Source: Octopus bimaculoides
Taxonomy: Eukaryota
Assembly: GCF_001194135.2 (NCBI RefSeq)
Contig: NC_068982.1
Location: forward strand, 188,547,732 to 188,611,731
Length of the DNA stretch: 64,000 nt
Direction of reading: 5' to 3'
Shown here: piece after piece, positions 1-64,000 of the stretch
Layout of the letters: every line of letters starts with the position of its first letter
Numbering within the stretch: position 1 is the first letter of the stretch
Translations under genes and position numbers: made by a program
Notes under the pieces: generated by a model
The model's database searches: none
Told to the model about the DNA's origin: nothing
What the model saw: only the letters and a program-made list of their open reading frames with translations

Positions 1-96
1 CAGTCCTCAGTCAAATCGTCCAACCCATGCTAGCATGGAAAGCGGACGTTAAACGATGATGATGATGATGATGATATATATATATATACACATACA

Positions 97-456
97 TCGT
101 TACCAGCGTTGCCTTCTAGCACTTGTGCTGGTGGCACGTTAAAAAATCATTCGAGTGAGGTCATTGCCAGTACCGCTGGACTGGCTCCCGTGTAGGTGGC
201 ATGTAAAAAACACCTTTTTGAGCGTGGCCGTTGCCAGTACCGAGTGACTGGCCCTCGTGCCGGTGGCACATAAAAGCACCCACTACACTCTCGGAGTGGT
301 TGGCGTTAGAAAGGGCATCCAGCTGTAGAAACTCTGCCAGATCAGATTGGAGTCTGGTACAGCCTTCTGGCTTGTCAGTCCTCAGTCAAATCGTCCAACC
401 CATGCTAGCATGGAAAGCGGACATTAAACGAAGATGATGATGATGATGATGATGAT
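97..456 (+). mobile_element. 5'-truncated RTE 3' UTR/tail copy
   Basis: Tandem units at 125-290, conserved tail, (GAT)n ending at 456. A second tail end lies at 1-75. Confidence 0.85.
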
Positions 457-473
457 ATATTATATATTTATTA

Positions 474-649
474 CTGGTGCAGGCCAGTTTACAGGGCTAC
501 CCTGGGTTTTTCACCATAAAGGGTACCTTTATGGTGAGAATATTATGAAGAGACCATAAGTCAACAGATCTTACAGTCTGAAGATATGCCATAAAGGCAC
601 CTTTTATGGTGAGAAACCCAGGGTAACCCTATAAATCAGCCTTCACTAG
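474..649. mobile_element. Foldback MITE with ~60-bp imperfect TIRs, each containing an internal palindrome
   Basis: Arms 471-534 and 589-652 are ~85% complementary; TA flanks; internal caccataaag-ggtac-ctttatggtg. Confidence 0.7.
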
Positions 650-914
650 TAATTAATACAGACTGCTCTTCTTCTTAGAGTCTGCTTCTTCGCTGGATTT
701 TTGTTTTTCTAAAAAAAAAAACTATATATATATATCATCATCTAATGTCCACTGCATGGGTTAGATGGAATTTGTTGGGGCAAATTTTCTATGCCCCAGG
801 TGCCTCCCCACTCCTGTTGCTAATCTTTACCTGTTTCCAAGCAAGGTGATATTTCCCCATTGGCCAGACTCATTTTTCATGGAAACAAATGACATTGCTT
901 CTATGAAGAGGACA

Positions 915-1190
915 GAACATTGATTGGCTACGACAGAAAGGGCCATGGAAAGAGCCAAGCTAGTAATATCAATAAAAGAAGACATTAGAAACGAGAGAAT
1001 TTGAGAATGGAGCAGGTGATGTGATCACAAGGTACTGGAAGCACAAGTTCAGCTGGGCTGGATATGTTGCAAGGTTCACAGGCAAAAAGTGAACCCATAC
1101 AGTTGCAGAATGGTATCCAAGGGATCAGAAAAGGCCATTTGGAAGGCCCCTTTGATGAGGAGAAGATGATTTAGTTAAGCAATTCGGATG
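915..1190 (+). mobile_element. Degenerate RTE-clade LINE RT C-terminal fragment
   Basis: Translates to TERAMERAKLVISIKEDIRNERI*...KFSWAGYVAR...EWYPRDQKRPFGRP, with stops. Confidence 0.8.
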
Positions 1191-1627
1191 AAGATGGCAA
1201 AGAATAATGCAATCAAAACAGACACACCTAACAAAGCCATAAAAAAAGGAAATAACAATGTAATTTCATTGTTTATGTCATATTTCTATGCTCATCATCA
1301 TCATTTAATGTCTGTTTTTCCTGCTGGTATGGGTTGGACAGTTTGACAAGAGCTGGCAAACCTGAGAGTCCACCTTGAAATCATAGAATTATGCTTGGAA
1401 ACAGATGTGAATTTACAACAGGAAAGGCGTCTGGTTATAAAAAAATCTGCCTCAATAAATTCCATCTGACTCGTGTAAGCATGGAAAAGGAGATGTTAAA
1501 ACGATGATGATATTTTTTAACATTTATAATTTCCAAGTTTATATTGTAATTGCACGTCATTTCCACATTAGTTTAATAATCTCGTTTCTAACCCAACCGT
1601 CTTCAATTCTCCATTTCTCTCACACAG

Positions 1628-1793
1628 CCAACCAAATGCCTGGGCAGCCAGCCCCTTCTCCAGCCTCCAAAGCCTGTTCGACAACACTTGATCTCTCCCC
1701 CTGCTTCTCCACCAGTTGGCTGGGAGCCCACACTTGAGACGGAACCTGTGATAAACTATGACCTTCTGGCAGCAGTGGCTGCCCTCAGTCCAG
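1628..1793 (+). CDS. RCAN: Calcipressin/RCAN penultimate coding exon (PTKCLGSQPLLQPPKPVRQHLISPPASPPVGWEPTLETEPVINYDLLAAVAALSP-G)
   Basis: Acceptor ctctcacacAG at 1626-1627 and donor GTAAGT at 1794. 166 nt = 55 codons + 1. Contains the LxxP motif (LQPP), the xLISPPASPPVGW signature and the VINYDLL motif of RCAN/DSCR1 proteins. Paralog identity is not assignable. Confidence 0.96.
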
Positions 1794-1972
1794 GTAAGTG
1801 TTGTTGTTGTTGTTGTTTGTATTATTTCTGGAATCCAGGAATTATGATTTTCACAGAATTTTATTCGTCTTTTTAGTATCCTTGTGTGCAGTGTCTGTCA
1901 CAGAAGGATTAAAAACCAATATGGGGACAATCAAAATGTAGTGTATACATAAATACAAACATAAATATATAA

Positions 1973-2817
1973 TCATCATCATCATCATCATCGTTTAACG
2001 TCTGCTTTCCATGCTGGCATGGGTTGCATGGTTTCACTGGGGACTGGTGAACCAGAAGGCTGCACCAGGCTCCATTCTGATCTAGCAGAGTTTCTACAGC
2101 TGGATGCCCTTCCTAATGCCAATCACTCCGAGAGCGTAGTGAGTGCTTTTACGTGCCACCAGTACGAGGGCCGGTCAAGCAGTACTGGCAACAGCCACAC
2201 TCAAGTGATGTTTTTTATGTGCCACCTGCACAGGAGCCAGTCCAGCGGCACTGACAACAACCTCGCTCGAATGTTTTTCACGTGCCACCGGCACAAGTAC
2301 CAGTAAGGCAACGCTGGTAACGATCACGCTGGAATGATGCTTTTTTTGTGCCACCAGCACGGGAGCCAGTGAGCAGTCCTGGCGACAATCACGCTCAGAT
2401 GGTGCTTTTAACGTTCCTCTGGCATGGGTGCCAGCCAGGTGGTGCTGTCATTGACCACCTCAGTGAATTTGATTTGGATTGTGATTTCACTTGCCTCAAC
2501 AGGTCTTTGCAAGCAATGCGTAAGTGGGCTGGTTACACCACTGGCATAGGCCACAGGCTATGGTCTCACTTGGCTTGCAGGGTCTTCTCAAGCACAACAT
2601 ATCTCCAAAGGTCTTGGTCACTTGTCATCGCCTCCATGAGGCCCAATGTTCAAAGGTCATGCTTCACCACCTAATCCCATGTCTTCCTGTGTCTACCTCT
2701 TCCACAGATTCCCTCAACTGCTTAGGGTGTGACACTTTTCCACACAGCTGTCCTCATCCATTTGCACCACATGTCCATACCAGTGCAGTTGTCTCTCTTG
2801 CGCACACCACATCTGAT
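1973..2817 (-). mobile_element. RTE LINE 3' end with 3' UTR tandem array
   Basis: (CAT)n tail at 1973, conserved tail, several ~65-bp units, ORF end at ~2590-2817. Ends approximate. Confidence 0.88.
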
Positions 2818-2944
2818 ATATATATATTGCTATTGTTGCTAACAGACAAATCACAGCAATACTGAGTATTGTCCTTTTGTTTATTTACTCCTGTATTTGT
2901 GGAACTTTATTATTTGTGCTCTCTTATTTACACAATATCGTTTG

Positions 2945-3373
2945 CTAGTGGCATGTAAAGAGCACCTTTCAAGCGTTGGGCCTCACTGAGGCAAAGTGGC
3001 TGAGTTCCTTTCATGTGTTGGGCCTGATGGAGGCAATGACTGGGACCTTTGGCATTGTGTTGTGCTTGAGAAGAAGACCCATTAAGCCAAGCAAAATTGC
3101 AGTCATGGCAGATATCGGTGTTACGCAAATTGTCCCCCGTGCTGGTGGCATTTAAAAGTACCCCAGTGTTATGCAAATGGCACCCATGCCAGTGGCATGT
3201 AAAAGCACCCATTACACTCTCAGAGTGGTTGGCCTTAGGAAGGGCATCGAGCTGTAGAAGACCATGCCAAATTAGACTGGAGTCTGGTGCAGCTTTCCAG
3301 CTTACCAGCCCAGTCAAACCGTTCAACCCATGCCAGCATGGACAATGGACATTAAAGGATGATGATGATGATG
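2945..3373 (+). mobile_element. RTE 3' end copy
   Basis: ORF end (ttgggcctgatggaggcaatgac), conserved tail and GAT repeats. Ends approximate. Confidence 0.8.
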
Positions 3374-3454
3374 TTATAATGACCTAAAATACTTTGGATT
3401 GTTTGAAATGCCATCACAGATAACTTTTGTTGGAATTGAACTGAGGATAAAGAT

Positions 3455-3700
3455 AAAGCCTGAGAAAACTATTGCAAATCACATGGCAAAACACGGTCCC
3501 AGACACAGAGGTTTCTCTCAAGAGCTGATCTGTTAAGCATTTATACACATTGCTGAAGAGAACACAAGTCAGGTGCACAGGCCACCTTGTTCAAATGCCT
3601 AACACATGGCTGTTCAAGAGACTGTTTCACAGCGAACTGGTGGATGGCAAGCACACACAAGGTGGAGAGAAAAAGCACTTCAAAGATACATTGGGCTGCA
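3455..3700 (+). mobile_element. Degenerate RTE-BovB-like LINE fragment
   Basis: SLRKLLQITWQNTVPDTEV...GHLVQMPNTWLFKRLFHSELVDGKHTQGGEKKHFKDTL. Confidence 0.8.
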
Positions 3701-3800
3701 TTTGCAGACCCCAGAGAACCATTTGCAGACTCCCCTCAACAGCTTCCACTGAAAGAAGAAAACTGTGACATGGTTTTGTTTCCTGATTGCGACTATTAAT

Positions 3801-4002
3801 TAGAAAATTACTATTTTTAAATCTCACAAGAGATATTCAGCAACAGTACTTTGGAGCAAAGATTATTTGCCAACATATTCGAAAATATAAGGACACAGAT
3901 CGTGTCATATAGCCAGCTGGAGATGACGTCTCCTGGGGCTAAATTGCAGCAACATTCGTCCTAAACTAGGACTGCCATGTTATGTTGGCAAACAATCTCT
4001 AC
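3801..4002. mobile_element. Family D element, truncated (inverted arm + forward 3' part, no hammerhead)
   Basis: 13-bp TSD tgc(g/a)actattaat at 3788-3800 and 4003-4015. Confidence 0.85.
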
Positions 4003-4222
4003 TGCAACTATTAATGTCTATAGGAAATCTATGAATGCAACTTTGACCGTGTAATTCAATTCCTTTAATGTTGTTAATTGTCCATCAAAAAATAGAATTG
4101 ATATTTTCTANNNNNNNNNNNNNNNNNNNNNNNNNNNNNNNNNNNNNNNNNNNNNNNNNNNNNNNNNNGCAGGGTTTTTATATCCTCAACAAAAAGTATT
4201 TGATTTTTGCTCTATAAAGAGA

Positions 4223-4830
4223 TCATCATCATCATCATCATTTAACGTCCGCTTTCCATGCTGGCATGGGTTGGACGGTTCGACTGAGGTCTGGAAAGCC
4301 AGGAGGCTGCACCAGGCTCCAATCTGATCTGGCAAAGTTTCTACAGCTGGATGCCCTTCCTAACACCAACCACTCCAAAAGTGTAGTGGGTGCTTTTACT
4401 TGCCACCAGTACAAGGGCCAGTCAGGCGGTTCTGGCAATGACCACGCTCAAAAGGTGTTTTTTTTTACATGCCACCTGCACAGGAGCCAGTCCGGTGGCA
4501 CTGGCAACAACCACGCTCAAATGTCGTTCTTCACGTGCCACCAGCACATGTACCAGTAAGGCAACGCTAGTAATGATCACGCTCGAATAGTGCTTTTTAC
4601 ATGCCATTGGCATGGGAGCCAATCCATGGCCCTGGAACGATCACACTTGGTTGTGCTTTTAACGTTCCACTGGCATGAGTGCCAATCAGGTGGTACTGTC
4701 ATCAGCCATGTCAGCGATTTTGATTTGATTTCACTTGCCTCAATAGGTCTTAACAAGCAAAGTTTATTGTCCAATGAATGAGGGGTACTCATAAAGGGGC
4801 TGCTTACACCCACTGGCATAGGCCACGGGC
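4223..4830 (-). mobile_element. RTE 3' UTR/tail copy
   Basis: (CAT)n, conserved tail and four tandem units. Ends approximate. Confidence 0.85.
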
Positions 4831-5732
4831 TATGGCTATGGATATTTGATGGAATATGGGGAAAATTTTTCTAATCTGAACAAGTGCCACTGGGGGTTTC
4901 TTTGCATAAGGAGAGTTTTTTTCCAAAGCTGTGGAATAAAATTGCATTCTGCAGTTAATGGTAATAAAATGTGGAGTGGATATATTAGTTTTCCACATTG
5001 AAAAGGTGAAGAGGGAGCCTGATGCAGACCCCACAAGATCCATCAGATCAATGTCATTAGTAATGAGATTATTTTTTTGTTTGCTGATAAACTGTGAGGA
5101 AAATGTGTCAAGGGGAGGCTTTTTTTTACTCTGGGAAGAAAGGATTAAGTAAAGTGTTTAAGGAGTTTGGGATGTGAGATAATAGACTTAGAGGTTTGTC
5201 ATGTGCCCTAAGACCCGAGGCCAGACGTTTTAGCATTCAGTTTATTCTGTCAAAAGTAACGTTTATTTATCATGCATTATCTTATAGCTTTGAGATTACA
5301 ATGATGCGATTGTCGGACATTGTAGAGTGGGTGTAAGAGACCAGGTTTGCCTAGTCTGGACATTATACAAGCAGAAATTTTGACCAGATGTGGCTGGTTT
5401 AAACACCAAAGGGTTAATCAGGTTTCCATGGTGTATGAGTGACTTAGATTGCAACACTCATCCCCTGGATGTGATGCCAGTCTATCATAGGGTTAATGAG
5501 GAGACAATGGGGATGAAAAAAAAGGGAAAAGGTAGGTATGTATGTAAAAATGAAGGTTGGCCTGGACAAAGTTGATGTACAACTTGCTAGCTTAGAAGAG
5601 CAAGGTCTGCTGTTGTCCTCACAAAACAGATACCCAGGGTCTTGTTGGGTCAATTGGTTGGTGGTGTGAAGCTTTGGTAATCAGACAAATTGATGGTTTT
5701 GTGGAATAAAGGTATACTTGTGCTATAAACAT

Positions 5733-6017
5733 CTTACAGTTCTATATTTAAGAGGTGAAGAATTATGTACATTAATTACATTTGACAGGGCATATGGCAT
5801 AATGGTTAAGAGCACGGGCTACTAACCCCAAGATTCTGAGTTCGATTCCAAGCAGTGACCTGAATAATAATAACATTGAAAAATACCTTAGGAATAAGAA
5901 CCCAGGTTCAAAATTTCCCCAAGATACCTGATGAAGGCTGGAGGGTATATCAGCCGAAACGTTCTGTTAACAACAAACAAGATGAGGACAAATATCTGTC
6001 AAGTGTAAATAATGTAA
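5733..6017 (+). mobile_element. Family C hammerhead/tRNA-head retroelement (inverted 3' arm + forward copy) in last RCAN intron
   Basis: 19-bp TSD atacttgt(g/a)ctataaacat at 5714-5732 and 6018-6036; A box 5795-5805; B box 5838-5849; hammerhead 5923-5968 with damaged stem I. Confidence 0.85.
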
Positions 6018-6089
6018 ATACTTGTACTATAAACATGTTGTTTGTCTTCAGAGTCTCTTTCTTTCAACTCTCTTGTTTCTCTTCAACAG

Positions 6090-6226
6090 GGGAAGCCCAC
6101 GAACTCCATCCACCAACAGAGAATCAACCAGGTATTGTCGTCCATATTTGTGAGGAACCAGATGAATTCAAAGATTTAGCTAAACCGAAAATTGTTCAAA
6201 CTATGTGTCCTGACAGAGTCAAATAA
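6090..6226 (+). CDS. RCAN: RCAN terminal coding exon (G-EAHELHPPTENQPGIVVHICEEPDEFKDLAKPKIVQTMCPDRVK*)
   Basis: Pyrimidine tract plus cAG at 6088-6089. The phase-1 start matches the upstream donor (G|GG = Gly). Contains PxIxIT-like PGIVVH, PKIVQT and TxxP (TMCP) motifs. TAA at 6224-6226. Confidence 0.95.
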
Positions 6227-6904
6227 ATGTGAAAATATTTAAAAATGAAAGAAAAAAAACGGTTTAAAATGCTCACCTTCCTCTCCTTGAACTGATTTTC
6301 TGTGTTTGTTGTAAAAACCCTGTTTCTCTCTCTCTCTCTCTTCATCCTCTCCACGTTATCTTTTTTTTCTCTCTCTCTCCTCACTTTTTATTAAAATGTT
6401 TCCTTTGTATTTCCTGTCCTTTTCTTTTATTCTCCTCGACACCCTCCTACGCTAAACCAATGTTATTAATTCCTGCTAATATTGCTAAGACATTGCTTGG
6501 ACAGTATCTACCGTTTCCACAGAACAAATCTCCTTCTGCTTCCTTCTCTTCCTCGTCTTTCTAACAAACAACCAGAAATTCTTTCACTTCTACCAGCAAT
6601 TGGATTGGACCAACCTTACTTTGCCACTGTCACCACCACCACCACCACCACCTTCACCAACACCAGCAGCCAGTAATCTCTTAGTATCCAACAATGCCTT
6701 TATGTAAAAGCACTGTCATGTTGATAATTTGTGGATTTATCTGTCTATTTTCCTCTTTCGACAAGGCACAACAAACTGTAAATTAAAATTCTATTTTAAA
6801 TTTATTATTATGTTGTAACATTTATTATACACACAAATAATATATTAAATATAAATATACCTGACTGGATTTTTAACTCTGTTCATGAGCTTTGTCATTA
6901 TGAG

Positions 6905-6910
6905 AATAAA
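6905..6910 (+). promoter_or_regulatory. Candidate polyadenylation signal for RCAN
   Basis: AATAAA about 680 nt after the stop in AT-rich sequence; no transcript evidence. Confidence 0.3.
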
Positions 6911-7894
6911 ATAGAGAAAGGTAATTAAATAGTTCCATGACATCGACATTTGTCATCTTGATGTGTGTGTATACATAGACCCCTGTTTAATTGAGGGTTT
7001 TTTTCCTTTTTTTTTTTTTTCCTTCTTTTCTTGTCTTGCAAGTAACATGGCAACCTCGCTAGAGAAAAGCACCCGGGATACTCAATAAAGTGGCTGGCAC
7101 TAGGGAAGGGCATCCAGTGACAGAAACCATGCCAAAGCTGATGTCAGAGCTCACCTTGGCCCTTGTGGCTCAACAGATTCTGCCTAGGCACTCAACTCAT
7201 AAAAGAAAGGAAAACAAATGATGATGATGATGATGGTGCTATTAAACCCACACATTTTTCATTTAATTTTAGCTTCTTTCTTCGCTGTCAAAAGTCATAT
7301 ATTCTACTGTTAAGATTGGTTAATGCCAAAAAGGTATTCAAAACTCCCACCATATATTTATACAGCATTGCTATAATATAGACAAATCAAACAAAGAACA
7401 AGTGAAGCAATGGATTTGAAAAAAGCGTTTTGTTTCCAGCCTCTTCAGAAATGAAGATGCTTAAACCTCTCTCTCTCTGTCTATAGTTCTCTGCACATGA
7501 CAATAGCAATTGATGTTTTCTTTGGAAACTAAAGGGAAACTGAGCTAAACTAAGACTCAAATAATACTGTCTCTTGCATTTCTTTTGTAAACTTATGTTG
7601 CAGAGTTTAATTTAATAAACCTCATCATCCTTTGACATCCACTTTTCCATGTGCAGGTAGCATGTAAAAAGCACCTTTTGAGCATGGTTGTTGCCAGAAC
7701 TGCTTGACTGGCCCTCATGCAGATGGCATGTAAAAGCACCCACTACGCTCTTTGAGTGGTTGGCGTTAGGAAAGGCATCCAGATCGGATTGGAGCCTGGT
7801 GCAGCCTTCTGGCTCACCTGTCCTCAGTCAAACTATCCAACCCATGCCAGCATGGAAAGCAGACATCAAACGACAATGATGATATATATATATA

Positions 7895-8222
7895 GGTGCA
7901 AGAGTGGCTGTGTGGTAAGAAGCTTGCTTCCCAACCACACAACTCCGGGTTCAGTCCCACTGCATGGCACCTTGGGCAAGTGTCTTCTACTATAGCCACA
8001 GGTCGACCAAGGCTTTGTGAGTGGATTTGGTAGACAGAAACTGAAAAAAGCCTGTCATATATATATGTTTGTTTGTCTGTGTTTGTCCCCCTACCATCGC
8101 TTGACACCCAATGTTGGTGTGCTTATGTCCCCATAACTTAGTGGTTCGGTAAGAGACCAATAGAATAAGTCCTGGGATCGATTTGTTTGACTAAAGGCGG
8201 TGCTCCAGCATGGCCACAGTCA
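7895..8222 (+). mobile_element. tRNA-derived SINE family B (CORE-like), with internal (TA)/(TG) microsatellite
   Basis: Head gtggctgtgtggtaagaagcttgc...gggttcagtccc, CORE-like ggcaccttgggcaagtgtctt, tail ggcggtgctccagcatggcc. Confidence 0.85.
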
Positions 8223-8226
8223 AAGA

Positions 8227-8261
<35 letters not shown>

Positions 8262-9067
8262 TATATATACATATGATAGATTTGTTTAAGTTTCTTTCTA
8301 CCAAATTCACTCACAAGACTTTGGTCTGCCAGAGCCATCGTAAAAGACACTTGCCTAAAGTGCCACACAGTGGGACTGAACCGGGAACCATGTGGTTGGG
8401 ATGCAAGCTTCTTACCACATCATTATGTTCAAAAAGATTGATTCTGATTTACCAGGCTTTGAGAAAATCCCACATATATTACTGGTAGTTTGGATTCCTG
8501 AATGTAAGTCCACACAGCTTTGTCATGGTAAAGAATCTTTGAGACAAAGTCGTATATCGATGCACACAAACATGTTTTTGACAGACAAGGATTTGTTTCA
8601 AAGCAAATGGCTGCAACTTGAATAAAACAAGCATGGCCGTGTGATTAAGAAACTCACTTTGCAACCATGTGACTTCACCCTTTCCTTACCAACCCAGCCA
8701 AAGCCAGCCGAGTGAACTCATTGATATTTAAATGTGAATTCCAGCACAAATCTCGTTAGTACATTCATGAAAACACTTGATTTCACTTTGTAAATAGTCG
8801 AGTTACAGTATCCAACATCGTTTGTTGTGACACCTGAGCTCTAAGAATTTTGGGAGAATTTTTTTTTCCATCTTTTAAAATGGATAACAATTTCATGCTA
8901 TCGAGCAGTGATTCTGAATTTGAGGGCTTTTCAATGGAAGATATGGAGAAATCAAGCAAATGTAAGCTTGTCTGAAATGATCACATACGGAATCAAACCA
9001 TTATGCAGAAAGTAAACAAACCGAGAAAAAAGGACAGCTTGTGGCTACATGTGTTTACCTGTAATTA

Positions 9068-9660
9068 GTCATCATCATCAACGTCGTTTAACGTCCACTT
9101 TCCATGCTGACATGGGTTGAATGGTATGACTGAGGGGCTACACCAGGCTCCAATCTGATTTGGCAGAGTTTCTACAGCTGGATGCCCTTCCTAACGCCAA
9201 TCACTCAGAGAGTGTAGTGGGTGCTTTTTACGTGCCACCGGCATGAGGGCTAGTGAGGCGATACTGGCAATGATCATGCCCAAAAGGTGTGTTTTACATG
9301 CCATCTGCACAGAAGCCAGTAAGGTGATGCTGGCAATGATCACACTCGAATGGTGCTTTTTACGTGCCACCTGCATGGGAGCCAGTGACCGGCCCTGTTA
9401 ATGATCACGCTCAGATAGTGTTTTAAACGTTCCACTGGCACGAGTGCCAATCAGGTGGTACTGTCATCAGCCATGTCAGCGATTTTGATCTCACTTGCCT
9501 CAATGGGTCTTCACAAACAAAGTTTATTGTCCAATGATTGAAGGGTACTCTTAAATGGGCTGGTTATACAGCACTGGCATAGGCCCCGGGTTATGGTTGC
9601 ACTTGGCTTGTTGGGTCTTCTCAAGCACAGCATATCTCCAAAAGTCTCAGTCACTAGTGT
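9068..9660 (-). mobile_element. RTE 3' UTR/tail copy
   Basis: Same structure as 4223-4830. Ends approximate. Confidence 0.85.
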
Positions 9661-11004
9661 CATTGAGACAAAATTTATGAAATAGAATTAAGAACCTTTT
9701 CTTCAATTGTGTTCCAAAAACTCATTAATATGTCGATAAATAAAATAGTTGATTTTAGAATTTAATTGAAACTCATTAGGGTTTTAGTTAGAAATATAAT
9801 AACAAAAGAGTTAAGTGTCTCTTCTACTGTAGCACTAAGATGGCCAATGCCTTGAGAATGAATTTGCTAGATGGAAACTGTGTAGAATACAATCATGTGT
9901 GAGTGTGTGCATGCATATATTTTTTGCAAATAACTTGCAGATGCAAGTACTACCAGTCGAAAGCTCCACATACTGGATGCTATCAGGCTAACGGGGTCAT
10001 CAGGAGAGAATGTGCACCATTTCAAGGCCTCCCTCTCAATGGCATTATTGTGCATGAGCCCTCAATGAGATGAGGCCCCATTCACTAGATCAACTGGTTA
10101 CAAGGCTTATAGTTGTGTGTGTGTGTGTGTGTGTCCTACTACTTGACAACTTGTGTTGATTTGTTTACATCTTCATAACTTAGCAGTTCAGCTAAAGAGA
10201 CCAATAGAATAAGTACCAGACTATAAAAAACCAATACTGAGGTTGTTTTGTTCAATGAAAACCCTTCAAAGTGTTGCTCCAGCATGGCCACAGTCCAGTG
10301 GCCTTAAGTAGTAAAAGATCCTTCCACTTACCTGGTAAAACAAACTCTGAAATGGTCCAAAACTTCCAGACAGATTTTTCTGCAGCTGGACGCCCTTCCT
10401 GTCACCAACCCTCACCAATTTCCAAACAAGGTAATATTTCTCCATGGCCAGACATGTTTTCACAGAAGTTTGAAAATGAAGGACACAGCTTGTACAAGAG
10501 TGACACAATGACAAGACAAGGAGACACTCCCATACATATACAATAATATATGTTCACAAGGGGCTTCTTTCAGTTTCCATCATCAAATCCATTCACTTTA
10601 GTGAGCCCAAGGTTACATAATAGACACTTACAGAAGGTGCCACACAATGGAATTGAACCCAGAACCCTGTGTTTGGGAAACAAACTGCTGAACCACATTG
10701 CCAGAATACAGAATTTATAGAATTAGTGGCAATACTTGATCAGAACTAATGACAGCACTCAACCTGCTAGAAACAGTAGCCAAATGTCTATCATACCACA
10801 AGAGGTACAGATACATTGGATTTCCACTGTCTGGAACTGTGGTTCTCAACCAGAGTCTAGATGACCCTTAGGGGTTGACATAAGGTTTTGGAGTGGGGGT
10901 TGGTGGTCTATGTGAGCATGATAAAAAACTAGGGATTCTCAGTTGTATTTTAAGGGTCCATGAAAAGAGTTTTGCGCTTGATGTATTTTATCACAAGCTG
11001 TCTG

Positions 11005-11376
11005 GCTTCCGTGCTAGTGGTATGTAAATAGCACCATTTGAGCATGATCATTACCAGTGTTGCCTTACTGGCACATTAGAAAATCATTTGAGCGAGGTCG
11101 TTGCCAGTGCCGCTGGACTGGCTCCTGTGCAGGTGGCACGTAAAATACACCATTTCGAGCGTGGCCATTGCCAGTACCACCTGACTGGCCTTCGTGCTGG
11201 TGGCACGTAAAAGTACCCACTACACTCTCGGAGTGGTTGGCATTGGGAAGGGCATCCAGCTGTAGAAACTCTGCCAAATCAGATTGGAGCCTGGTGTAGC
11301 CATCTGGTTCACCAGTCCTCAGTCAAATCGTCCAACCCATGCTAGCATGGAAAGCGGATGTTAAACGATGATGATG
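11005..11376 (+). mobile_element. RTE 3' UTR/tail copy
   Basis: Three tandem units plus tail plus GAT repeats. Confidence 0.85.
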
Positions 11377-11387
11377 AAGAAACAGAN

Positions 11388-12206
11388 NNNNNNNNNNNNN
11401 NNNNNNNNNNNNNNNNNNNNNNNNNNNNNNNNNNNNNNNNNNNNNNNNNNNNNNNNNNNNNNNNNNNNNNNNNNNNNNNNNNNNNNNNNNNNNNNNNNNN
11501 NNNNNNNNNNNNNNNNNNNNNNNNNNNNNNNNNNNNNNNNNNNNNNNNNNNNNNNNNNNNNNNNNNNNNNNNNNNNNNNNNNNNNNNNNNNNNNNNNNNN
11601 NNNNNNNNNNNNNNNNNNNNNNNNNNNNNNNNNNNNNNNNNNNNNNNNNNNNNNNNNNNNNNNNNNNNNNNNNNNNNNNNNNNNNNNNNNNNNNNNNNNN
11701 NNNNNNNNNNNNNNNNNNNNNNNNNNNNNNNNNNNNNNNNNNNNNNNNNNNNNNNNNNNNNNNNNNNNNNNNNNNNNNNNNNNNNNNNNNNNNNNNNNNN
11801 NNNNNNNNNNNNNNNNNNNNNNNNNNNNNNNNNNNNNNNNNNNNNNNNNNNNNNNNNNNNNNNNNNNNNNNNNNNNNNNNNNNNNNNNNNNNNNNNNNNN
11901 NNNNNNNNNNNNNNNNNNNNNNNNNNNNNNNNNNNNNNNNNNNNNNNNNNNNNNNNNNNNNNNNNNNNNNNNNNNNNNNNNNNNNNNNNNNNNNNNNNNN
12001 NNNNNNNNNNNNNNNNNNNNNNNNNNNNNNNNNNNNNNNNNNNNNNNNNNNNNNNNNNNNNNNNNNNNNNNNNNNNNNNNNNNNNNNNNNNNNNNNNNNN
12101 NNNNNNNNNNNNNNNNNNNNNNNNNNNNNNNNNNNNNNNNNNNNNNNNNNNNNNNNNNNNNNNNNNNNNNNNNNNNNNNNNNNNNNNNNNNNNNNNNNNN
12201 NNNNNT
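11388..12206. other. Scaffold gap (others at ~4111, 17735, 34647, 41671, 45390, 58643, 60845, plus 10-N gaps at 19013, 24502, 24787, 35657, 44739)
   Basis: Runs of N. Confidence 0.99.
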
Positions 12207-13088
12207 AGATGAAGAAAAATATTCCAGCATACTACAAAGATATTTGATTTCTTAAGAAATAATTGTTTTGGTCTGAAGGGGGGGGGGGAATGGGGGCAAG
12301 AAAACCTTGTTACAATTTTATCACATCAGTTTGAGAAAAACAAACAAGCGTGGCTGTGTGGTAAACAGCTTGCTTCCCAAGCACATGGTTCCAAGTTCAG
12401 TCCCAGTGTGAGACACCTTGGGCAAGTATCTTCTACTACAGCTTCAGGCCAACCAAAGCATTGTGAGTGGATTTGGCAGATGGAAACAGAAAGAAGCTTG
12501 TCATATATAGACAGACAGATGTGTGTGCGTGTCTTTGTGTCTGTTCCTCACTACTGCTTGACAAAGGGTGTTGGTGTGTTTGCATCCCTGTAACTTAGTG
12601 GTTTAGCAAAGAGATTAATAGAATAAGTTCTAAGCTTAAAAAAACACCAAAATTCTTCGTTGAACTAAAATTCTTCGAGGTGCTGCCCCAGCATGGCCGC
12701 TGTGTAACAAGTGAGACTAAAAGAGAAAAGATAAACATCACCATTTATTAGTGTTTTTAATAACAACTGTTGGAAGAAGAACATCCAACCATAAAAAGAG
12801 AAACATGTTTTAATGGGGGGGGGGGGACAATGACCTTAAAACAAATCATTGTTTGCAAGAGAGAACAATTTGAAAAGAATAGAGCTTGCTCGTTCCATCT
12901 CAAGAATTATGAAAACAACCAACTTCTTCAGAGTAAATGGTCAAGAATACATTGGAGTACTGACCCAGTCTACCTTGGAGTAACCTTGTAGACTGCCCTC
13001 TCCTTTAACGCTTTAGCATTCATAGTACTCTGTCGAATGTAATGCTTATTTATTCAAATTGTTTTGAATTAATCATGCATTATCTCAA

Positions 13089-13387
13089 CGTACATTATTT
13101 ACATTTGACGGATATTTGTCCTCATCTTGTTAAGAGCACAGAATACTAACCCCAAGATTCCAAATTCGATTCCAGGCAGTGACCAGAATAATAATAATAA
13201 TAACAGCATCGAAAAATACCTTAAGAATGAGAACCCAGGTTCGAAATGTCCCCAAGACACCTGATGAAGGCTGGAGGGTATATCAACCGAAATGTTGTGT
13301 TAACAACAAACAAAATGAGGACAAATATCCATCAAATGTAAATAATGTACATAATTCCTCATCTCTTAAACATAGAAATGTATTATT
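13089..13387 (+). mobile_element. Family C element inserted in a TTAA-type MITE
   Basis: 10-bp TSD ATTATCTCAA at 13079-13088 and 13388-13397; short inverted arm then forward copy; hammerhead 13256-13301 with two substitutions. Confidence 0.85.
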
Positions 13388-13576
13388 ATTATCTCAAAGC
13401 TTTGAGATTTCAATGATGTTGTATACATTTCGAATAACATTGTAGGGTAGGTATGAGAGGCCAGATGTGGATGGTTTGAACATAAAATAAAGTAAGACAT
13501 TTGGGCTGGATGTGGTCCCTATTTTAACCCTTTAGCATTTAGATTACTCTGACAAATGTCAAGTTTATTTATCCAC

Positions 13577-13970
13577 GAAAGTGAAGTTGCTAGAATAAGA
13601 ATGGTCAGAGCAAAGTTCAGAGAGCTTCAATCTGTTGGTAACTAAGGGCCTCTCCCTCAAAGTGAAAGGCAGGTTGTTCGATGCCTGTGTACAGCTGTCA
13701 CATGGGCTTTGACAACAGAGGACCTGCAAAGGCTTGAAAGAAATGAAGCTAGCATCATGCTCTGCTGGATGGGTGATGTCAGTGTGTACGTACGACAGAG
13801 TTCGAGTGTCTTAAGAGGAAAACTGGGAACAAGAGGCATCGGATGTCGTGTGCAAGGGAGAAGACTGCACTGGTTTGGTCATGTCATGCGCATGGATAAG
13901 GACAGCTGCATAGAGGAGTGCTAAGCTCTAACTGTGGAGGGTACATGTGGAAGAGGCAGACCCAGGAAGA
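13577..13970 (+). mobile_element. RTE LINE RT C-terminal fragment
   Basis: EDLQRLERNEASIMLCW...RRLHWFGHVMRMDKDSC...GRGRPRK. Confidence 0.9.
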
Positions 13971-13971
13971 T

Positions 13972-14115
13972 TCCAAGTTCGATTCCAGGCAGTAACCTGA
14001 ATAATAATAATAATAACAACAGCAACATCGACAAAACCTTAAGAATGAGAACCTAGGTTCGAACTTTCTTCAATAAACAAGATGAGGACAAATATCCGTC
14101 AAATGTAAATATTGT
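13972..14115 (+). mobile_element. Family C fragment with the hammerhead segment deleted
   Basis: B box, (AAT)n and 3' tail are present, but the ccccaagacacCTGATGA...GAAAC block is absent. Ends approximate. Confidence 0.75.
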
Positions 14116-14368
14116 ATCGATCGTATTATCGCCATGTGCAAGTCTTCTTACGCCTTCAGAGTATCTCAACAGACATGAGAGAGCATCACAGTATATTCAC
14201 TGGGTCATTTAGTGGGTAATTAAACCTGCCCCATGATAAAAACTGGTGGGAACACAAACCACCTCCAGTGCTTGAAAATGACCACATCTTACTCCTTTGG
14301 TACCTACCTGTTCAAACTGACCAGAAAGGTAGATGCAAGTAGACCAGACATTATATTGAAGGATCTTC
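14116..14368 (+). mobile_element. R4/Dong-like non-LTR fragment (end of zinc knuckle + restriction-like endonuclease)
   Basis: Frameshifted translation C-SLLTPSEYLNRHERASQYIHWVI*...WWEHKPPPVLENDHILLLWYLPVQTD...SRPDIILKD. Confidence 0.8.
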
Positions 14369-14418
14369 AGACACCAGGCCTCACTGAGGAAATTTCAATG
14401 ATGTGATAGTTTAGTTTT

Positions 14419-14795
14419 TTTACTTGTTTCAGTTATTTGACTGTGGTCATGCTGGAGCACCGCCTTTAGTCGAGCAAATCGATCCCAGGACTTATTTTTT
14501 GTAAACCCTAGTACTTATTCTATCGGTCTTTTTTGCCAAACCGCTAAGTTACGGGGGACATAAACACACCAGCATCGGTTGTCAAGTGATGTTGGGGGGG
14601 ACAAACACAGACACACAAACATATACATATACGACAGGTTTCTTTCAGTTTCCGCCTACCAAATCCACTCACAAGGCTTTGGTTGGCCCGAGGTTATAGT
14701 AGAAGACACTTGCCCAAGGTGCCACGCAGTGGGACTGAACCTGGAACCATGTGGTTCGTAAGCAAGCTACTTACCACACAGCCACTCCTACGCAT
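14419..14795 (-). mobile_element. SINE family B, near full length
   Basis: ~18-bp TSD atgtgatag(t/c)ttagtttt at 14401-14418 and 14796-14813. Confidence 0.9.
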
Positions 14796-15758
14796 ATGTG
14801 ATAGCTTAGTTTTAGAATGATATTGCAGGGCAGGTGTTAGAGGCCATATTTGACCAGTTCGGGCATAACACAGGTTGAATGTTTGGCCAGCACATGACCA
14901 GTTCAAACATTAAATAATTAAACTGTCAGCATTGAGATTAATCTGTTAAATCTGTTGTTTATTCTCAATGTTTTCGATTAATCCTGCATTATCTCGCTGC
15001 TTTCAGATTTCAATGAAGTGACTGTTTAGTTTTAGAATGACATTGCAGGACAGGTGTAAGATGTCCGATCTGGCTGGATTAAACATAAAACAGGTACAAG
15101 ATTCTGGCTGGATACGGCCAGTTCAAATGTTAAAGTGTCAAAAAAGACACTTGTCCCAAGTTCCACACAGTGGGATAGAACCCAAAACCACATGGTTGGG
15201 AAGCAAGCCTTTTAACCTTGCAGCCACACCATCCTGGAATTAGCTCAGCCTTTCCTTTAAGAACTGACAACAACTGCTACAAAGATATTTAGGAAATTTT
15301 CTGTTCATGGCACCCTTTCATTTTATCATCAACCTTCATAGCATTGGTCCATTTTGGATTGCTTCCCTTAAAGCATCCTATTTTCAACTGTATAACATTC
15401 CAGACACGACCATCCCACATTATCCAAAGTATATTTCCTGAAGATGGAGTGTAATTCGAGGAAGATTTGGCTGCTATTTCTAGCAGATCCAGTAACCACA
15501 TAAAAGATCAGTTTCGTCTACAGTACAAGGGACATAACTCCTCCCCTACAATAATTTATTTGCGTACATCTTTTTCTTGGTTCTTTCATTAGACTGGCCA
15601 TGCTGGGGCACTACGTGGAAACTTTTTTTAGTCAAAGCGATTCCAGCACTTCTTTCAAGCCTGGTGTTTATTCAATTGGTCTCTTTGGCCGAACTGCTAA
15701 GTTATAGGGACGTAAACAAACCAACGCCGACTGTTGAGCAATAGTGGGGAACAAACAG

Positions 15759-15793
<35 letters not shown>

Positions 15794-17418
15794 GACGAGC
15801 TTCTTTCAGTTTCCATCCACCAAATCAGCTCCCAAAACTTTGGTTAGTCCAAGGCTACTGACAAGGCAGCAAAACAGACTCGTCATCGTTTAATGGCTGT
15901 CTTCCATGTTGGCATGGGTTGGATGGTCTGACAGAATCTAAAAAAAAAAAAAAACCGGACTGTGTCGAGTCCCAATGCTTATTCTGGAATGGTTTCTATG
16001 GCTGGATGTCCATTTTAATTCCAACCACTTTACAGAGTGGACTAGGTGCTGGTCTCTTTTGCTGAACCACTAAGTTAAGGGGACGTAAACACACCAACAT
16101 CGGTTGTCACTCAAACATATACATATATATTAATAGTAATGGTAAGACAACAAACGAAAGAAAGAGACCTCGATATTATGTAAATAGAGGAATTTATCTG
16201 TAATATAATATGACAATTATTCAGTTGCCATAATAAAACTCCGACATCCGAAACTCAGTTTTATTATGGCAACCAAATAATTGTCACATATTACATATAT
16301 ATATATATCTCATCATCTTTTAACGTCCGCTTTCCATGCTAGCATACGACAGGCTTCGTTCAGTTTCCATCAACCAAGTTCACTCACAAGGCTTTGGTCA
16401 GCCCAAGGCTATTGCAGAAGACACTTGTCTAAGCTGCCAGGCAGTGGGACTGAACCTGGAACCATGTGGTTAGGAAGCAAGCTTCTTATCACACAACCAT
16501 GCTTGTGCCTAAACAAAATCTTGGGTTGTCACCCAATCCTAGTCCCTTGTGTTTCAAATGCTTTCCCTGTTGGCATGGATTGGACAGTTTGACAGGGTCT
16601 CTATGGCTGGATACCCCTTTTAACATACTTCCTGGATCGGCAACCGTGAGTCTAACACTCAGCATTAGACCACAGATTATCACAGAACAGAAATTATTGA
16701 CCAAAGAAAAGAAAAAAAAAATAGGAAAAACCTTTAAACAACATAAAACAAACAAAAAAGCAACACTAGATTCACATATTCAAGTTTTATATTTTCTCTC
16801 TTCATAGTTGCCTCCATGGCATCTTAATGTAAAAGTTACAATATACACATTTGGTTTAGGATATATTTACACAATTCACCGCCAGCAACATTAATATATA
16901 TACATATATTTGAATATATACATGTGTATATATACAGACACATATACATATATACACACATATATAAATACACACACACACACATGTATGTTTATGTATG
17001 TATAAACAATTCTAAAATAACAAACCAAGAAGGTGTTCAACCAGGTCTCAAAACATTTCCGGATTATATCGCGTGAGTGTTTGCAGCATCAGCAGTGTTT
17101 TTGTTTTAAAAGAAAATCTTTAAAAGTCAGAAACATTTTATCATTTACAGTTGTTTCATAGCAACCTGAATACTTGTCCTTTTGCTGTGGAAACTGTCAG
17201 AAATGTGCAACGGAAAAACTATGATGATAGATCTTGGGAGAGCAGTTAAGGCATTAATTGTAAGGACAAGGGAAATAGAACAAAGTAAAGCATGTCCCGT
17301 TTTGTATGAACCTGGTAGCGTTTATAACTCTTGAAGTTGCTTGTGGCACCTCTACTACAGTTAGACAGACAGACAGACATAGATATCCTCTCCAACAGGG
17401 CATTGAGAACGCAAGAGC

Positions 17419-17456
<38 letters not shown>

Positions 17457-18469
17457 CCAGCCAGGCAGCTGGTACACGTTTTCAGGTGACATAGACTAGA
17501 GCAACACAAGATGAAGACACTTGCTCAAGGATACAGCAAGTTAATTAATGGAAGAGTGAGAAAGGAGGAGATGGGGAGGGGAGGAAGAAGAGGAGGAAGA
17601 GGAGGAAAATGAGAAAAAATTAGAAATCAAATAAGGATTATCTAGAAGACATTTCTTATTCAGGAATGGGAAATTTTTTAATCTTTTTAAATCATAAAAA
17701 TTTTTTTTTTTAGTGAAGGGTGGGGAACATGTCTNNNNNNNNNNNNNNNNNNNNNNNNNNNNNNNNNNNNNNNNNNNNNNNNNNNNNNNNNNNNNNNNNN
17801 NNNNNNNNNNNNNNNNNNNNNNNNNNNNNNNNNNNNNNNNNNNNNNNNNNNNNNNNNNNNNNNNNNNNNNNNNNNNNNNNNNNNNNNNNNNNNNNNNNNN
17901 NNNNNNNNNNNNNNNNNNNNNNNNNNNNNNNNNNNNNNNNNNNNNNNNNNNNNNNNNNNNNNNNNNNNNNNNNNNNNNNNNNNNNNNNNNNNNNNNNNNN
18001 NNNNNNNNNNNNNNNNNNNNNNNNNNNNNNNNNNNNNNNNNNNNNNNNNNNNNNNNNNNNNNNNNNNNNNNNNNNNNNNNNNNNNNNNNNNNNNNNNNNN
18101 NNNNNNNNNNNNNNNNNNNNNNNNNNNNNNNNNNNNNNNNNNNNNNNNNNNNNNNNNNNNNNNNNNNNNNNNNNNNNNNNNNNNNNNNNNNNNNNNNNNN
18201 NNNNNNNNNNNNNNNNNNNNNNNNNNNNNNNNNNNNNNNNNNNNNNNNNNNNAAATAGGTTTAACAGAAAGAAAAACAATTTTAATTTTACTTTAGGACC
18301 TAAGGCAACCAATTAAAAATGTTTTTTTTAAATCCCCTTTTGGTGGGTAAAATAAATTTGAATCAAATATAATTTACAAAATATATATTATTTAGAAAAT
18401 GGACTGAAATTGATTGTCAAAAGCAATTTAACATGAAATTTAAACTTACATACATACATGCATTCATAC

Positions 18470-18506
<37 letters not shown>

Positions 18507-18695
18507 TTATACAGAATGAGATAACAAAGCCAAGGCTGTGATGAGTTTTCAGGACATTTATAATGAAACAGTCTTACAGCTGTTTCTGGGATATTATGCA
18601 TATCCCTTCATCTGTCCATAGCACTTAGCGTTACCCAACACTCTTCTAGATACCAATACCTCTCATATATCTAACTATATATATAAATGAGAGAG

Positions 18696-18726
<31 letters not shown>

Positions 18727-19330
18727 GATATATATGATACACACACACAAACAAACATTAGAAAATTAGATTTCGAGGCTCAAGCAGAATCCACAGTAAG
18801 CACTTAGCAAGGGACCAGCTATCAGTTCACATAGTGATTAAATCACAATGTCGCTGAACTTAGTCATGCAACTGAAACAAACAATAAATATTTCCACAAG
18901 GAGTATATGCATAGAAGAAAACACAGAATCAGAAGGCCTCAGAGGCACATCAAGATAATATGGAAACAATAAACCTCTATTTACCTCTGAAACCTCCTGA
19001 CTTCGTGCTCATNNNNNNNNNNAGCTCAAATGATGCAGAGGCAGGCCAGATGAGATACATTTTAGCATTTCTAGTGGATCCTTGTAAACAAGTGTAAGAT
19101 TAAGATTAGTTTGAGAAAATCAAATTGTAGCAAAATAACTGGGTCAATAATGATGACCAGTGTGTGTGTGTGTGTGTGTGCGTGTTTGTTATCAGTGATT
19201 GTTTTCATGTCCACTTTTGTAAGCTTGCTTGGGTCAGACAGAGTTTTCTGAAGCAGTAAAGTATCTGAGCCAAGCAATGGTGAGGGGGCAAACACAGACA
19301 CACACACACATATATATGTATATATATGTA

Positions 19331-19459
19331 CAGGGTGTCCACAAAGTCTGGGTACATGGGGGGGTTAACACATACTTTAAGAAATTATTATTTCTTATAT
19401 TTAATTGTTTATGTTATGATTTTATTTACTCCATGTACCCAGACTTTGTGGACACCCTG
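19331..19459. mobile_element. Tc1/mariner-type MITE inserted in a (TA)n tract of a family B SINE
   Basis: Perfect 29-bp TIR CAGGGTGTCCACAAAGTCTGGGTACATGG with TA on both sides. Confidence 0.92.
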
Positions 19460-20234
19460 TATGTATATGTATATATATCTATATATATATGTATGTTGTT
19501 GTAATTGGGGATGGTCATATTGCCAGTTTAGCCAATAAAAACACATGCATTGTTTATTGGCTAAACTGGCAATATGACCATCCCCAAGTACAACAACATC
19601 TGTTTCAACACACGATTTCACATCAAAAATCTTGCAAAACAAATATATATATACAAACACACATACAGAAACACAACGGGCTTCTTTCAGTTTCTGTCTA
19701 CTAAATCCACTCACAAAGCTTTGGTCGGCCAGAGGCTATAGTTGAAGACACTTGCCCAAGGTGCCACACAGTGGGACTGAACCCAGAATCATGTGGCTGG
19801 GAAGCAAACTTCTTACCACACAGCCACATCTGCTTGAATCTATGACATCATTTGAGGAATTATCATCTTGGATGTAGAAAAGGGTCGTGTGTGTGTGTGT
19901 GTGCACGCACTTGGGGAAGTATGAACGGGGAATTAATTTCTAAACCAAGGAAAATAAGCTTAGGCATGAATCAAAATATGGAGACACAAACCTTGAAAAG
20001 AAAAAACAAAAATTAGCAGGGAGAGGAGAGAGAGGGGACGAGTAGAGGAAACGGATAAGGGACACAGAAGCACCTAGAAAAGATATGAAATCTATGGAAG
20101 TCTTATGTTTTCCCAATATTGTTTATTTACGGTGCTAGATAAGGTTTTATTTATATTTAGTAGAGAGTTTCTCAATGAGGAAGACGGAAGGTTTGTGAAT
20201 TCAGTCCAACCAGAAAGTGAACTGTGGATTGGGA

Positions 20235-20496
20235 ACACACACACACACATGTGACTGTAAATATACATTATATATATGCACACATTAATATACACACATA
20301 CATACATGAATATATATACACATACATGTGTATATCCATACATTTATATACAAATACAAACACACACACAGAAACACAAACATGCATAAACACACACACA
20401 CACATATATACATGCACACATTAATACACACACATACATACATGAATATCCATATATACACATACATGTGTATATCTACACATTTATATACAAATG

Positions 20497-20528
<32 letters not shown>

Positions 20529-20710
20529 GAAACACACACATATACATAAACATACACACAGAAACACAAACACATGCATAGACACACACACACACACAAG
20601 AGGAACTTCATGAATGAAAGATCATGAAAACCAGAAATGTAAAGTGACTGTACAACATATACACACACACGTGTGTATATATATATGTATTACATGCATT
20701 CATACACACA
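20235..20710. repeat. Compound (CA)/(TA) microsatellite with a ~136-bp internal duplication
   Basis: The block cacattaat...catttatatacaaat starts at 20281 and again at 20417. Confidence 0.9.
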
Positions 20711-21406
20711 AACGATTTAACAAGGATTACTGACCGAGATTAGCTTAGTGCCATACCAGTAAGACAATCAGCACATTTTCATCTTGTAACAGTGTCTATG
20801 CAGTCAAAGATAAAAATAAAATGGTGTTTATATTTAAAAGCCAAGTTGAAATAGGGAAAGTGGACGACCCAGTTCTGTTGTGGGACAAGGAAAATAAGAG
20901 AGATTTAAGACATCATCATTGAGGTGTGACAACAATTGCATCGAGTTCTGATACTTCCCTGAATCCGAGTGGATTGCAATCAATTGGGTTTGACCAGTGA
21001 GAGACAACACAGTCCATCAAGACCCCCTTGTGGTCCACACCAAAATTTTGGTGATCCACATCCTGAGGTCTACATATTACAGTGTACCTTTTGGGACGAA
21101 TGGATGGGGGGAGTCTTATCCTCATGAATTTTGCAGGTCACTTTCAGTAAGAAAAAATAAAAAAAAACAGTTGTGTATCACTGGTTAAGATGGTAAAAAA
21201 TAGAAACTTAAAAACAGAAAAAGAGTCTTCTTGGAAACTACAAAGTTAAATAAAATATTTTAGCCGAGATGAGCTGACATCATTGCTGGCAAGCAAAATA
21301 TAATCGTGGATACTGTGCTGTCTTTGTTTTGTCTTTAAATTTTTTTTGTGCTTTTTTTTGTTTTTTTTAAATATTTTAAAATCTAGTTTAAAAAGCTTTG
21401 GTTGTG

Positions 21407-21673
21407 CTATCCATTGGTGAAGTGGTCTGTCACTGTACCAGAGCAATAATCCTTGTTAGGATTTGGATACTGGCACTGAGAGTTCCCAGCAGCTGGGGTG
21501 GTGCTGCCAGAACTGTTACTTGAAGCAGATGGGGAGGAGGAGGACGCACCAAGTTCTAAGATCTCTTTAATTGCTTGAGGTAGCTTCTTGCATTTCTTCA
21601 GCTGAAGACTAATGCTTTCAGCTTTGTTCAGAATTTGGTCCACATTGATGGTAAAAGACATATCATTGATGTG
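21407..21673 (-). CDS. TBC1D15: TBC1D15/17 terminal exon (HINDMSFTINVDQILNKAESISLQLKKCKKLPQAIKEILELG...TDHFTNG*)
   Basis: ttttcAG acceptor; 267 nt ending in TAG; HIN..S..I.V..IL.KAE.I.LQ motif followed by a Ser-rich tail. Confidence 0.96.
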   Translation of the reverse strand, partial: HINDMSFTINVDQILNKAESISLQLKKCKKLPQAIKEILELGASSSSPSASSNSSGSTTPAAGNSQCQYPNPNKDYCSGTVTDHFTNG

Positions 21674-22465
21674 CTGAAAAACAAAGACAATCACAATTAG
21701 ATATTTATCAAAAGCAATAAACCCAAACATGGCTGTGGGCTTGTGGCCCTAACCCATGAACAAATTAACCCTTCTGATAGCAACCCACCTACAACCACTT
21801 CCTGTTTTAATCCTTTTATATAAACATAAAACGAAAATATAAAGCAAGGTAGTGAATCCAGAAGATGTGAAGGGGTTTGGAGAGAAATGAAACCAGCATA
21901 ATTTGCCGTGTGTGTGTGTGTGTGTGTGTGATGTCAACGGGTTTTCCATACCGGCATGGGTTGGACGGTTTGACAGGAGCTGGTAAGCACCAGGCACCAA
22001 TTGTCTGTTTTGGCATGCTTGCTACGGCTGGATGCCCTTCCTTATGCCAAACACTTTTACAGAGTGAATTCAGTGCTTCTTTTTTTTTTAACATGGCCCC
22101 AGCACATACATAAGGACTTGATGCACTGGAAGAAAAACTGGATTAGAAAAAGAGTTAGTTGTAGTAGAACAGATGAGGGAAAGCTAAGTTGATATAGATA
22201 TGTAATGTATATAAATGATGACAGGTGGGTGAAGAAGTACCAGGAGATTCATGTGGAAGGAATAAGCAGAAGAGGATGGACCATAGAAAGATGTATACTG
22301 AAGGCTGATCTTAGGTGAGAGAATGTTAGAAAGATGAAACCGAAACAGAACACATGACAGCATGCTGTGTTGAAAAATATCTGTCCAACCAATGAAAGCA
22401 TAAAAATGGTGGTGGTGGTGGTGGTAAACAAGAATGTAACCCAATATTATGTTATAGGAACTTAC

Positions 22466-22582
22466 TTTCAAGATTTCAGTAAAACCAAATCGATTCTCCA
22501 TTAACGTAGCTTTCTCATTGTCTAAGATTGCCAAACAAATGAGCAAATGGTAGTTCTTACAAGGTAACCCGGTCCATAATAC
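22466..22582 (-). CDS. TBC1D15: TBC1D15/17 exon (VLWTGLPCKNYHLLICLAILDNEKATLMENRFGFTEILK)
   Basis: caacAG/GTAAGT; 117 nt, phase 0 to 0. Confidence 0.97.
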
Positions 22583-22951
22583 CTGTTGAGAAAATATAAT
22601 GGAAAGAAGCGGTCTTTTAGACACAAAATGAACTGGGAACAAAGAAAGATTGGCAACAGTCAAACAGGCTTCTTTCAGTTTCTATCTACTAAATTCATTC
22701 ACAAGATTTTGGTTGGCTGAGGTATATAGAACACACTGGAACCATGTGGTCGGGAAGCAAACATCTTACCATACAGCCACAATTGCACCTCTTCTCACGA
22801 GTCAGATTAGCCATACAAAGACATTCACTGTTCCTTGGCATTAGCTCAACCACACACACACACACATCCTGTATTTTCAAGTTTATATTTTAATATCTCC
22901 AACATTATTGGTAATTTATCGAAATTTGAAAAGAAAGGGTGCATACAGTAC

Positions 22952-23049
22952 CTCCCATAATCTCTGTATATCTGGGAAACTAAATTCTCGTTTGAAGACA
23001 ATCAACAACCAACGGAAACAAAAGTAGAAATTCCCTGAATCATGGCTCT
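22952..23049 (-). CDS. TBC1D15: TBC1D15/17 exon (SHDSGNFYFCFRWLLIVFKREFSFPDIQRLWE)
   Basis: tttcAG/GTACTG; 98 nt, phase 1 to 0; FCFRWLL..FKREF....RLWE motif. Confidence 0.97.
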
Positions 23050-23350
23050 CTGAAATTTAAGAACACAAAAAATGTCAAAATCTAAAAACATTCTGTAGTA
23101 TAATCATCATCTTCATCATCCATTTTCCCATGCTGGCATCGATTGGATGATTTGACAGGAGCTGGTAAAGGCCAGGAGCTCGTTATGGCCAGGAACTGGT
23201 TACAGCCAGATCTGGTTCAGATCATGAGAAGGTTCAGGCCGTGAGCTTCATCTGGCCGTGATCCGGTTCCAGCCCTGATCTGATTCAGGCAATGAGTTGG
23301 TCCGGAGAAGATTTTGTTTTTAAAATTTATGTGCAATAAATTGCTTAAGC

Positions 23351-23675
23351 ATTATTTACATTATTTACATTTGACAGATATTTGTCCTCATCTTGTTTGT
23401 TGTTAACACAACGTTTCGGCTGATTTACCCTCCAGCCTTCATCAGTTCAAACCTGGCTTCTCATTCCTATTTTCTAATATTATTATTTGGAGCCTGGTGC
23501 AGCCTTCTGGCTCACCAGTCCTCACTCAAACCATCCAACCCATGCCAGCATGGAAAGCAGACGTTAAACGACGACGATAATGATGATGATTATTATTATT
23601 CAGGTCACTGCCTGGAATTGAACTCGGAATCTAGGGGTTAGTAGCCTGCACTCTTAACCACTGCGCCATATGCCC
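23351..23675 (-). mobile_element. Family C element interrupted by an RTE 3' tail
   Basis: Reverse-complement tRNA head at ~23590-23675 and hammerhead at 23405-23450; the RTE tail sits at ~23488-23590 inside the (TAT)n tract. Confidence 0.8.
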
Positions 23676-24176
23676 GTGGGCAACCATGGAGTGACTTTTA
23701 GGGCTTATAAATTGTTTATGCTTCTACAACACAATCCTTTTATACAATTCCGAATATTTAATTATAGAAATACAGCAGGATTTTTTTATACACATCAAAT
23801 GGCTTTGATGGTCCAGCAGAATAAAAGAAGAAATGGAGTGGAGCCATATAGGCAGAAAATGGTTGAGAACCAGTGCTTTAAATAAATCATCTGCACAGAT
23901 TGTTCAGCAAGGAATTGCAAAACCCTCATCTGTCTACAACAGACAGATCCACATCCGGATGATGCTTTTCATGTGTCACCAGCATGGGGAGCCTGTCAGG
24001 CAGCACTGGCAATGACCCATGCATGAATGTTCTGAGTTCAAATTCCACCAAGATCAACTTTGCCTTTCATCCTTTCGAGGTCGATAAATTAAGTACCAGT
24101 TATATACTGAGGTTAATCTAATCGACTGTAACCCCCTCCCCGCAAATTTCAGGCCTTGTGCCTATAATAGAAAGGC

Positions 24177-24210
<34 letters not shown>

Positions 24211-24368
24211 ACTGCAATAACAAATTTTACCTTAAACTACTTCAAGATTTTTTTTATCTTGCATTGTTTATAATTAATTTCTCAAATTAATAATGAAGTT
24301 TAGCTACGACAAGAGAAAGACGAAAAGCTAGAGGGGGGCGGGGGTCTATTGTTTTAAGTAATACTCAC

Positions 24369-24468
24369 CAAGATAACTGCACAATTCAGGGTCTACGAAC
24401 TGCATCAAGGTATGCATTTGTGCAAGCTGCGTTTTCATACCTTGTTGATCCATTTCGAAGTTACTACA
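24369..24468 (-). CDS. TBC1D15: TBC1D15/17 exon (CSNFEMDQQGMKTQLAQMHTLMQFVDPELCSYL-E)
   Basis: tttcAG/GTGAGT; 100 nt, phase 0 to 1. Confidence 0.96.
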
Positions 24469-24796
24469 CTGAAACCAAAACAAAAAAAAAAAAAAAACAC
24501 CNNNNNNNNNNAAAAAAAAAAAAAAAACACCTCAAAATATGGTAAATAACTTTATGTTCACCCCTAACAAATACATAATTTAATAGGGAGTTAACCTACT
24601 CAGAGCTGGGCCCTTGTGTCTAAACTTTACTCTATTTGAACTCCTGAGCAAAAAAAACACAATTACATTTCTAAATCTCTCAGAGATTATCTTGCTGCTA
24701 CTGCATAAATCTCTGAGAGATTTAGAAATATATTATTTTCTATTTCAAAAATCAGTGAATGCATATGTATGTATATATATATATATNNNNNNNNNN

Positions 24797-25000
24797 TTTC
24801 AAAAGCGAATAGGCATGGACAGCTAGCAAGCCATGCTACTCCAGACTGATGATGAGCAATGACTCTGAAACCAGTCTCTGGATGCTGGCTTTGCAGGGTG
24901 GAGGTGCTTGTCTCCACTTTGAAAACATAAGGACACAGGAAATGTGTCAAGTCCAACAGGAAACGGTGTTTCTTAGGGCTAAATAACAGTAGCATTCTTC
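24797..25000 (+). mobile_element. D-related hammerhead element (diverged subfamily)
   Basis: The hammerhead is followed by gaaaacataaggacacag...gggctaaataacagtagcatt, alignable by eye to the family D 3' module. The 5' end abuts an N gap. Confidence 0.7.
24841..24881 (+). ncRNA. Type I hammerhead ribozyme motif, D-related family, predicted cleavage after GUC (C24876)
   Basis: CCAGA-CTGATGA-T-GAG(CAATGA)CTC-T-GAAA-C(CA)G-TC-TCTGG. Stem I is perfect, both core boxes are intact and the triplet is GUC. Stem I extends past an internal loop (GCAAGCCA with TGGCTTTGC). Confidence 0.8.
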
Positions 25001-25250
25001 CCTTTCATGGGACCATCACATTAAGTTGACAACAGAATCCTCAAAAAACTGAGCAGAAGAACAATGATGGGCCTTTCTCTCAACTGCCATATTTGTTATC
25101 CTGGATCATTACTTCCTTCATCTCTTTCACCAGTTTCATTGCCCAAATCACTCTTATTGCCAGCATAAGTGTAAACTCTTCATCCAAAGAGTAAATATCA
25201 CCAATAATTTGCACAAATGTAAGAGAAAAAAAAAAGTCTAGGCCTTGCAT

Positions 25251-25677
25251 ATTATTTACATTTGACAGATATTTGTCCTCATCTTGTTTGTTGTTAATAC
25301 AAGATTTCGGCTGATATACCCTCCAGCCTTCATCAGGTGTCTTGGGGAAATTTCAAACCTGGGTTCTCATTCCTAAGGTAATTTGTGATGTTGTTGTTGT
25401 TATTATTATTATTAATCAAGTCACTGCCTGGAATCGAACTCGGAATCTTGGGTTTAGTAGCCCGCACTCTTAACCACTATGCCACATGAATAATAATGAT
25501 AACATTGAAAAATAGCTTAGGAATGATAACCCAGGTTTGAAATTTCCCCAAGACACCTGATGAAGGCTGGAGGGTATATCAGTCGAAACGTTGTGTCAAG
25601 AACAAACAAGATAAGGACAAATATCTGTCAAATGTAAATAATGTAAATAAATTCCTCATCTCTTAAATATAGAACTG
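25251..25677. mobile_element. Family C head-to-head inverted dimer
   Basis: 12-bp TSD TAGGCCTTGCAT at 25239-25250 and 25678-25689; minus arm with tRNA head, plus arm lacking the head; two hammerheads. Confidence 0.9.
25552..25597 (+). ncRNA. Minimal type I hammerhead motif, family C, intact copy
   Basis: Stem I GACAC/GTGTC is perfect, stem II has one G-U pair and the core is intact. Confidence 0.72.
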
Positions 25678-25879
25678 TAGGCCTTGCATGTTTACAAAAC
25701 AAAGTGCTGTGTTTATCACACGCTTGATTGATTGCAAAATCATTTTTCTTCTTTTTTTTGGTTAAAAACAAAAGTAAACAACAGCTGACTCCAAAGTTGC
25801 AACAAGGACCAGTTCGATTATTTTTAGTAGTTTATCTCTTTTAACAGGAATCCAGAAGAGATTTCGTTTATGCTATTCC

Positions 25880-26338
25880 CATTATACCAGGAACACGACA
25901 GGAGACCTTTGGAGATATGCTGTGATTGAGAAGACCCAGCAACTAAAGTGAAATTGCAGCCATGCATGACTGGCCCTGTTAAGAATACCCAGATGCATCG
26001 GGCAATATGATATGCTTGAGAAGACTTACTGAGTCAAGTAGAACCAATGTCACAGCTGTGGCCAGCTCCCCCTTTCTGGCCCCTGTGCTGGTGGCACTTA
26101 AAAAGCATCATCTGAACTCGGTCGATGCCAGGTCCCCCTGACTGGCTCTCGTGCCAGTGGCACATAAAAAAAGCACCCACTACTCTCTCAGAGTGGTTGG
26201 CATTAGGAAGGGCATCCAGCTGTAGAAACATTGCCAGATCAGATTGGAGCAGCCACTGGCTCTCCAGACCTCAGTCAAACCTTCCAACCCATGCCAGCAT
26301 GGAAAACGGATGTTAAATGATGATGATGATGATGATGA
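25880..26338 (+). mobile_element. RTE 3' end copy
   Basis: gacctttggagatatgctgtgattgagaagacc ORF end through the (GAT)n tail. Confidence 0.85.
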
Positions 26339-26465
26339 CAGTGTGATGATAGGGTTGAAATAGTTTTATCATTGGAGACAAGATACGTAGAACCTTGGCA
26401 AGCTGCAGCTCTGGTTCAATCTTTGAAGCATATATTTAAAGTTTACGCAAAGAAAAGAAACTTAC

Positions 26466-26566
26466 AACAGTTTCCATAAAACCAGCGAAGCACCAAAAGG
26501 CATCAACCTCATTTTCCATTATTACTAATATAGGAGAGAGCAAGTCGCTCATTCCTTGAACATAAC
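26466..26566 (-). CDS. TBC1D15: TBC1D15/17 exon with glutamine finger (YVQGMSDLLSPILVIMENEVDAFWCFAGFMETV)
   Basis: ttacAG/GTAAGT; 101 nt, phase 1 to 0; YxQGM motif. Confidence 0.97.
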
Positions 26567-27035
26567 CTGTAAAATAAGGGAGATAACTTTAGAAGAAATT
26601 ATAAACATTGATTGATTATTGTATCTGGGGAGACGAGTGTCTTTTAGTGCCTTATCAATTTAACACACTCACCAGCCTGATGGCCACTCATTTACTTATT
26701 TTTACTATGTGAAAATGAAGTGAAAAAGAGGAAATCAGACTGGTGAGTATGTTAAATTAATAAGGCACTAAAAGACAATGACTCTCCCCAGACACAATAA
26801 AATATGCTTCAACACACAAATTCACATAAAGAATCTTGCAAACCAAATACAAAAACGAAATAGGTATTGTTTATTTTGATCTACGATACCGTGAGTTAAA
26901 GTAGATTAAAGTTGGGTTTGTTAATCTAAAAACCAATTACTTCAGAAACAGCTACACTGTGGTCAGCATTAACAGAAATAAAACCTGCAAATTAGAGGTT
27001 TTGAGGCCGTTGTAGAATTGAAAAGTGTAACTTAA

Positions 27036-27330
27036 CCCTTTTGTTACCATTAACAGCACTTGTTTCATTCAATTCAAAAAATAATGAAGACTTTAGTAAA
27101 ATAACTGTCATTATTAAGCTGGAGTTTGAAGCATAAATTGACATGAAATCTTTTGGGTAAGTTTTAATTTAGCAATCACTTTAAAACAAGAAAGTCTGTC
27201 GATGTTATTATTATTATTATTATTCAGGTCACTGCCTGGAATCGAACTCGGAATCTTGGGATTAAGAAGAAAGTTTGTATTATAGAACCAGGGGTGGCTG
27301 GGAATCAAAAGGGCTGAACATTTTTGGGGG
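27036..27330. mobile_element. TTAA-type MITE (related pieces near 47070, 55915, 63920)
   Basis: ttaacccttttgttacc start and atcaaaaggg end; the internal sequence recurs elsewhere in the window. Confidence 0.65.
27200..27266 (-). mobile_element. Family C head fragment inside a TTAA-type MITE
   Basis: (TAT)n plus caggtcactgcctggaatcgaactcggaatcttggg, flanked by aagaaagt(c/t)tgt at 27188-27199 and 27267-27278. Confidence 0.7.
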
Positions 27331-27888
27331 GCCAAATATATTTACTTTGTAATCCCGGAAACAACTCTAGAATTCTTCCAGATTATATTCGTTTTTCTCT
27401 TGTGTTACCAAGTTAAAGGTTTTGCAAATCTGGAAAAACAATGCAACTCTGACCTGACTATAAACAAAGTTACCATTCATACCAAGATGGCATCATTTGT
27501 TTAGCAATTTTCTGTGAAAACATGTCCAGACATTCAGCTGCTCATGTCTGAATCAATAGACAAGTAGATTATCATCTCACTTGAAAAACAAGTGAAGATT
27601 GTTAACAGGAAAGGCATCGAGTTGTAGAAAAACTACTTCATGTACACTTGTTTAACCCATGCAAACACAGAGGCAGACACTTAAATGATGATTCCTTGGT
27701 GAACTCCATCTCAATGCTATTATTAATATAAACTCGGTGGGACACCTTAAAAACAGAACTTCACTAATGGTTGAAATCTGTCCTAGTATCTCTTTTTTTT
27801 TTTTGTGGGGTGTGGGGTGTGGGTCTTTCTTTCAGAATTTTAAGCAACCAGACAAGACAAAATATTGAAGCAAAAATTCCAGACTTAC

Positions 27889-28005
27889 TAAGATCAAAAT
27901 TATACATGCAGTATGTTCTAAGAATGTCGTTTAGAACTTGTAAATTATGGTTTCCATCTCCTTCAAAGAACTTGTGAGTGCGATCGGTTCTGGACACATC
28001 TTTTT
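27889..28005 (-). CDS. TBC1D15: TBC1D15/17 exon with arginine finger (KDVSRTDRTHKFFEGDGNHNLQVLNDILRTYCMYNFDL-S)
   Basis: ctctAG/GTAAGT; 117 nt, phase 1 to 1; IxxDxxR motif (IEKDVSR). Confidence 0.97.
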
Positions 28006-28864
28006 CTAGAGAGAGAAACAAAAATGTCATCAGTTACACAAATATTGGCTTTCTCTGACAATGTCAAGAAAACTTATAATAAAATACACCCATTTCTCTG
28101 ATCTCATCTCAAGTCTACTTTGTCTCTAATCTTGGTTTGACTTGTTTTCACAGCTATGAGCTTCAAACACATGCTCCAGTCACACTTCATGTCCTTATTA
28201 TCAACAGAGCTATTTCGTTCAGGAAAATATAATCATTGTATAATTATTTCAACTTAATTGAACTAGGTCTGAAAAGCAAGTCTAATGTGTGTGCGTGTGT
28301 ACCCTGGTGTAATTACCCTGTCTACTAAGTCAAGAACCAGTGGACACCATTTGATATAAACAGTTCCTTCACAAGGCGGCTGTTTGATTTTTGTACATTA
28401 AACACACACCACCACCTCATATCTTCCCCACCATCACCACCACACTTTTGTACCTCTTAGGTTATTGTAAGGACAATAACCACAATCCAGAGACCAAGAA
28501 GAGGAAGAGAGGAGTTATCCTGAAACCAAAGACTTGGCCTTCATGTCTGCAACAGAGTAACAAACTCTACGAAAGGCAACCAATAGGCCAAACGGTATTG
28601 TTAAACCAGATGAACGCAGTTAGAATCAATACCACAAGGCACCTTGTTATGTGATGCTGACCATTCTGCCAATCACTGTCCTTCACTGTTATTTATATTT
28701 ATTGATCCTCCAAAAGATGAAAAGCCAAATTAACTTTGGTAGAACTTTCATGATTATTAAGGATACACTTGCTGAAATTAATTCCATGCTGGTACCAAAT
28801 ATAAAGTGCATACATGGTACCAACTAAATGTAGATAAATGTTACATCAAAGGACATTAGAACAC

Positions 28865-29005
28865 TTATCCGGCAGAAACACATGTCGGATTGGAATTTAA
28901 TGGGAATAATCCTGTAATAGGGGACAATGCTACTGTTGTTTACAGCCCCAGGAAGACATCTCCTCCAGCTGGCTAACGACACACTGTCTGTGTCCAATTA
29001 GTATT
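28865..29005 (-). mobile_element. 3' module of another D-related subfamily
   Basis: The reverse complement reads ggacacagacagtgtgtcgttagccagctggaggagatgtcttcctggggctgtaaacaacagtagcatt, similar to the D tail. Ends approximate. Confidence 0.6.
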
Positions 29006-29187
29006 TGTGAAGGAAAATCATCATTCCCATCTCTAGCCTAACATGATAGACAACAACCTTGGTTTCTGATACACACACACACACACACCTCCCTTGCATC
29101 TTTCTCTTCGGTCTAGGATTCTTTCTCATTGTGCATACATCATCAACCTCCAGTGATGTTCTGATTAAACTAATGATGCCAACCTAC

Positions 29188-29282
29188 CTATAAGTGTCTT
29201 GCTGTCTTTTAGTTTAGTAAACCGGCTTTCTTGTTCTGCACTTATGGTTTTCCACTGAAGCTTCATTTTAAAATAATCATCA
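29188..29282 (-). CDS. TBC1D15: TBC1D15/17 exon (DDYFKMKLQWKTISAEQESRFTKLKDSKTLI-E)
   Basis: ttctAG/GTAGGT; 95 nt, phase 2 to 1; DxYFxMKLQWK motif. Confidence 0.96.
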
Positions 29283-30920
29283 CTAGAAACAAAAAACAAA
29301 CAAACGTTTAGTTATTTAAAAAGAAAAACGACAGATTAACTTTTCACTTTTAAACACGACAGTAAAAGAATTTTGGCTTCAAATTTCTCAAGAAAGGAGA
29401 TACGAGAACCAAAATAACAAAAACTTCAACTCCATTACCTGCAAATGTAACCAAGATCTTGTTTCCAGCTAAATCATATATAAACTTTGTTTATATAGGT
29501 TAGACAAAGGTCTAAATCTGGTTAGACATTATTTGCAACACTTACTACAACCACTGCTGTATCCTTAAATAAGCTACATGGCTATTAACCATGGCCTGCA
29601 AACAGGCCCCAACTCAAATTCAATCAAAAAGTTAGTGCTGTAAGGTATATGGCCCTTACAAAAAACAGGTTGTACAGATTAGGTTAGAAGGTAAGCATGG
29701 GCATAGTAGTGTAGTTAAGAGGCTTGTTTCCAAACCACATGATTCTGGGTTTAGCCCCACTGTCTAACCCCTTGGGCAAATACTTTTTAATTTAAGCCCC
29801 CAGGCTGATCAAAGCCTTGTGAGTGGATTTAGAACATGGAATCGGAAAGAAACATGCATGCATGTATGTATATTTGTGAGACAATGTTTATGTCTCCTCA
29901 TCTGGACATGAAACAAAAACTGTAAACGAGGCTGACCGTCATACAGTGTTATTCATTTCCAATAGTCTGTGAAAACATGTCTGGCCAAGGGGAAATATTA
30001 CCCACACTACATACATATATACATATGTGATGGGCTGTTTTTACTTTTCATCCAGCAAATTCACTCGCAAGGCTTTGGTCAATCCAGGGACCACAGTTGA
30101 AGATATTTGCCTCAAGATGCCACAGAGTGGGACTGAATGTGAAATCCTGTGGTCAAGAAACCAACTTCTGAACCATACAGTTAGACCAGAGCCTAGCCAT
30201 GTCTATTAACCAAATTTCTATAACTTGCTTTTTAAGGGCCAAGAGAGGGTTGTCAAGTGGAAAGGATTCAAGCTGTGGAAAATCTGCCTCAATCATCATC
30301 GTTTAACGTCCGTTTTCCATGCTGGCATGGGTTGGACGATTTGACTGGGGTCTGGGAAGCCAGAAGGCTGTACCAGGCTCCAATCTGATCTGGCAGTGTT
30401 TCTACAGCTGGATGCTCCTCCTAATGCCAACCACTCCGAGAGTGTAGTGGGTGCTTTTTATGTGTTACTAGCACAGGGGCCAGAGGGGGCTGGCATCAAC
30501 CACAATCAGATGGTGCTTTTTACGTGCCACTGACGGAGGGGGGTCACACTGTCCAATTCATGCAAGCATGGAAAAATCGATGTTCAAATGATGATATTGG
30601 CTAAGTCAACTGACCATTTATTAAGTCTTTGCCACTGGTTTGTTGTGCAACCATAGGTCAGCCTTGATTAAGCAAGGCTATGGTGGATTGTCAGGAAGTC
30701 AAATGAATGTAATCCGCATGAATTTACTTTGTGAAATCATGATTCATCAATATTTATCAGTGTTCATTTTACTGATCTCCAGTGATTTATTATGCAGTAA
30801 AGCCCTTATAATCACTGACATTAGAGTTTGTTTCCTGGTCAAGGCAACAAGTTATGTATCTCATATAGAGACACAGCAGTAATTGTAACGAGTATTTAAA
30901 TTTCTAACAATAATAGACCA

Positions 30921-31389
30921 TTACAAAATTACTATTTTTTAAATCTCACAACGTAAGACATTCAGCAACAGTACTTTGGAGTAAAGTACTGTTTACTCCA
31001 GTACTTTGGAATAAAGTACTGGAGTAAAGGTTGTTTGCTGACATAACATGGCGGTCCTGGTTTAGGACTAATATTGCTGTAATTTAAAAATAGTAATTTT
31101 CTAATTTATAGATCAGTGACTAGTTGTTACTTTGAAAACTATATATTTCAAACGGGAATTTAGCAGTGCCACCTCTAGCCAAACAATTATTCTGTGCTGA
31201 TGAAGGGAAATAACGATATACAGACATTGTTTTGAACTGAGTGGGGGTACTAGATTCCATTGTTGAAAAGTACAAGGACACAGATCGTGTCGTATAGCCA
31301 GCTGGAGACGATGTCTCCTGTGGCTAAATTACAGCAACATTCGTCCTAAACCAGGACTGCCATGTTATGTTGGCAAACAATCTTTACTC
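30921..31389. mobile_element. Family D element (inverted arm + forward monomer, hammerhead partly deleted)
   Basis: Perfect 13-bp TSD CAATAATAGACCA at 30908-30920 and 31390-31402; CTGTG-CTGATGA-AGGGAAATAAC at 31192-31214, then a deletion. Confidence 0.9.
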
Positions 31390-31845
31390 CAATAATAGAC
31401 CAGGTCTCAATAGATTTAGACCTTATTTAATTACATAGATGTAGTGAGACAATTTAGATATGTTCCATTCTGTATTTCCCTATATATTCCTGTGCATCTG
31501 CAAATTCTCGGTGGCCACACAAGACACGTATAAACATACAAGAATTATGATAGAAGGACAGGAACAAGTGTCTTGCTGTAGAAGTTGGAAAGGAAGAAAA
31601 GGGAAAAGATGATGATAAGGTGTCAAGGGACACCTTTAAGGTACAAGAATGAGATATATGGTCAACAGGTGTGGTCTGTGTGCAACGTTATGATGCAAAT
31701 CACTGCTTGATCTGCTAGAAACAGTAGCTAAATTTCCTTCATCTTACCAAACTAATAAACAATATAATTGGAGAGGTGGTAGGGCTATTAAAATAAAATG
31801 ATAACAATGATAATTTCCAATTAGATAATTAGAAAGAAAACTTAC

Positions 31846-31949
31846 ACTTTTCTCTTTCGTTCTTCCTCTCTACTCTTCTTTGTTGAGTCCCATTTATAAT
31901 AATCTAAGAGAAACTTCCAAACTTCAACACGCATTGTAGGTTCAATACC
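31846..31949 (-). CDS. TBC1D15: TBC1D15/17 exon, start of TBC domain (GIEPTMRVEVWKFLLDYYKWDSTKKSREEERKRK-V)
   Basis: tttAG/GTAAGT; 104 nt, phase 0 to 2; G..LR.xWKFLL motif. Confidence 0.95.
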
Positions 31950-32549
31950 CTAAAGTTAGTGGAGAAGATGAAGAACATGGTAAATCAAAATGGTAAAAAC
32001 TTTAGGAGAGAAAAAACCCCATAAAATCTGAATCCCCAAAATTATTCCCTCAGTTGTCATTTCACATTATTTGTATGGAGTTAGACATTAAAGTGTTCAT
32101 ACATACAGCCTCGTTTAACACTGATTCACTCATCACTGGTCTGGAACAGCATGGTACACTCGACTGTCAACTGGGGGTGCCATGTAAAAAGCACCCGGTA
32201 CACTCTGTGAAGTAGTTGGTGTTAGGAAAGGCATCCAGCCATAGAAACTGTGCCAAAACAGACAATTGGAGCCTGCTGCAGCTCTTCAACTATCAAACCA
32301 CCTCACCCATGCCAACATGGGAAAACGGACGTTAAATAATGATGCTATCTTTAAGTATTCCTTTCCTTCCTTAGATACTTGGACAAGTATACCCTGTCAT
32401 ATCATTTTCCTCATTTATATTTCTCTCTCTCTCTGTCTATAATTTCTTATGACTTATGCAGTCTACTAGATACACAAGGGACAAATTTGAAACTATCAAT
32501 GTATTTTGCTTGTAATAACTAAAAAAACATAGAAAAGCAATTCACTTAC

Positions 32550-32678
32550 ACCTCGAAATATAATTTTCTTCACTTCGTCAATATTAGTAACCTTGCCTTC
32601 TGCATCCAGGAAACTAGTCCACTGGTGAGCTTGAAGTGGTTCTCCTCTGCTTGTTTCAGGTGGTGGCGGTAGTTTGGT
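32550..32678 (-). CDS. TBC1D15: TBC1D15/17 exon (TKLPPPPETSRGEPLQAHQWTSFLDAEGKVTNIDEVKKIIFRG)
   Basis: AG/GTAAGT; 129 nt, phase 0 to 0; not in the ORF track (below its length cutoff), found by reading the minus strand. Confidence 0.95.
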
Positions 32679-32810
32679 CTTTTAGAATAGAAACAAAAGG
32701 GGAAATATATAAACAATAACAGAGAACATGGGAAATATGTTTATAAGACAATATGACAAAAAGGCAAAACACTGTTTTAGAAGAAAATGAAGACAACAGA
32801 ACTGGATTTT

Positions 32811-33289
32811 CTATATTTCAGAGATGAGGAATTTATTTACATAATTGACATTTGACGGATATTTGTCCTCATCTTGTTTGTTGTTAACACAGCGTTTCGG
32901 CTGATATACCCTCCAGCCTTCATCAGGTTTCTTGGGGGAAATTTTGAACCTGGGTTCTCATTCCTAAGGTATTTTTTGATGTTATTATTATTATTATTAT
33001 TATTCAGGTCACTGCCTGGAATCGAACTCGGAATCTTGGGGTTAGTAACCTGCACTCTTAACCACTACAGGCATATGGCATAGTGGTTAAGAGCACAGGC
33101 TAACCCAAGATTCCGAGTTCAATTCCAAGCAGTGACCTGAATAATAATATCGAAAAATACCTTATGAGTGAGAAACCAGGTTCAAAATTTCCCCAAGACA
33201 CCTGATGAAGGCTGGAGGGTATATCAGCCGAAACGTTGTGTTAACAACAAATGAGATGAGGACAAATATCCGTCAATTGTAAATAATGT
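32811..33289. mobile_element. Family C near-full-length palindromic dimer
   Basis: Two ~240-bp arms meet at ~33070; TSD-like agaactg(g/t)atttt at 32798-32810 and 33290-33302. Confidence 0.9.
33197..33242 (+). ncRNA. Minimal type I hammerhead motif, family C, consensus-intact copy
   Basis: GACAC-CTGATGA-A-GGCTG(GAGGGTATAT)CAGCC-GAAA-CG-TT-GTGTT. Palindromic ACGU stem III; GUU triplet. Confidence 0.75.
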
Positions 33290-34361
33290 AGAACTGTATT
33301 TTGTATAAATGTTTTAAATTGTAACAACTGTACAATCACTGTCCTAGCAGTACTTTAGCATGTTTTGTTACACATTATATAACACATCTCAAAGCCTGTC
33401 TTTTAGGTGAAGAGAAAAGCTGTTTCATTGTTTACATAAAGTCTAAGATCCATATAGAGAACTGATGTGTAAACATCAAAAATAAATCCACAGTAATTAG
33501 GAATTCAATTAATAAATAGCAGTTAATTAAAACTTCAACACATTGTTACAGTGAAGTAAATCCAAGAGGGACAAAACATATATCCTATTTTTGAGTAAAA
33601 ATAGCTTTGAAATTAATTATGTATCAAAATTACGTAATTATACATTTAGTAATGTTTATCTTAATGAAACAGCTGTTGAATACAAAGTATGAAGTACATG
33701 TAAAATTTACGCTTTCCTGCTTATATTCTTAAGTTTCATTCCTTAACAGTGTTTAATGTTGTTCTTCCTGTTGTTCTAATTATATCATCATTAAATTAAC
33801 TTCTAAGAGTAATTATATTAATTACTTTCTGCACTCTACACACTTTGTGCTGTTTGTTTGAGGTAAACTCCTGTGTTCAATCACTCCAGGATTGAAAACG
33901 CATCAAAGAGTCTGAGATCTTTCTATTGAGCCATTGACGTCATTGGATACAGAATCCTAAAACTGCTTCCAACAGTTTGGTCAAAGTCTTACTCCCAGCA
34001 AAGAACAGACCATGGAATCGGTACCACAAATGGTTTACTTATGTTGAACATAGGATTCTAGATTCCTCTACCAAGTCTCAAGTAGGTTTTGCAATGAGAA
34101 CCAACAGAAATCAGTTTACTAGCAAAGTCAGATGGTGATGTCATTTTAAACTTCCACGGTGTTTAGCACCAGGTCAACAGAGCAGACCTGTAATCAAAGA
34201 CACCCCAGCCATGACCATCCCCCGTTTTTCAGGCATTATATATCCTGGATGTGAAGGTGCATGGCATAGTGGCTAGGATGTTGCAACGACAACCTAAAGA
34301 CCAAGGTTTCAATCCCCAGAACAAGTAACACGTTTTGTTCTTGAGCAAAACATCAGTCAAT

Positions 34362-35371
34362 CAGAAAACTACTATTTTTAAATCTCACACCGAGAGATAT
34401 TCAGCAACAGTACTATGGAGTAAAGACTGTTTGCTGGCATAACATGGCAGTCCTGGTTTAGGACGAATGCTGCAGTAATTTAGCGCCAGGAGACATCATC
34501 TCCAGCTGGCTATACGACACAATCTGTGTCCTTATATTTTCAAACAAGGGAATCTAGCACCCCAACTCAGCTCAAAATAATATCTGTGTATCACGATTTC
34601 CGGGTTATTTCCTTTTATTAGCAAAGAATAATTGTTCAGCTGATGANNNNNNNNNNNNNNNNNNNNNNNNNNNNNNNNNNNNNNNNNNNNNNNNNNNNNN
34701 NNNNNNNNNNNNNNNNNNNNNNNNNNNNNNNNNNNNNNNNNNNNNNNNNNNNNNNNNNNNNNNNNNNNNNNNNNNNNNNNNNNNNNNNNNNNNNNNNNNN
34801 NNNNNNNNNNNNNNNNNNNNNNNNNNNNNNNNNNNNNNNNNNNNNNNNNNNNNNNNNNNNNNNNNNNNNNNNNNNNNNNNNNNNNNNNNNNNNNNNNNNN
34901 NNNNNNTCTCACACCGAGAGATATTCAGCAACAGTACTATGGAGTAAAGACTGTTTGCCGGCATAACATGGCAGTCCTGGTTTAGGACGAATGCTGCAGT
35001 AATTTAGCGCCAGGAGACATCATCTCCAGCTGGCTATACGACACAATCTGTGTCCTTATATTTTCAAACAAGGGAATCTAGCACCCCAACTCAGCTCAAA
35101 ATAATATCTGTGTATCACGATTTCCGGGTTATTTCCTTTTATTAGCAAAGAATAATTGTTCAGCTGATGAAGGGAAATAACCCGGAAATTGTGATACACA
35201 GATATTGTTTTGAGCTGAGTGGTGGGTGCTAGATTCCCTTGTTCGAAAATATAAGGACACAGATCGTGTCATATGCCCGGCTGGAGACGATGTCTCCTGG
35301 GGCTAAATTACAGCAACATTCATCCTAAACCAGGGCTGCCATGTTATGTTGGCAAACAATCTTTACTCCAT
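34362..35371. mobile_element. Family D palindromic insertion (true length ~490 bp; inflated by duplication across a gap)
   Basis: 10-bp TSD ATCAGTCAAT at 34352-34361 and 35372-35381; the arms meet at ~35160. Confidence 0.85.
35159..35201 (+). ncRNA. Family D hammerhead core, 5' strand of stem I lost at inversion junction
   Basis: CTGATGA-A-GGG(AAATAA)CCC-G-GAAA-TT(GT)GA-TA-CACAG; the expected CTGTG 5' strand is replaced by TTCAG. Confidence 0.6.
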
Positions 35372-37179
35372 ATCAGTCAATGATGCTCTGCAATTACTTC
35401 AACATCTGATGAGGGGGCACACCATGCATCTGTACAGGTAACACCAATTTGATGGAGGGAGTGAAATGATGTACAGCGCATATGTTTGATCACTATAAAC
35501 AAACCATCTGAGCAGGTTTTTCAGCAAGAAACTGCAAAACCCACATCCGTCACAAGAGAGTCCACAAAGTATATTCTGGATGGTAATGTTCAATGCATCC
35601 ATTTTGTTAAAAGATGGTTGGTGTCAGGAAACTGTGGAGACCATGCCAAAATAGATNNNNNNNNNNACAACAACAAATTTTGAAATATTTTGTCAAAAAT
35701 CTTTGAAAAATAAAACAAAAACAAATTACATTGAAATAAAAATATAAAAGCAGTAATGAGAAAAATATAAGAAAAAAGCAGTTAAAAGAAAACCATGCTA
35801 GCATAAACTACTAGTTACACCAAACAGGGGGTAGTTTGGGGGTTTATTATACAGGAGGGTGGTATATAAATGCAAAACGTGAGCAAAGTTAAAATAAAGC
35901 ATGCCAAAAAAAAAAACATTGGAAAACACTTGGAGAGAGTTAGTTTAAGAGTTATATGTGTGTGTGTGTGTCATATATATGTGTGTATATATACACACAC
36001 ACACTGGTCCCAAGAATTTGGAATAATAATGTCGTAAAAAAAGATTAAGTAAAATGGCCGTGGAGAAAACCAGGTCTCTCACACAGGATTTTAATTTTTG
36101 ATGTTACTTGCAAAATGCTAGAAAATTCAAAGCACTAAAATATATAAGTGTGCATGTGTGTATATATATAAGTGTGTGTGTATATATTTATGATAGGCAT
36201 TTATCATCTTTAATTTATATTTGGTTGATTGCTTTGTATATTGAGAGTAGATTCTGCAAAAGTATATTTTTCTTAGAATTCCAAATTTGAGATATTGTAT
36301 ATATATGTATATATACACACACACACACAAGTCTATGTATGCACGTGTGTTTATATGTACTGTATTTACTCGTACATGATGCCAGAAATTTAAAATAAAA
36401 CACCAAAAATACCAGGGTTAACATCGGTGGCTATTATTATACTACAGATAAATTTTTAAGATACAAAAAGGGACCACATTATGTTTGAAATTGCACTGCA
36501 CTTGAGTAAACACAGAATACATCACTATACACACACACACACACACACATACACAAAAGTATATTCCTTTTCCAAGCCAGACTGTTTACTAGTTATAGCT
36601 AAAGCTTCTACCAGTTTCCATAATAAAAAATACTGAATTATATACCGACAGAATAAGGTACAGATGTATAAATGTTAGCCCATTGTAGGCTTCATTGTTC
36701 TAAGATATTAAATGCTGGAGTGTTGGATTCAAGTGCCAGTCAGCAAAACCTTGAATCTACGAGCACCAACATCTACCGAGATTATGACAACAAACCACCA
36801 GTGTACAAAAATAGATATATAGGTTCTAATTGCAGCAGGATAACATTTTAAAGCCAATCTAAGCAACACTTTTAACATTTCACACAAAAATAGATGACAA
36901 GATATACTAATTCCAATGCCTTTTGACTCCACCAGACCATTTCCAAAGACCTGAATAGAACTTCGAGACTTCATACAAGAGCTTCATCAATAAATGAAGT
37001 GGTTGGCATTAGGAAGGGCATCAAGCTGTAGAAACCATGCCAAAACAGACAGTTGGTGTTTGGTGCAGCTCTCTGGTTTGCCACCTTGTCAAACCACCCA
37101 ACCCATGCCAGCATGGAAAACGGATGTTTGATGATGATGATAATTCAGATAAAAATCCTAAATGGCCAACCTAACTATC

Positions 37180-37239
<60 letters not shown>

Positions 37240-38054
37240 AAATTAGTGTACATTTAAACACAAAAGAGGCGACCCTTAACAGGCAGCCTTACTTGCTAGA
37301 AGGAGCAGTCAAAACATCCAAAACCACATTTAAGAGCAATTTTGAAAGGAATGAAAAATAAAAACTTTTACCTTGTTTTGTACAGCCATAGCTAGGTTTC
37401 AAATTCTAATTAGCAAATAAAATAATTTGCTACGCGAAGTTCTCATCAGTGGCTATGCCAAAACACTAACATATAATTTAGAGACAGAATAACACGTCTC
37501 CTCATTATATATCATAATTTTACTACATGTGTTTGTTTTCTTCTAATACTTTCGAATGCTTTGGAATAAATAGACACACTGGAATGTCTACCGGCTGATG
37601 TATGTCGTTTTGTATCTTCTCCATTTTCTTATTTGCCATAGAAATTAAGGGTAAACCACTTTTTACCCCCGCCCATATTGCGAGATTGCCACATAATAAC
37701 CAGCATTTGGGTATGAATAATTGGGAACACTACCAGCAATATATTGGATAGGCATTATCCCTTGGTTGGTTTCCCAACCTCTAACACTCACAGAAATACA
37801 TATATATATTCACACACACACACACACACACACATGCATACCAGTAAAATGTTATAAGTCTTATAAAATCTCACATTGCCAAATCCAAAATGGAAACGTT
37901 TTAACACCATTTTCTATGTTGAGTATTTGAAAATAGCAAATTCAAAAAGCATTAAACCTAAGGTTATGCACTAAAGTCCACAAATAAGAAATAAGGGTTA
38001 TAGTTTTGTTGATAAAAGTGCAGTGACTGTGGGGGATAGAAATAGTGTACCAGT

Positions 38055-38091
<37 letters not shown>

Positions 38092-38376
38092 AGTCTACTG
38101 AAATGAAGAGCTACTGTTCCAGAGAAGGAACTGGTGGTTAGCAGTGGAGTTATTCAAACCAAATAATAAAGCTTTCCTAGATGTTTTACGTTTATTTTTT
38201 AGATTTTATTTTTGTTAATTTTTTTTTTTTTTTTTACCCTTTTGAACTTGGTTTGATTGTTCTGTCTAAACCTGACTGAGTGTACTTTGTCTGGTTTCTG
38301 AAAGAAAGAAAGTTGGGGAAAAGAAAAAAAAAACAAAAACAAAAAAATACCGGTAGCTTGAATTTATCATTTAAAA

Positions 38377-38673
38377 CAGTGGTTCTCAACCAGGGTCCAC
38401 GTAACCCTTGGGGATCCTTATACGATTTGGTTGTTAAAATATGTGCAATAATACTTCTACAACAGACAAAATATTTTAACAAATTCTTGACAAAATTCTA
38501 CAAAAGGCACAAGGCCTGAAATTTTGGGGGAGGGTGCCAGTCGATTAGATCGAACCCAGTACACAACTGGTACTTAATTTATCGACCCTGAAAGGATGAA
38601 AGGTAAAGTCGACCTCTGTGGAATTTGAATCACAGGGATCCAGAGGCAAAAAAAAATTGGTTGAGAAACACTG
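38377..38673. mobile_element. hAT (Charlie-like) MITE containing a family E SINE piece
   Basis: TIR CAGTGGTTCTCAACC / GGTTGAGAAACACTG; 8-bp flanks atttaaaa / atttaaat. Confidence 0.8.
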
Positions 38674-39631
38674 ATTTAAATAAAAGTAAAAATAAAAATA
38701 CAACAAAAAATATGAAAACTTGGAATTGTTGTTTCTCTCTCTGATTTCTGAAGAAGTCTGGGAGAAAAGAGGGGAGGGGGGAAATGGGTCCAGAACCTCA
38801 GCTATTGCGATGGTGGGGAAACAGGTAGATGAAAGAAATAGGACTGGAAGATGAATTTTAATAAAGGGAGGATCAAATGATGCAAGCATGCACAGGCAAA
38901 TATGGGAAGAAAATTAGGGGCTCTAAAAGAGGAGAATGTGAGAGAGAGGCAACATGCATGAATAAAACAAGGATAAAAATAAAAAAACAAAAAAACATAT
39001 CTAGGTTTGATGGTTAAATCATGAAAGTGTGTATAAATGTGTATGAGATAGGATATATATTACAAGTTTAACAATATACAGGAGGTCTGAGAGAGAGAGA
39101 GGGGGGGATGTGACAAAGGAAGGGCATGAGAAAGACAGAGATGGTAAAAAGAGAGAAAGGGCCTTATGACAGAGAATATGTGACAAAATCATGTGAGTGG
39201 ATGTGGTAGACAAAACTGTGTGTCTGTGTGTATACCTCAGTCTTGACATTCAGGTGATACTTGTAGATGAATATCATCATACAGGTGAGGTTATTTATTT
39301 CCAGTCTTGTGTGAAAAACATGTCCAGCCATGGGGAAATATTACCTTGCTTGGAAACAGGAAGGGCATTCAGGTTTAGAAGACCAAGACCTATCTCAACA
39401 AATTCTGTCTGACCCATGCAAGCATGGAAAAGTGGACGTTAACAGGATAATGATGAAAGGACAAGGTGAGAGAGAGGGAGATGATAAAGTAAGGCCATAT
39501 GATAGACAAAGACTGAAGGGGTGGAGGGTGCTTGGCATTAAGAGAAAAGAAAGACAGGCAGACCTTCCTGAATATCAATCATGTTGTATATACAATCAAC
39601 AAGTCATATATTTTATGATGTAATTGTTTAA

Positions 39632-39856
39632 CCCTTTTGTGCCGAAATTTTTCTTGTGAATAAAATTGCCTGAAAAATTCACAGATATTATTCTGACCAA
39701 AGTAACAGCTGAAAAAATTTCATTGAAATCCATTTCATTCAGAACTTGTTTCATTCTTTGATACAGATCATACACAAATAACAATTTGTGTCAAGTATTT
39801 GTCTTATACCCTTAAAAATTAAGGGTCAGTTTAAACGGACGATCAGCACGAAGGGG
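39632..39856. mobile_element. piggyBac-like MITE
   Basis: TTAA at 39628-39631 and 39857-39860; imperfect TIR CCCTTTTGTGC / GCACGAAGGGG. Confidence 0.75.
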
Positions 39857-42017
39857 TTAAGAGATTTGTCGAGAGTATATTACAGTAGAGTGTATGTTTT
39901 TTTGTATTTGGAGGAGGTGTGTGTATTTAGTAATACATGCTACATACACATGTACATACATGCAGACATCCAACTTTTGCCGTGCACACAATATAAACAA
40001 TATACAGAATGTAAAATATAAAACAAATTTGATATCAAAAAAGGAAAAATGCAACAGAAAAACATTTATATAAAACCTGACATTTACAAATGGATATGGT
40101 AGGTCATGGTTGGGTTAAAGCTAGATTTTTTTTTTAATCATCAACCTTAGTCTTTGTCAAATGATATGCAAATACAAAGTCTTGGACATTTGGTTTGCAC
40201 AAGGAAAAAACCCGAAGGGCCTCGATGTATCAGTTTATCATATTTCTCATTGTAACTCAAAACACTTTTGTCATTGAGCAGTATATTCTAGAGGAACTTC
40301 TTGGATTACCTAATACCTTTAAGATCATATTGCTAATGAAATGGACTACCGATGAGTTCTAGGTTCTAATTCCACTACATGACACACTGACCATTTGTCT
40401 TCTATTCTAACCCCCCCCCTCCAGTCTACCAATACTTTGTGAAGGAGTCGAGAAGGCAGAAACTAAAAGAATCCTGTTATATGAATATTTTCAGGAATGT
40501 TTATAAAACCATTTCAAGTTCCTTGACTCAACAGGTGAAATTTGGTCAACAAAATTATCCATTAGCTTTCATCATCATCAATGTCCATTTTCCATGCTGG
40601 TATGGGTTTGACAGGAGCTGGTAATATTAGGGATCACACCAGGCTCCATTGTTTGCTCTGACATGGTTTCTATGAATGGATGCCCTTTCTAATGCCAACC
40701 ACTAGGCACTTTTTACATAGCACCATTACCAGTACATTTTACATGGCACCAGCACAGTTGCCTCCTATCTTGCACTAACATCAGTGCTTTTTACAAGGCA
40801 CCAGCACCGACCAAGTAACTTGCAAGACAAAAACCCCTCCTAGCTTCGTGCTTTTGAATTCTCTGCAATAAGAATCTCTTTCTGGAAAAACAGGTAAGAG
40901 TTGGCTACAGGAGTTAGATTTGGCCATAAAAAACCCACTTCAAAATCTGCTTCTGCCCAAACCATACTCTCATGAAAACCAAATGAACAAACAATATCAT
41001 TCGTTTCATATATTCCTTGTTTTCCCACGCTGGCTTAGCTTGCAGGTGCAGGATTTTTAGGGCTGTATATTCTGTCTCCAACTTGTATCTATTTTTCAAG
41101 TACAGGATTTGTTTTTCTGTTCTTGAGGAATTTGAGAGAGTTGCTGAGTTAGAGGATTCTGCTGACAGGGAATGTCAGCAAACATCACCAGTTGCAACCC
41201 AGCTACAAAGGGTGACGTCACTGTTTGGAGCTGAGCTGCAACTACAGGTAGTTAACATTAACACACAATAGGCTTCTTTCAGTTTCCATCTCCCAAACTC
41301 ATCAACCTGGGATTATAAAAGACACTTTCCAAAGGTGTTGTAAAGTGATACAGAACCTAAAGCCATGTGGTTAAGAAGCAAACTTCTCAATCTCAGCCGT
41401 TTTGCTCCTTCCCTTCCTTGGGGGGGGGGGGGAGATAATGGTCTGTTTTTATTCCAAAAGAAATCTATTCATGCCATACCCTACTTATCTCAAACACATT
41501 CTCTTCTGAGTAGAACTTTATTATACACACTGCTGGTTGGTTGGTTGGTGTTAGGAAGGGCATCCAGTTGTAAAAACCATGCCACACCAGACAGGCTTCA
41601 GCCTGGTCAGCTCCTGTCAAACCGTCCAACCCATGCCAGCATGTAAGGCAGACGTTAAACAATGATGATGNNNNNNNNNNNNNNNNNNNNNNNNNNNNNN
41701 NNNNNNNNNNNNNNNNNNNNNNNNNNNNNNNNNNNNNNNNNNNNNNNNNNNNNNNNNNNNNNNNNNNNNNNNNNNNNNNNNNNNNNNNNNNNNNNNNNNN
41801 NNNNNNNNNNNNNNNNNNNNNNNNNNNNNNNNNNNNNNNNNNNNNNNNNNNNNNNNNNNNNNNNNNNNNNNNNNNNNNNNNNNNNNNNNNNNNNNNNNNN
41901 NNNNNNNNNNNNNNNNNNNNNNNNATATATATATATATAAATAATTTACGATGAAAGTAAACAAAGTTTGTTTTTAGAAGCGTTGAGATGTATCGAAAGA
42001 TACAGAAATAAATTTTT

Positions 42018-42281
42018 TTATTCTCAAACGTGTGATAATGGTATAAATAGCGTGATCAGGATAAATTATCCATAGCGTCTTATAAAGCTAAATTTATAAG
42101 TTCTAAAACAGCAGAAGAATTCATTACTGGGCAGTTTAGCTTAATGGTAAAGCACTTGACGCGTAATCACAGGGATGTGAGTTTGAGTCTCATGGCTGGC
42201 CGGTGACGTATTTTTCTGCAATGTATGGATAATTTATCCTGTTCATGCTATTTATTAGCATTATCATGCGTTTGATAATAA
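42018..42281. mobile_element. MITE with ~57-bp TIRs enclosing a tRNA-like sequence
   Basis: Arms 42018-42074 and 42224-42281 are ~88% complementary. Confidence 0.8.
42130..42201 (+). pseudogene. Degenerate tRNA, anticodon CGT (Thr-like)
   Basis: D stem GCTT/AAGC, anticodon loop CG-CGT-AA, T stem GTGAG/CTCAT with loop TTTGAGT; acceptor stem has a mismatch and the anticodon stem a 1-nt bulge. Confidence 0.65.
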
Positions 42282-42957
42282 AAGACATTTATTTCTGTAT
42301 ATATGAATAAATTTTAAAAATACTAATTTAATCAACAATCAACATGGACAAAATGAAGAACCATGCATGAAGAACACAACACAACTAGAGGGGTGGGGGA
42401 ATGAATCTTTCAGGATCGGTGCCACCAAATTTTCAGACATCATTAAAAATGCAAGCATCTACAGACATGACTTTGTAATCAAACTACAGTTACCGTTCTT
42501 GTGGAAAAGAAGGGAATTAAATAAAGAAAAGATACATTGTTCACTATTTCAAAAGAAAACAAGTAACACTCTATCGATTCATAAAAGAAAACAAGGGGTC
42601 CTTTTTCTCTCGTGCATTCATGTGATTTCCATAAAACATTTGAAATGGAACAAGTTTGAAATTATTTTCACATGTCTGCCTGTCTCTATTGTGGCTGGAA
42701 TTGTGCACATTTCACCATTTCCTTTTCACTCCCCCCCCCCCAGTCTTAGGTGAACATTTTCTGGTTATAGAGGTTTCTATGTAAGCCAAGAAGTTAAAAG
42801 ATATATTTATACAACAACAAAAGAAACAGACACCAACAAGAGAATATACACTGGACTTTGTATTATAACACAAACAAACTACTTAAAATCTTTTAACATG
42901 ACCTCTGATACTTGGATGATGTGTTTCAAATGCCAAACTTTGGGGAGAAGAATAACA

Positions 42958-43235
42958 TGCCATCATCATCATCGTCATTCAACATCCGCTTTCCATGCTG
43001 GCATGGGTTGGACAGTTTGACTGGCAAGCCAGAAGGCTGCACCAGGCTCCAATCTGATCTGGCAATGTTTCTACAGCTGGATGCCCTTCCTAATGCCAAC
43101 CACTCCGAGAGTGTAGTCGGTGCTTTTTACGCGCTCCTTGCATGAGGGCCAGTCTGGCAGCACTGGAATCAACCATGCTTGAATGGTGCTTTTTACGTGC
43201 CACCAGCATGGGAGCCAGTCCGGTGGCACTGGCAC
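42958..43235 (-). mobile_element. RTE 3' tail copy (further short copies near 7650, 21930, 30293, 32150, 37000, 40570, 41540, 44768, 47632, 50100, 53230, 60245, 62690)
   Basis: The conserved motif ctggatgcccttcctaa(c/t)gccaacc and the CAT/GAT tail recur at each listed site. Confidence 0.8.
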
Positions 43236-43937
43236 TGGCACTCCTAACTTATAAACTTTGAAGTCATATCTGTTGCAGGCATTTTGGCATGAATCTTAGC
43301 AGTAAGCTTTTACCCCTAGTATGAGAAATAGGTACCAGATTGTCTGAAAGAGAAAGTGGCCTGTGAGACTAGCACCCTATCCAGGGGCAGTAGTCATCTC
43401 ATTCCATCACCATGGAAACTGGGTTTAAGCCCTGGCTGGAAGGAACTTTAAGAATGGTGAATAATATTAAGGGATTTATGGCTACGTGGTTAAGCGGTTT
43501 GCTTTGAAAAAATGTGGTTCCAGGGTCAAACCCTATGTGCAGAATCTTGGGCTAGCGTCTTCTACTTTGCATAGCCTTGGATTAACCAATAGCTTGTACA
43601 TGGAATTTGGTGGACAGAAACTGTGCAAAGCCTTGTGTGCATGTGTGTGTGCGTGCATGACTGTGTGTGTGTGTGTGTGTGTGTGAGTGTGTGTGCATGC
43701 GTGCCTTTCACTGATATATTCTTTTACTTTGTTTCAGTCATCTGACTGCAGCCATGCTAAAGCAAATTGACCCCAGGACTTATTCTTTGTAAGCCTAGTA
43801 CTTATTCTATTGGTCTCTTTTGCCAAACCACTAAGTTATGGGGATGTAAACGCACTAGCATTGGTTGTCAAATGATGTTGGGAGGACAAACACAGACACA
43901 CAAACATACACACACACACACATATATATATATATAC

Positions 43938-43980
<43 letters not shown>

Positions 43981-44569
43981 CGACATGCCTCTTTCACTTT
44001 CTGTCTACCAAAACCACTCACAAGGCTTTGGTTGGCCCAAGGTGCCACACAGTGGGACTGAAACCGGAACCATGTGGTTGGTAAGCAAGCTACTTACCAC
44101 ACAGCCACTCTTGCGAGTATCAGTGAAAGAATAAAAACGTCAAGAAGAAAACTGAGAAACTTGTGCTCTAAGAACAAAGTCCCTTGAGATATTTGTTCCA
44201 CACCAAATTATAGACACTCTCGTTATTGTTGCTCTGTCAGAAAAGCAGTGAACAAGTGACTGACTTGCTGAAACTTTATAACCAACAACACTATCATTCA
44301 CAAACTACAAGAGGAAACCCCATCCGATTTCATCCTTCCTCTCCTTTTCTTCCTCCGACACTAACCATTTGAACTAAAATAAAACTAGCAATTCTTAAAA
44401 CACTACTTACCAACTTACTCGATATAAATCGTTTCGGATACTAAAAAAATTAAGAATTGAATAAAAGGTCGTCTTAAACAGTTCTTTTAATGAGAAGAAA
44501 GGAAAGAAAAAAAAAGATACATCAAAAATCTCATAATAACCTAAGGTTAAAAAAAGACAAACAATATAC

Positions 44570-44738
44570 CTTTGTGATAACTTCAAAACCTGGTTCGTCT
44601 TGTTGGTTAATCTCCATGCCAGGTAAGTCTTCGTTAAACATGACAGCTATTTCATCAAGTGGACGAGAATTCATGTGAGACGGTTGTAGGAGAGCATCTC
44701 GGAAGAAACTCGTGACTTTTGAAAAACCTCCCAATGTA
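44570..44738 (-). CDS. TBC1D15: TBC1D15/17 exon, 5' part lost in N gap (TLGGFSKVTSFFRDALLQPSHMNSRPLDEIAVMFNEDLPGMEINQQDEPGFEVITK)
   Basis: GFSKVT and INQQDEPGFEVIT motifs; donor GTATAT at 44569; the acceptor lies inside the gap at 44739-44748. Confidence 0.93.
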
Positions 44739-45229
44739 NNNNNNNNNNGTCATTTAATGTAAATGTTGTGGCTGAGTTCCTTTTGAGTGTTGGGCCTCAC
44801 GGAGTCAATGACCAAGACCTTTGGCATTATGTCGTGCTTGAAATCACAGTTGTGGCAGATACCAGTGTCATGCAAATTGGCACACAGATGGCACCCATGC
44901 CGGTGGCACCCATGCTGGTGGCACATAAAAGCACACATTACACTCTTGGAGTGGTTGGCGCTAGGAAGGGCATCCAGCCGGAGAAAACCATGCCAGATCA
45001 GACTGGAGTCTGGTGCAGCCTTCCGGCGTGCCAGCCCAGTCAAACTGTCCAACCCATACCAGCATGGGCAATGGACGCTGAATGATGATGCTCAATGGTG
45101 TCATGGGTTTGACAAGATCCGACAACCATTTCACAGCAACTTGTTTCATGATACCAGCACAAATGGCTTGCAAGACTAGGAATCACCATTTCCCATTTCT
45201 GTGGTGCCCCACTTCCCTTGGTGCCTTAA

Positions 45230-46118
45230 CCCTTTCGTTACTATATTTCTGACCAAAATACACCCCTCATGAGTTTCAATTAAATTCTAAAATAATCATG
45301 AATTTAGACTAGTCTCATTGAACACCTGTAACTTTTTTATTTATCAACATATTAATGTGATATTTGGAACATAATTAAAGAAAGGGTTCNNNNNNNNNNN
45401 NNNNNNNNNNNNNNNNNNNNNNNNNNNNNNNNNNNNNNNNNNNNNNNNNNNNNNNNNNNNNNNNNNNNNNNNNNNNNNNNNNNNNNNNNNNNNNNNNNNN
45501 NNNNNNNNNNNNNNNNNNNNNNNNNNNNNNNNNNNNNNNNNNNNNNNNNNNNNNNNNNNNNNNNNNNNNNNNNNNNNNNNNNNNNNNNNNNNNNNNNNNN
45601 NNNNNNNNNNNNNNNNNNNNNNNNNNNNNNNNNNNNNNNNNNNNNNNNNNNNNNNNNNNNNNNNNNNNNNNNNNNNNNNNNNNNNNNNNNNNNNNNNNNN
45701 NNNNNNNNNNNNNNNNNNNNNNNNNNNNNNNNNNNNNNNNNNNNNNNNNNNNNNNNNNNNNNNNNNNNNNNNNNNNNNNNNNNNNNNNNNNNNNNNNNNN
45801 NNNNNNNNNNNNNNNNNNNNNNNNNNNNNNNNNNNNNNNNNNNNNNNNNNNNNNCCATCTTCAAAGTTGAAAAAAATCAACGCCGCAAAAAATGTGGAAA
45901 AAAATCTTCCAAAATTCCCTGAGTTCAAATATCACGCCAAACAATGTGGGAGACAATAACTCAACTGTTTGCAAAGTGAAATCAGGTGTTTTAACGAATG
46001 TATTAACGAGAATTGGGTTCAAATATACATTTAAATAACAATGGGTACGCTCGGCCGGGTTAGTCTTATGAACCAAAAATTTTTTCGGCCGGCAACGGCC
46101 GGGTTAGTAACGAAAGGG
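45230..46118. mobile_element. piggyBac-superfamily non-autonomous element (interior partly in gap)
   Basis: TTAA TSDs at 45226-45229 and 46119-46122; perfect 14-bp TIR CCCTTTCGTTACTA. Confidence 0.9.
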
Positions 46119-46514
46119 TTAAGCACGTGCTTAATCCAGCGCTGGCTAGTTGTGAATGGGGACAGAAGAACTGAGAGTGTGGGTGGGTAATGGTTGCAAG
46201 GGTGTAGGGGGGAGATGGGAAGGGAATAAAACAAAGAGCACACGTGGAATGGTTTGAGCAATTGGTTTTAGACATGGCAACACTGCTCACTGTTACTCAG
46301 CCGATCATAATGGAGAAGTAGTACTTCATTTGAGTCAATCGGAAAGAATGAGAATAGATAGGGGGAGACAACTACACTGTGTCTCTCACAGCTCAATAGG
46401 ATCAGCCAGTAACATATTGGGACTAAACGAAATTACAGTAAACCCTCAACTATCAAGGGTGTTATGTTCCAAAACACCCCATGATAGATGAAAATCTGCA
46501 AAGTAGAAACAGTA

Positions 46515-46746
46515 AGGCAGCGAGCTGGCAGAAATGTTAGCACGGTGGCCGAAATGCTTAGCGGTATTTCGTCTGCTGTGACGTTCTGAGTTCAAATTCT
46601 GCCAAGGTTGACTTTGCTTTTCATCCTTTCGGGGTTGATAAATGAAGTACCAGTTACGCACTGGGGTCGATGTAATCGACTTAATCCCTTTGTCTGTCCT
46701 TGTTTGTCCCCTCTATGTTTAGCCCCTTGTGGGCAGTAAAGAAATA
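46515..46746 (+). mobile_element. tRNA-derived SINE family E, full length
   Basis: 10-bp TSD AGAAACAGTA at 46505-46514 and 46747-46756; B box gagttcaaattc; central ctttcatcctttcggggtcgataa...gtaccag block that resembles the MetaSINE-type domain (from memory, unverified). Confidence 0.85.
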
Positions 46747-47995
46747 AGAAACAGTACTGTATATTTTTTCACATTATTTTTGGCTCATAGGTGCAGGAGT
46801 GGCCGTGTGGTAAGTAGTTTGCTTACCAACTACATGGTTCCAGGTTCCGTCCCACTGCATGGCACCTTGGGCAAGTGTCTTCTACTATAGCCTCAGGGCA
46901 ACCAAGGCCTTGTGAGTGGATTTGGTAGACGGAAACTGAAAGAAACCCGTCATGTGTGTATATATATATATATATATATGCGTGTGTGTACATAGGTATG
47001 TGCTTGTCTGTCTGTCCTCTCACCAGCATCACTTGACAACCGATGCTGGTGTGTTTACATCCCCGTAAATTATTTTGAGAATAATGAAGAATTTATCAAA
47101 ATTTGGAACTTAACTTAAAATGAAATTTTGATGATAAAGTTTTAATTAGATCACTTTAAAACAGAAGATTTGTTTCACAGAAGCAGGAGCAATTGCGAGG
47201 GGTGGGGGGATCATAAGAATTACTCAGGAGTTTTAAATCTTTCTAATGATATTTTGATGGCAGATTCTAATTGAGAACCCATGGAATCTCCAACAGGAGA
47301 ACAGGGATGCCTCCCTTACATGTAAAAAAAAAAAAGGAAAAAGAAATCAAATGAGAGGAGCCTATAAGTAGTCATTCACTTTTGCTAGAAATAGCCTTCA
47401 AATCTCCCTCAAAGCACAACACTAAATGCATAGACACAGCTGGGGTTAAGAAGGTTGCTTCCGACTTCATGGTCCTGGGTTTTGGTCCCACTGTGTGATA
47501 CCTCTGGCAAGTGATGTCTTCTATAACCCTGGGCTGACCAAAGCCTTGTGAGTGGATATGGTAACGGAAACTGAAAGAAGCCTTTGTTTAAGTGCATAAG
47601 TGTATGTTTGTGTTTCCTTGTCTTGACATCATGCCATCATCATCATCATTTAACGTCCATTGTCCATGCTGGCATGGGTTGGACTGTTTGACCGGGGCTG
47701 GCCAGCTGGAAGGCTGCACCAGACTCCAGTCTGATTTGGCATGGCTTTCTATGGCTGGATGCCCTTCATAAGGCCAACCACTCCAAGAGTGTAACAGGAG
47801 CTTTTATGTGCCACCGGCACAAGTGCCATTTGTGTGACACTGGGTGCGTTTACATTCCGCTAGCACGGGTGCTAATTTGCATGGCACCAGTATCTGCCTT
47901 AACTGCAATTTTGATCAGCTCAATGGGTCTTGTCAAGCATGTTGTAAACCAATAGTTCTCAACTAGGATCCATATAGGATTTTTGGCGAAAAGTT

Positions 47996-48660
47996 GGACT
48001 TAAGAAGCATCAGATATGGTGTGCCAGAGAGACGACTGCAGTGGTATGGTCATGTGATGCGAATGGATGAGGACAGCTGTGTGAAAAAGCGTCACACCCT
48101 AAGCAGTTGAGGGAACCTGTGGAAGAGGTAGACCCAGGAAGACCTAGGATGAGGAGGTGAAGCTCGATCTTCAAACATTGGGCCTCAACCAGGCAATGAT
48201 TAGTGACCGAGACCTTTGGAGATATGCTGTGCTTGAGAAGACCCGACAAGCCAGGTGAGACCATAACCCGTGGCCTATGCCAGTGGTGTATAACCAGCCC
48301 GCTTATGGATACCCCTCATTCATTTGACAATAAACTTTGCTTGTGAAGACCTACTGAGGCAAGTGAAATCAGAATCGCTGATGTGGTCGATGACAGTACC
48401 ACCTGATTAGCACTCATGCCAGTGGAATGTTAAAAGCACCATCCAAGCGTGATCGTTGCCAGGGCTGCTGACTGGCTCTCGTGCAGGTGGCACGTAAAAG
48501 CACCCACTACACTCTCGGAGTGGTTGGCGTTAGGAAGAGCATCCAGCTGTAGAAACTTTGCCAGAGGCTGGTGCAGCCTCCTGGCTTCCCAGTCCCCAGT
48601 CAAACCGTCCAACCCATGCCAGCATGCAAAAAGGCACGTTAAACGACGACAATGATGATG
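47996..48660 (+). mobile_element. RTE LINE 3' end (ORF end + 3' UTR + tail)
   Basis: RRLQWYGHVMRMDEDSCVKK...GRGRPRKT, then the same 3' UTR and GAT tail. Confidence 0.9.
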
Positions 48661-51063
48661 GCACAAGAAAAATAGTAAATTGGGGATCCAAAACAGGATA
48701 CGATGGGTAAAGGAACAAATTTTGCTTTACATGTAGAAATAGGGAGGTTTCTTTCACCAACATTTTAATAGTTCAAACTACACAAGTTAATTTGTGGAAA
48801 GCAAAACAGGAATTTTGAAAGAAGTGTCTATAAAACTAGTTTTTAAAGATTGAATGGTTATAGGGGTCCACCAGAATAAAATAGTAATCAAAGGAGTCTG
48901 TTGATAAAAATTGGTTGAGAACCACTGGTGTAAATGTGTGTCATTCATTCCCAATTTTGGGGGAAAAAAGTTGGGTACAGGAAAGGCATCCAGCTGTAGG
49001 AAATTTGCCTCAATGAATTCCATCTGATCCACAAAAGCATGGAAAAGTGGGCCTTAAATGATGGTGATGATGATGATGACTTAGTGATTTCATTATTTCC
49101 TACTTTGTGTGTATAACTGTTTGGTGAATGCATTCAAGGTGACTCTGTAGCAAGATTTGGCTTAGGTGAAATGCGAAGGGAGGGGGCTACTTGTTACCTC
49201 CTTTGTCTTGGTTCCTCAATCATTTCCAACTGCTTTGATTTATTTGGCCAGCATGGAAGATGGGTCAGAGGTCGTTTACTTTGGTAGAGGAGAGAGTGGT
49301 TAGTACGAACATCAAGGAAAGTAAGCGTGGCTGTGTAGTAAGAAGCTTGTTTCTCAACTACATGGTTCTGGGTTCAGTCCCACTGTATAGAAAATTGAGC
49401 AAGTGTCTTCTACTAAAGCCACGGGCCACCCAAATCCTTGTGAATGGATTTGGTAGACAGAAACAGAAACTCGTGTATGTGTGTGTGTGTCACCCACCAC
49501 CATTTGACAATTGGTGTTGATACGTTTATATCCCCAGAACTTAGCGGTTTAGCAAAAGAAACCAATAGAAAAAAGTACCAGGTTTTAGAATTTAAAAAAA
49601 AAAAGTAAGTATTGGGGTGGATTCAACTAAAAATTCTTCAAGGCGATGCCCCAGCATGGCCGCAGTCTAATGACTAAAACAAGATAAACAAGATTTTTTA
49701 AAATAGTAAACAAATTCATATCCCATTTCTATTTAATATTAGAAGCCACGGGTCAAACCACTGACATTTCCCAGGTTTATGTTTTGAGTGAAGAATTTTA
49801 ATTCAAATATAAAAAGGGATTCCAAAACTTAGATTAGGAATCTTTGACGTATTAAATGAAATGGTGCCAAGACTAAATGCCACCACATCTCAAAAAATAC
49901 TGCCCTTGTTTTAGATCCATTCTAATTTAGACTGAACAGATGTGTTCAAAGGCATTCAAACCATGACCGTCCTTTCTTAAAAACATTAAACCCTGGCCTA
50001 CATTGTCGAAGGGGTTGTGCTTTTTCTAAGGTAACCTCTAACCTCTCACTAGGCTAACAGCCGCTTTCCTTGGTTCCACTTCCTCTCTCAGCTAAGAAGT
50101 CTTTGTCTTTTGATGACCCTGCCGGTGCCATGTAAGAAGCATGTACGCTGGTGCCACATGAAAAACACTTGAGCTGGTACCATGTAAAGAGCATCCAGTC
50201 ATACAAACCACGCCAAAACAGACAAGCGGAGCCTGATGCAGCTTTTTGCCTTGCCAGATCCTGTTGAACTGTTCAACCCATGCCAGCATGGAAAAACAAA
50301 CATTAAATGATGATGAAGATGAATGTGTGGTTTGAGGGAGATTTTGCTGCTATTTCTACCAAGCTGAATGACGACATAAACACTCCCTCGTTGGCACGTT
50401 AAAATGCAGGTAGATGCAGACAGCAGCAATGAAGCAGAGGAAGATGTAAAACTTCCAAATGGAGAGAGCAACAGAAGAAAATAAATAAACCACTTTGAAG
50501 CTGAATGGAAGAAAAAGATTTTTGTCCCCATTGTTTCCCTCAGAGAACCAATGGTACCATTTTGTCAGGACGTGAGCTGTTTAGCAAATTAAGGATATCA
50601 AGTGCAAAAGTGCTCGTTATAAACTATTGCCTTGCAGAAACACAAGAGCTACGAAGTGTAGGGTGAAACTGTTCAATGCACCTAGGTACTCACACAAGGT
50701 TTCTTCACAGGGTAGGGACCATAGAAAGCTTTATAAACCTGAAAGTATAAAAATCTCTTTAGGCAAGGTCACATCATATTTTGGGTTTCCATTTGAGATC
50801 AGAAAATATTTAAAACCCAAACAGCTGCATGACTATGTTACGAAGCAGAAAGTTTTCCCTATACCAGACAACCACTCCCATATCAAGGGGGAAGAGATTC
50901 ACTCCCGTCAAACCAACAAATTCAGCATCTGTCAAAAGACGCAAGTGTGGTGGGGAAGACAGTTGCTGCTGCATCTCATTCAGAGGTCCAAAGCTACCAT
51001 AGCACAAATCTTGTTCTCCAAGCTAGACAGAAAATACAAAATATAAAAAAAGATTAAACTTAC

Positions 51064-51175
51064 CGATACTAAATGTTCTGAAGAATCGGTAAACAAGTTC
51101 AGTTTATCAAATGATTCAGAGAGCATACCAGGGTCATGATCTTCCACTATCCACAGGCGGTTGTCGTTCGGTGAC
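51064..51175 (-). CDS. TBC1D15: TBC1D15/17 exon (SPNDNRLWIVEDHDPGMLSESFDKLNLFTDSSEHLVS)
   Basis: tttgtAG acceptor and GTAAGT donor; 112 nt, phase 2 to 0. Confidence 0.9.
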
Positions 51176-53649
51176 CTACAAATTACAGAAATTGACAAGA
51201 AATAAAACAAATTTTTTACAGTAACAAGATGTTTGTAATGTTCAGATTTTCTCCAAAGACATTAGTCATATGAAAGTAGAAGATCTAGGCATGGAAACAG
51301 GGCCAATGGTCCAGGTTACAAAGAGAAGCTGACAATTTCTCACATAGAAACAAGACCAGATGGCCACCACTGCAGAATACATTTCTTTAACCCATTAAGC
51401 ATTCAGATTCCTCTGTCAAAAGTAATCTATTCACTTTCTTTTGATAATCGTATTTTCTCACGACTTCAGGATTGCAACAATATGATTGCTTACTTTCAGA
51501 ATGACATTGTGGGGTATGCATGAGAGGTCTAATCGAGCCAGTTTGAACACAGAATAAGGTAGGACATCTGCACCAGATATGACAGGGTTTTGCAATACCA
51601 TATAGTTACTCTTGAAGAATGTGATTATGACCAAGCGCCCTTCCAAAAATCAACCACCAGAACAGACTCAGTATATTTATCACGTGGTTGAAGGTTCAAT
51701 CTCATTGCTTGGCAAATTTCTTCTATTATACCAGTTGAGGGAGCAATACCTTGTGAAAGGAAATTGGCAAATGAAAACTGCATAAAAGCTCTAAATGTGT
51801 ATTTTTACTGTGTAGTACCTTGGGTATGTATCTTTGAATAAAGAACTCGCTGTCCAAAGCCTTGTGAGTGTATTTAGTAGACAGAAATTGAAAGAAACCT
51901 GTCGTGTGTGTGTGTGATGAGTGTTACTGTCATCCAGTGTCATTCATTTCTGATATTCTGCAAAAATAGGTCTGACCGTGGGGTAATATTACCTTGCCTT
52001 AGAAACAGGTGAGGGTTTGCAACAGACAAGCAGCCACAACAAACTGCGGCAAGCAAGCATGGAAAAGCAGGTTTTCAATGAGACAATCATTAGTCCTCTG
52101 TTTATATGACAGTGAAAGTGACAAGGGATGGTCAGTGTAACTCAGGTGGAATAAGTACCAGAGGATTTTTATTCAAAAGCACTAGTGTGTCAGTTTTGGG
52201 CCTTATCCAACCTTTGGTAGATGGAAAATGGAGGAAGCTTGTCGTGCGCGCGTGTGTGTTTGTGTCTGCATACATCTGCGTCCTATGAATGTTGCATGCT
52301 ACAAGTGGTGCAATAGTTCAATTGCTTGGTGCCTTCAAAAATGTGTAAAATAAGAGATCTCTCACTTGATAAACAGGTAAAAGTTACCAAGAGGAAGGGC
52401 ATTTGACTGTAAAACAGTCCCTCAGCAATCTTACACACCTACCCCTGCTAGTATGGGGAAAAGGATGTTAAAAATGAACAAAGTATCAATGTTTACAGGT
52501 TTTCAACAAGACACTCACTGTATTTAAGTTGGTAAGAGTGGCAAAGGATAGTTTGTGCTTGTTGGCTGGTCTGAGGTGGTGACTGGTTAAGTTGTTGAAT
52601 GAAAATGTTTCTCTTGCGCTGTGTGAAGAAGTAACTGGACAACACCAGGAACAATTAACGGAAGATTTATCATTTTATTATGGCCTTTTACAAATAATAA
52701 CAGCAATAATTACATACTGGGGGAGATGTACAGCTTGGGGTTTACAACAAGCTTACTGAGTCAGAAATCTGTGGCTGGCCCCACATGTGGCAATGGAGGT
52801 TCCTGTCTCAACCATCTGACTGAGAAAGGAATGGAGATGCAATGTGCAGCTGCCTCAACATCCTGCAATTACCACCAAAAGTGGCTTTTTATAGGGCACA
52901 AGGAGAAAGGTCTAGATGATTGAATCACACAATGGCTTGATACTGATTGGTTGCTTAATAGACTAATCACATGAAACTACTGAGGCTCAGCGCTGATGTC
53001 TGACCAGTTACCTAGTGGTTCAATTTCGAATCACCACTACAATGTACTTCAGGTAAAGAACCACAGCTTTTTTTTTTGTTTTGTTTTTTACTAGAAATGC
53101 CTAGGTTATTGATGTTGTCAATGCTTATATTTTTTGAACATCAAAAGATGTACACATACATTTGGAGAATTTTTGAGATTATCTCCCCTTTTCAAGTGGA
53201 GTTGATCTCAGTTGCCATTTGATAACTATAATACACCCATGCCAGTGACATGTAAAAAGCATCCAGTACACACTGTGAGGTGGTTAGCATTAGGAAGGGC
53301 ATCCAACCAAAGAAGCCATACCAAAACAGACAACTGGAGCCTGGCGCAGCTCTCTGGCCTTGCCAGCTCCTGTCAAACTTTTCTACTCTAGGCACAAGGC
53401 CTGAAATTTTGGGGAAAAGGGAGCACTCGATTAGATCGACCCCAGTACGCAACTGGTACTTAATTTATCGACCCCAAAAGGATGAAAGGCAAAGCCGACT
53501 TTGACGAATTTGAACTCAGAACGTAAAGACAGACAAAATACCGCTAGGCATTTTACCCGGTGTGCTAATGATTCTGCAAATGTATGACAAACTGTCCAAC
53601 CCATGACAGCATGGAAAACAGATGTTAAAATGATGATGATCCTCTAAAG

Positions 53650-53825
53650 CAGTGCTTCTTAAACTATGGGTCACAAAGAGAAATACTGGGGTCGCGAAAA
53701 TTAAATTCAAACACTTGAATTTCAGTTTACATGTTATTTCACAAATGTATATTCAATACTTGGGGTTGTGAAAAATCTTGTGATGAAAAATGGGGTTGTA
53801 AAAGAAAAAAGTTTAAGAAGCGTTG
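53650..53825. mobile_element. hAT (Charlie-like) MITE
   Basis: Perfect 8-bp TSD CTCTAAAG at 53642-53649 and 53826-53833; TIR CAGTGCTTCTTAAAC / GTTTAAGAAGCGTTG. Confidence 0.9.
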
Positions 53826-54815
53826 CTCTAAAGCAACAGTTCTCCACCCTTTTTATACTTATGGACCCCTTTGGTTACTATTTCACTAAGTTTTTTAAAG
53901 TCTTGTAAAGAGTCTAATATATTCTTTTGCAGTCTTTTTACCATCTTAGAAATATTTATTCTGCAATAAAATACTTACTGCGGAGAGACTTTTTGAACAC
54001 CCTGTATTTATTTCTTTATTGCACACAGGGGTCTAAACATAGAAGGGACAAACAAGGACAGACATCAACCCCAGTGCATAACTGGTACTTATTTAATCAA
54101 CCCCGAAAGGATGCAAGGCAAAATCAACCTCGGCGTAATTTGAACTCAGAAAGCAAAGGCAGACGAAATACCACTAAGCATTTCTCCCGGTGTACTAACA
54201 ATTCTGCCAGCTCACTACCCTATATAATAGGGATATTATATAGGGACAAGTAAGAACAGTTGCGGAGACAGAAGGTAGAGCCAAAGTGCCACTAACAAAG
54301 TAGTACTCAATACAAAGCTTTGAAAGGGTCACACACTGGGATTGATTGTGAAGTCAGAAAATTTGAATTGCATATAACTTCCTTTTATCTTTTGTTTCAG
54401 TCACTGGTCTATGGCCATGCTGGGGCACCACCTAGAGTGGTTTAGCTGAATAACTCGACTCTAGTACTTGTTTCTAAGTCTGGTACTTATTCTAGTGGTG
54501 TCCTTTGCCAAACCACTAAGTTACACACTAGTTGTCAAATGGTGTGGGACACACCACACCACACACATACATAGATACACACACACGACAGCTTCCACAG
54601 TTTTCGCCTACCAAATGCATTCTCAAGACTTAGGTCAACCCAGGGCTACAAGAGAAGACACCTGCCCAAGGTGCCACAAAGTGGCAAAGGGGGTGGTGGA
54701 CAAAACTAAAATTATATGATTGCAAAGTGAACGTCTTAACCAGTCGGCCATGAATGCATCTATTTTTTTTTTTTTTTTTTTTTAATGATGAATAATGTAA
54801 AACTAGAACACTTAC

Positions 54816-55029
54816 ATCTGAATGCAAACATGTTGGCTGAGGAGGGAGAAAAATTCCGATGATCCACCAGAATGAAAATGCAGTGCTGGATATGTGGTAC
54901 CGTCTTTGAGGATGAAGATGAAGTATTTCCAGCCGTGATGAACTGAATTCGTTTTGAGACTTTTCAAATCGAGGATATCAAAACTTATATTGTACTTCTT
55001 CCGCGTTTCAGTTTTGGAATTTATAGTCA
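54816..55029 (-). CDS. TBC1D15: TBC1D15/17 exon (TINSKTETRKKYNISFDILDLKSLKTNSVHHGWKYFIFILKDGTTYPALHFHSGGSSEFFSLLSQHVCIQ-M)
   Basis: AG/GTAAGT boundaries; 214 nt, phase 1 to 2; SFDxxDLKS...GW.Y..F.LKD...PALHFH is typical of the TBC1D15 N-terminal region. Confidence 0.95.
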
Positions 55030-55030
55030 C

Positions 55031-55670
55031 TAATAACAACAACAATAATAATAATAATTATAATAACAATTTCAAATTTTTTGCCACAAGGGCAGCTTGG
55101 GAAAGGGGATTAAGTCAAATGCATTGCCCCCAGTGCATAACTGGTACTTATTCAATCGACCCCAAAAGGGTGAACGGCAAAGTCGACCTTGGTGGAATTT
55201 GAACTCAGAACGTAGAGGCAGACAAAATACTGCTAAGCATCTCACCTGGCATGCTAACGACTTCAATAGTTTCAAAGCTGCCACAGGGGCAGCAATTTTG
55301 GGGGAGAGGATGAGTCGATTAGATCGACCCCGGTATGCAACTGGTACTTATTCAATCGACCCCGAAAGGATGAAAGGCAAAGTCGACCTTTGCGGAATTT
55401 GAACTCAGAACATAGAGTAGACGAAATACTCAATCATTTCGCCCGGCGTGCTAACGATTCTGCCAGCACACCGCCTTAGATAATAATAATAATAATAATT
55501 TTGGCAGAAGGCAACGAAGTTTGGAGGATGGGGTTAATTGATTACATCCAACCGAGTGTTGAACTGTCATTCTATTGACCCCGAAAGAATGAAAGGCAGT
55601 CGACCATGGCGGAATTTGAACTCAGAGCACTTTGCCTGCTGTGCTGACGATTCTGTCAGCTTGCCGCCTT
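55031..55670 (-). mobile_element. Three tandem family E SINEs (other copies near 24030, 38520, 53395, 54060)
   Basis: Repeated ctggtactta..atcgacccc.aaagg.tgaa.ggcaaagtcgacc blocks separated by AAT-rich spacers. Confidence 0.85.
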
Positions 55671-56244
55671 CATAATAATAACAAAATTAATAAAATTGTA
55701 CATTATCTGATCAACGTGCAATGTCTTTTCAATTAGTGAAAAAAGAGAGAAAATATATAAAAGATTTTGTAAGGGGAGAGAATCCAGTAAACTGAATCGA
55801 ACACAAAATTGTAATTACTCTGAAGCAGTTATGGACCTTGCTTGATGACGTAACTCTAGCCATTGAGTAAGTGGTTCGAATGCTGAGCATTGCTAGATGT
55901 TATTCAGCTTAAAACGTTTTGTTACCATATTAAAACAGAAACCATATTGAAATATGTTAATACTGCCTTTTTGTAATTAATTTGGAAAATAATGAAGAAT
56001 TAAGCGAAACCACATTTTCATTATTAAGCTGGTCTTTGGAACATAAATTAGTTTGAAGTTTTGATTGAGATCTCTTTAACTCATCTGTTATAATATTTCT
56101 GTTGAAATGCATTGCCTTTGTTTCAATTAATTTATAAACTAATGAAGAATTTAGTAAAATAACTTTCATCATTATTAATCTGGTGCTAATTCATAACGAA
56201 CTGCCATCCAATGAGAACAAATAGATGAAAGCAATCGTCTTTAC

Positions 56245-56359
56245 CTGATTCAGACTGTCTGTCTAATTTATAACCAACAGCATTACCAACCACAGCCCAA
56301 TCGTGTTCATCAGAAGAAGGCACTTCTTCAGCTTTCCATTCTACAAATAAACCTTCCGG
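56245..56359 (-). CDS. TBC1D15: TBC1D15/17 exon (PEGLFVEWKAEEVPSSDEHDWAVVGNAVGYKLDRQSES-V); most 5' exon found
   Basis: tttcAG acceptor and GTAAAG donor; 115 nt, phase 0 to 1; joins in frame to the next exon. Confidence 0.85.
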
Positions 56360-56705
56360 CTGAAATAAAAAAAAAAAAAAGAATAACAATAACTGAGCAG
56401 TTTGGCAAAAGAGACTGATAGAATAATTACATGGATTTTTTTTTTTAGAAAAGAAAGTACTGGGGTTGATCCATTTGACTACAAGAATTCTTAAAGGCGG
56501 TGCCCCAGCATGGCCGCAGTCTAATGCCTGAAGCAAGTAAAAAGATAAAATATATACACACAACAGTTATTATAATAAATAATTTCATTTTCCTGCTCCA
56601 TAAATAACAAACAAAAGGGCAATGAATTGTTGGAGCAGGTTTTGTGGTGTGAAATGTGTCTTAACAGAAAACAATACTGGTTAGCCATGAAATAGTTTCT
56701 GCGAC

Positions 56706-57756
56706 CTAGGCAACCAAGTCTGTAGTGGGGTGGGGTTGCACTGGGAGTGTAGCGACTAGAGTAAGAATAGCCTGGACAAAGTTCAGGGAGCTCCTACCTC
56801 TGCTGGCAACTAAGGGCTTCTCGCTCAGGGTGGAAGGTAGACTGTATGATGCATGTGTGCAAACAGTTATGCTACACAGCAGTGAAACATGGGCCATGAA
56901 TGCTGAAGATATGCATAGGCTTGAAAGAAATGAAGCTAGTATGATCCACTGGATATGTAAAATCAGTGAGCATACACAACAGAGTGTAAGTGCCCTGAGA
57001 GAAATGTTAGACATAAGAAGCATCAAATGTGGTGTGCAAGAGAGGTGGCTGTGCTGGTATGGTCATGTGTTACGTATGAATGAAGACAGCTGTATGAGGA
57101 AGTGCCACTCCCTAACTGTGGAAGAGGTAGACCCAGGAAGACAAAGGATGAGGTGGTGAAGTATGACCTTCGAACATTGGGCCTCACAGAGGCAATGACA
57201 GGAGACCAGGACCTTTGGAGATATGCTGTGATTGAGAAAACTCAGCAACTAAAGCGAGATTGCAGCCATGCATGTCCAGCCCCGTTAAGAATACCCCTGA
57301 TGCATTGTGCGATATGATATGCTTGACAAGACCAGTTGAGTCAAGTAAAACCAATATCGTAGCTGTGGCCAGTTCCCCCTGCACATAAAAAGCACCATCC
57401 AAATGTGGTCGATGCCAGGTCCACTTGACTGGTTCCTGTGCCAGTGGCATGTAAAAAGTGCCAACCGAACGTGGCCAATGCCAGTATCTCCAGACTAGTT
57501 CCTGTGCCGGTGGCACATAAAAAGCGCTATCCAAACGTGGTCGATGCCAGTGCCGCCTGACTGGCTCCTGTGCCGGTGACACATAAAAAGCACCCACTAC
57601 ATTCTCAGAGTGGTTGGCGTTAGGAAAGGCATCCAGCTGTAGAAACACTGCCAAATCAGACTGGAGCCTGGTGCAGCCACTGGCTTTACCAGAGCTCAGT
57701 CAAAGCATCCAACCCATGCCAGCATGGAAAGTGGACGTTAAACGATGATGATGATG
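56706..57756 (+). mobile_element. RTE LINE 3' portion: RT C-terminus, 3' UTR with tandem hairpin units, (GAT)n tail
   Basis: GCTGSVATRVRIAWTKFRELLPLL...LHSSETW...CWYGHVLRM, then the conserved tail ccaacccatgccagcatggaaagtggacgttaaacgatgatg. Confidence 0.93.
57323..57600 (+). repeat. Tandem array of ~63-66-bp units in RTE 3' UTR
   Basis: Four successive (gtgg)cacataaaaagcacc...gatgccag...gactggct..tgtgcc units. Confidence 0.9.
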
Positions 57757-58399
57757 AAGGCACACATAGCACCTGCCTTTCTGGTCTCTGCTGCTGAAGA
57801 GGAGATAACCACCCTGAAATGCATGCATCCCACAGTCTGGATAGAAGACACTCTGGATGGATTCAGTGTATTTCCACCCATTTGTCTGCAGTGAGAAATG
57901 TTCTCACTAACAAAATACAGGGAATAGCTTTCTGATGAGTTTGACTATGCCCCTAAGCATATTTGAACTGGTAACTAGTGTGTATGTACTGATATATATA
58001 TATAGGGATGGATGTGTGGTAGGAAGCTTGCTAGCTAGCCACATGGTTCCAAGTTCAGTCCCACTGAGTGGCATATAGGACAAGTGTCTCTACTCTAGCC
58101 TCAAGCCAACCAAAGCCTTGTGAGTGAGTGGATTTGGGAGACAGTAATTAAAAGAAGCCGATTATGAACACACACACACATATATATATATATATATGGG
58201 GGGTGGGGAGGGGTGTTCCCCACCTCCGCTTCACAACCACTGTTGATTCATGTCCTTGTAACTTAGCGGTTCAATGAAAGAGACAGACAGGATAGGTATC
58301 AGGGTTAAAAAAGTACTAGGATTAGTTCGTTTGACTGAAAATTCCACAAGGCAGTGCTCCAGCATGGTCACAGTCTAATGAGTACACACACACACATTA

Positions 58400-59890
58400 T
58401 CATCATCATCATCATCGTTTAACGTCCGCTTTCCATGCTAGCATGGGTTGGACGATTTAATTGAGGACTGGTGAAACCAGATGGCAACACCAGGCTCCAA
58501 TCTGATTTGGCAGAGTTTCTACAGCTGGATGCCCTTCCTAACGCCAACCACTCAGAGAGAGTAGTGGGTGCTTTTACGTGTCACCCGCACGAAGGCCAGT
58601 CAGGCAGTACTGGCAACGGCCACGCTCAAAATGGTGTATTTTNNNNNNNNNNNNNNNNNNNNNNNNNNNNNNNNNNNNNNNNNNNNNNNNNNNNNNNNNN
58701 NNNNNNNNNNNNNNNNNNNNNNNNNNNNNNNNNNNNNNNNNNNNNNNNNNNNNNNNNNNNNNNNNNNNNNNNNNNNNNNNNNNNNNNNNNNNNNNNNNNN
58801 NNNNNNNNNNNNNNNNNNNNNNNNNNNNNNNNNNNNNNNNNNNNNNNNNNNNNNNNNNNNNNNNNNNNNNNNNNNNNNNNNNNNNNNNNNNNNNNNNNNN
58901 NNNNNNNNNNNNNNNNNNNNNNNNNNNNNNNNNNNNNNNNNNNNNNNNNNNNNNNNNNNNNNNNNNNNNNNNNNNNNNNNNNNNNNNNNNNNNNNNNNNN
59001 NNNNNNNNNNNNNNNNNNNNNNNNNNNNNNNNNNNNNNNNNNNNNNNNNNNNNNNNNNNNNNNNNNNNNNNNNNNNNNNNNNNNNNNNNNNNNNNNNNNN
59101 NNNNNNNNNNNNNNNNNNNNNNNNNNNNNNNNNNNNNNNNNNNNNNNNNNNNNNNNNNNNNNNNNNNNNNNNNNNNNNNNNNNNNNNNNNNNNNNNNNNN
59201 NNNNNNNNNNNNNNNNNNNNNNNNNNNNNNNNNNNNNNNNNNNNNNNNNNNNNNNNNNNNNNNNNNNNNNNNNNNNNNNNNNNNNNNNNNNNNNNNNNNN
59301 NNNNNNNNNNNNNNNNNNNNNNNNNNNNNNNNNNNNNNNNNNNNNNNNNNNNNNNNNNNNNNNNNNNNNNNNNNNNNNNNNNNNNNNNNNNNNNNNNNNN
59401 NNNNNNNNNNNNNNNNNNNNNNNNNNNNNNNNNNNNNNNNNNNNNNNNNNNNNNNNNNNNNNNNNNNNNNNNNNNNNNNNNNNNTTATGTTCAGCTTTTC
59501 TCTCAAGATACTTACACTCTGTCGGGTATGCACACTGACAATAGACATCCAGCGGAGCATACTGGCTTCATTCCTTGCGAGCTTACGCATGTCCTCAGCA
59601 GTCACAGCCCATGTTTCACTGCCATGTAGCATGGCTGTTCATACACATGTGTCATACAGTCTGCCTTTTACTCTGAGTGAGAGTCCCTTTGTCACCAGCA
59701 GAGGTAAGAGCTCTCTGAACTTTGCCCAGGCTATTCTTATTCTAGCAGCTACACTTTCAGCGCACCCACCCCCACTATTAACTTGGTCACCCTGATAGCG
59801 GAAGCTATCAACTACCTCTAGTTTTTCTCCTTGGAATGAGACAGAAGTTGTTTCCTGTTTGTTTACAGTATTTATTGCACCTGAACATCA
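58400..59890 (-). mobile_element. RTE LINE 3' portion spanning a gap
   Basis: CSGAINT...QGEKLEVVDSFRY...ARIRIAWAKFRELLPLL...LHGSETW on the minus strand; (CAT)n tail at 58400. Confidence 0.92.
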
Positions 59891-60676
59891 AAACAAAAAA
59901 TAGTTAAAATATCTTTTTTAGTATATAATGGTGGCAAGTTTTACATCATCTGAAAGGTCATTAGTTGAACTATTAGTCCTCTTGCATTCTGGGAGCGTTT
60001 GAGTGACATTAGGCCTTAACAAGTGTCCATAAATTAAATGCATCTATCTGGGCCACGATCGTGGCCTGTTGCACTTTTTGTGTTAACTGTGTCTTAATGT
60101 AGATAATGTTTTAACATCCCCGCACCCTCCACCCCATGGTTTGCACTGGTAAATACCAAATATCTGCTGTTGAAACAACTGTCAAATTGTGAAATGTATG
60201 TGGGGGGGAGGGAGATTTTGCTGACACAGACTACCACTAGTTTTCTTATCATCATCATCATCATTAAATGTCTGTTTTCCCATGCTGGCATGGGTTGGAT
60301 GGCTTGAGAGGAGTTGGCAACCTGAAGAGCTGTACCAGGCTCCCAGCCTTACCAGCTCCTGTCAAAGAATCCAACCCATGCCAGCACGGTAAACAGTCGC
60401 TAAATGATGAGGATTCTATGGCTGGGTGCCCTTCCTAACACCAACCACTTCAGAGCACAGGTACTTTTTATACGGCACCGGCACCAGATACGACTGACCT
60501 AAAAGAGATGGGATGAAAGCAGAGAGGTTATGGAGCAAGGAGACAGAACATTGGAGACAGGACATGAATTGGAACTAAAGCAGTAGTAATTCCACAAGGC
60601 AAAGTGGCTGAGTTTCTTTTGAGCCAGCCATGTCATATTGAATCTCCCTGAGAACTACATTAAAAGTATACATGTA

Positions 60677-61060
60677 GGCGCAGGAGTGGTTGTGTGGTAA
60701 GAAGCTTGCTTACCAACCACATAGTCCTGGGTTCAGTCCCACCATGTGGCACCTTGGGCAAGTGTCTTCTATTATAGCCTCGGGCCGATGAAGGCCTTGT
60801 GAGTGGATTTGGTAGACAGAAACTGAAAGAAGCCTGTCGTATANNNNNNNNNNNNNNNNNNNNNNNNNNNNNNNNNNNNNNNNNNNNNNNNNNNNNNNNN
60901 NNNNNNNNNNNNNNNNNNNNNNNNNNNNNNNNNNNNNNNNNNNNNNNNNNNNNNNNATATATATGTGTGTGTGTGTGTGTGTGTGTTTGTTTTCCCCCCC
61001 AACATTACTTGGTGTGTTTACATCCCCGTAACTTAGTGGTTTGGCAAAAGATTCCCATAG
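60677..61060 (+). mobile_element. SINE family B (other copies near 12345, 15600, 16345, 19210, 22670, 29700, 43730, 46790, 47440, 49325, 54400, 58010, 63570)
   Basis: The same head/CORE/ccttgtgagtggatttggtagac motifs occur at each site. Confidence 0.85.
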
Positions 61061-61399
61061 AATAGGCCACTGAAACAAGTAGAAGGAAAAAAAAAAAGAA
61101 TGTCTGTGGATCGCTCAGCCACTTGCACATTAAGTCCATGAACAGGCTGTTCTGTTGATCAGATCAACTGGAACTCCTCATAACCAACGGAGAGCCAGTT
61201 AAGGATCAAATGAACAGATTAGAAATTGTTCAGGGAGCACCAGAACTAAGAAAAAACAAGGAAACACTACCTTGTGTGTTGTTGGATGGGATAGAAAGAA
61301 GAGAATTAGGAAAATGAAGTGGTTTATGTTGTAAGTAAAAAAAGATTTCATTTCATGAAGTTTACAATGTATATAGGTCATTTATACCTATCTCTGATA

Positions 61400-61435
<36 letters not shown>

Positions 61436-61822
61436 AAGCAAGTCAGCACATTTCACTTTTGATCAGGATGAAAACAAACTAAAAATAAAACCTCACACAA
61501 ACTCACCGATTTAGCAGCAGAGACCAGTACAGGGGATGAGAAACAACCAGCTTAAGGAGAAGGGAAAGTGGGACAGCTGGTGTGTTGTGTATAAATTCAT
61601 TGTATGTACTGTATACACCCTAATCAATTGCTGTCATAGATAAGTCAAACGATGACAACAACTGACAGGCTGAAGTAAGAGACAAATGAGAAAAAAAAAA
61701 AAAGAGAATGTTTTCTTTTTGTTTTTGCTTTTTAATTGCTTGTATAAACACAAGTATTGATTATTTTCGTTTGACCTTCATATTTTCTCAGGAAAGCTGG
61801 TGACGTGAATAGATTTACTTTT

Positions 61823-62469
61823 GTAGTAAAGATTGTTTGCCAACATAACATGGTAGTCCTGGTTTAGGACGAATGTTGCTGTAATTTAGCCCCAGGAGAC
61901 ATCATCTCCAGCTGGCTATACAACACGATCTGTGTCCTTATATTTTCGAACAAAGATCGTGTTGTATAGCCAGCTGGAGACAATGTCTCCTGGGGTTAAA
62001 TTACAGCAACATTCATCCTAAACCAGGACTGCCATGTTATGTTGGCAAATAATCTCTACTCCAAAGTACTGTTGCTGAATATCTCACGTTGTGGGATTTA
62101 AAAATAGTAATTTTCTAATTTATAGATTAGTGACTAGTTGTCACTTTGAAAATTATATATTTTGAACAAGAATTTGTCAGCACCACCTCTAGGCGAACAA
62201 TTATTCTGTGTTGATGAAGGGAAATAACCCGGAAATCGAGATGCACAGATATTGTTTTTGAGCTGAGTGGGGTTACTAGATGCCCTTGTTCAAAAATATA
62301 AGGACACAGATCATGTCATATAGCCAGCTGGGGACGATGTCTCCTGGGGCTAAATTACAGCAACATTCGTCCTAAACTAGGACTGCCATGTTATGTTGGC
62401 AAATAATCTTTATTCCACAGTACTGTTGCTGAATATCTCTCATTGTGAGATTTGCAAATAGTAGTTTTC
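61823..62469. mobile_element. Family D element: inverted arm + 1.45 tandem monomers (period 354 bp)
   Basis: 12-bp TSD AGATTTACTTTT at 61811-61822 and 62470-62481; direct repeat starts at 61955 and 62309 with the hammerhead between them. Confidence 0.92.
62206..62248 (+). ncRNA. Family D hammerhead, degenerate copy
   Basis: CTGTG-TTGATGA-A-GGG(AAATAA)CCC-G-GAAA-TC(GA)GA-TG-CACAG; stems are intact but C3>U and position 17 = G. Confidence 0.6.
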
Positions 62470-62560
62470 AGATTTACTTTTATTTGTTCAGAATGGAGAG
62501 CTTTAGGGTTTTATAATATTTTAAACATTCAGTTAACAACAAAAGTTATCTTTTACAGAA

Positions 62561-62594
<34 letters not shown>

Positions 62595-64000
62595 GGAATT
62601 TTACAGGTTATTCGTGTGAAGTATTTTGTAGGGGAAAAACTGAATGACAATGAGGAATGAGTGATTAAAACAGACAAGCAGGTATCATCATTGCTTTAAT
62701 GTCCACTTTTCCTTGCTAGCATGGGTTGGATGGTTTGACAGGAGCTGCTTTGGCATAGTTTCTAGAGCTGGATGCCATTCCTAACACCAACCGCTTTACA
62801 CAGTGTACAGGGTAGGGGGGGGCTCTGAAAGGGGTCTCAGGGAGTAGCATCCCTGCCCTCCTGAGCTAGATTCCCACCACATTTCTTAAAAATCGTGGCA
62901 AAGGCCTTGGTCTCAGGACCACCCATGTCTAGAAACTGAGACTGGGGGTAAGCAAGGGCATGCTCCCTGTAGAAAATCCAGCTCCAAAAATGCCTCATGA
63001 TAGCAAAGGAGAGTGGGCACCAGCCAACTCAAAGGTTGGGGTGGGCTGCACCTGCCAACCTTGGTTGCTATGGCGTTGAGGTAGATCCAGCCATCCCCAC
63101 CCCCGTTAACAGGGACAAAACCTGGATTTAAAACACTTGATGATGACGACAGGATGTTTATATATGTTATACTTCAGGTTGGTCATTCCTTTCTTTTTTT
63201 TTTCTTGTCAAATAAACACACGCATAACATATTCGTTCTTTACTTCAGATTTATTACTATTCCATGTCCTTTGTCTGGAAATCTTTCATCACACATCCTG
63301 TGACCTCTTCAGCAGCTCTCCATCCCATGTATCTCCCCTTGTTCTGTTTAGTTCATTCTATCTATCATGCAGTTCAAGATGCAATTTATTGATGAACCAC
63401 AATCTGTTTCAAGTAATGAAATGGTTTGTGCTGTACATTAAGTTCACACCTGCCATCAAACTGACATCGCTTCCATGGGTCAAAGTGATCACAGAGCAAC
63501 AGAACACAACACACCACTCAGTACAGGAATTGAAACCTCAATGTCATGATTACGAATGCAACAGCCCAGTGTATGTGTGTGTGTACACACACAGACACAA
63601 TGGGCTTCTTTCAGTTTCCATCCACCAAATCCACTCAAGACTTTGGGTGGCCCTGGCCTTTTACTAGGCAGTGGAATTGAACTTGAGACCATTGGGAAGT
63701 AAACACAGTCATTCATTGCCTGCAGACATGGCTGTGTGGTTGATTAACAGAACAACACTGAGGAAACCTTTGTACATTGATTCAGCCTGCTAGAAAAAAA
63801 TACCAAACCTGCCTCTCGTCTTACCCTACTGATTTAAAACAGCAAAAACAAAAAATTAAAAAACAGGAAAATGTAGTCTTAGAGACATTACAAGACTATA
63901 TGATTGAAGCAAGGGAGTCGTAAGCAGGTTGGTATCAAAAGAGTTAAGATCTTAAGGGTAATCTTTCTATCCAACTTAATGCAGATGTTTTAATCAATTT

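Follow-up and report, generated by a model that had tools for sequence, protein, structure and literature searches.

Does a near-canonical hammerhead ribozyme within an intron belong to the gene that surrounds it, or did it arrive there as part of something else? The question is raised by a motif in Octopus bimaculoides that lies at 24.8 kb of a 64,000-nucleotide stretch of contig NC_068982.1, hereafter the window, and that had been described as a type I hammerhead antisense to a TBC1D15 gene. We examined its letters, its frequency relative to random sequence, its surroundings and its relatives in the window, and then weighed what kind of element would account for all of these.

Parts of the hammerhead module

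The motif was resolved into the following parts, numbered by position in the window and written as RNA.

24826-24894, plus strand: type I hammerhead module of the candidate copy (evidence: sequence, descriptor match, Rfam HH9, covariation)
24826-24836 with 24884-24894: closing stem, GCAAGCCA(U)GC with GCUGGCUU(U)GC
24837-24839: loop 1, UAC, facing U 24883
24840-24845 with 24877-24882: helix I, UCCAGA with UCUGGA, six of six pairs
24846-24852: 5' part of the core, CUGAUGA
24853-24856 with 24863-24866: helix II, U GAG with CUC U
24857-24862: loop 2, CAAUGA
24867-24870: 3' part of the core, GAAA, with G12 at 24867
24871-24874: helix III segment, CCAG, then U16.1 at 24875 and C17 at 24876

Every core position agreed with the consensus (C3 U4 G5 A6 N7 G8 A9, G12 A13 A14, A15.1-U16.1, H17), and the cleavage triplet, G16.2-U16.1-C17, reads GUC, with the predicted cut 3' of C24876. 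The preliminary description had listed all of the core nucleotides, the GUC triplet, G12 at 24867, and a stem I of TCCAGA/TCTGGA leading through an internal loop to a lower helix, and every one of these elements was found where it had been placed. The lower helix gained two further pairs (G24835-C24885 and C24836-G24884), by which the internal loop shrinks to UAC/U; the closing stem comprises 10 bp with single-nucleotide bulges at U24834 and U24892, its 3' arm written out being GC-UGGCUU-U-GC.

Two caveats that accompanied the first description were also correct. Positions 10.1/11.1 form a U·U mismatch, followed by just three Watson-Crick pairs in helix II; the conserved G10.1-C11.1 pair at the helix II base was absent from the candidate and also from the main family of related copies presented below, in which these positions are A·G. 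Helix III consists of A15.1-U16.1 and C15.2-G16.2 around a 2-nt loop, in effect one base pair with a CCAG tetraloop, and the segment ACCAGU is not palindromic.

Descriptor and Rfam searches

We wrote a descriptor that was no stricter than what the candidate motif itself meets: CUGANGA; unconstrained 10.1/11.1 positions; a helix II of three pairs under a 3-8-nt loop; GAAA; a stretch of 0-10 nt whose outer pair closes; UH; and a helix I with five or more of its six pairs. On both strands of the real window the candidate was the single match, while 400 first-order Markov windows, also searched on both strands, returned one match (0.0025 per window), a rate that leaves out the candidate's complete helix I and its 10-bp closing stem. 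A very relaxed descriptor gave 0.42 matches per random window. The earlier ranking of this motif as the best hammerhead candidate in the window stands, in that no other module passed the full descriptor and all five modules of the main family are damaged.

Searches with Rfam hammerhead models had been proposed as a check, and they supported the assignment in part. Across the whole window no hammerhead model reached its gathering score, and none appeared at E<=10 in a 501-nt scan around the candidate. On an 81-nt slice, Hammerhead_HH9 (RF02275) matched the candidate over model positions 1-77 with 28.6 bits and an E-value of 6.3e-6, significant yet below the gathering score of 52; it was seen on the slice only because filters masked it in the longer scans. 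The alignment covers the closing stem, the UAC of loop 1, helix I, the core, the CAA..A of loop 2 and GAAAC..GUC. Among the modules that were sliced and rescanned, only the candidate matched an Rfam hammerhead model: the slice with the head-to-head pair at 35.1 kb (35089, minus; 35145, plus) yielded no hammerhead, only hairpin or miRNA-like matches, and the slice with the module at 62190 yielded no hammerhead match; the cores or stems of these modules are damaged. The modules at 31176 and 34565 were covered by the whole-window scan at gathering scores.

Host gene and orientation

Exons of a TBC1D15-like gene were located on both sides of the motif.

~54.9 kb, minus strand: TBC1D15-like exons, PH_RBD (PF12068)
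28.0 and 26.44-26.59 kb, minus strand: TBC1D15-like exons, RabGAP-TBC (PF00566)
23.0, 22.4 and 21.6 kb, minus strand: further TBC1D15-like exons

Joined, these exons matched the GAP domains of pig and shark TBC1D15 at E 8e-61, ahead of TBC1D17, and the GAP-domain exons were ~70-80% identical to the pig protein as counted from the alignment. The motif is therefore intronic, flanked by minus-strand exons, and, being itself on the plus strand, antisense to its host gene, just as had been proposed. Since the pre-mRNA has only the complement of the motif, the motif would be unable to cut the host transcript. The description "hammerhead in a TBC1D15 intron" thus held for the hammerhead and for its location, and failed as a stand-alone feature of the host gene, the motif being a copy of a repeat.

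A contig from a public collection (L001, Logan contig, SRR11869391) aligned to 27426-28233 with 80% nucleotide identity over a TBC1D15-like exon plus intron. From its sequence, the source would be a related species with alignable introns; the contig spans 27.4-28.2 kb and not the candidate site.

A diverged copy of a dispersed repeat

Self-BLAST identified 24918-25001, directly 3' of the motif, as a dispersed repeat, and together with alignments it placed family copies at 3.8, 28.9, 31.1, 34.4, 35.0 and 61.9 kb. Homology between the candidate locus and this family spans both sides of the motif, from ~24699 to 25043, across a 10-N gap. Judged by these alignments, the candidate belongs, as a diverged copy, to a dispersed repeat of ~354 bp in which this module occupies one fixed place in the unit. 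The copies were mapped as follows.

24664-25043, plus strand: candidate repeat copy, about one unit, aligning with the other copies both upstream and downstream of the hammerhead
61950-62476, plus strand: main-subfamily copy of 1.5 head-to-tail units, period 354 bp (direct repeat 61933-62122 / 62287-62476)
61820-61953, minus strand: inverted 5'-truncated piece, unit 44-177 (two inverted repeats, 92% complementary; unit map)
34907-35370: head-to-head pair, minus copy 34907-35161 and plus copy 35150-35370 (sequence, unit map)
34359-34646, minus strand: near-duplicate of the copy at 34907-35161 (sequence, R1, unit map)
31015-31392: two-part copy, inverted 31015-31087 (minus) plus 31082-31392 (plus), unit 208 to 354 to 176 (R1, unit map)
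3793-4007: hammerhead-free copy, inverted 3793-3877 (unit 150-237) plus 3878-4007 (unit 47-176) (unit map)
28926-29011, minus strand: old diverged fragment without a hammerhead module, unit 47-125, 74% identity, adjoining a (GT)n run

The candidate copy was identical to the family consensus at 45/67 positions upstream and 96/147 downstream, and holds a short hairpin or duplicated piece (24664-24732), the 10-N gap (24787-24796) and, internally, a (TA)n run. In the other copies, the block corresponding to the module reads UCUGUG CUGAUGA AGGG AAAUAA CCCG GAAA UCGUGAU A CACAGA and is flanked by AACAAU/AUUGUU. A covariance model built from the six modules (R1) recovered 24824 (plus), 31176 (plus), 34565 (minus), 35089 (minus), 35145 (plus) and 62190 (plus) at 67-96 bits, and nothing else in the window above 15 bits.

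Each of the five main-family modules in the window is damaged. That of the 61950-62476 copy (62190-62268; R1 95.5 bits) has C3 changed to U and a G at position 17, and the 5' end of this copy is adjoined by the inverted piece at 61820-61953. In the head-to-head pair (R1 91.1 and 79.8 bits), the minus module at 35089-35166 has the dead core CUAAUAA, and the plus module at 35145-35220 has an intact core at which it also starts, leaving it without its own helix I 5' strand. The copy at 34359-34646 is cut by an N gap (34647-34906), and its module, 34565-34642, again has the core CUAAUAA, while the module at 31176-31242 has an 11-nt deletion that takes part of helix III along with GAAA and the 3' strand of helix II. 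The hammerhead of the main family is accordingly one that we infer through its consensus.

The near-identity of 34359-34646 and 34907-35170 around a 260-N gap could reflect a real local duplication or a palindrome assembly artefact; palindromic insertions of such a kind are said to trouble short-read assemblies (PMC8557442). The two modules in this region, 34565-34642 and 35089-35166 (both minus), are the only ones in the orientation of the host gene, and both have G5A and G8A. This would fit selection against active sense-strand intronic hammerheads; as near-identical duplicates, the two modules amount effectively to one observation.

Searches for the family elsewhere used concatenated six-frame peptides of the repeat against public assemblies, where 945 candidates shared words and none reached E<=0.001, and the family's invariant 28-mer in a metagenome scan, which returned one unrelated contig (L002).

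Compensatory change between the candidate and its family

Comparison of the candidate with the consensus of the five other copies, aligned by MAFFT without structural input, contrasted a nearly unchanged core with strongly changed stems. The core was identical at 12 of 13 positions, the sole difference being position 17 (C in the candidate, A in the consensus, either of which is allowed), and the flanks were 65-67% identical. Paired positions outside the core were identical at only 13 of 34, yet all 18 pairs form in the candidate. In ten of the 18, both partners had been replaced with pairing retained: the closing stem and helix I contribute four such pairs each, and helices II and III one each. 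No pair change was uncompensated. Ten such changes were reached in none of 500 shuffles, slid registers gave 0-2, and 93.8% of cells were paired.

The covariation is in essence one contrast, between the candidate and five closely related copies. Even so, ten compensated pairs around an unchanged core would scarcely be expected unless the hammerhead fold had been selected for, and this structure was presumably kept by selection on the RNA of the element and not by the host gene.

Unit properties and insertion architecture

Head-to-tail spacing at 61.9-62.5 kb, from the repeat search, was 354 bp. TRF reported no tandem array at 61.7-62.6 kb, and no intact tandem array was seen among the family copies in the window: one copy comprises 1.5 units and the others one unit or less, with many N gaps next to copies. 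GC content was 36.7% for the 354-nt unit and 44.4% for the candidate copy, each below the 45-50% ceiling of metazoan non-LTR retrozymes. Folded as a circle, the unit is predicted to reach -94.1 kcal/mol and to have 68% of its bases paired; relative to dinucleotide shuffles, z is -3.9. The longest stop-free frame, delimited by stops with no start codon required, reached 62 aa among the six main-family copies; for the candidate copy the figure was 69 aa.

When the copies were placed on the unit map, the plus-sense parts of all of them crossed the cleavage junction. On the 5' side their ends vary, and frequently they adjoin an inverted 5'-truncated piece (3793-3877, 31015-31087, 34907-35161 and 61820-61953). 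Their 3' ends fall into two classes, one at unit ~176 (four copies, joined by the candidate on the basis of its alignment) and one at unit ~232-237 (three copies). No Penelope-like reverse transcriptase or GIY-YIG frame was found beside any family copy or elsewhere in the window, and the element is therefore taken to be non-autonomous; mobilisation by a Penelope-like reverse transcriptase would suit this architecture.

At the 5' edge of the candidate copy, the hairpin at 24664-24732 has arms of ~26 nt and drew many weak matches to miRNA families, far below gathering scores. Its right arm corresponds by homology to a hairpin of the family unit, and its left arm may be a short inverted 5' piece of the sort found at other copies. 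Dating the insertion by this hairpin was dropped, as each arm is itself a near-palindrome and too short.

Origin of the motif and alternative explanations

We regard the candidate as the type I hammerhead module of a non-autonomous, AT-rich, non-coding, retrozyme-like element with a unit of ~354 bp, inserted antisense in an intron of a TBC1D15-like gene, and put the probability of this reading at about 0.83. The life cycle of such an element, proposed here by analogy with known systems, would begin with transcription of a more-than-unit RNA from the repeat. The hammerhead would then excise unit-length RNA, probably best as a dimer through its short helix III, and a host tRNA ligase could circularise it. 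The reverse transcriptase of a Penelope-like element would copy the RNA back to DNA from one of two internal sites, a step that would leave partial tandems, 5' truncations and inverted 5' pieces. Transcription, cleavage and circularisation of the family's RNA are presumed on the same analogy.

The possibility that the host has adopted the motif, as a single active intronic hammerhead that processes a transcript of the locus in the manner of amniote HH9/HH10, draws on its intronic location, on HH9 being its best Rfam match and on its being the only fully intact module in the window. It becomes very unlikely when set against the orientation, which puts only the complement of the motif into the pre-mRNA, the placement of the motif inside about one unit of a dispersed repeat, and an HH9 score of 28.6 bits against a gathering score of 52; L001, the only contig found from a related species, covers 27.4-28.2 kb and not this intronic site. 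Hardly more probable is a DNA element of the foldback or MITE type, with inverted repeats that would resemble hammerhead stems without any ribozyme history. The long palindromes at 34907-35370 and 61820-62065 are what such an element would look like, and the copy at 35.1 kb drew hairpin or miRNA-like matches only from Rfam. However, the palindrome junctions differ in unit position from copy to copy while the 3' ends are common, which indicates 5' inversion during reverse transcription and not terminal inverted repeats. Nor would a foldback account for the head-to-tail period of 354 bp, or for the retention of CUGAUGA, GAAA and U16.1 between stems that diverged with compensation. Plus-strand G·U pairs (column 8/71 in three copies, and singly at 11/68 and 24/58) would become C·A mismatches on the reverse complement, and this mildly favours the hammerhead strand, though with so few cases little weight attaches to it.

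A chance match to the hammerhead consensus deserves mention inasmuch as the motif was chosen after the whole window had been read and a very relaxed descriptor finds matches readily in random windows. The rarity of the descriptor actually met, reckoned before the full helix I and the closing stem, makes coincidence extremely improbable, and homologous modules with covariation cannot arise by chance. Just as negligible is a C/D-box snoRNA in which UGAUGA would be box C and CUGA box D: SNORD109A (16.8 bits) and SNORD41 and SNORD44 (~12 bits) did match weakly, but the gathering scores lie at 35-41 bits (35 for SNORD109A), the boxes are ~15 nt apart as against 60-90 nt, the alignments delete most of each model, and the hammerhead core accounts for the same letters.

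Within the retrozyme-like reading, one extension is speculative and in our view improbable, namely that this is an undescribed retrozyme family in which non-Watson-Crick 10.1/11.1 positions occur in two sublineages (A·G and U·U), while the other helices are compensated, as a result of selection for a weak helix II base, e.g. to throttle monomer cleavage and make processing dependent on dimers. Conceivably, too, this antisense copy in the intron, being intact, has kept its transcription and gives rise to a small circular RNA.

Expected activity of the candidate copy

A complete core, together with a helix I and loops 1 and 2 that resemble those of canonical metazoan type I motifs, would favour activity. 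The U·U at the base of helix II weakens the expectation of activity more than it weakens the class assignment: in the axolotl, HHR_Amex2 (~60,000 copies, 350-bp unit) has U·U at the same place, and its monomer was 22% cleaved in 1 h, while the dimer was efficient (PMC7229834). Metazoan type I motifs working as dimers typically have a short helix III (PMC7229834). Neither the descriptor nor R1 found a second module near the candidate with which a dimer could form, and since ACCAGU is non-palindromic, a dimer would carry two C·A mismatches. Furthermore, a competing fold that pairs C3-U4-G5 of the core with CAG of helix III is predicted at -24.6 kcal/mol, 3.5 more stable than the hammerhead-compatible fold (-21.1 kcal/mol). 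The fast type I ribozyme implied by the preliminary description was consequently not borne out, given the U·U at 10.1/11.1, a helix III of one to two pairs, the missing partner copy and the stabler competing fold. Detectable self-cleavage of the candidate monomer in vitro seems to us doubtful, though well short of implausible, and the copy is most likely a passive, possibly crippled relic.

Repeat-borne hammerheads follow a 'palindromic helix III' rule, and decay at CpG sites fits this rule. The CpG observed/expected ratio of the genome is 0.37. CCAG lies one CpG-to-CpA step from CCGG, which would give the palindrome ACCGGU and suggests that the candidate decayed there; by a similar one-step inference, the family's AUCGUGAU would lie one step from the palindrome AUCGCGAU. 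The window has no second copy of the candidate's subfamily, and both U·U and CCAG may be either subfamily consensus or damage specific to this copy.

Other repeats and RNA-like sequences in the window

A weaker hammerhead-like string is present at 57788-57835 (plus), CUGCUG CUGAAGA GGAG AUAACCA CCCU GAAA UGCAUGCA UC CCACAG. The helix III segment, 8 nt long, is perfectly palindromic, helix I forms 4/6 pairs, helix II has one mismatch, and the string is single-copy in the window. It may be a chance occurrence, for which the relaxed rate of 0.42 per random window leaves room, or a decayed Penelope-like minimal hammerhead. The only match in the window to reach an Rfam gathering score was a tRNA-like sequence at 42130-42201 (plus; 30.9 bits, threshold 29) with acceptor-stem mismatches, which may be a tRNA pseudogene or the head of a tRNA-derived SINE.

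An abundant repeat of ~230-350 bp, unrelated to the hammerhead family, begins 200 bp downstream of the candidate copy (25251-25642), where it forms an inverted pair with itself (25251-25594 / 25299-25642); copies occur at 5791-6013, 13129-13346, 23360-23672, 32841-33287 and elsewhere. Another very frequent repeat, likewise unrelated to the hammerhead, has the pseudo-peptide 'LQLDALPNANHSESVVGAFTCH' on both strands (2019-2306, 4266-4559, 11065-11277, 42912-43145, 48430-48666, 58471-58640 and others). Three ORFs, at 56725-57159 (plus), 58574-59632 (minus) and 13709-13924 (plus), encode a common '...SETWA...ERNEASM...' peptide that had no Pfam match; we take them to resemble the C-terminal part of a LINE-type reverse transcriptase.

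Relation to known systems

The candidate falls within a known class as an ordinary member, and is no gene-specific ribozyme. A convincing match to a hammerhead in a eukaryotic intron should first be checked for membership in a repeat family, and what has conserved the ribozyme here is the life cycle of a mobile element rather than any regulation of TBC1D15. What the locus adds is a retrozyme-like family with evidence inside a single window: a unit of 354 bp, ten pairs with compensatory change and an insertion signature of the Penelope-like kind.

Schistosoma Sm-alpha is a SINE-like repeat with a canonical type I hammerhead, a UAC bulge in helix I, a CAAAUA-type loop 2 and G10.1-C11.1, and its monomer is fast when helix III is extended. 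By that description the candidate resembles it as a repeat-borne type I motif with UAC in helix I and a similar loop 2, and differs in its U·U. Likeness to HH9 (RF02275), from the RECK intron of amniotes, extends to the closing stem, the UAC of loop 1, the 6-bp helix I, the CAA..A of loop 2, GAAAC...GUC and the intronic setting. HH9, as reportedly described by de la Pena together with Garcia-Robles in 2010, is single-copy, on the sense strand and ultraconserved, with a stable helix III. The candidate, unlike HH9, is antisense and repeat-borne, and scores 28.6 bits against the gathering score of 52.

In Penelope-like elements, insertions take the form of partial tandems with a 5'-truncated copy in inverted orientation at the 5' end (PMC8557442), and the reverse transcriptase has two adjacent internal start sites that give rise to an optional 'tail' (PMC11167929). 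The octopus copies resemble the hammerhead-bearing pLTRs of these elements (PMC4209133, PMC8557442, PMC11167929) in their partial tandems, in the inverted 5'-truncated copy adjoining the 5' end, in two alternative 3' ends ~56-60 bp apart and in hammerhead motifs close together on opposite strands. Unlike Penelope-like elements, the family copies have no RT/GIY-YIG frame attached: a search for an autonomous element found no long ORF in or next to any copy, and the RT-like ORFs of the window lacked a Pfam match. The minimal hammerheads of Penelope-like elements have a long helix II and G10.1-C11.1, whereas the candidate is of canonical form, with loop 1, a closing stem and helix III.

Metazoan non-LTR retrozymes have type I hammerheads, units of ~170-400 nt, low GC and self-paired circular RNAs (PMC7229834), examples being the 350-390-bp repeats of mussels and the 220-240-bp repeats of corals (Cervera & de la Pena 2020, PMC7229834). 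The present family shares with them the 6-bp helix I, the four-position helix II, the short helix III, the 354-bp unit, a GC content of 36.7%, the lack of coding capacity, the head-to-tail spacing seen in one copy and a strongly self-paired predicted circle. In contrast to those retrozymes, it is represented in the window by copies of 1-1.5 units with no long arrays, and has a helix II base that is non-Watson-Crick both in the main family (A·G) and in the candidate's sublineage (U·U). With axolotl HHR_Amex2 / Rtz_353, itself weakly active as a monomer and dependent on dimers for cleavage, the candidate shares the U·U at the helix II base and a unit of ~350 bp, and the main family shares a helix III of two pairs plus a tetraloop. 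The likeness is one of structure, and the candidate departs from the axolotl motif in its non-palindromic helix III (A-U plus CCAG). Its mismatched helix II base would be the second natural instance after HHR_Amex2, a matter of mild structure-function interest that raises no new question. By analogy with these systems, the module would best be grouped among the type I hammerheads that belong to metazoan retrozymes and are mobilised by Penelope-like elements.

Follow-up and report, generated by a model that had tools for sequence, protein, structure and literature searches.

The window, by which we mean the whole stretch of 64,000 nucleotides analysed here, contains at positions 61811-62481 an insertion (hereafter c62) of a short repeat family that we call D. 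More precisely, c62 consists of two inward-facing, head-to-head copies of the 3' region of the element, each with a different internal truncation point, and is bounded by a perfect target-site duplication of 12 bp (12/12 identical). Its features, with the evidence that delimits each of them, are as follows.

61811-61822, no strand: left target-site duplication AGATTTACTTTT, an exact match to 62470-62481.
61823-61953, minus strand: inverted 5'-truncated arm (BLAST to the unit at 93%, inverted repeats, end alignment).
61954-62469, plus strand: forward arm of 516 nt, about 1.45 turns of the 354-nt unit (repeats, BLAST, end alignment).
62196-62256, plus strand: hammerhead-like motif with extended helix I (consensus alignment; 33 bits with the covariance model R1 presented below).
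62303-62317, plus strand: conserved hairpin GACAC-loop-GUGUC (comparison of families D, E, F and G).
62309-62419, plus strand: 3' module in the second turn of the unit, unit positions 1-111 (end alignment, hairpins).
62420-62469, plus strand: 'tail', the extension of about 51 nt between the short and the long 3' termini (long-end stop shared with the other copies).
62470-62481, no strand: right target-site duplication AGATTTACTTTT, an exact match to 61811-61822.

The inverted arm is the reverse complement of unit positions 332-354 followed by 1-109, and its left outer end is a 'short' 3' terminus (...CTTTACTAC). Complementarity reaches 92% over 132 nt between 61822-61953 and 62286-62417, and also 92% between 61820-61935 and 61950-62065. 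The forward arm reads, in order, unit position 354, then 1-354, then 1-161, and shows no break at the unit boundary, at the internal long-end site or at the hammerhead site. The direct repeat within the insertion has a start-to-start spacing of exactly 354 (61933-62122 against 62287-62476, 85%), and unit 1-168 recurs at 62309-62476 (88.7%, BLAST). The 3' module of the second turn holds the hairpins GGGGAC..GUCUCC and GUCCU..AGGAC, together with the internal 'short' terminus site (...TTTATTCCA); the tail that follows ends in ...AAATAGTAGTTTTC and is present only at the right end of c62. One outer end therefore lies at the fixed 'short' site (unit ~110) and the other about 51 nt beyond it (unit ~161-165). 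The insertion is decayed, with about 5% divergence per arm. This architecture is the one that had been proposed in a sequence-only reading of the locus, namely a 12-bp duplication enclosing an inverted arm and then a forward unit whose start is repeated exactly 354 bp further on: the duplication, both arms (re-found at 61823-61953 and 61954-62469) and the spacing were all recovered.

Family D is represented in the window by four independent insertions (c31, c34/c35, c38 and c62). All four are head-to-head pairs of 5'-truncated copies with a duplication of 8-13 bp (CTATTAAT, ~TAATAGACCA, ATCAGTCAAT and AGATTTACTTTT), and their inner junctions all differ (unit 332|354, 42|142, 241|241 and 84|342). 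The 3' ends fall into two sharp classes, short (unit 109-111) and long (unit 161-165). Each insertion has one end of each class (4/4), with the tail on the long end only, and the long ends of c34/c35, c38 and c31 stop at most 4 nt from a common point. The insertion c31 (31082-31392) provides a separate instance of the continuity of the unit, since it runs from position 142 through 354 to 110. The three insertions other than c62 are each shorter than one unit. The longest copy in the 64 kb spans 1.45 units and carries a single motif, and no multi-unit array with at least two hammerheads was found there, so none of these loci could release a monomer.

The hammerhead-shaped motif that had been noticed between the repeats is indeed present at 62205-62249. 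Helix I pairs UCUGUG (62205-62210) with CACAGA (62244-62249), with an internal loop 1 (UAU/U) and a distal helix formed by AACAAU (62196-62201) and AUUGUU (62251-62256). The core box is UUGAUGA (62211-62217), with C3 mutated to U at 62211, and is followed by an A.G mismatch (62218 / 62231), by helix II with its loop (GGG/CCC and AAAUAA, 62219-62230), by GAAA (62232-62235) and by the helix III region (62235-62242). Position 17, which is A in the consensus, is G at 62243. Because C3 is U and position 17 is G, c62 cannot cleave. Further copies of the motif lie at 31190-31225 (plus strand), 35160-35205 (plus strand) and 35106-35152 (minus strand), so that all four copies listed in the earlier reading (31192, 35108, 35164 and 62206) were recovered. 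A fifth motif at 34582-34628 (minus strand) was set aside as a duplicate made by the assembly: on the two sides of an N gap, 34359-34646 and 34907-35170 show 99.6% identity.

The majority-rule consensus of family D, built from the four insertions only, reads UCUGUG CUGAUGA A GGG AAAUAA CCC G GAAA UCGUGA U A CACAGA. It equals the consensus given in the sequence-only reading, including the distal AACAAU/AUUGUU helix. It has the type I core (C3 U4 G5 A6 N7 G8 A9 / G12 A13 A14 / A15.1-U16.1 / H17), on the sense strand and about 175 nt upstream of the short end, and its loops 1 (UAU/U) and 2 (AAAUAA) resemble the canonical UAC/U and CAAUAA. The pair G10.1-C11.1, described as highly conserved in the hammerheads of Penelope-like elements (PLEs) (PMC4209133), gives way to A.G in every D copy that keeps those positions and to U.U in a second family, E. 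The active HHR_Amex2 of axolotl likewise has a mismatch at the base of helix II (PMC7229834). Helix III of D, with its 2 bp and a tetraloop, is short and could form an 8-bp duplex with a second copy; on this structural model, cleavage by D, if any, would probably need two ribozymes in tandem. None of the D copies in the window has an intact core. Besides the mutations of c62, the defects are G5A together with G8A, a 9-nt deletion of GAAA and the loss of a helix I strand. Judged by their sequences, all D copies in the window are catalytically dead.

The D unit is 354 nt long, has 38% G+C and is non-coding. The longest open stretch in the trimerised consensus has 75 codons, on the minus strand, which bears out the absence of an ORF reported earlier. 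The unit lacks an ORF for a reverse transcriptase (RT) and a GIY-YIG endonuclease, and a regular-expression search of the six frames of the window for the PLE protein motifs YIGxT, GIY and YxDD found none. Folding of the monomer RNA yields -106.3 kcal/mol, where dinucleotide shuffles give -78.5 +/- 5.0 (z = -5.6).

The likeness to a hammerhead is rarely reached by chance. A relaxed type I descriptor gave 0.006 matches per dinucleotide-shuffled window and a stricter form 0.0007, and the D consensus passes both. Family E, with a motif at 24840-24882, is a diverged sister of D, with homology that extends from the ribozyme as far as the 3' end (a local score of 112, where shuffles reach 23 +/- 3), and its coding capacity is limited to a 45-codon ORF. 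This single comparison of two families shows both conservation of the core and covariation of the helices: all 11 core bases are kept, 6 of the 11 pairs are changed on both sides and none is broken, at a background identity of about 72%. In the alignment of D and E, 92.5% of the cells are paired. The values for compensatory pairs, paired fraction and covariation score were reached by 0 of 500 shuffles and by no slid register.

We also scanned the whole window, on both strands and unfiltered, with a covariance model (R1) whose training set was seven canonical type I hammerheads from unrelated contigs of metagenomes. The c62 motif (62200-62252) scores 33 bits (E = 6.7e-7) in spite of its two mutations, family E scores 44 bits and the D copies score 33, 22.5, 18.4 and 11.3 bits, all within the top eight of the window, in a test that is only partly independent: the training sequences had been picked out by a pattern made from D and E, so the core and the loop 2 spacing are shared by construction. 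Infernal and descriptor searches had been suggested for this motif, and the consensus passes the descriptor. Rfam returned no hammerhead in the whole window at gathering threshold, and none in the D and E regions at E <= 10. As evidence this absence is weak: a textbook type I motif, taken as a control, reaches 33.6 bits where the Hammerhead_1 cut-off is 34, and is itself missed at gathering. The only Rfam matches on the D and E regions were sub-threshold microRNA and snoRNA look-alikes, caused by the palindrome or by the CUGAUGA box. The possibility of a microRNA precursor locus was rejected; the microRNA matches are far below gathering scores.

Directly 3' of the hammerhead lies the hairpin at 62303-62317, in which GUGUC has decayed to AUGUC in c62. 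This GACAC-GUGUC hairpin is the first hairpin of a conserved 3' module and is common to families D, E and G; the version in family F is one pair shorter. Family F is unrelated to D and its hammerhead is of the minimal PLE kind, and it also has one short and one long end in 4/4 two-armed insertions. Taking D and F together, the tail is on exactly one end in 8/8 insertions. A reading of the head of family F as a tRNA was unconfirmed by ARAGORN and Rfam, and only matches to the A-box and B-box consensus remain.

Searches for relatives or for a coding partner returned little. Exact-pattern searches for family D gave no match in viral contigs and none in metagenomes, and the ten 18-mer matches in bacterial and archaeal genomes were all due to chance. 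A degenerate hammerhead pattern found, outside the window, only unrelated canonical type I hammerheads and chance matches, which served for training and as a control. Used as protein queries, the 75-residue translation of the D consensus gave no candidate, and the 45-codon ORF of family E, which starts in the hammerhead, gave four marginal matches without RT or endonuclease domain, which we regard as noise. Homology to D, E or F and hammerheads are both absent from a 292-kb contig that encodes a distant RTE relative. A LINE fragment close to the D insertions has a single named protein relative, from Octopus bimaculoides, which is in keeping with an octopus origin.

The insertions of family D are very similar to those of PLEs of the Penelope/Poseidon type (Craig et al. 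2021, PMC8557442; Frangieh et al. 2024, PMC11167929). PLE insertions show partial tandems, an adjacent inverted 5'-truncated copy and a tail of 30-40 bp, often at one end only (PMC8557442). A purified PLE protein can cut as well as extend both DNA strands, and reverse transcription starts at two adjacent internal sites of the RNA, whose spacing equals the tail, the main template being uncleaved RNA (PMC11167929). Family D shares the partial tandem, the inverted 5'-truncated neighbour and the one-end tail. As in PLEs, there are two fixed internal start sites, the targets are AT-rich, the duplication varies in length and a sense-strand hammerhead lies upstream of the start sites. Family D differs in lacking an RT/GIY-YIG ORF, in a tail of about 51 nt instead of 30-40 nt, in a distance of about 175 nt between the hammerhead and the first start site, where the anole element has about 90 nt, and in a ribozyme of the canonical type I kind rather than the minimal PLE kind.

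In its unit, family D resembles the metazoan non-LTR retrozymes (Cervera & de la Pena 2020, PMC7229834). These have units of about 170-400 nt, a range that includes D, and the retrozymes of Mytilus galloprovincialis, like the octopus a member of the Mollusca, measure 350-390 bp against 354 nt here (PMC7229834). Both have a non-coding unit of low G+C, a highly self-paired RNA (z = -5.6 for D), duplications longer than 4 bp and a type I hammerhead. In this hammerhead, helix I is 6 bp long, helix II comprises 4 positions and ends in a loop of 6 nt, and a tetraloop closes the 2 bp of helix III. In contrast to the retrozymes, D has no multi-unit array (at most 1.45 units and one ribozyme per locus), occurs as dispersed head-to-head pairs and has an A.G mismatch for the 10.1-11.1 pair. 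Like D, the axolotl HHR_Amex2, in amphibian satellite 2 (PMC7229834), has a unit of about 350 nt and a helix III of 2 bp with a tetraloop, and the pair at the base of helix II is not of the Watson-Crick type (U.U in Amex2 and family E, A.G in D); both would likely act as dimers. However, the repeats of amphibians are arranged in tandem arrays of very large size, with 126,247 motifs in the axolotl, and experiments have shown their cleavage and circles. Relative to Rfam RF00163, family D has the CUGAUGA...GAAA...UH core, the helix lengths, the NAAUNA loop 2 and the UAY/U loop 1, but it remains below threshold, lacks G10.1-C11.1 and in length its helix III falls short of the Rfam consensus.

Taken together, c62 is probably an old, inactive insertion of a non-autonomous and non-coding hammerhead retroelement, mobilised in trans by the RT/endonuclease of a PLE and belonging with the metazoan non-LTR retrozymes. 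The non-coding 354-nt unit, the type I consensus and the PLE-type architecture of 4/4 insertions agree with the earlier suggestion of a non-autonomous cephalopod retrozyme or mini-PLE. So does the forward arm with the suggested multimeric or circular template: it exceeds one unit and crosses the hammerhead site without interruption, and therefore the RNA that was copied was multimeric or circular. This template could be a multimeric transcript, or an RNA circle produced by hammerhead self-cleavage and subsequent ligation. The PLE protein would bind it at the conserved hairpin module 3' of the ribozyme, and the endonuclease would make a staggered cut in AT-rich DNA. Both DNA ends would then prime reverse transcription at two adjacent internal sites of the RNA, and the two incomplete cDNAs would be joined in the middle, with gap repair giving rise to the duplication.

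The D copies might also be the 5'-truncated ends (pseudo-LTRs) of an ordinary autonomous PLE, in which case the 354-nt unit would not be an independent family. PLE insertions are mostly 5'-truncated, with a single terminal repeat carrying a hammerhead (PMC4209133; bioRxiv 10.64898/2026.07.22.740005), and the three D insertions shorter than one unit fit either reading and so cannot separate them. However, c62 continues past its long end into the pre-hammerhead region and is back in the 3' module within 354 nt, and c31 separately shows the same continuity from unit 142 onward. With no D ORF above 75 codons, all six frames of the window free of GIY-YIG and RT motifs and a sister family E equally short of coding capacity (45-codon ORF), we consider this origin unlikely. 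A MITE or foldback DNA transposon is also brought to mind by the long inverted arms (132 nt, 92%) with a direct duplication on either side; the arms would then be its terminal inverted repeats and the hammerhead-like motif would be incidental. The Rfam microRNA-precursor matches across the palindrome point the same way, but all of them are far below gathering scores. Such an element is extremely improbable here, given that inner junctions and arm lengths vary among all four D insertions, that the duplication varies from 8 to 13 bp, that the ends are asymmetric, the tail being confined to one of them, and that one arm is longer than the unit. Twin priming in the manner of L1 was ruled out, since both arms have the 3' end and there is no poly(A).

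A further alternative accepts mobilisation by PLEs and questions the ribozyme: the hammerhead likeness would be due to chance or a relic, in a 'mini-PLE' whose motif never cleaved RNA. The A.G in place of G10.1-C11.1 and the lack of an Rfam match fit with this, as does the fact that all four site-spanning arms were copied from RNA with an intact cleavage site. In addition, in vitro insertion of a real PLE was normal when its hammerhead was mutated, and transcripts with an end at the cleavage site were not observed (PMC11167929), and Naiad PLEs thrive without canonical hammerheads (PMC8557442). Yet the chance rate is 0.0007 per window, the core is fully kept with six compensatory pair changes between D and E where background identity is about 72%, R1 gives 33 bits despite two later mutations, and in axolotl retrozymes cleavage goes together with a mismatch at the base of helix II (PMC7229834). 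A motif that never cleaved is thus very unlikely, and we retain the reading of family D as a hammerhead retroelement mobilised by PLEs.

Family D is a new example of an already known kind of element and not a new kind. Retrozymes with hammerheads and PLE hammerheads are well described in animals, including mussel (PMC7229834). In the literature that we searched, we found no paper describing either of them in cephalopods, and for giant squid the genome paper goes no further than listing 235 Rfam Hammerhead_1 matches (PMC6962438). A 2026 preprint argues from a Xenopus phylogeny that retrozymes derive from PLEs, and states that evidence from non-vertebrates and on the life cycle is missing. ORF-less D units with a hammerhead and with insertion scars specific to PLEs are direct structural evidence for mobilisation by the PLE machinery.

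More tentatively, D and E could be the first canonical retrozyme-type hammerhead units with the full Penelope-type footprint, in which case rolling reverse transcription of RNA circles or multimers would be the work of a dimeric PLE enzyme, with each protomer obliged to use a start site other than its partner's; a sizeable share of the 'SINE' and unclassified repeats of octopus might then depend on PLEs and not on LINEs. The footprint meant here comprises two fixed start sites, a tail at one end, inward twin cDNAs and a cDNA longer than the unit across an intact ribozyme site. Repeats make up 66% of the O. vulgaris genome (PMC13282606), and the occurrence of abundant short repeats (D, E and F) with a common 3' module of ribozyme and hairpin bears on the classification of octopus repeats.

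The structure that the sequence-only reading had proposed for c62, the insertion under study, stands. A repeat search returned its 12-bp target-site duplication as a perfect direct repeat, AGATTTACTTTT, at 61811-61822 and 62470-62481; the exact 354-nt spacing is borne out by a 190-nt direct repeat (61933-62122 and 62287-62476, 85%, 354 nt from start to start), and the inverted arm by a 132-nt inverted pair (61822-61953 and 62286-62417, 92%). The repeat search also gave a second inverted pair of 116 nt (61820-61935 and 61950-62065, 92%). A BLAST search of the window with the 354-nt unit (61955-62308) of this non-coding repeat with a putative hammerhead, family D, recovered the inverted arm and the incomplete second unit, together with copies at four further places. 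The hammerhead-shaped string is indeed present, at 62205-62249, and the claimed absence of an ORF holds in the trimerised family D consensus, which has no open stretch of more than 75 codons. The forward arm is 516 nt long and runs uninterrupted through unit position 354, positions 1-354 and positions 1-161. The window is a gapped eukaryotic scaffold with 13 N runs and 39% G+C. The palindrome of the two arms (61862-62022) resembles, below threshold, the Rfam models of many families of microRNA precursors, among them MIR7724 (74.5 bits against a cut-off of 100); we rejected these as hairpin artefacts scoring below the Rfam cut-off. If transcribed, the locus would give a double-stranded RNA of ~130 bp.

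We placed every family D piece on unit coordinates and read its flanks, which yielded four insertions, each with its own target-site duplication.

Family D insertions in the window (inner junctions in unit positions)
3793-4007 (c38): duplication CTATTAAT; inverted arm joined at 84, forward arm at 342
30921-31392 (c31): duplication ~TAATAGACCA; inverted arm joined at 42, forward arm at 142
34359 to 35371, with a gap (c35): duplication ATCAGTCAAT; inverted arm joined at 241, forward arm at 241
61823-62469 (c62): duplication AGATTTACTTTT; inverted arm joined at 332, forward arm at 354

In all four, two copies of one strand-specific 3' region stand head to head. No two insertions share an inner junction, which rules out a transposon with fixed terminal inverted repeats. 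The outer ends cluster sharply at two sites, with the tail between them: unit 109-111 for the short end, ...CTTTACTCCA(A), and unit 161-165 for the long end, ...AAATAGTAATTTTC(TA). Each insertion combines one short with one long end; in c62 the inverted arm carries the short end, on the left, and the long end lies on the right. Separately, c31 is continuous from unit position 142 through 354 to 110, as in the c62 forward arm; together with the uninterrupted run in c62, this implies that the element closes on itself in 354 nt and that its template was longer than one unit. The insertions are old, since the two arms of an insertion diverge by 7-12% from each other and each arm by 3-10% from the local consensus.

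In c35, the stretches on either side of an N run (34647-34906), at 34359-34646 and 34907-35170, share 99.6% identity over 264 nt. Rather than two insertions, they are almost certainly an unmerged assembly overlap, and the hammerhead copy at 34582-34628 was therefore left out of the count. At the c35 junction (35150-35161), a near-palindrome GAATAATTGTTC, both arms break off at unit position ~241, the base of the extended helix I, which may be a preferred stop or a microhomology joining point. In the inverted arm of c31 (30987-31030, reverse strand), ~17 nt are duplicated precisely at the site of the short end (...CTTTACTCCAGTACT TTATTCCAAAGTACTG..., then the tail), possibly a slip or a switch between the two start sites.

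These scars match those of Penelope-like elements (PLEs). According to Craig et al. (PMC8557442), PLE insertions are partial tandems adjoined by an inverted 5'-truncated copy, with a tail, a 30-40 bp extension often at one end only. In the work of Frangieh et al. (PMC11167929), the purified anole Poseidon protein cleaved and extended both DNA strands, and reverse transcription began at two adjacent internal RNA sites without homology to the target; the stretch that separates these two sites is the tail, the hammerhead lies just upstream, and the main template is uncleaved RNA. Family D reproduces every one of these features, but unlike the described PLEs it has a tail of ~51 nt and a hammerhead ~175 nt upstream of the first start site. 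The ribozyme site, unit 289|290, is crossed intact in all four arms that span it, so the template was either uncut there or religated. We found no reverse transcriptase or GIY-YIG motif in any frame of the window, and since the unit also lacks an ORF, the family is non-autonomous.

Judged from its sequence, family D would work like a metazoan non-LTR retrozyme and insert like a PLE. The earlier proposal of a non-autonomous retrozyme or mini-PLE copied from a circular or multimeric RNA is supported: the missing ORF, the Penelope-type scars and a template of more than one unit speak for it, and against a retrozyme in the strict sense stands the lack of any array with at least two ribozymes within the 64 kb. 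Because both this array and the ORF of an autonomous PLE are absent, we filed family D as a PLE-mobilised, non-autonomous, retrozyme-like element. The evidence comes from four insertions in one window and fits a template that is a circle or a linear multimer. We found no description of cephalopod retrozymes in the searchable literature; the giant-squid genome paper gives 235 Rfam Hammerhead_1 matches without follow-up (PMC6962438). A 2026 preprint uses vertebrate phylogeny to argue for a PLE origin of retrozymes and states that data beyond vertebrates and on mechanism are lacking. The gain here is modest: the insertion scars link a unit with a canonical-type hammerhead to the PLE machinery.

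The majority consensus of the aligned copies reads UCUGUG CUGAUGA A GGG AAAUAA CCC G GAAA UCGUGA U A / CACAGA, with helix I continuing beyond an internal loop (UAU/U) into a distal helix (AACAAU/AUUGUU). Every copy is damaged, so the case for the hammerhead rests on this consensus.

Damage to the family D hammerhead, by copy
c62: U at C3 and G at position 17
c35, inverted arm: G5A and G8A
c35, forward arm: helix I 5' strand lost at the arm junction
c31: 9-nt deletion taking out GAAA

A relaxed descriptor of type I motifs, which asks for CUGANGA, GAAA, U16.1 and H17, at least 5 bp in helix I and at least 3 bp in helix II, and tolerates 0-1 extra base on either side of helix II, matches the consensus as well as three intact motifs at other places in the window, one of them at 24840-24882. 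In 1,500 dinucleotide shuffles it occurred at 0.006 per window, and a stricter form that family D also matches at 0.0007. The isolated hammerhead folds at -9.0 kcal/mol, against -16.2 for an alternative fold. The predicted intermolecular helix III duplex (8 bp, AUCGUGAU x 2, -5.4 kcal/mol) would fit the dimer mode described for animal hammerheads with a short helix III (PMC4209133, PMC7229834). For the 354-nt monomer as a whole, the folding energy is -106.3 kcal/mol (z = -5.6).

The window also holds a sister family, E, and two further repeats, G and F.

Families related to or distinct from D
24797-~25060, forward strand: family E, single copy, with an intact type I hammerhead motif at 24840-24882
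28880-29002, reverse strand: family G, a third relative of the 3' module of D and E, diverged (~71-75% identity to them) and 5'-truncated
5735-6020, 13091-13382, 14072-14116, 23352-23672, 25251-25680, 32809-33290: family F, an abundant repeat distinct from D
25552-25597 and 33197-33242, forward strand: intact hammerhead motifs of family F, PLE-type minimal

The E motif is UCCAGA CUGAUGA U GAG CAAUGA CUC U GAAA CCAG U C UCUGGA. Its homology to D, from the ribozyme through the 3' end, has a local score of 112 against 23 +/- 3 in shuffles; the 11 core bases are all kept, and of the 11 helix pairs 6 differ on both sides and none is broken. The base of helix II is U.U in E and A.G in D, the same kind of mismatch as reported in the active axolotl HHR_Amex2 (PMC7229834). 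The left side of E is cut short by an N run (24787-24796), and a 45-codon ORF (24849-24986) starts at the AUG within CUGAUGA.

We also trained a covariance model, R1, on seven canonical type I hammerheads of unrelated metagenome contigs, one of which Rfam calls Hammerhead_1 at 33.6 bits, just below its cut-off of 34, and scanned both strands of the window unfiltered. It matched E (44 bits), c62 at 62200-62252 (33 bits, E-value 6.7e-7), the forward (22.5 bits) and inverted (18.4 bits) arms of c35, and c31 (11.3 bits). All five are among the top eight matches in the window; the pattern used to retrieve the training sequences was derived from D and E and covers the core and the loop 2 spacing, so that independence from it is limited to helix I, loop 1, helix III and the closing stem. 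Even with the threshold relaxed to E <= 10, Rfam reported no hammerhead in either D or E, a weak negative since control hammerheads likewise fall below the gathering cut-off. JGI metagenome contigs (L011, L013, L014, L016, L017, L020, L022 and L026) carry near-identical canonical type I hammerheads, CCUAC GCACUG CUGAUGA GGRG CAAUWA CYCC GAAA CGCGCG U C CAGUGC UGG, with two in L022 (785-837 and 2139-2191) at a spacing of 1354 nt; their presumed source is animal retrozyme DNA present in the environmental samples.

D, E and G have three hairpins in common on the 3' side of the ribozyme (GACAC..GUGUC, GGAGAC..GUCUCC and UCCU..AGGA), with a few compensatory changes; G keeps them and has no hammerhead region, and the first also occurs in F. 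We infer that this shared module would be a binding and initiation signal for the PLE enzyme. The F motif, GACAC CUGAUGA A GGCUGG AGGGUAUA UCAGUC GAAA CG U U GUGUC, carries one additional base behind A9; its 6-bp helix II includes G10.1-C11.1, and its 1-bp helix III is capped by a CG loop. F insertions are head to head, with a 12-bp duplication, TAGGCCTTGCAT, in one example (25251-25680), and the four two-armed ones all have a tail of ~35 nt at one end only. Since the 5' part holds good pol III consensus matches (A-box TGGCATAGTGG, B-box AGTTCGATTCC), F may be a SINE mobilised by a PLE; neither ARAGORN nor Rfam calls a tRNA there. One F arm (33256-33300, forward strand) passes from a short end, ...AATGTA, directly to GAACTG, the last bases of the F tail, as if the tail body had been skipped.

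The only Rfam match at gathering in the window is a tRNA at 42130-42201 (forward strand, 30.9 bits, cut-off 29, E = 0.018); it was not found by ARAGORN and is probably a tRNA-derived repeat or pseudogene. C-terminal fragments of an RTE-like LINE reverse transcriptase lie at 56725-57159 (forward strand) and at 58574-59632 (reverse strand, N-interrupted). For the first, the sole relative with a name is a UniRef protein of Octopus bimaculoides, uncharacterised (77% identity, 44% query coverage), which speaks for an octopod origin, short of proof of the species. Finally, a 66-67 nt repeat (GGTGCGTTTTACATGCCACC...) forms arrays of 2-3.5 copies at 2147-2370, 9220-9386, 11085-11212 and 57381-57591, and is another abundant family recurring across the window.
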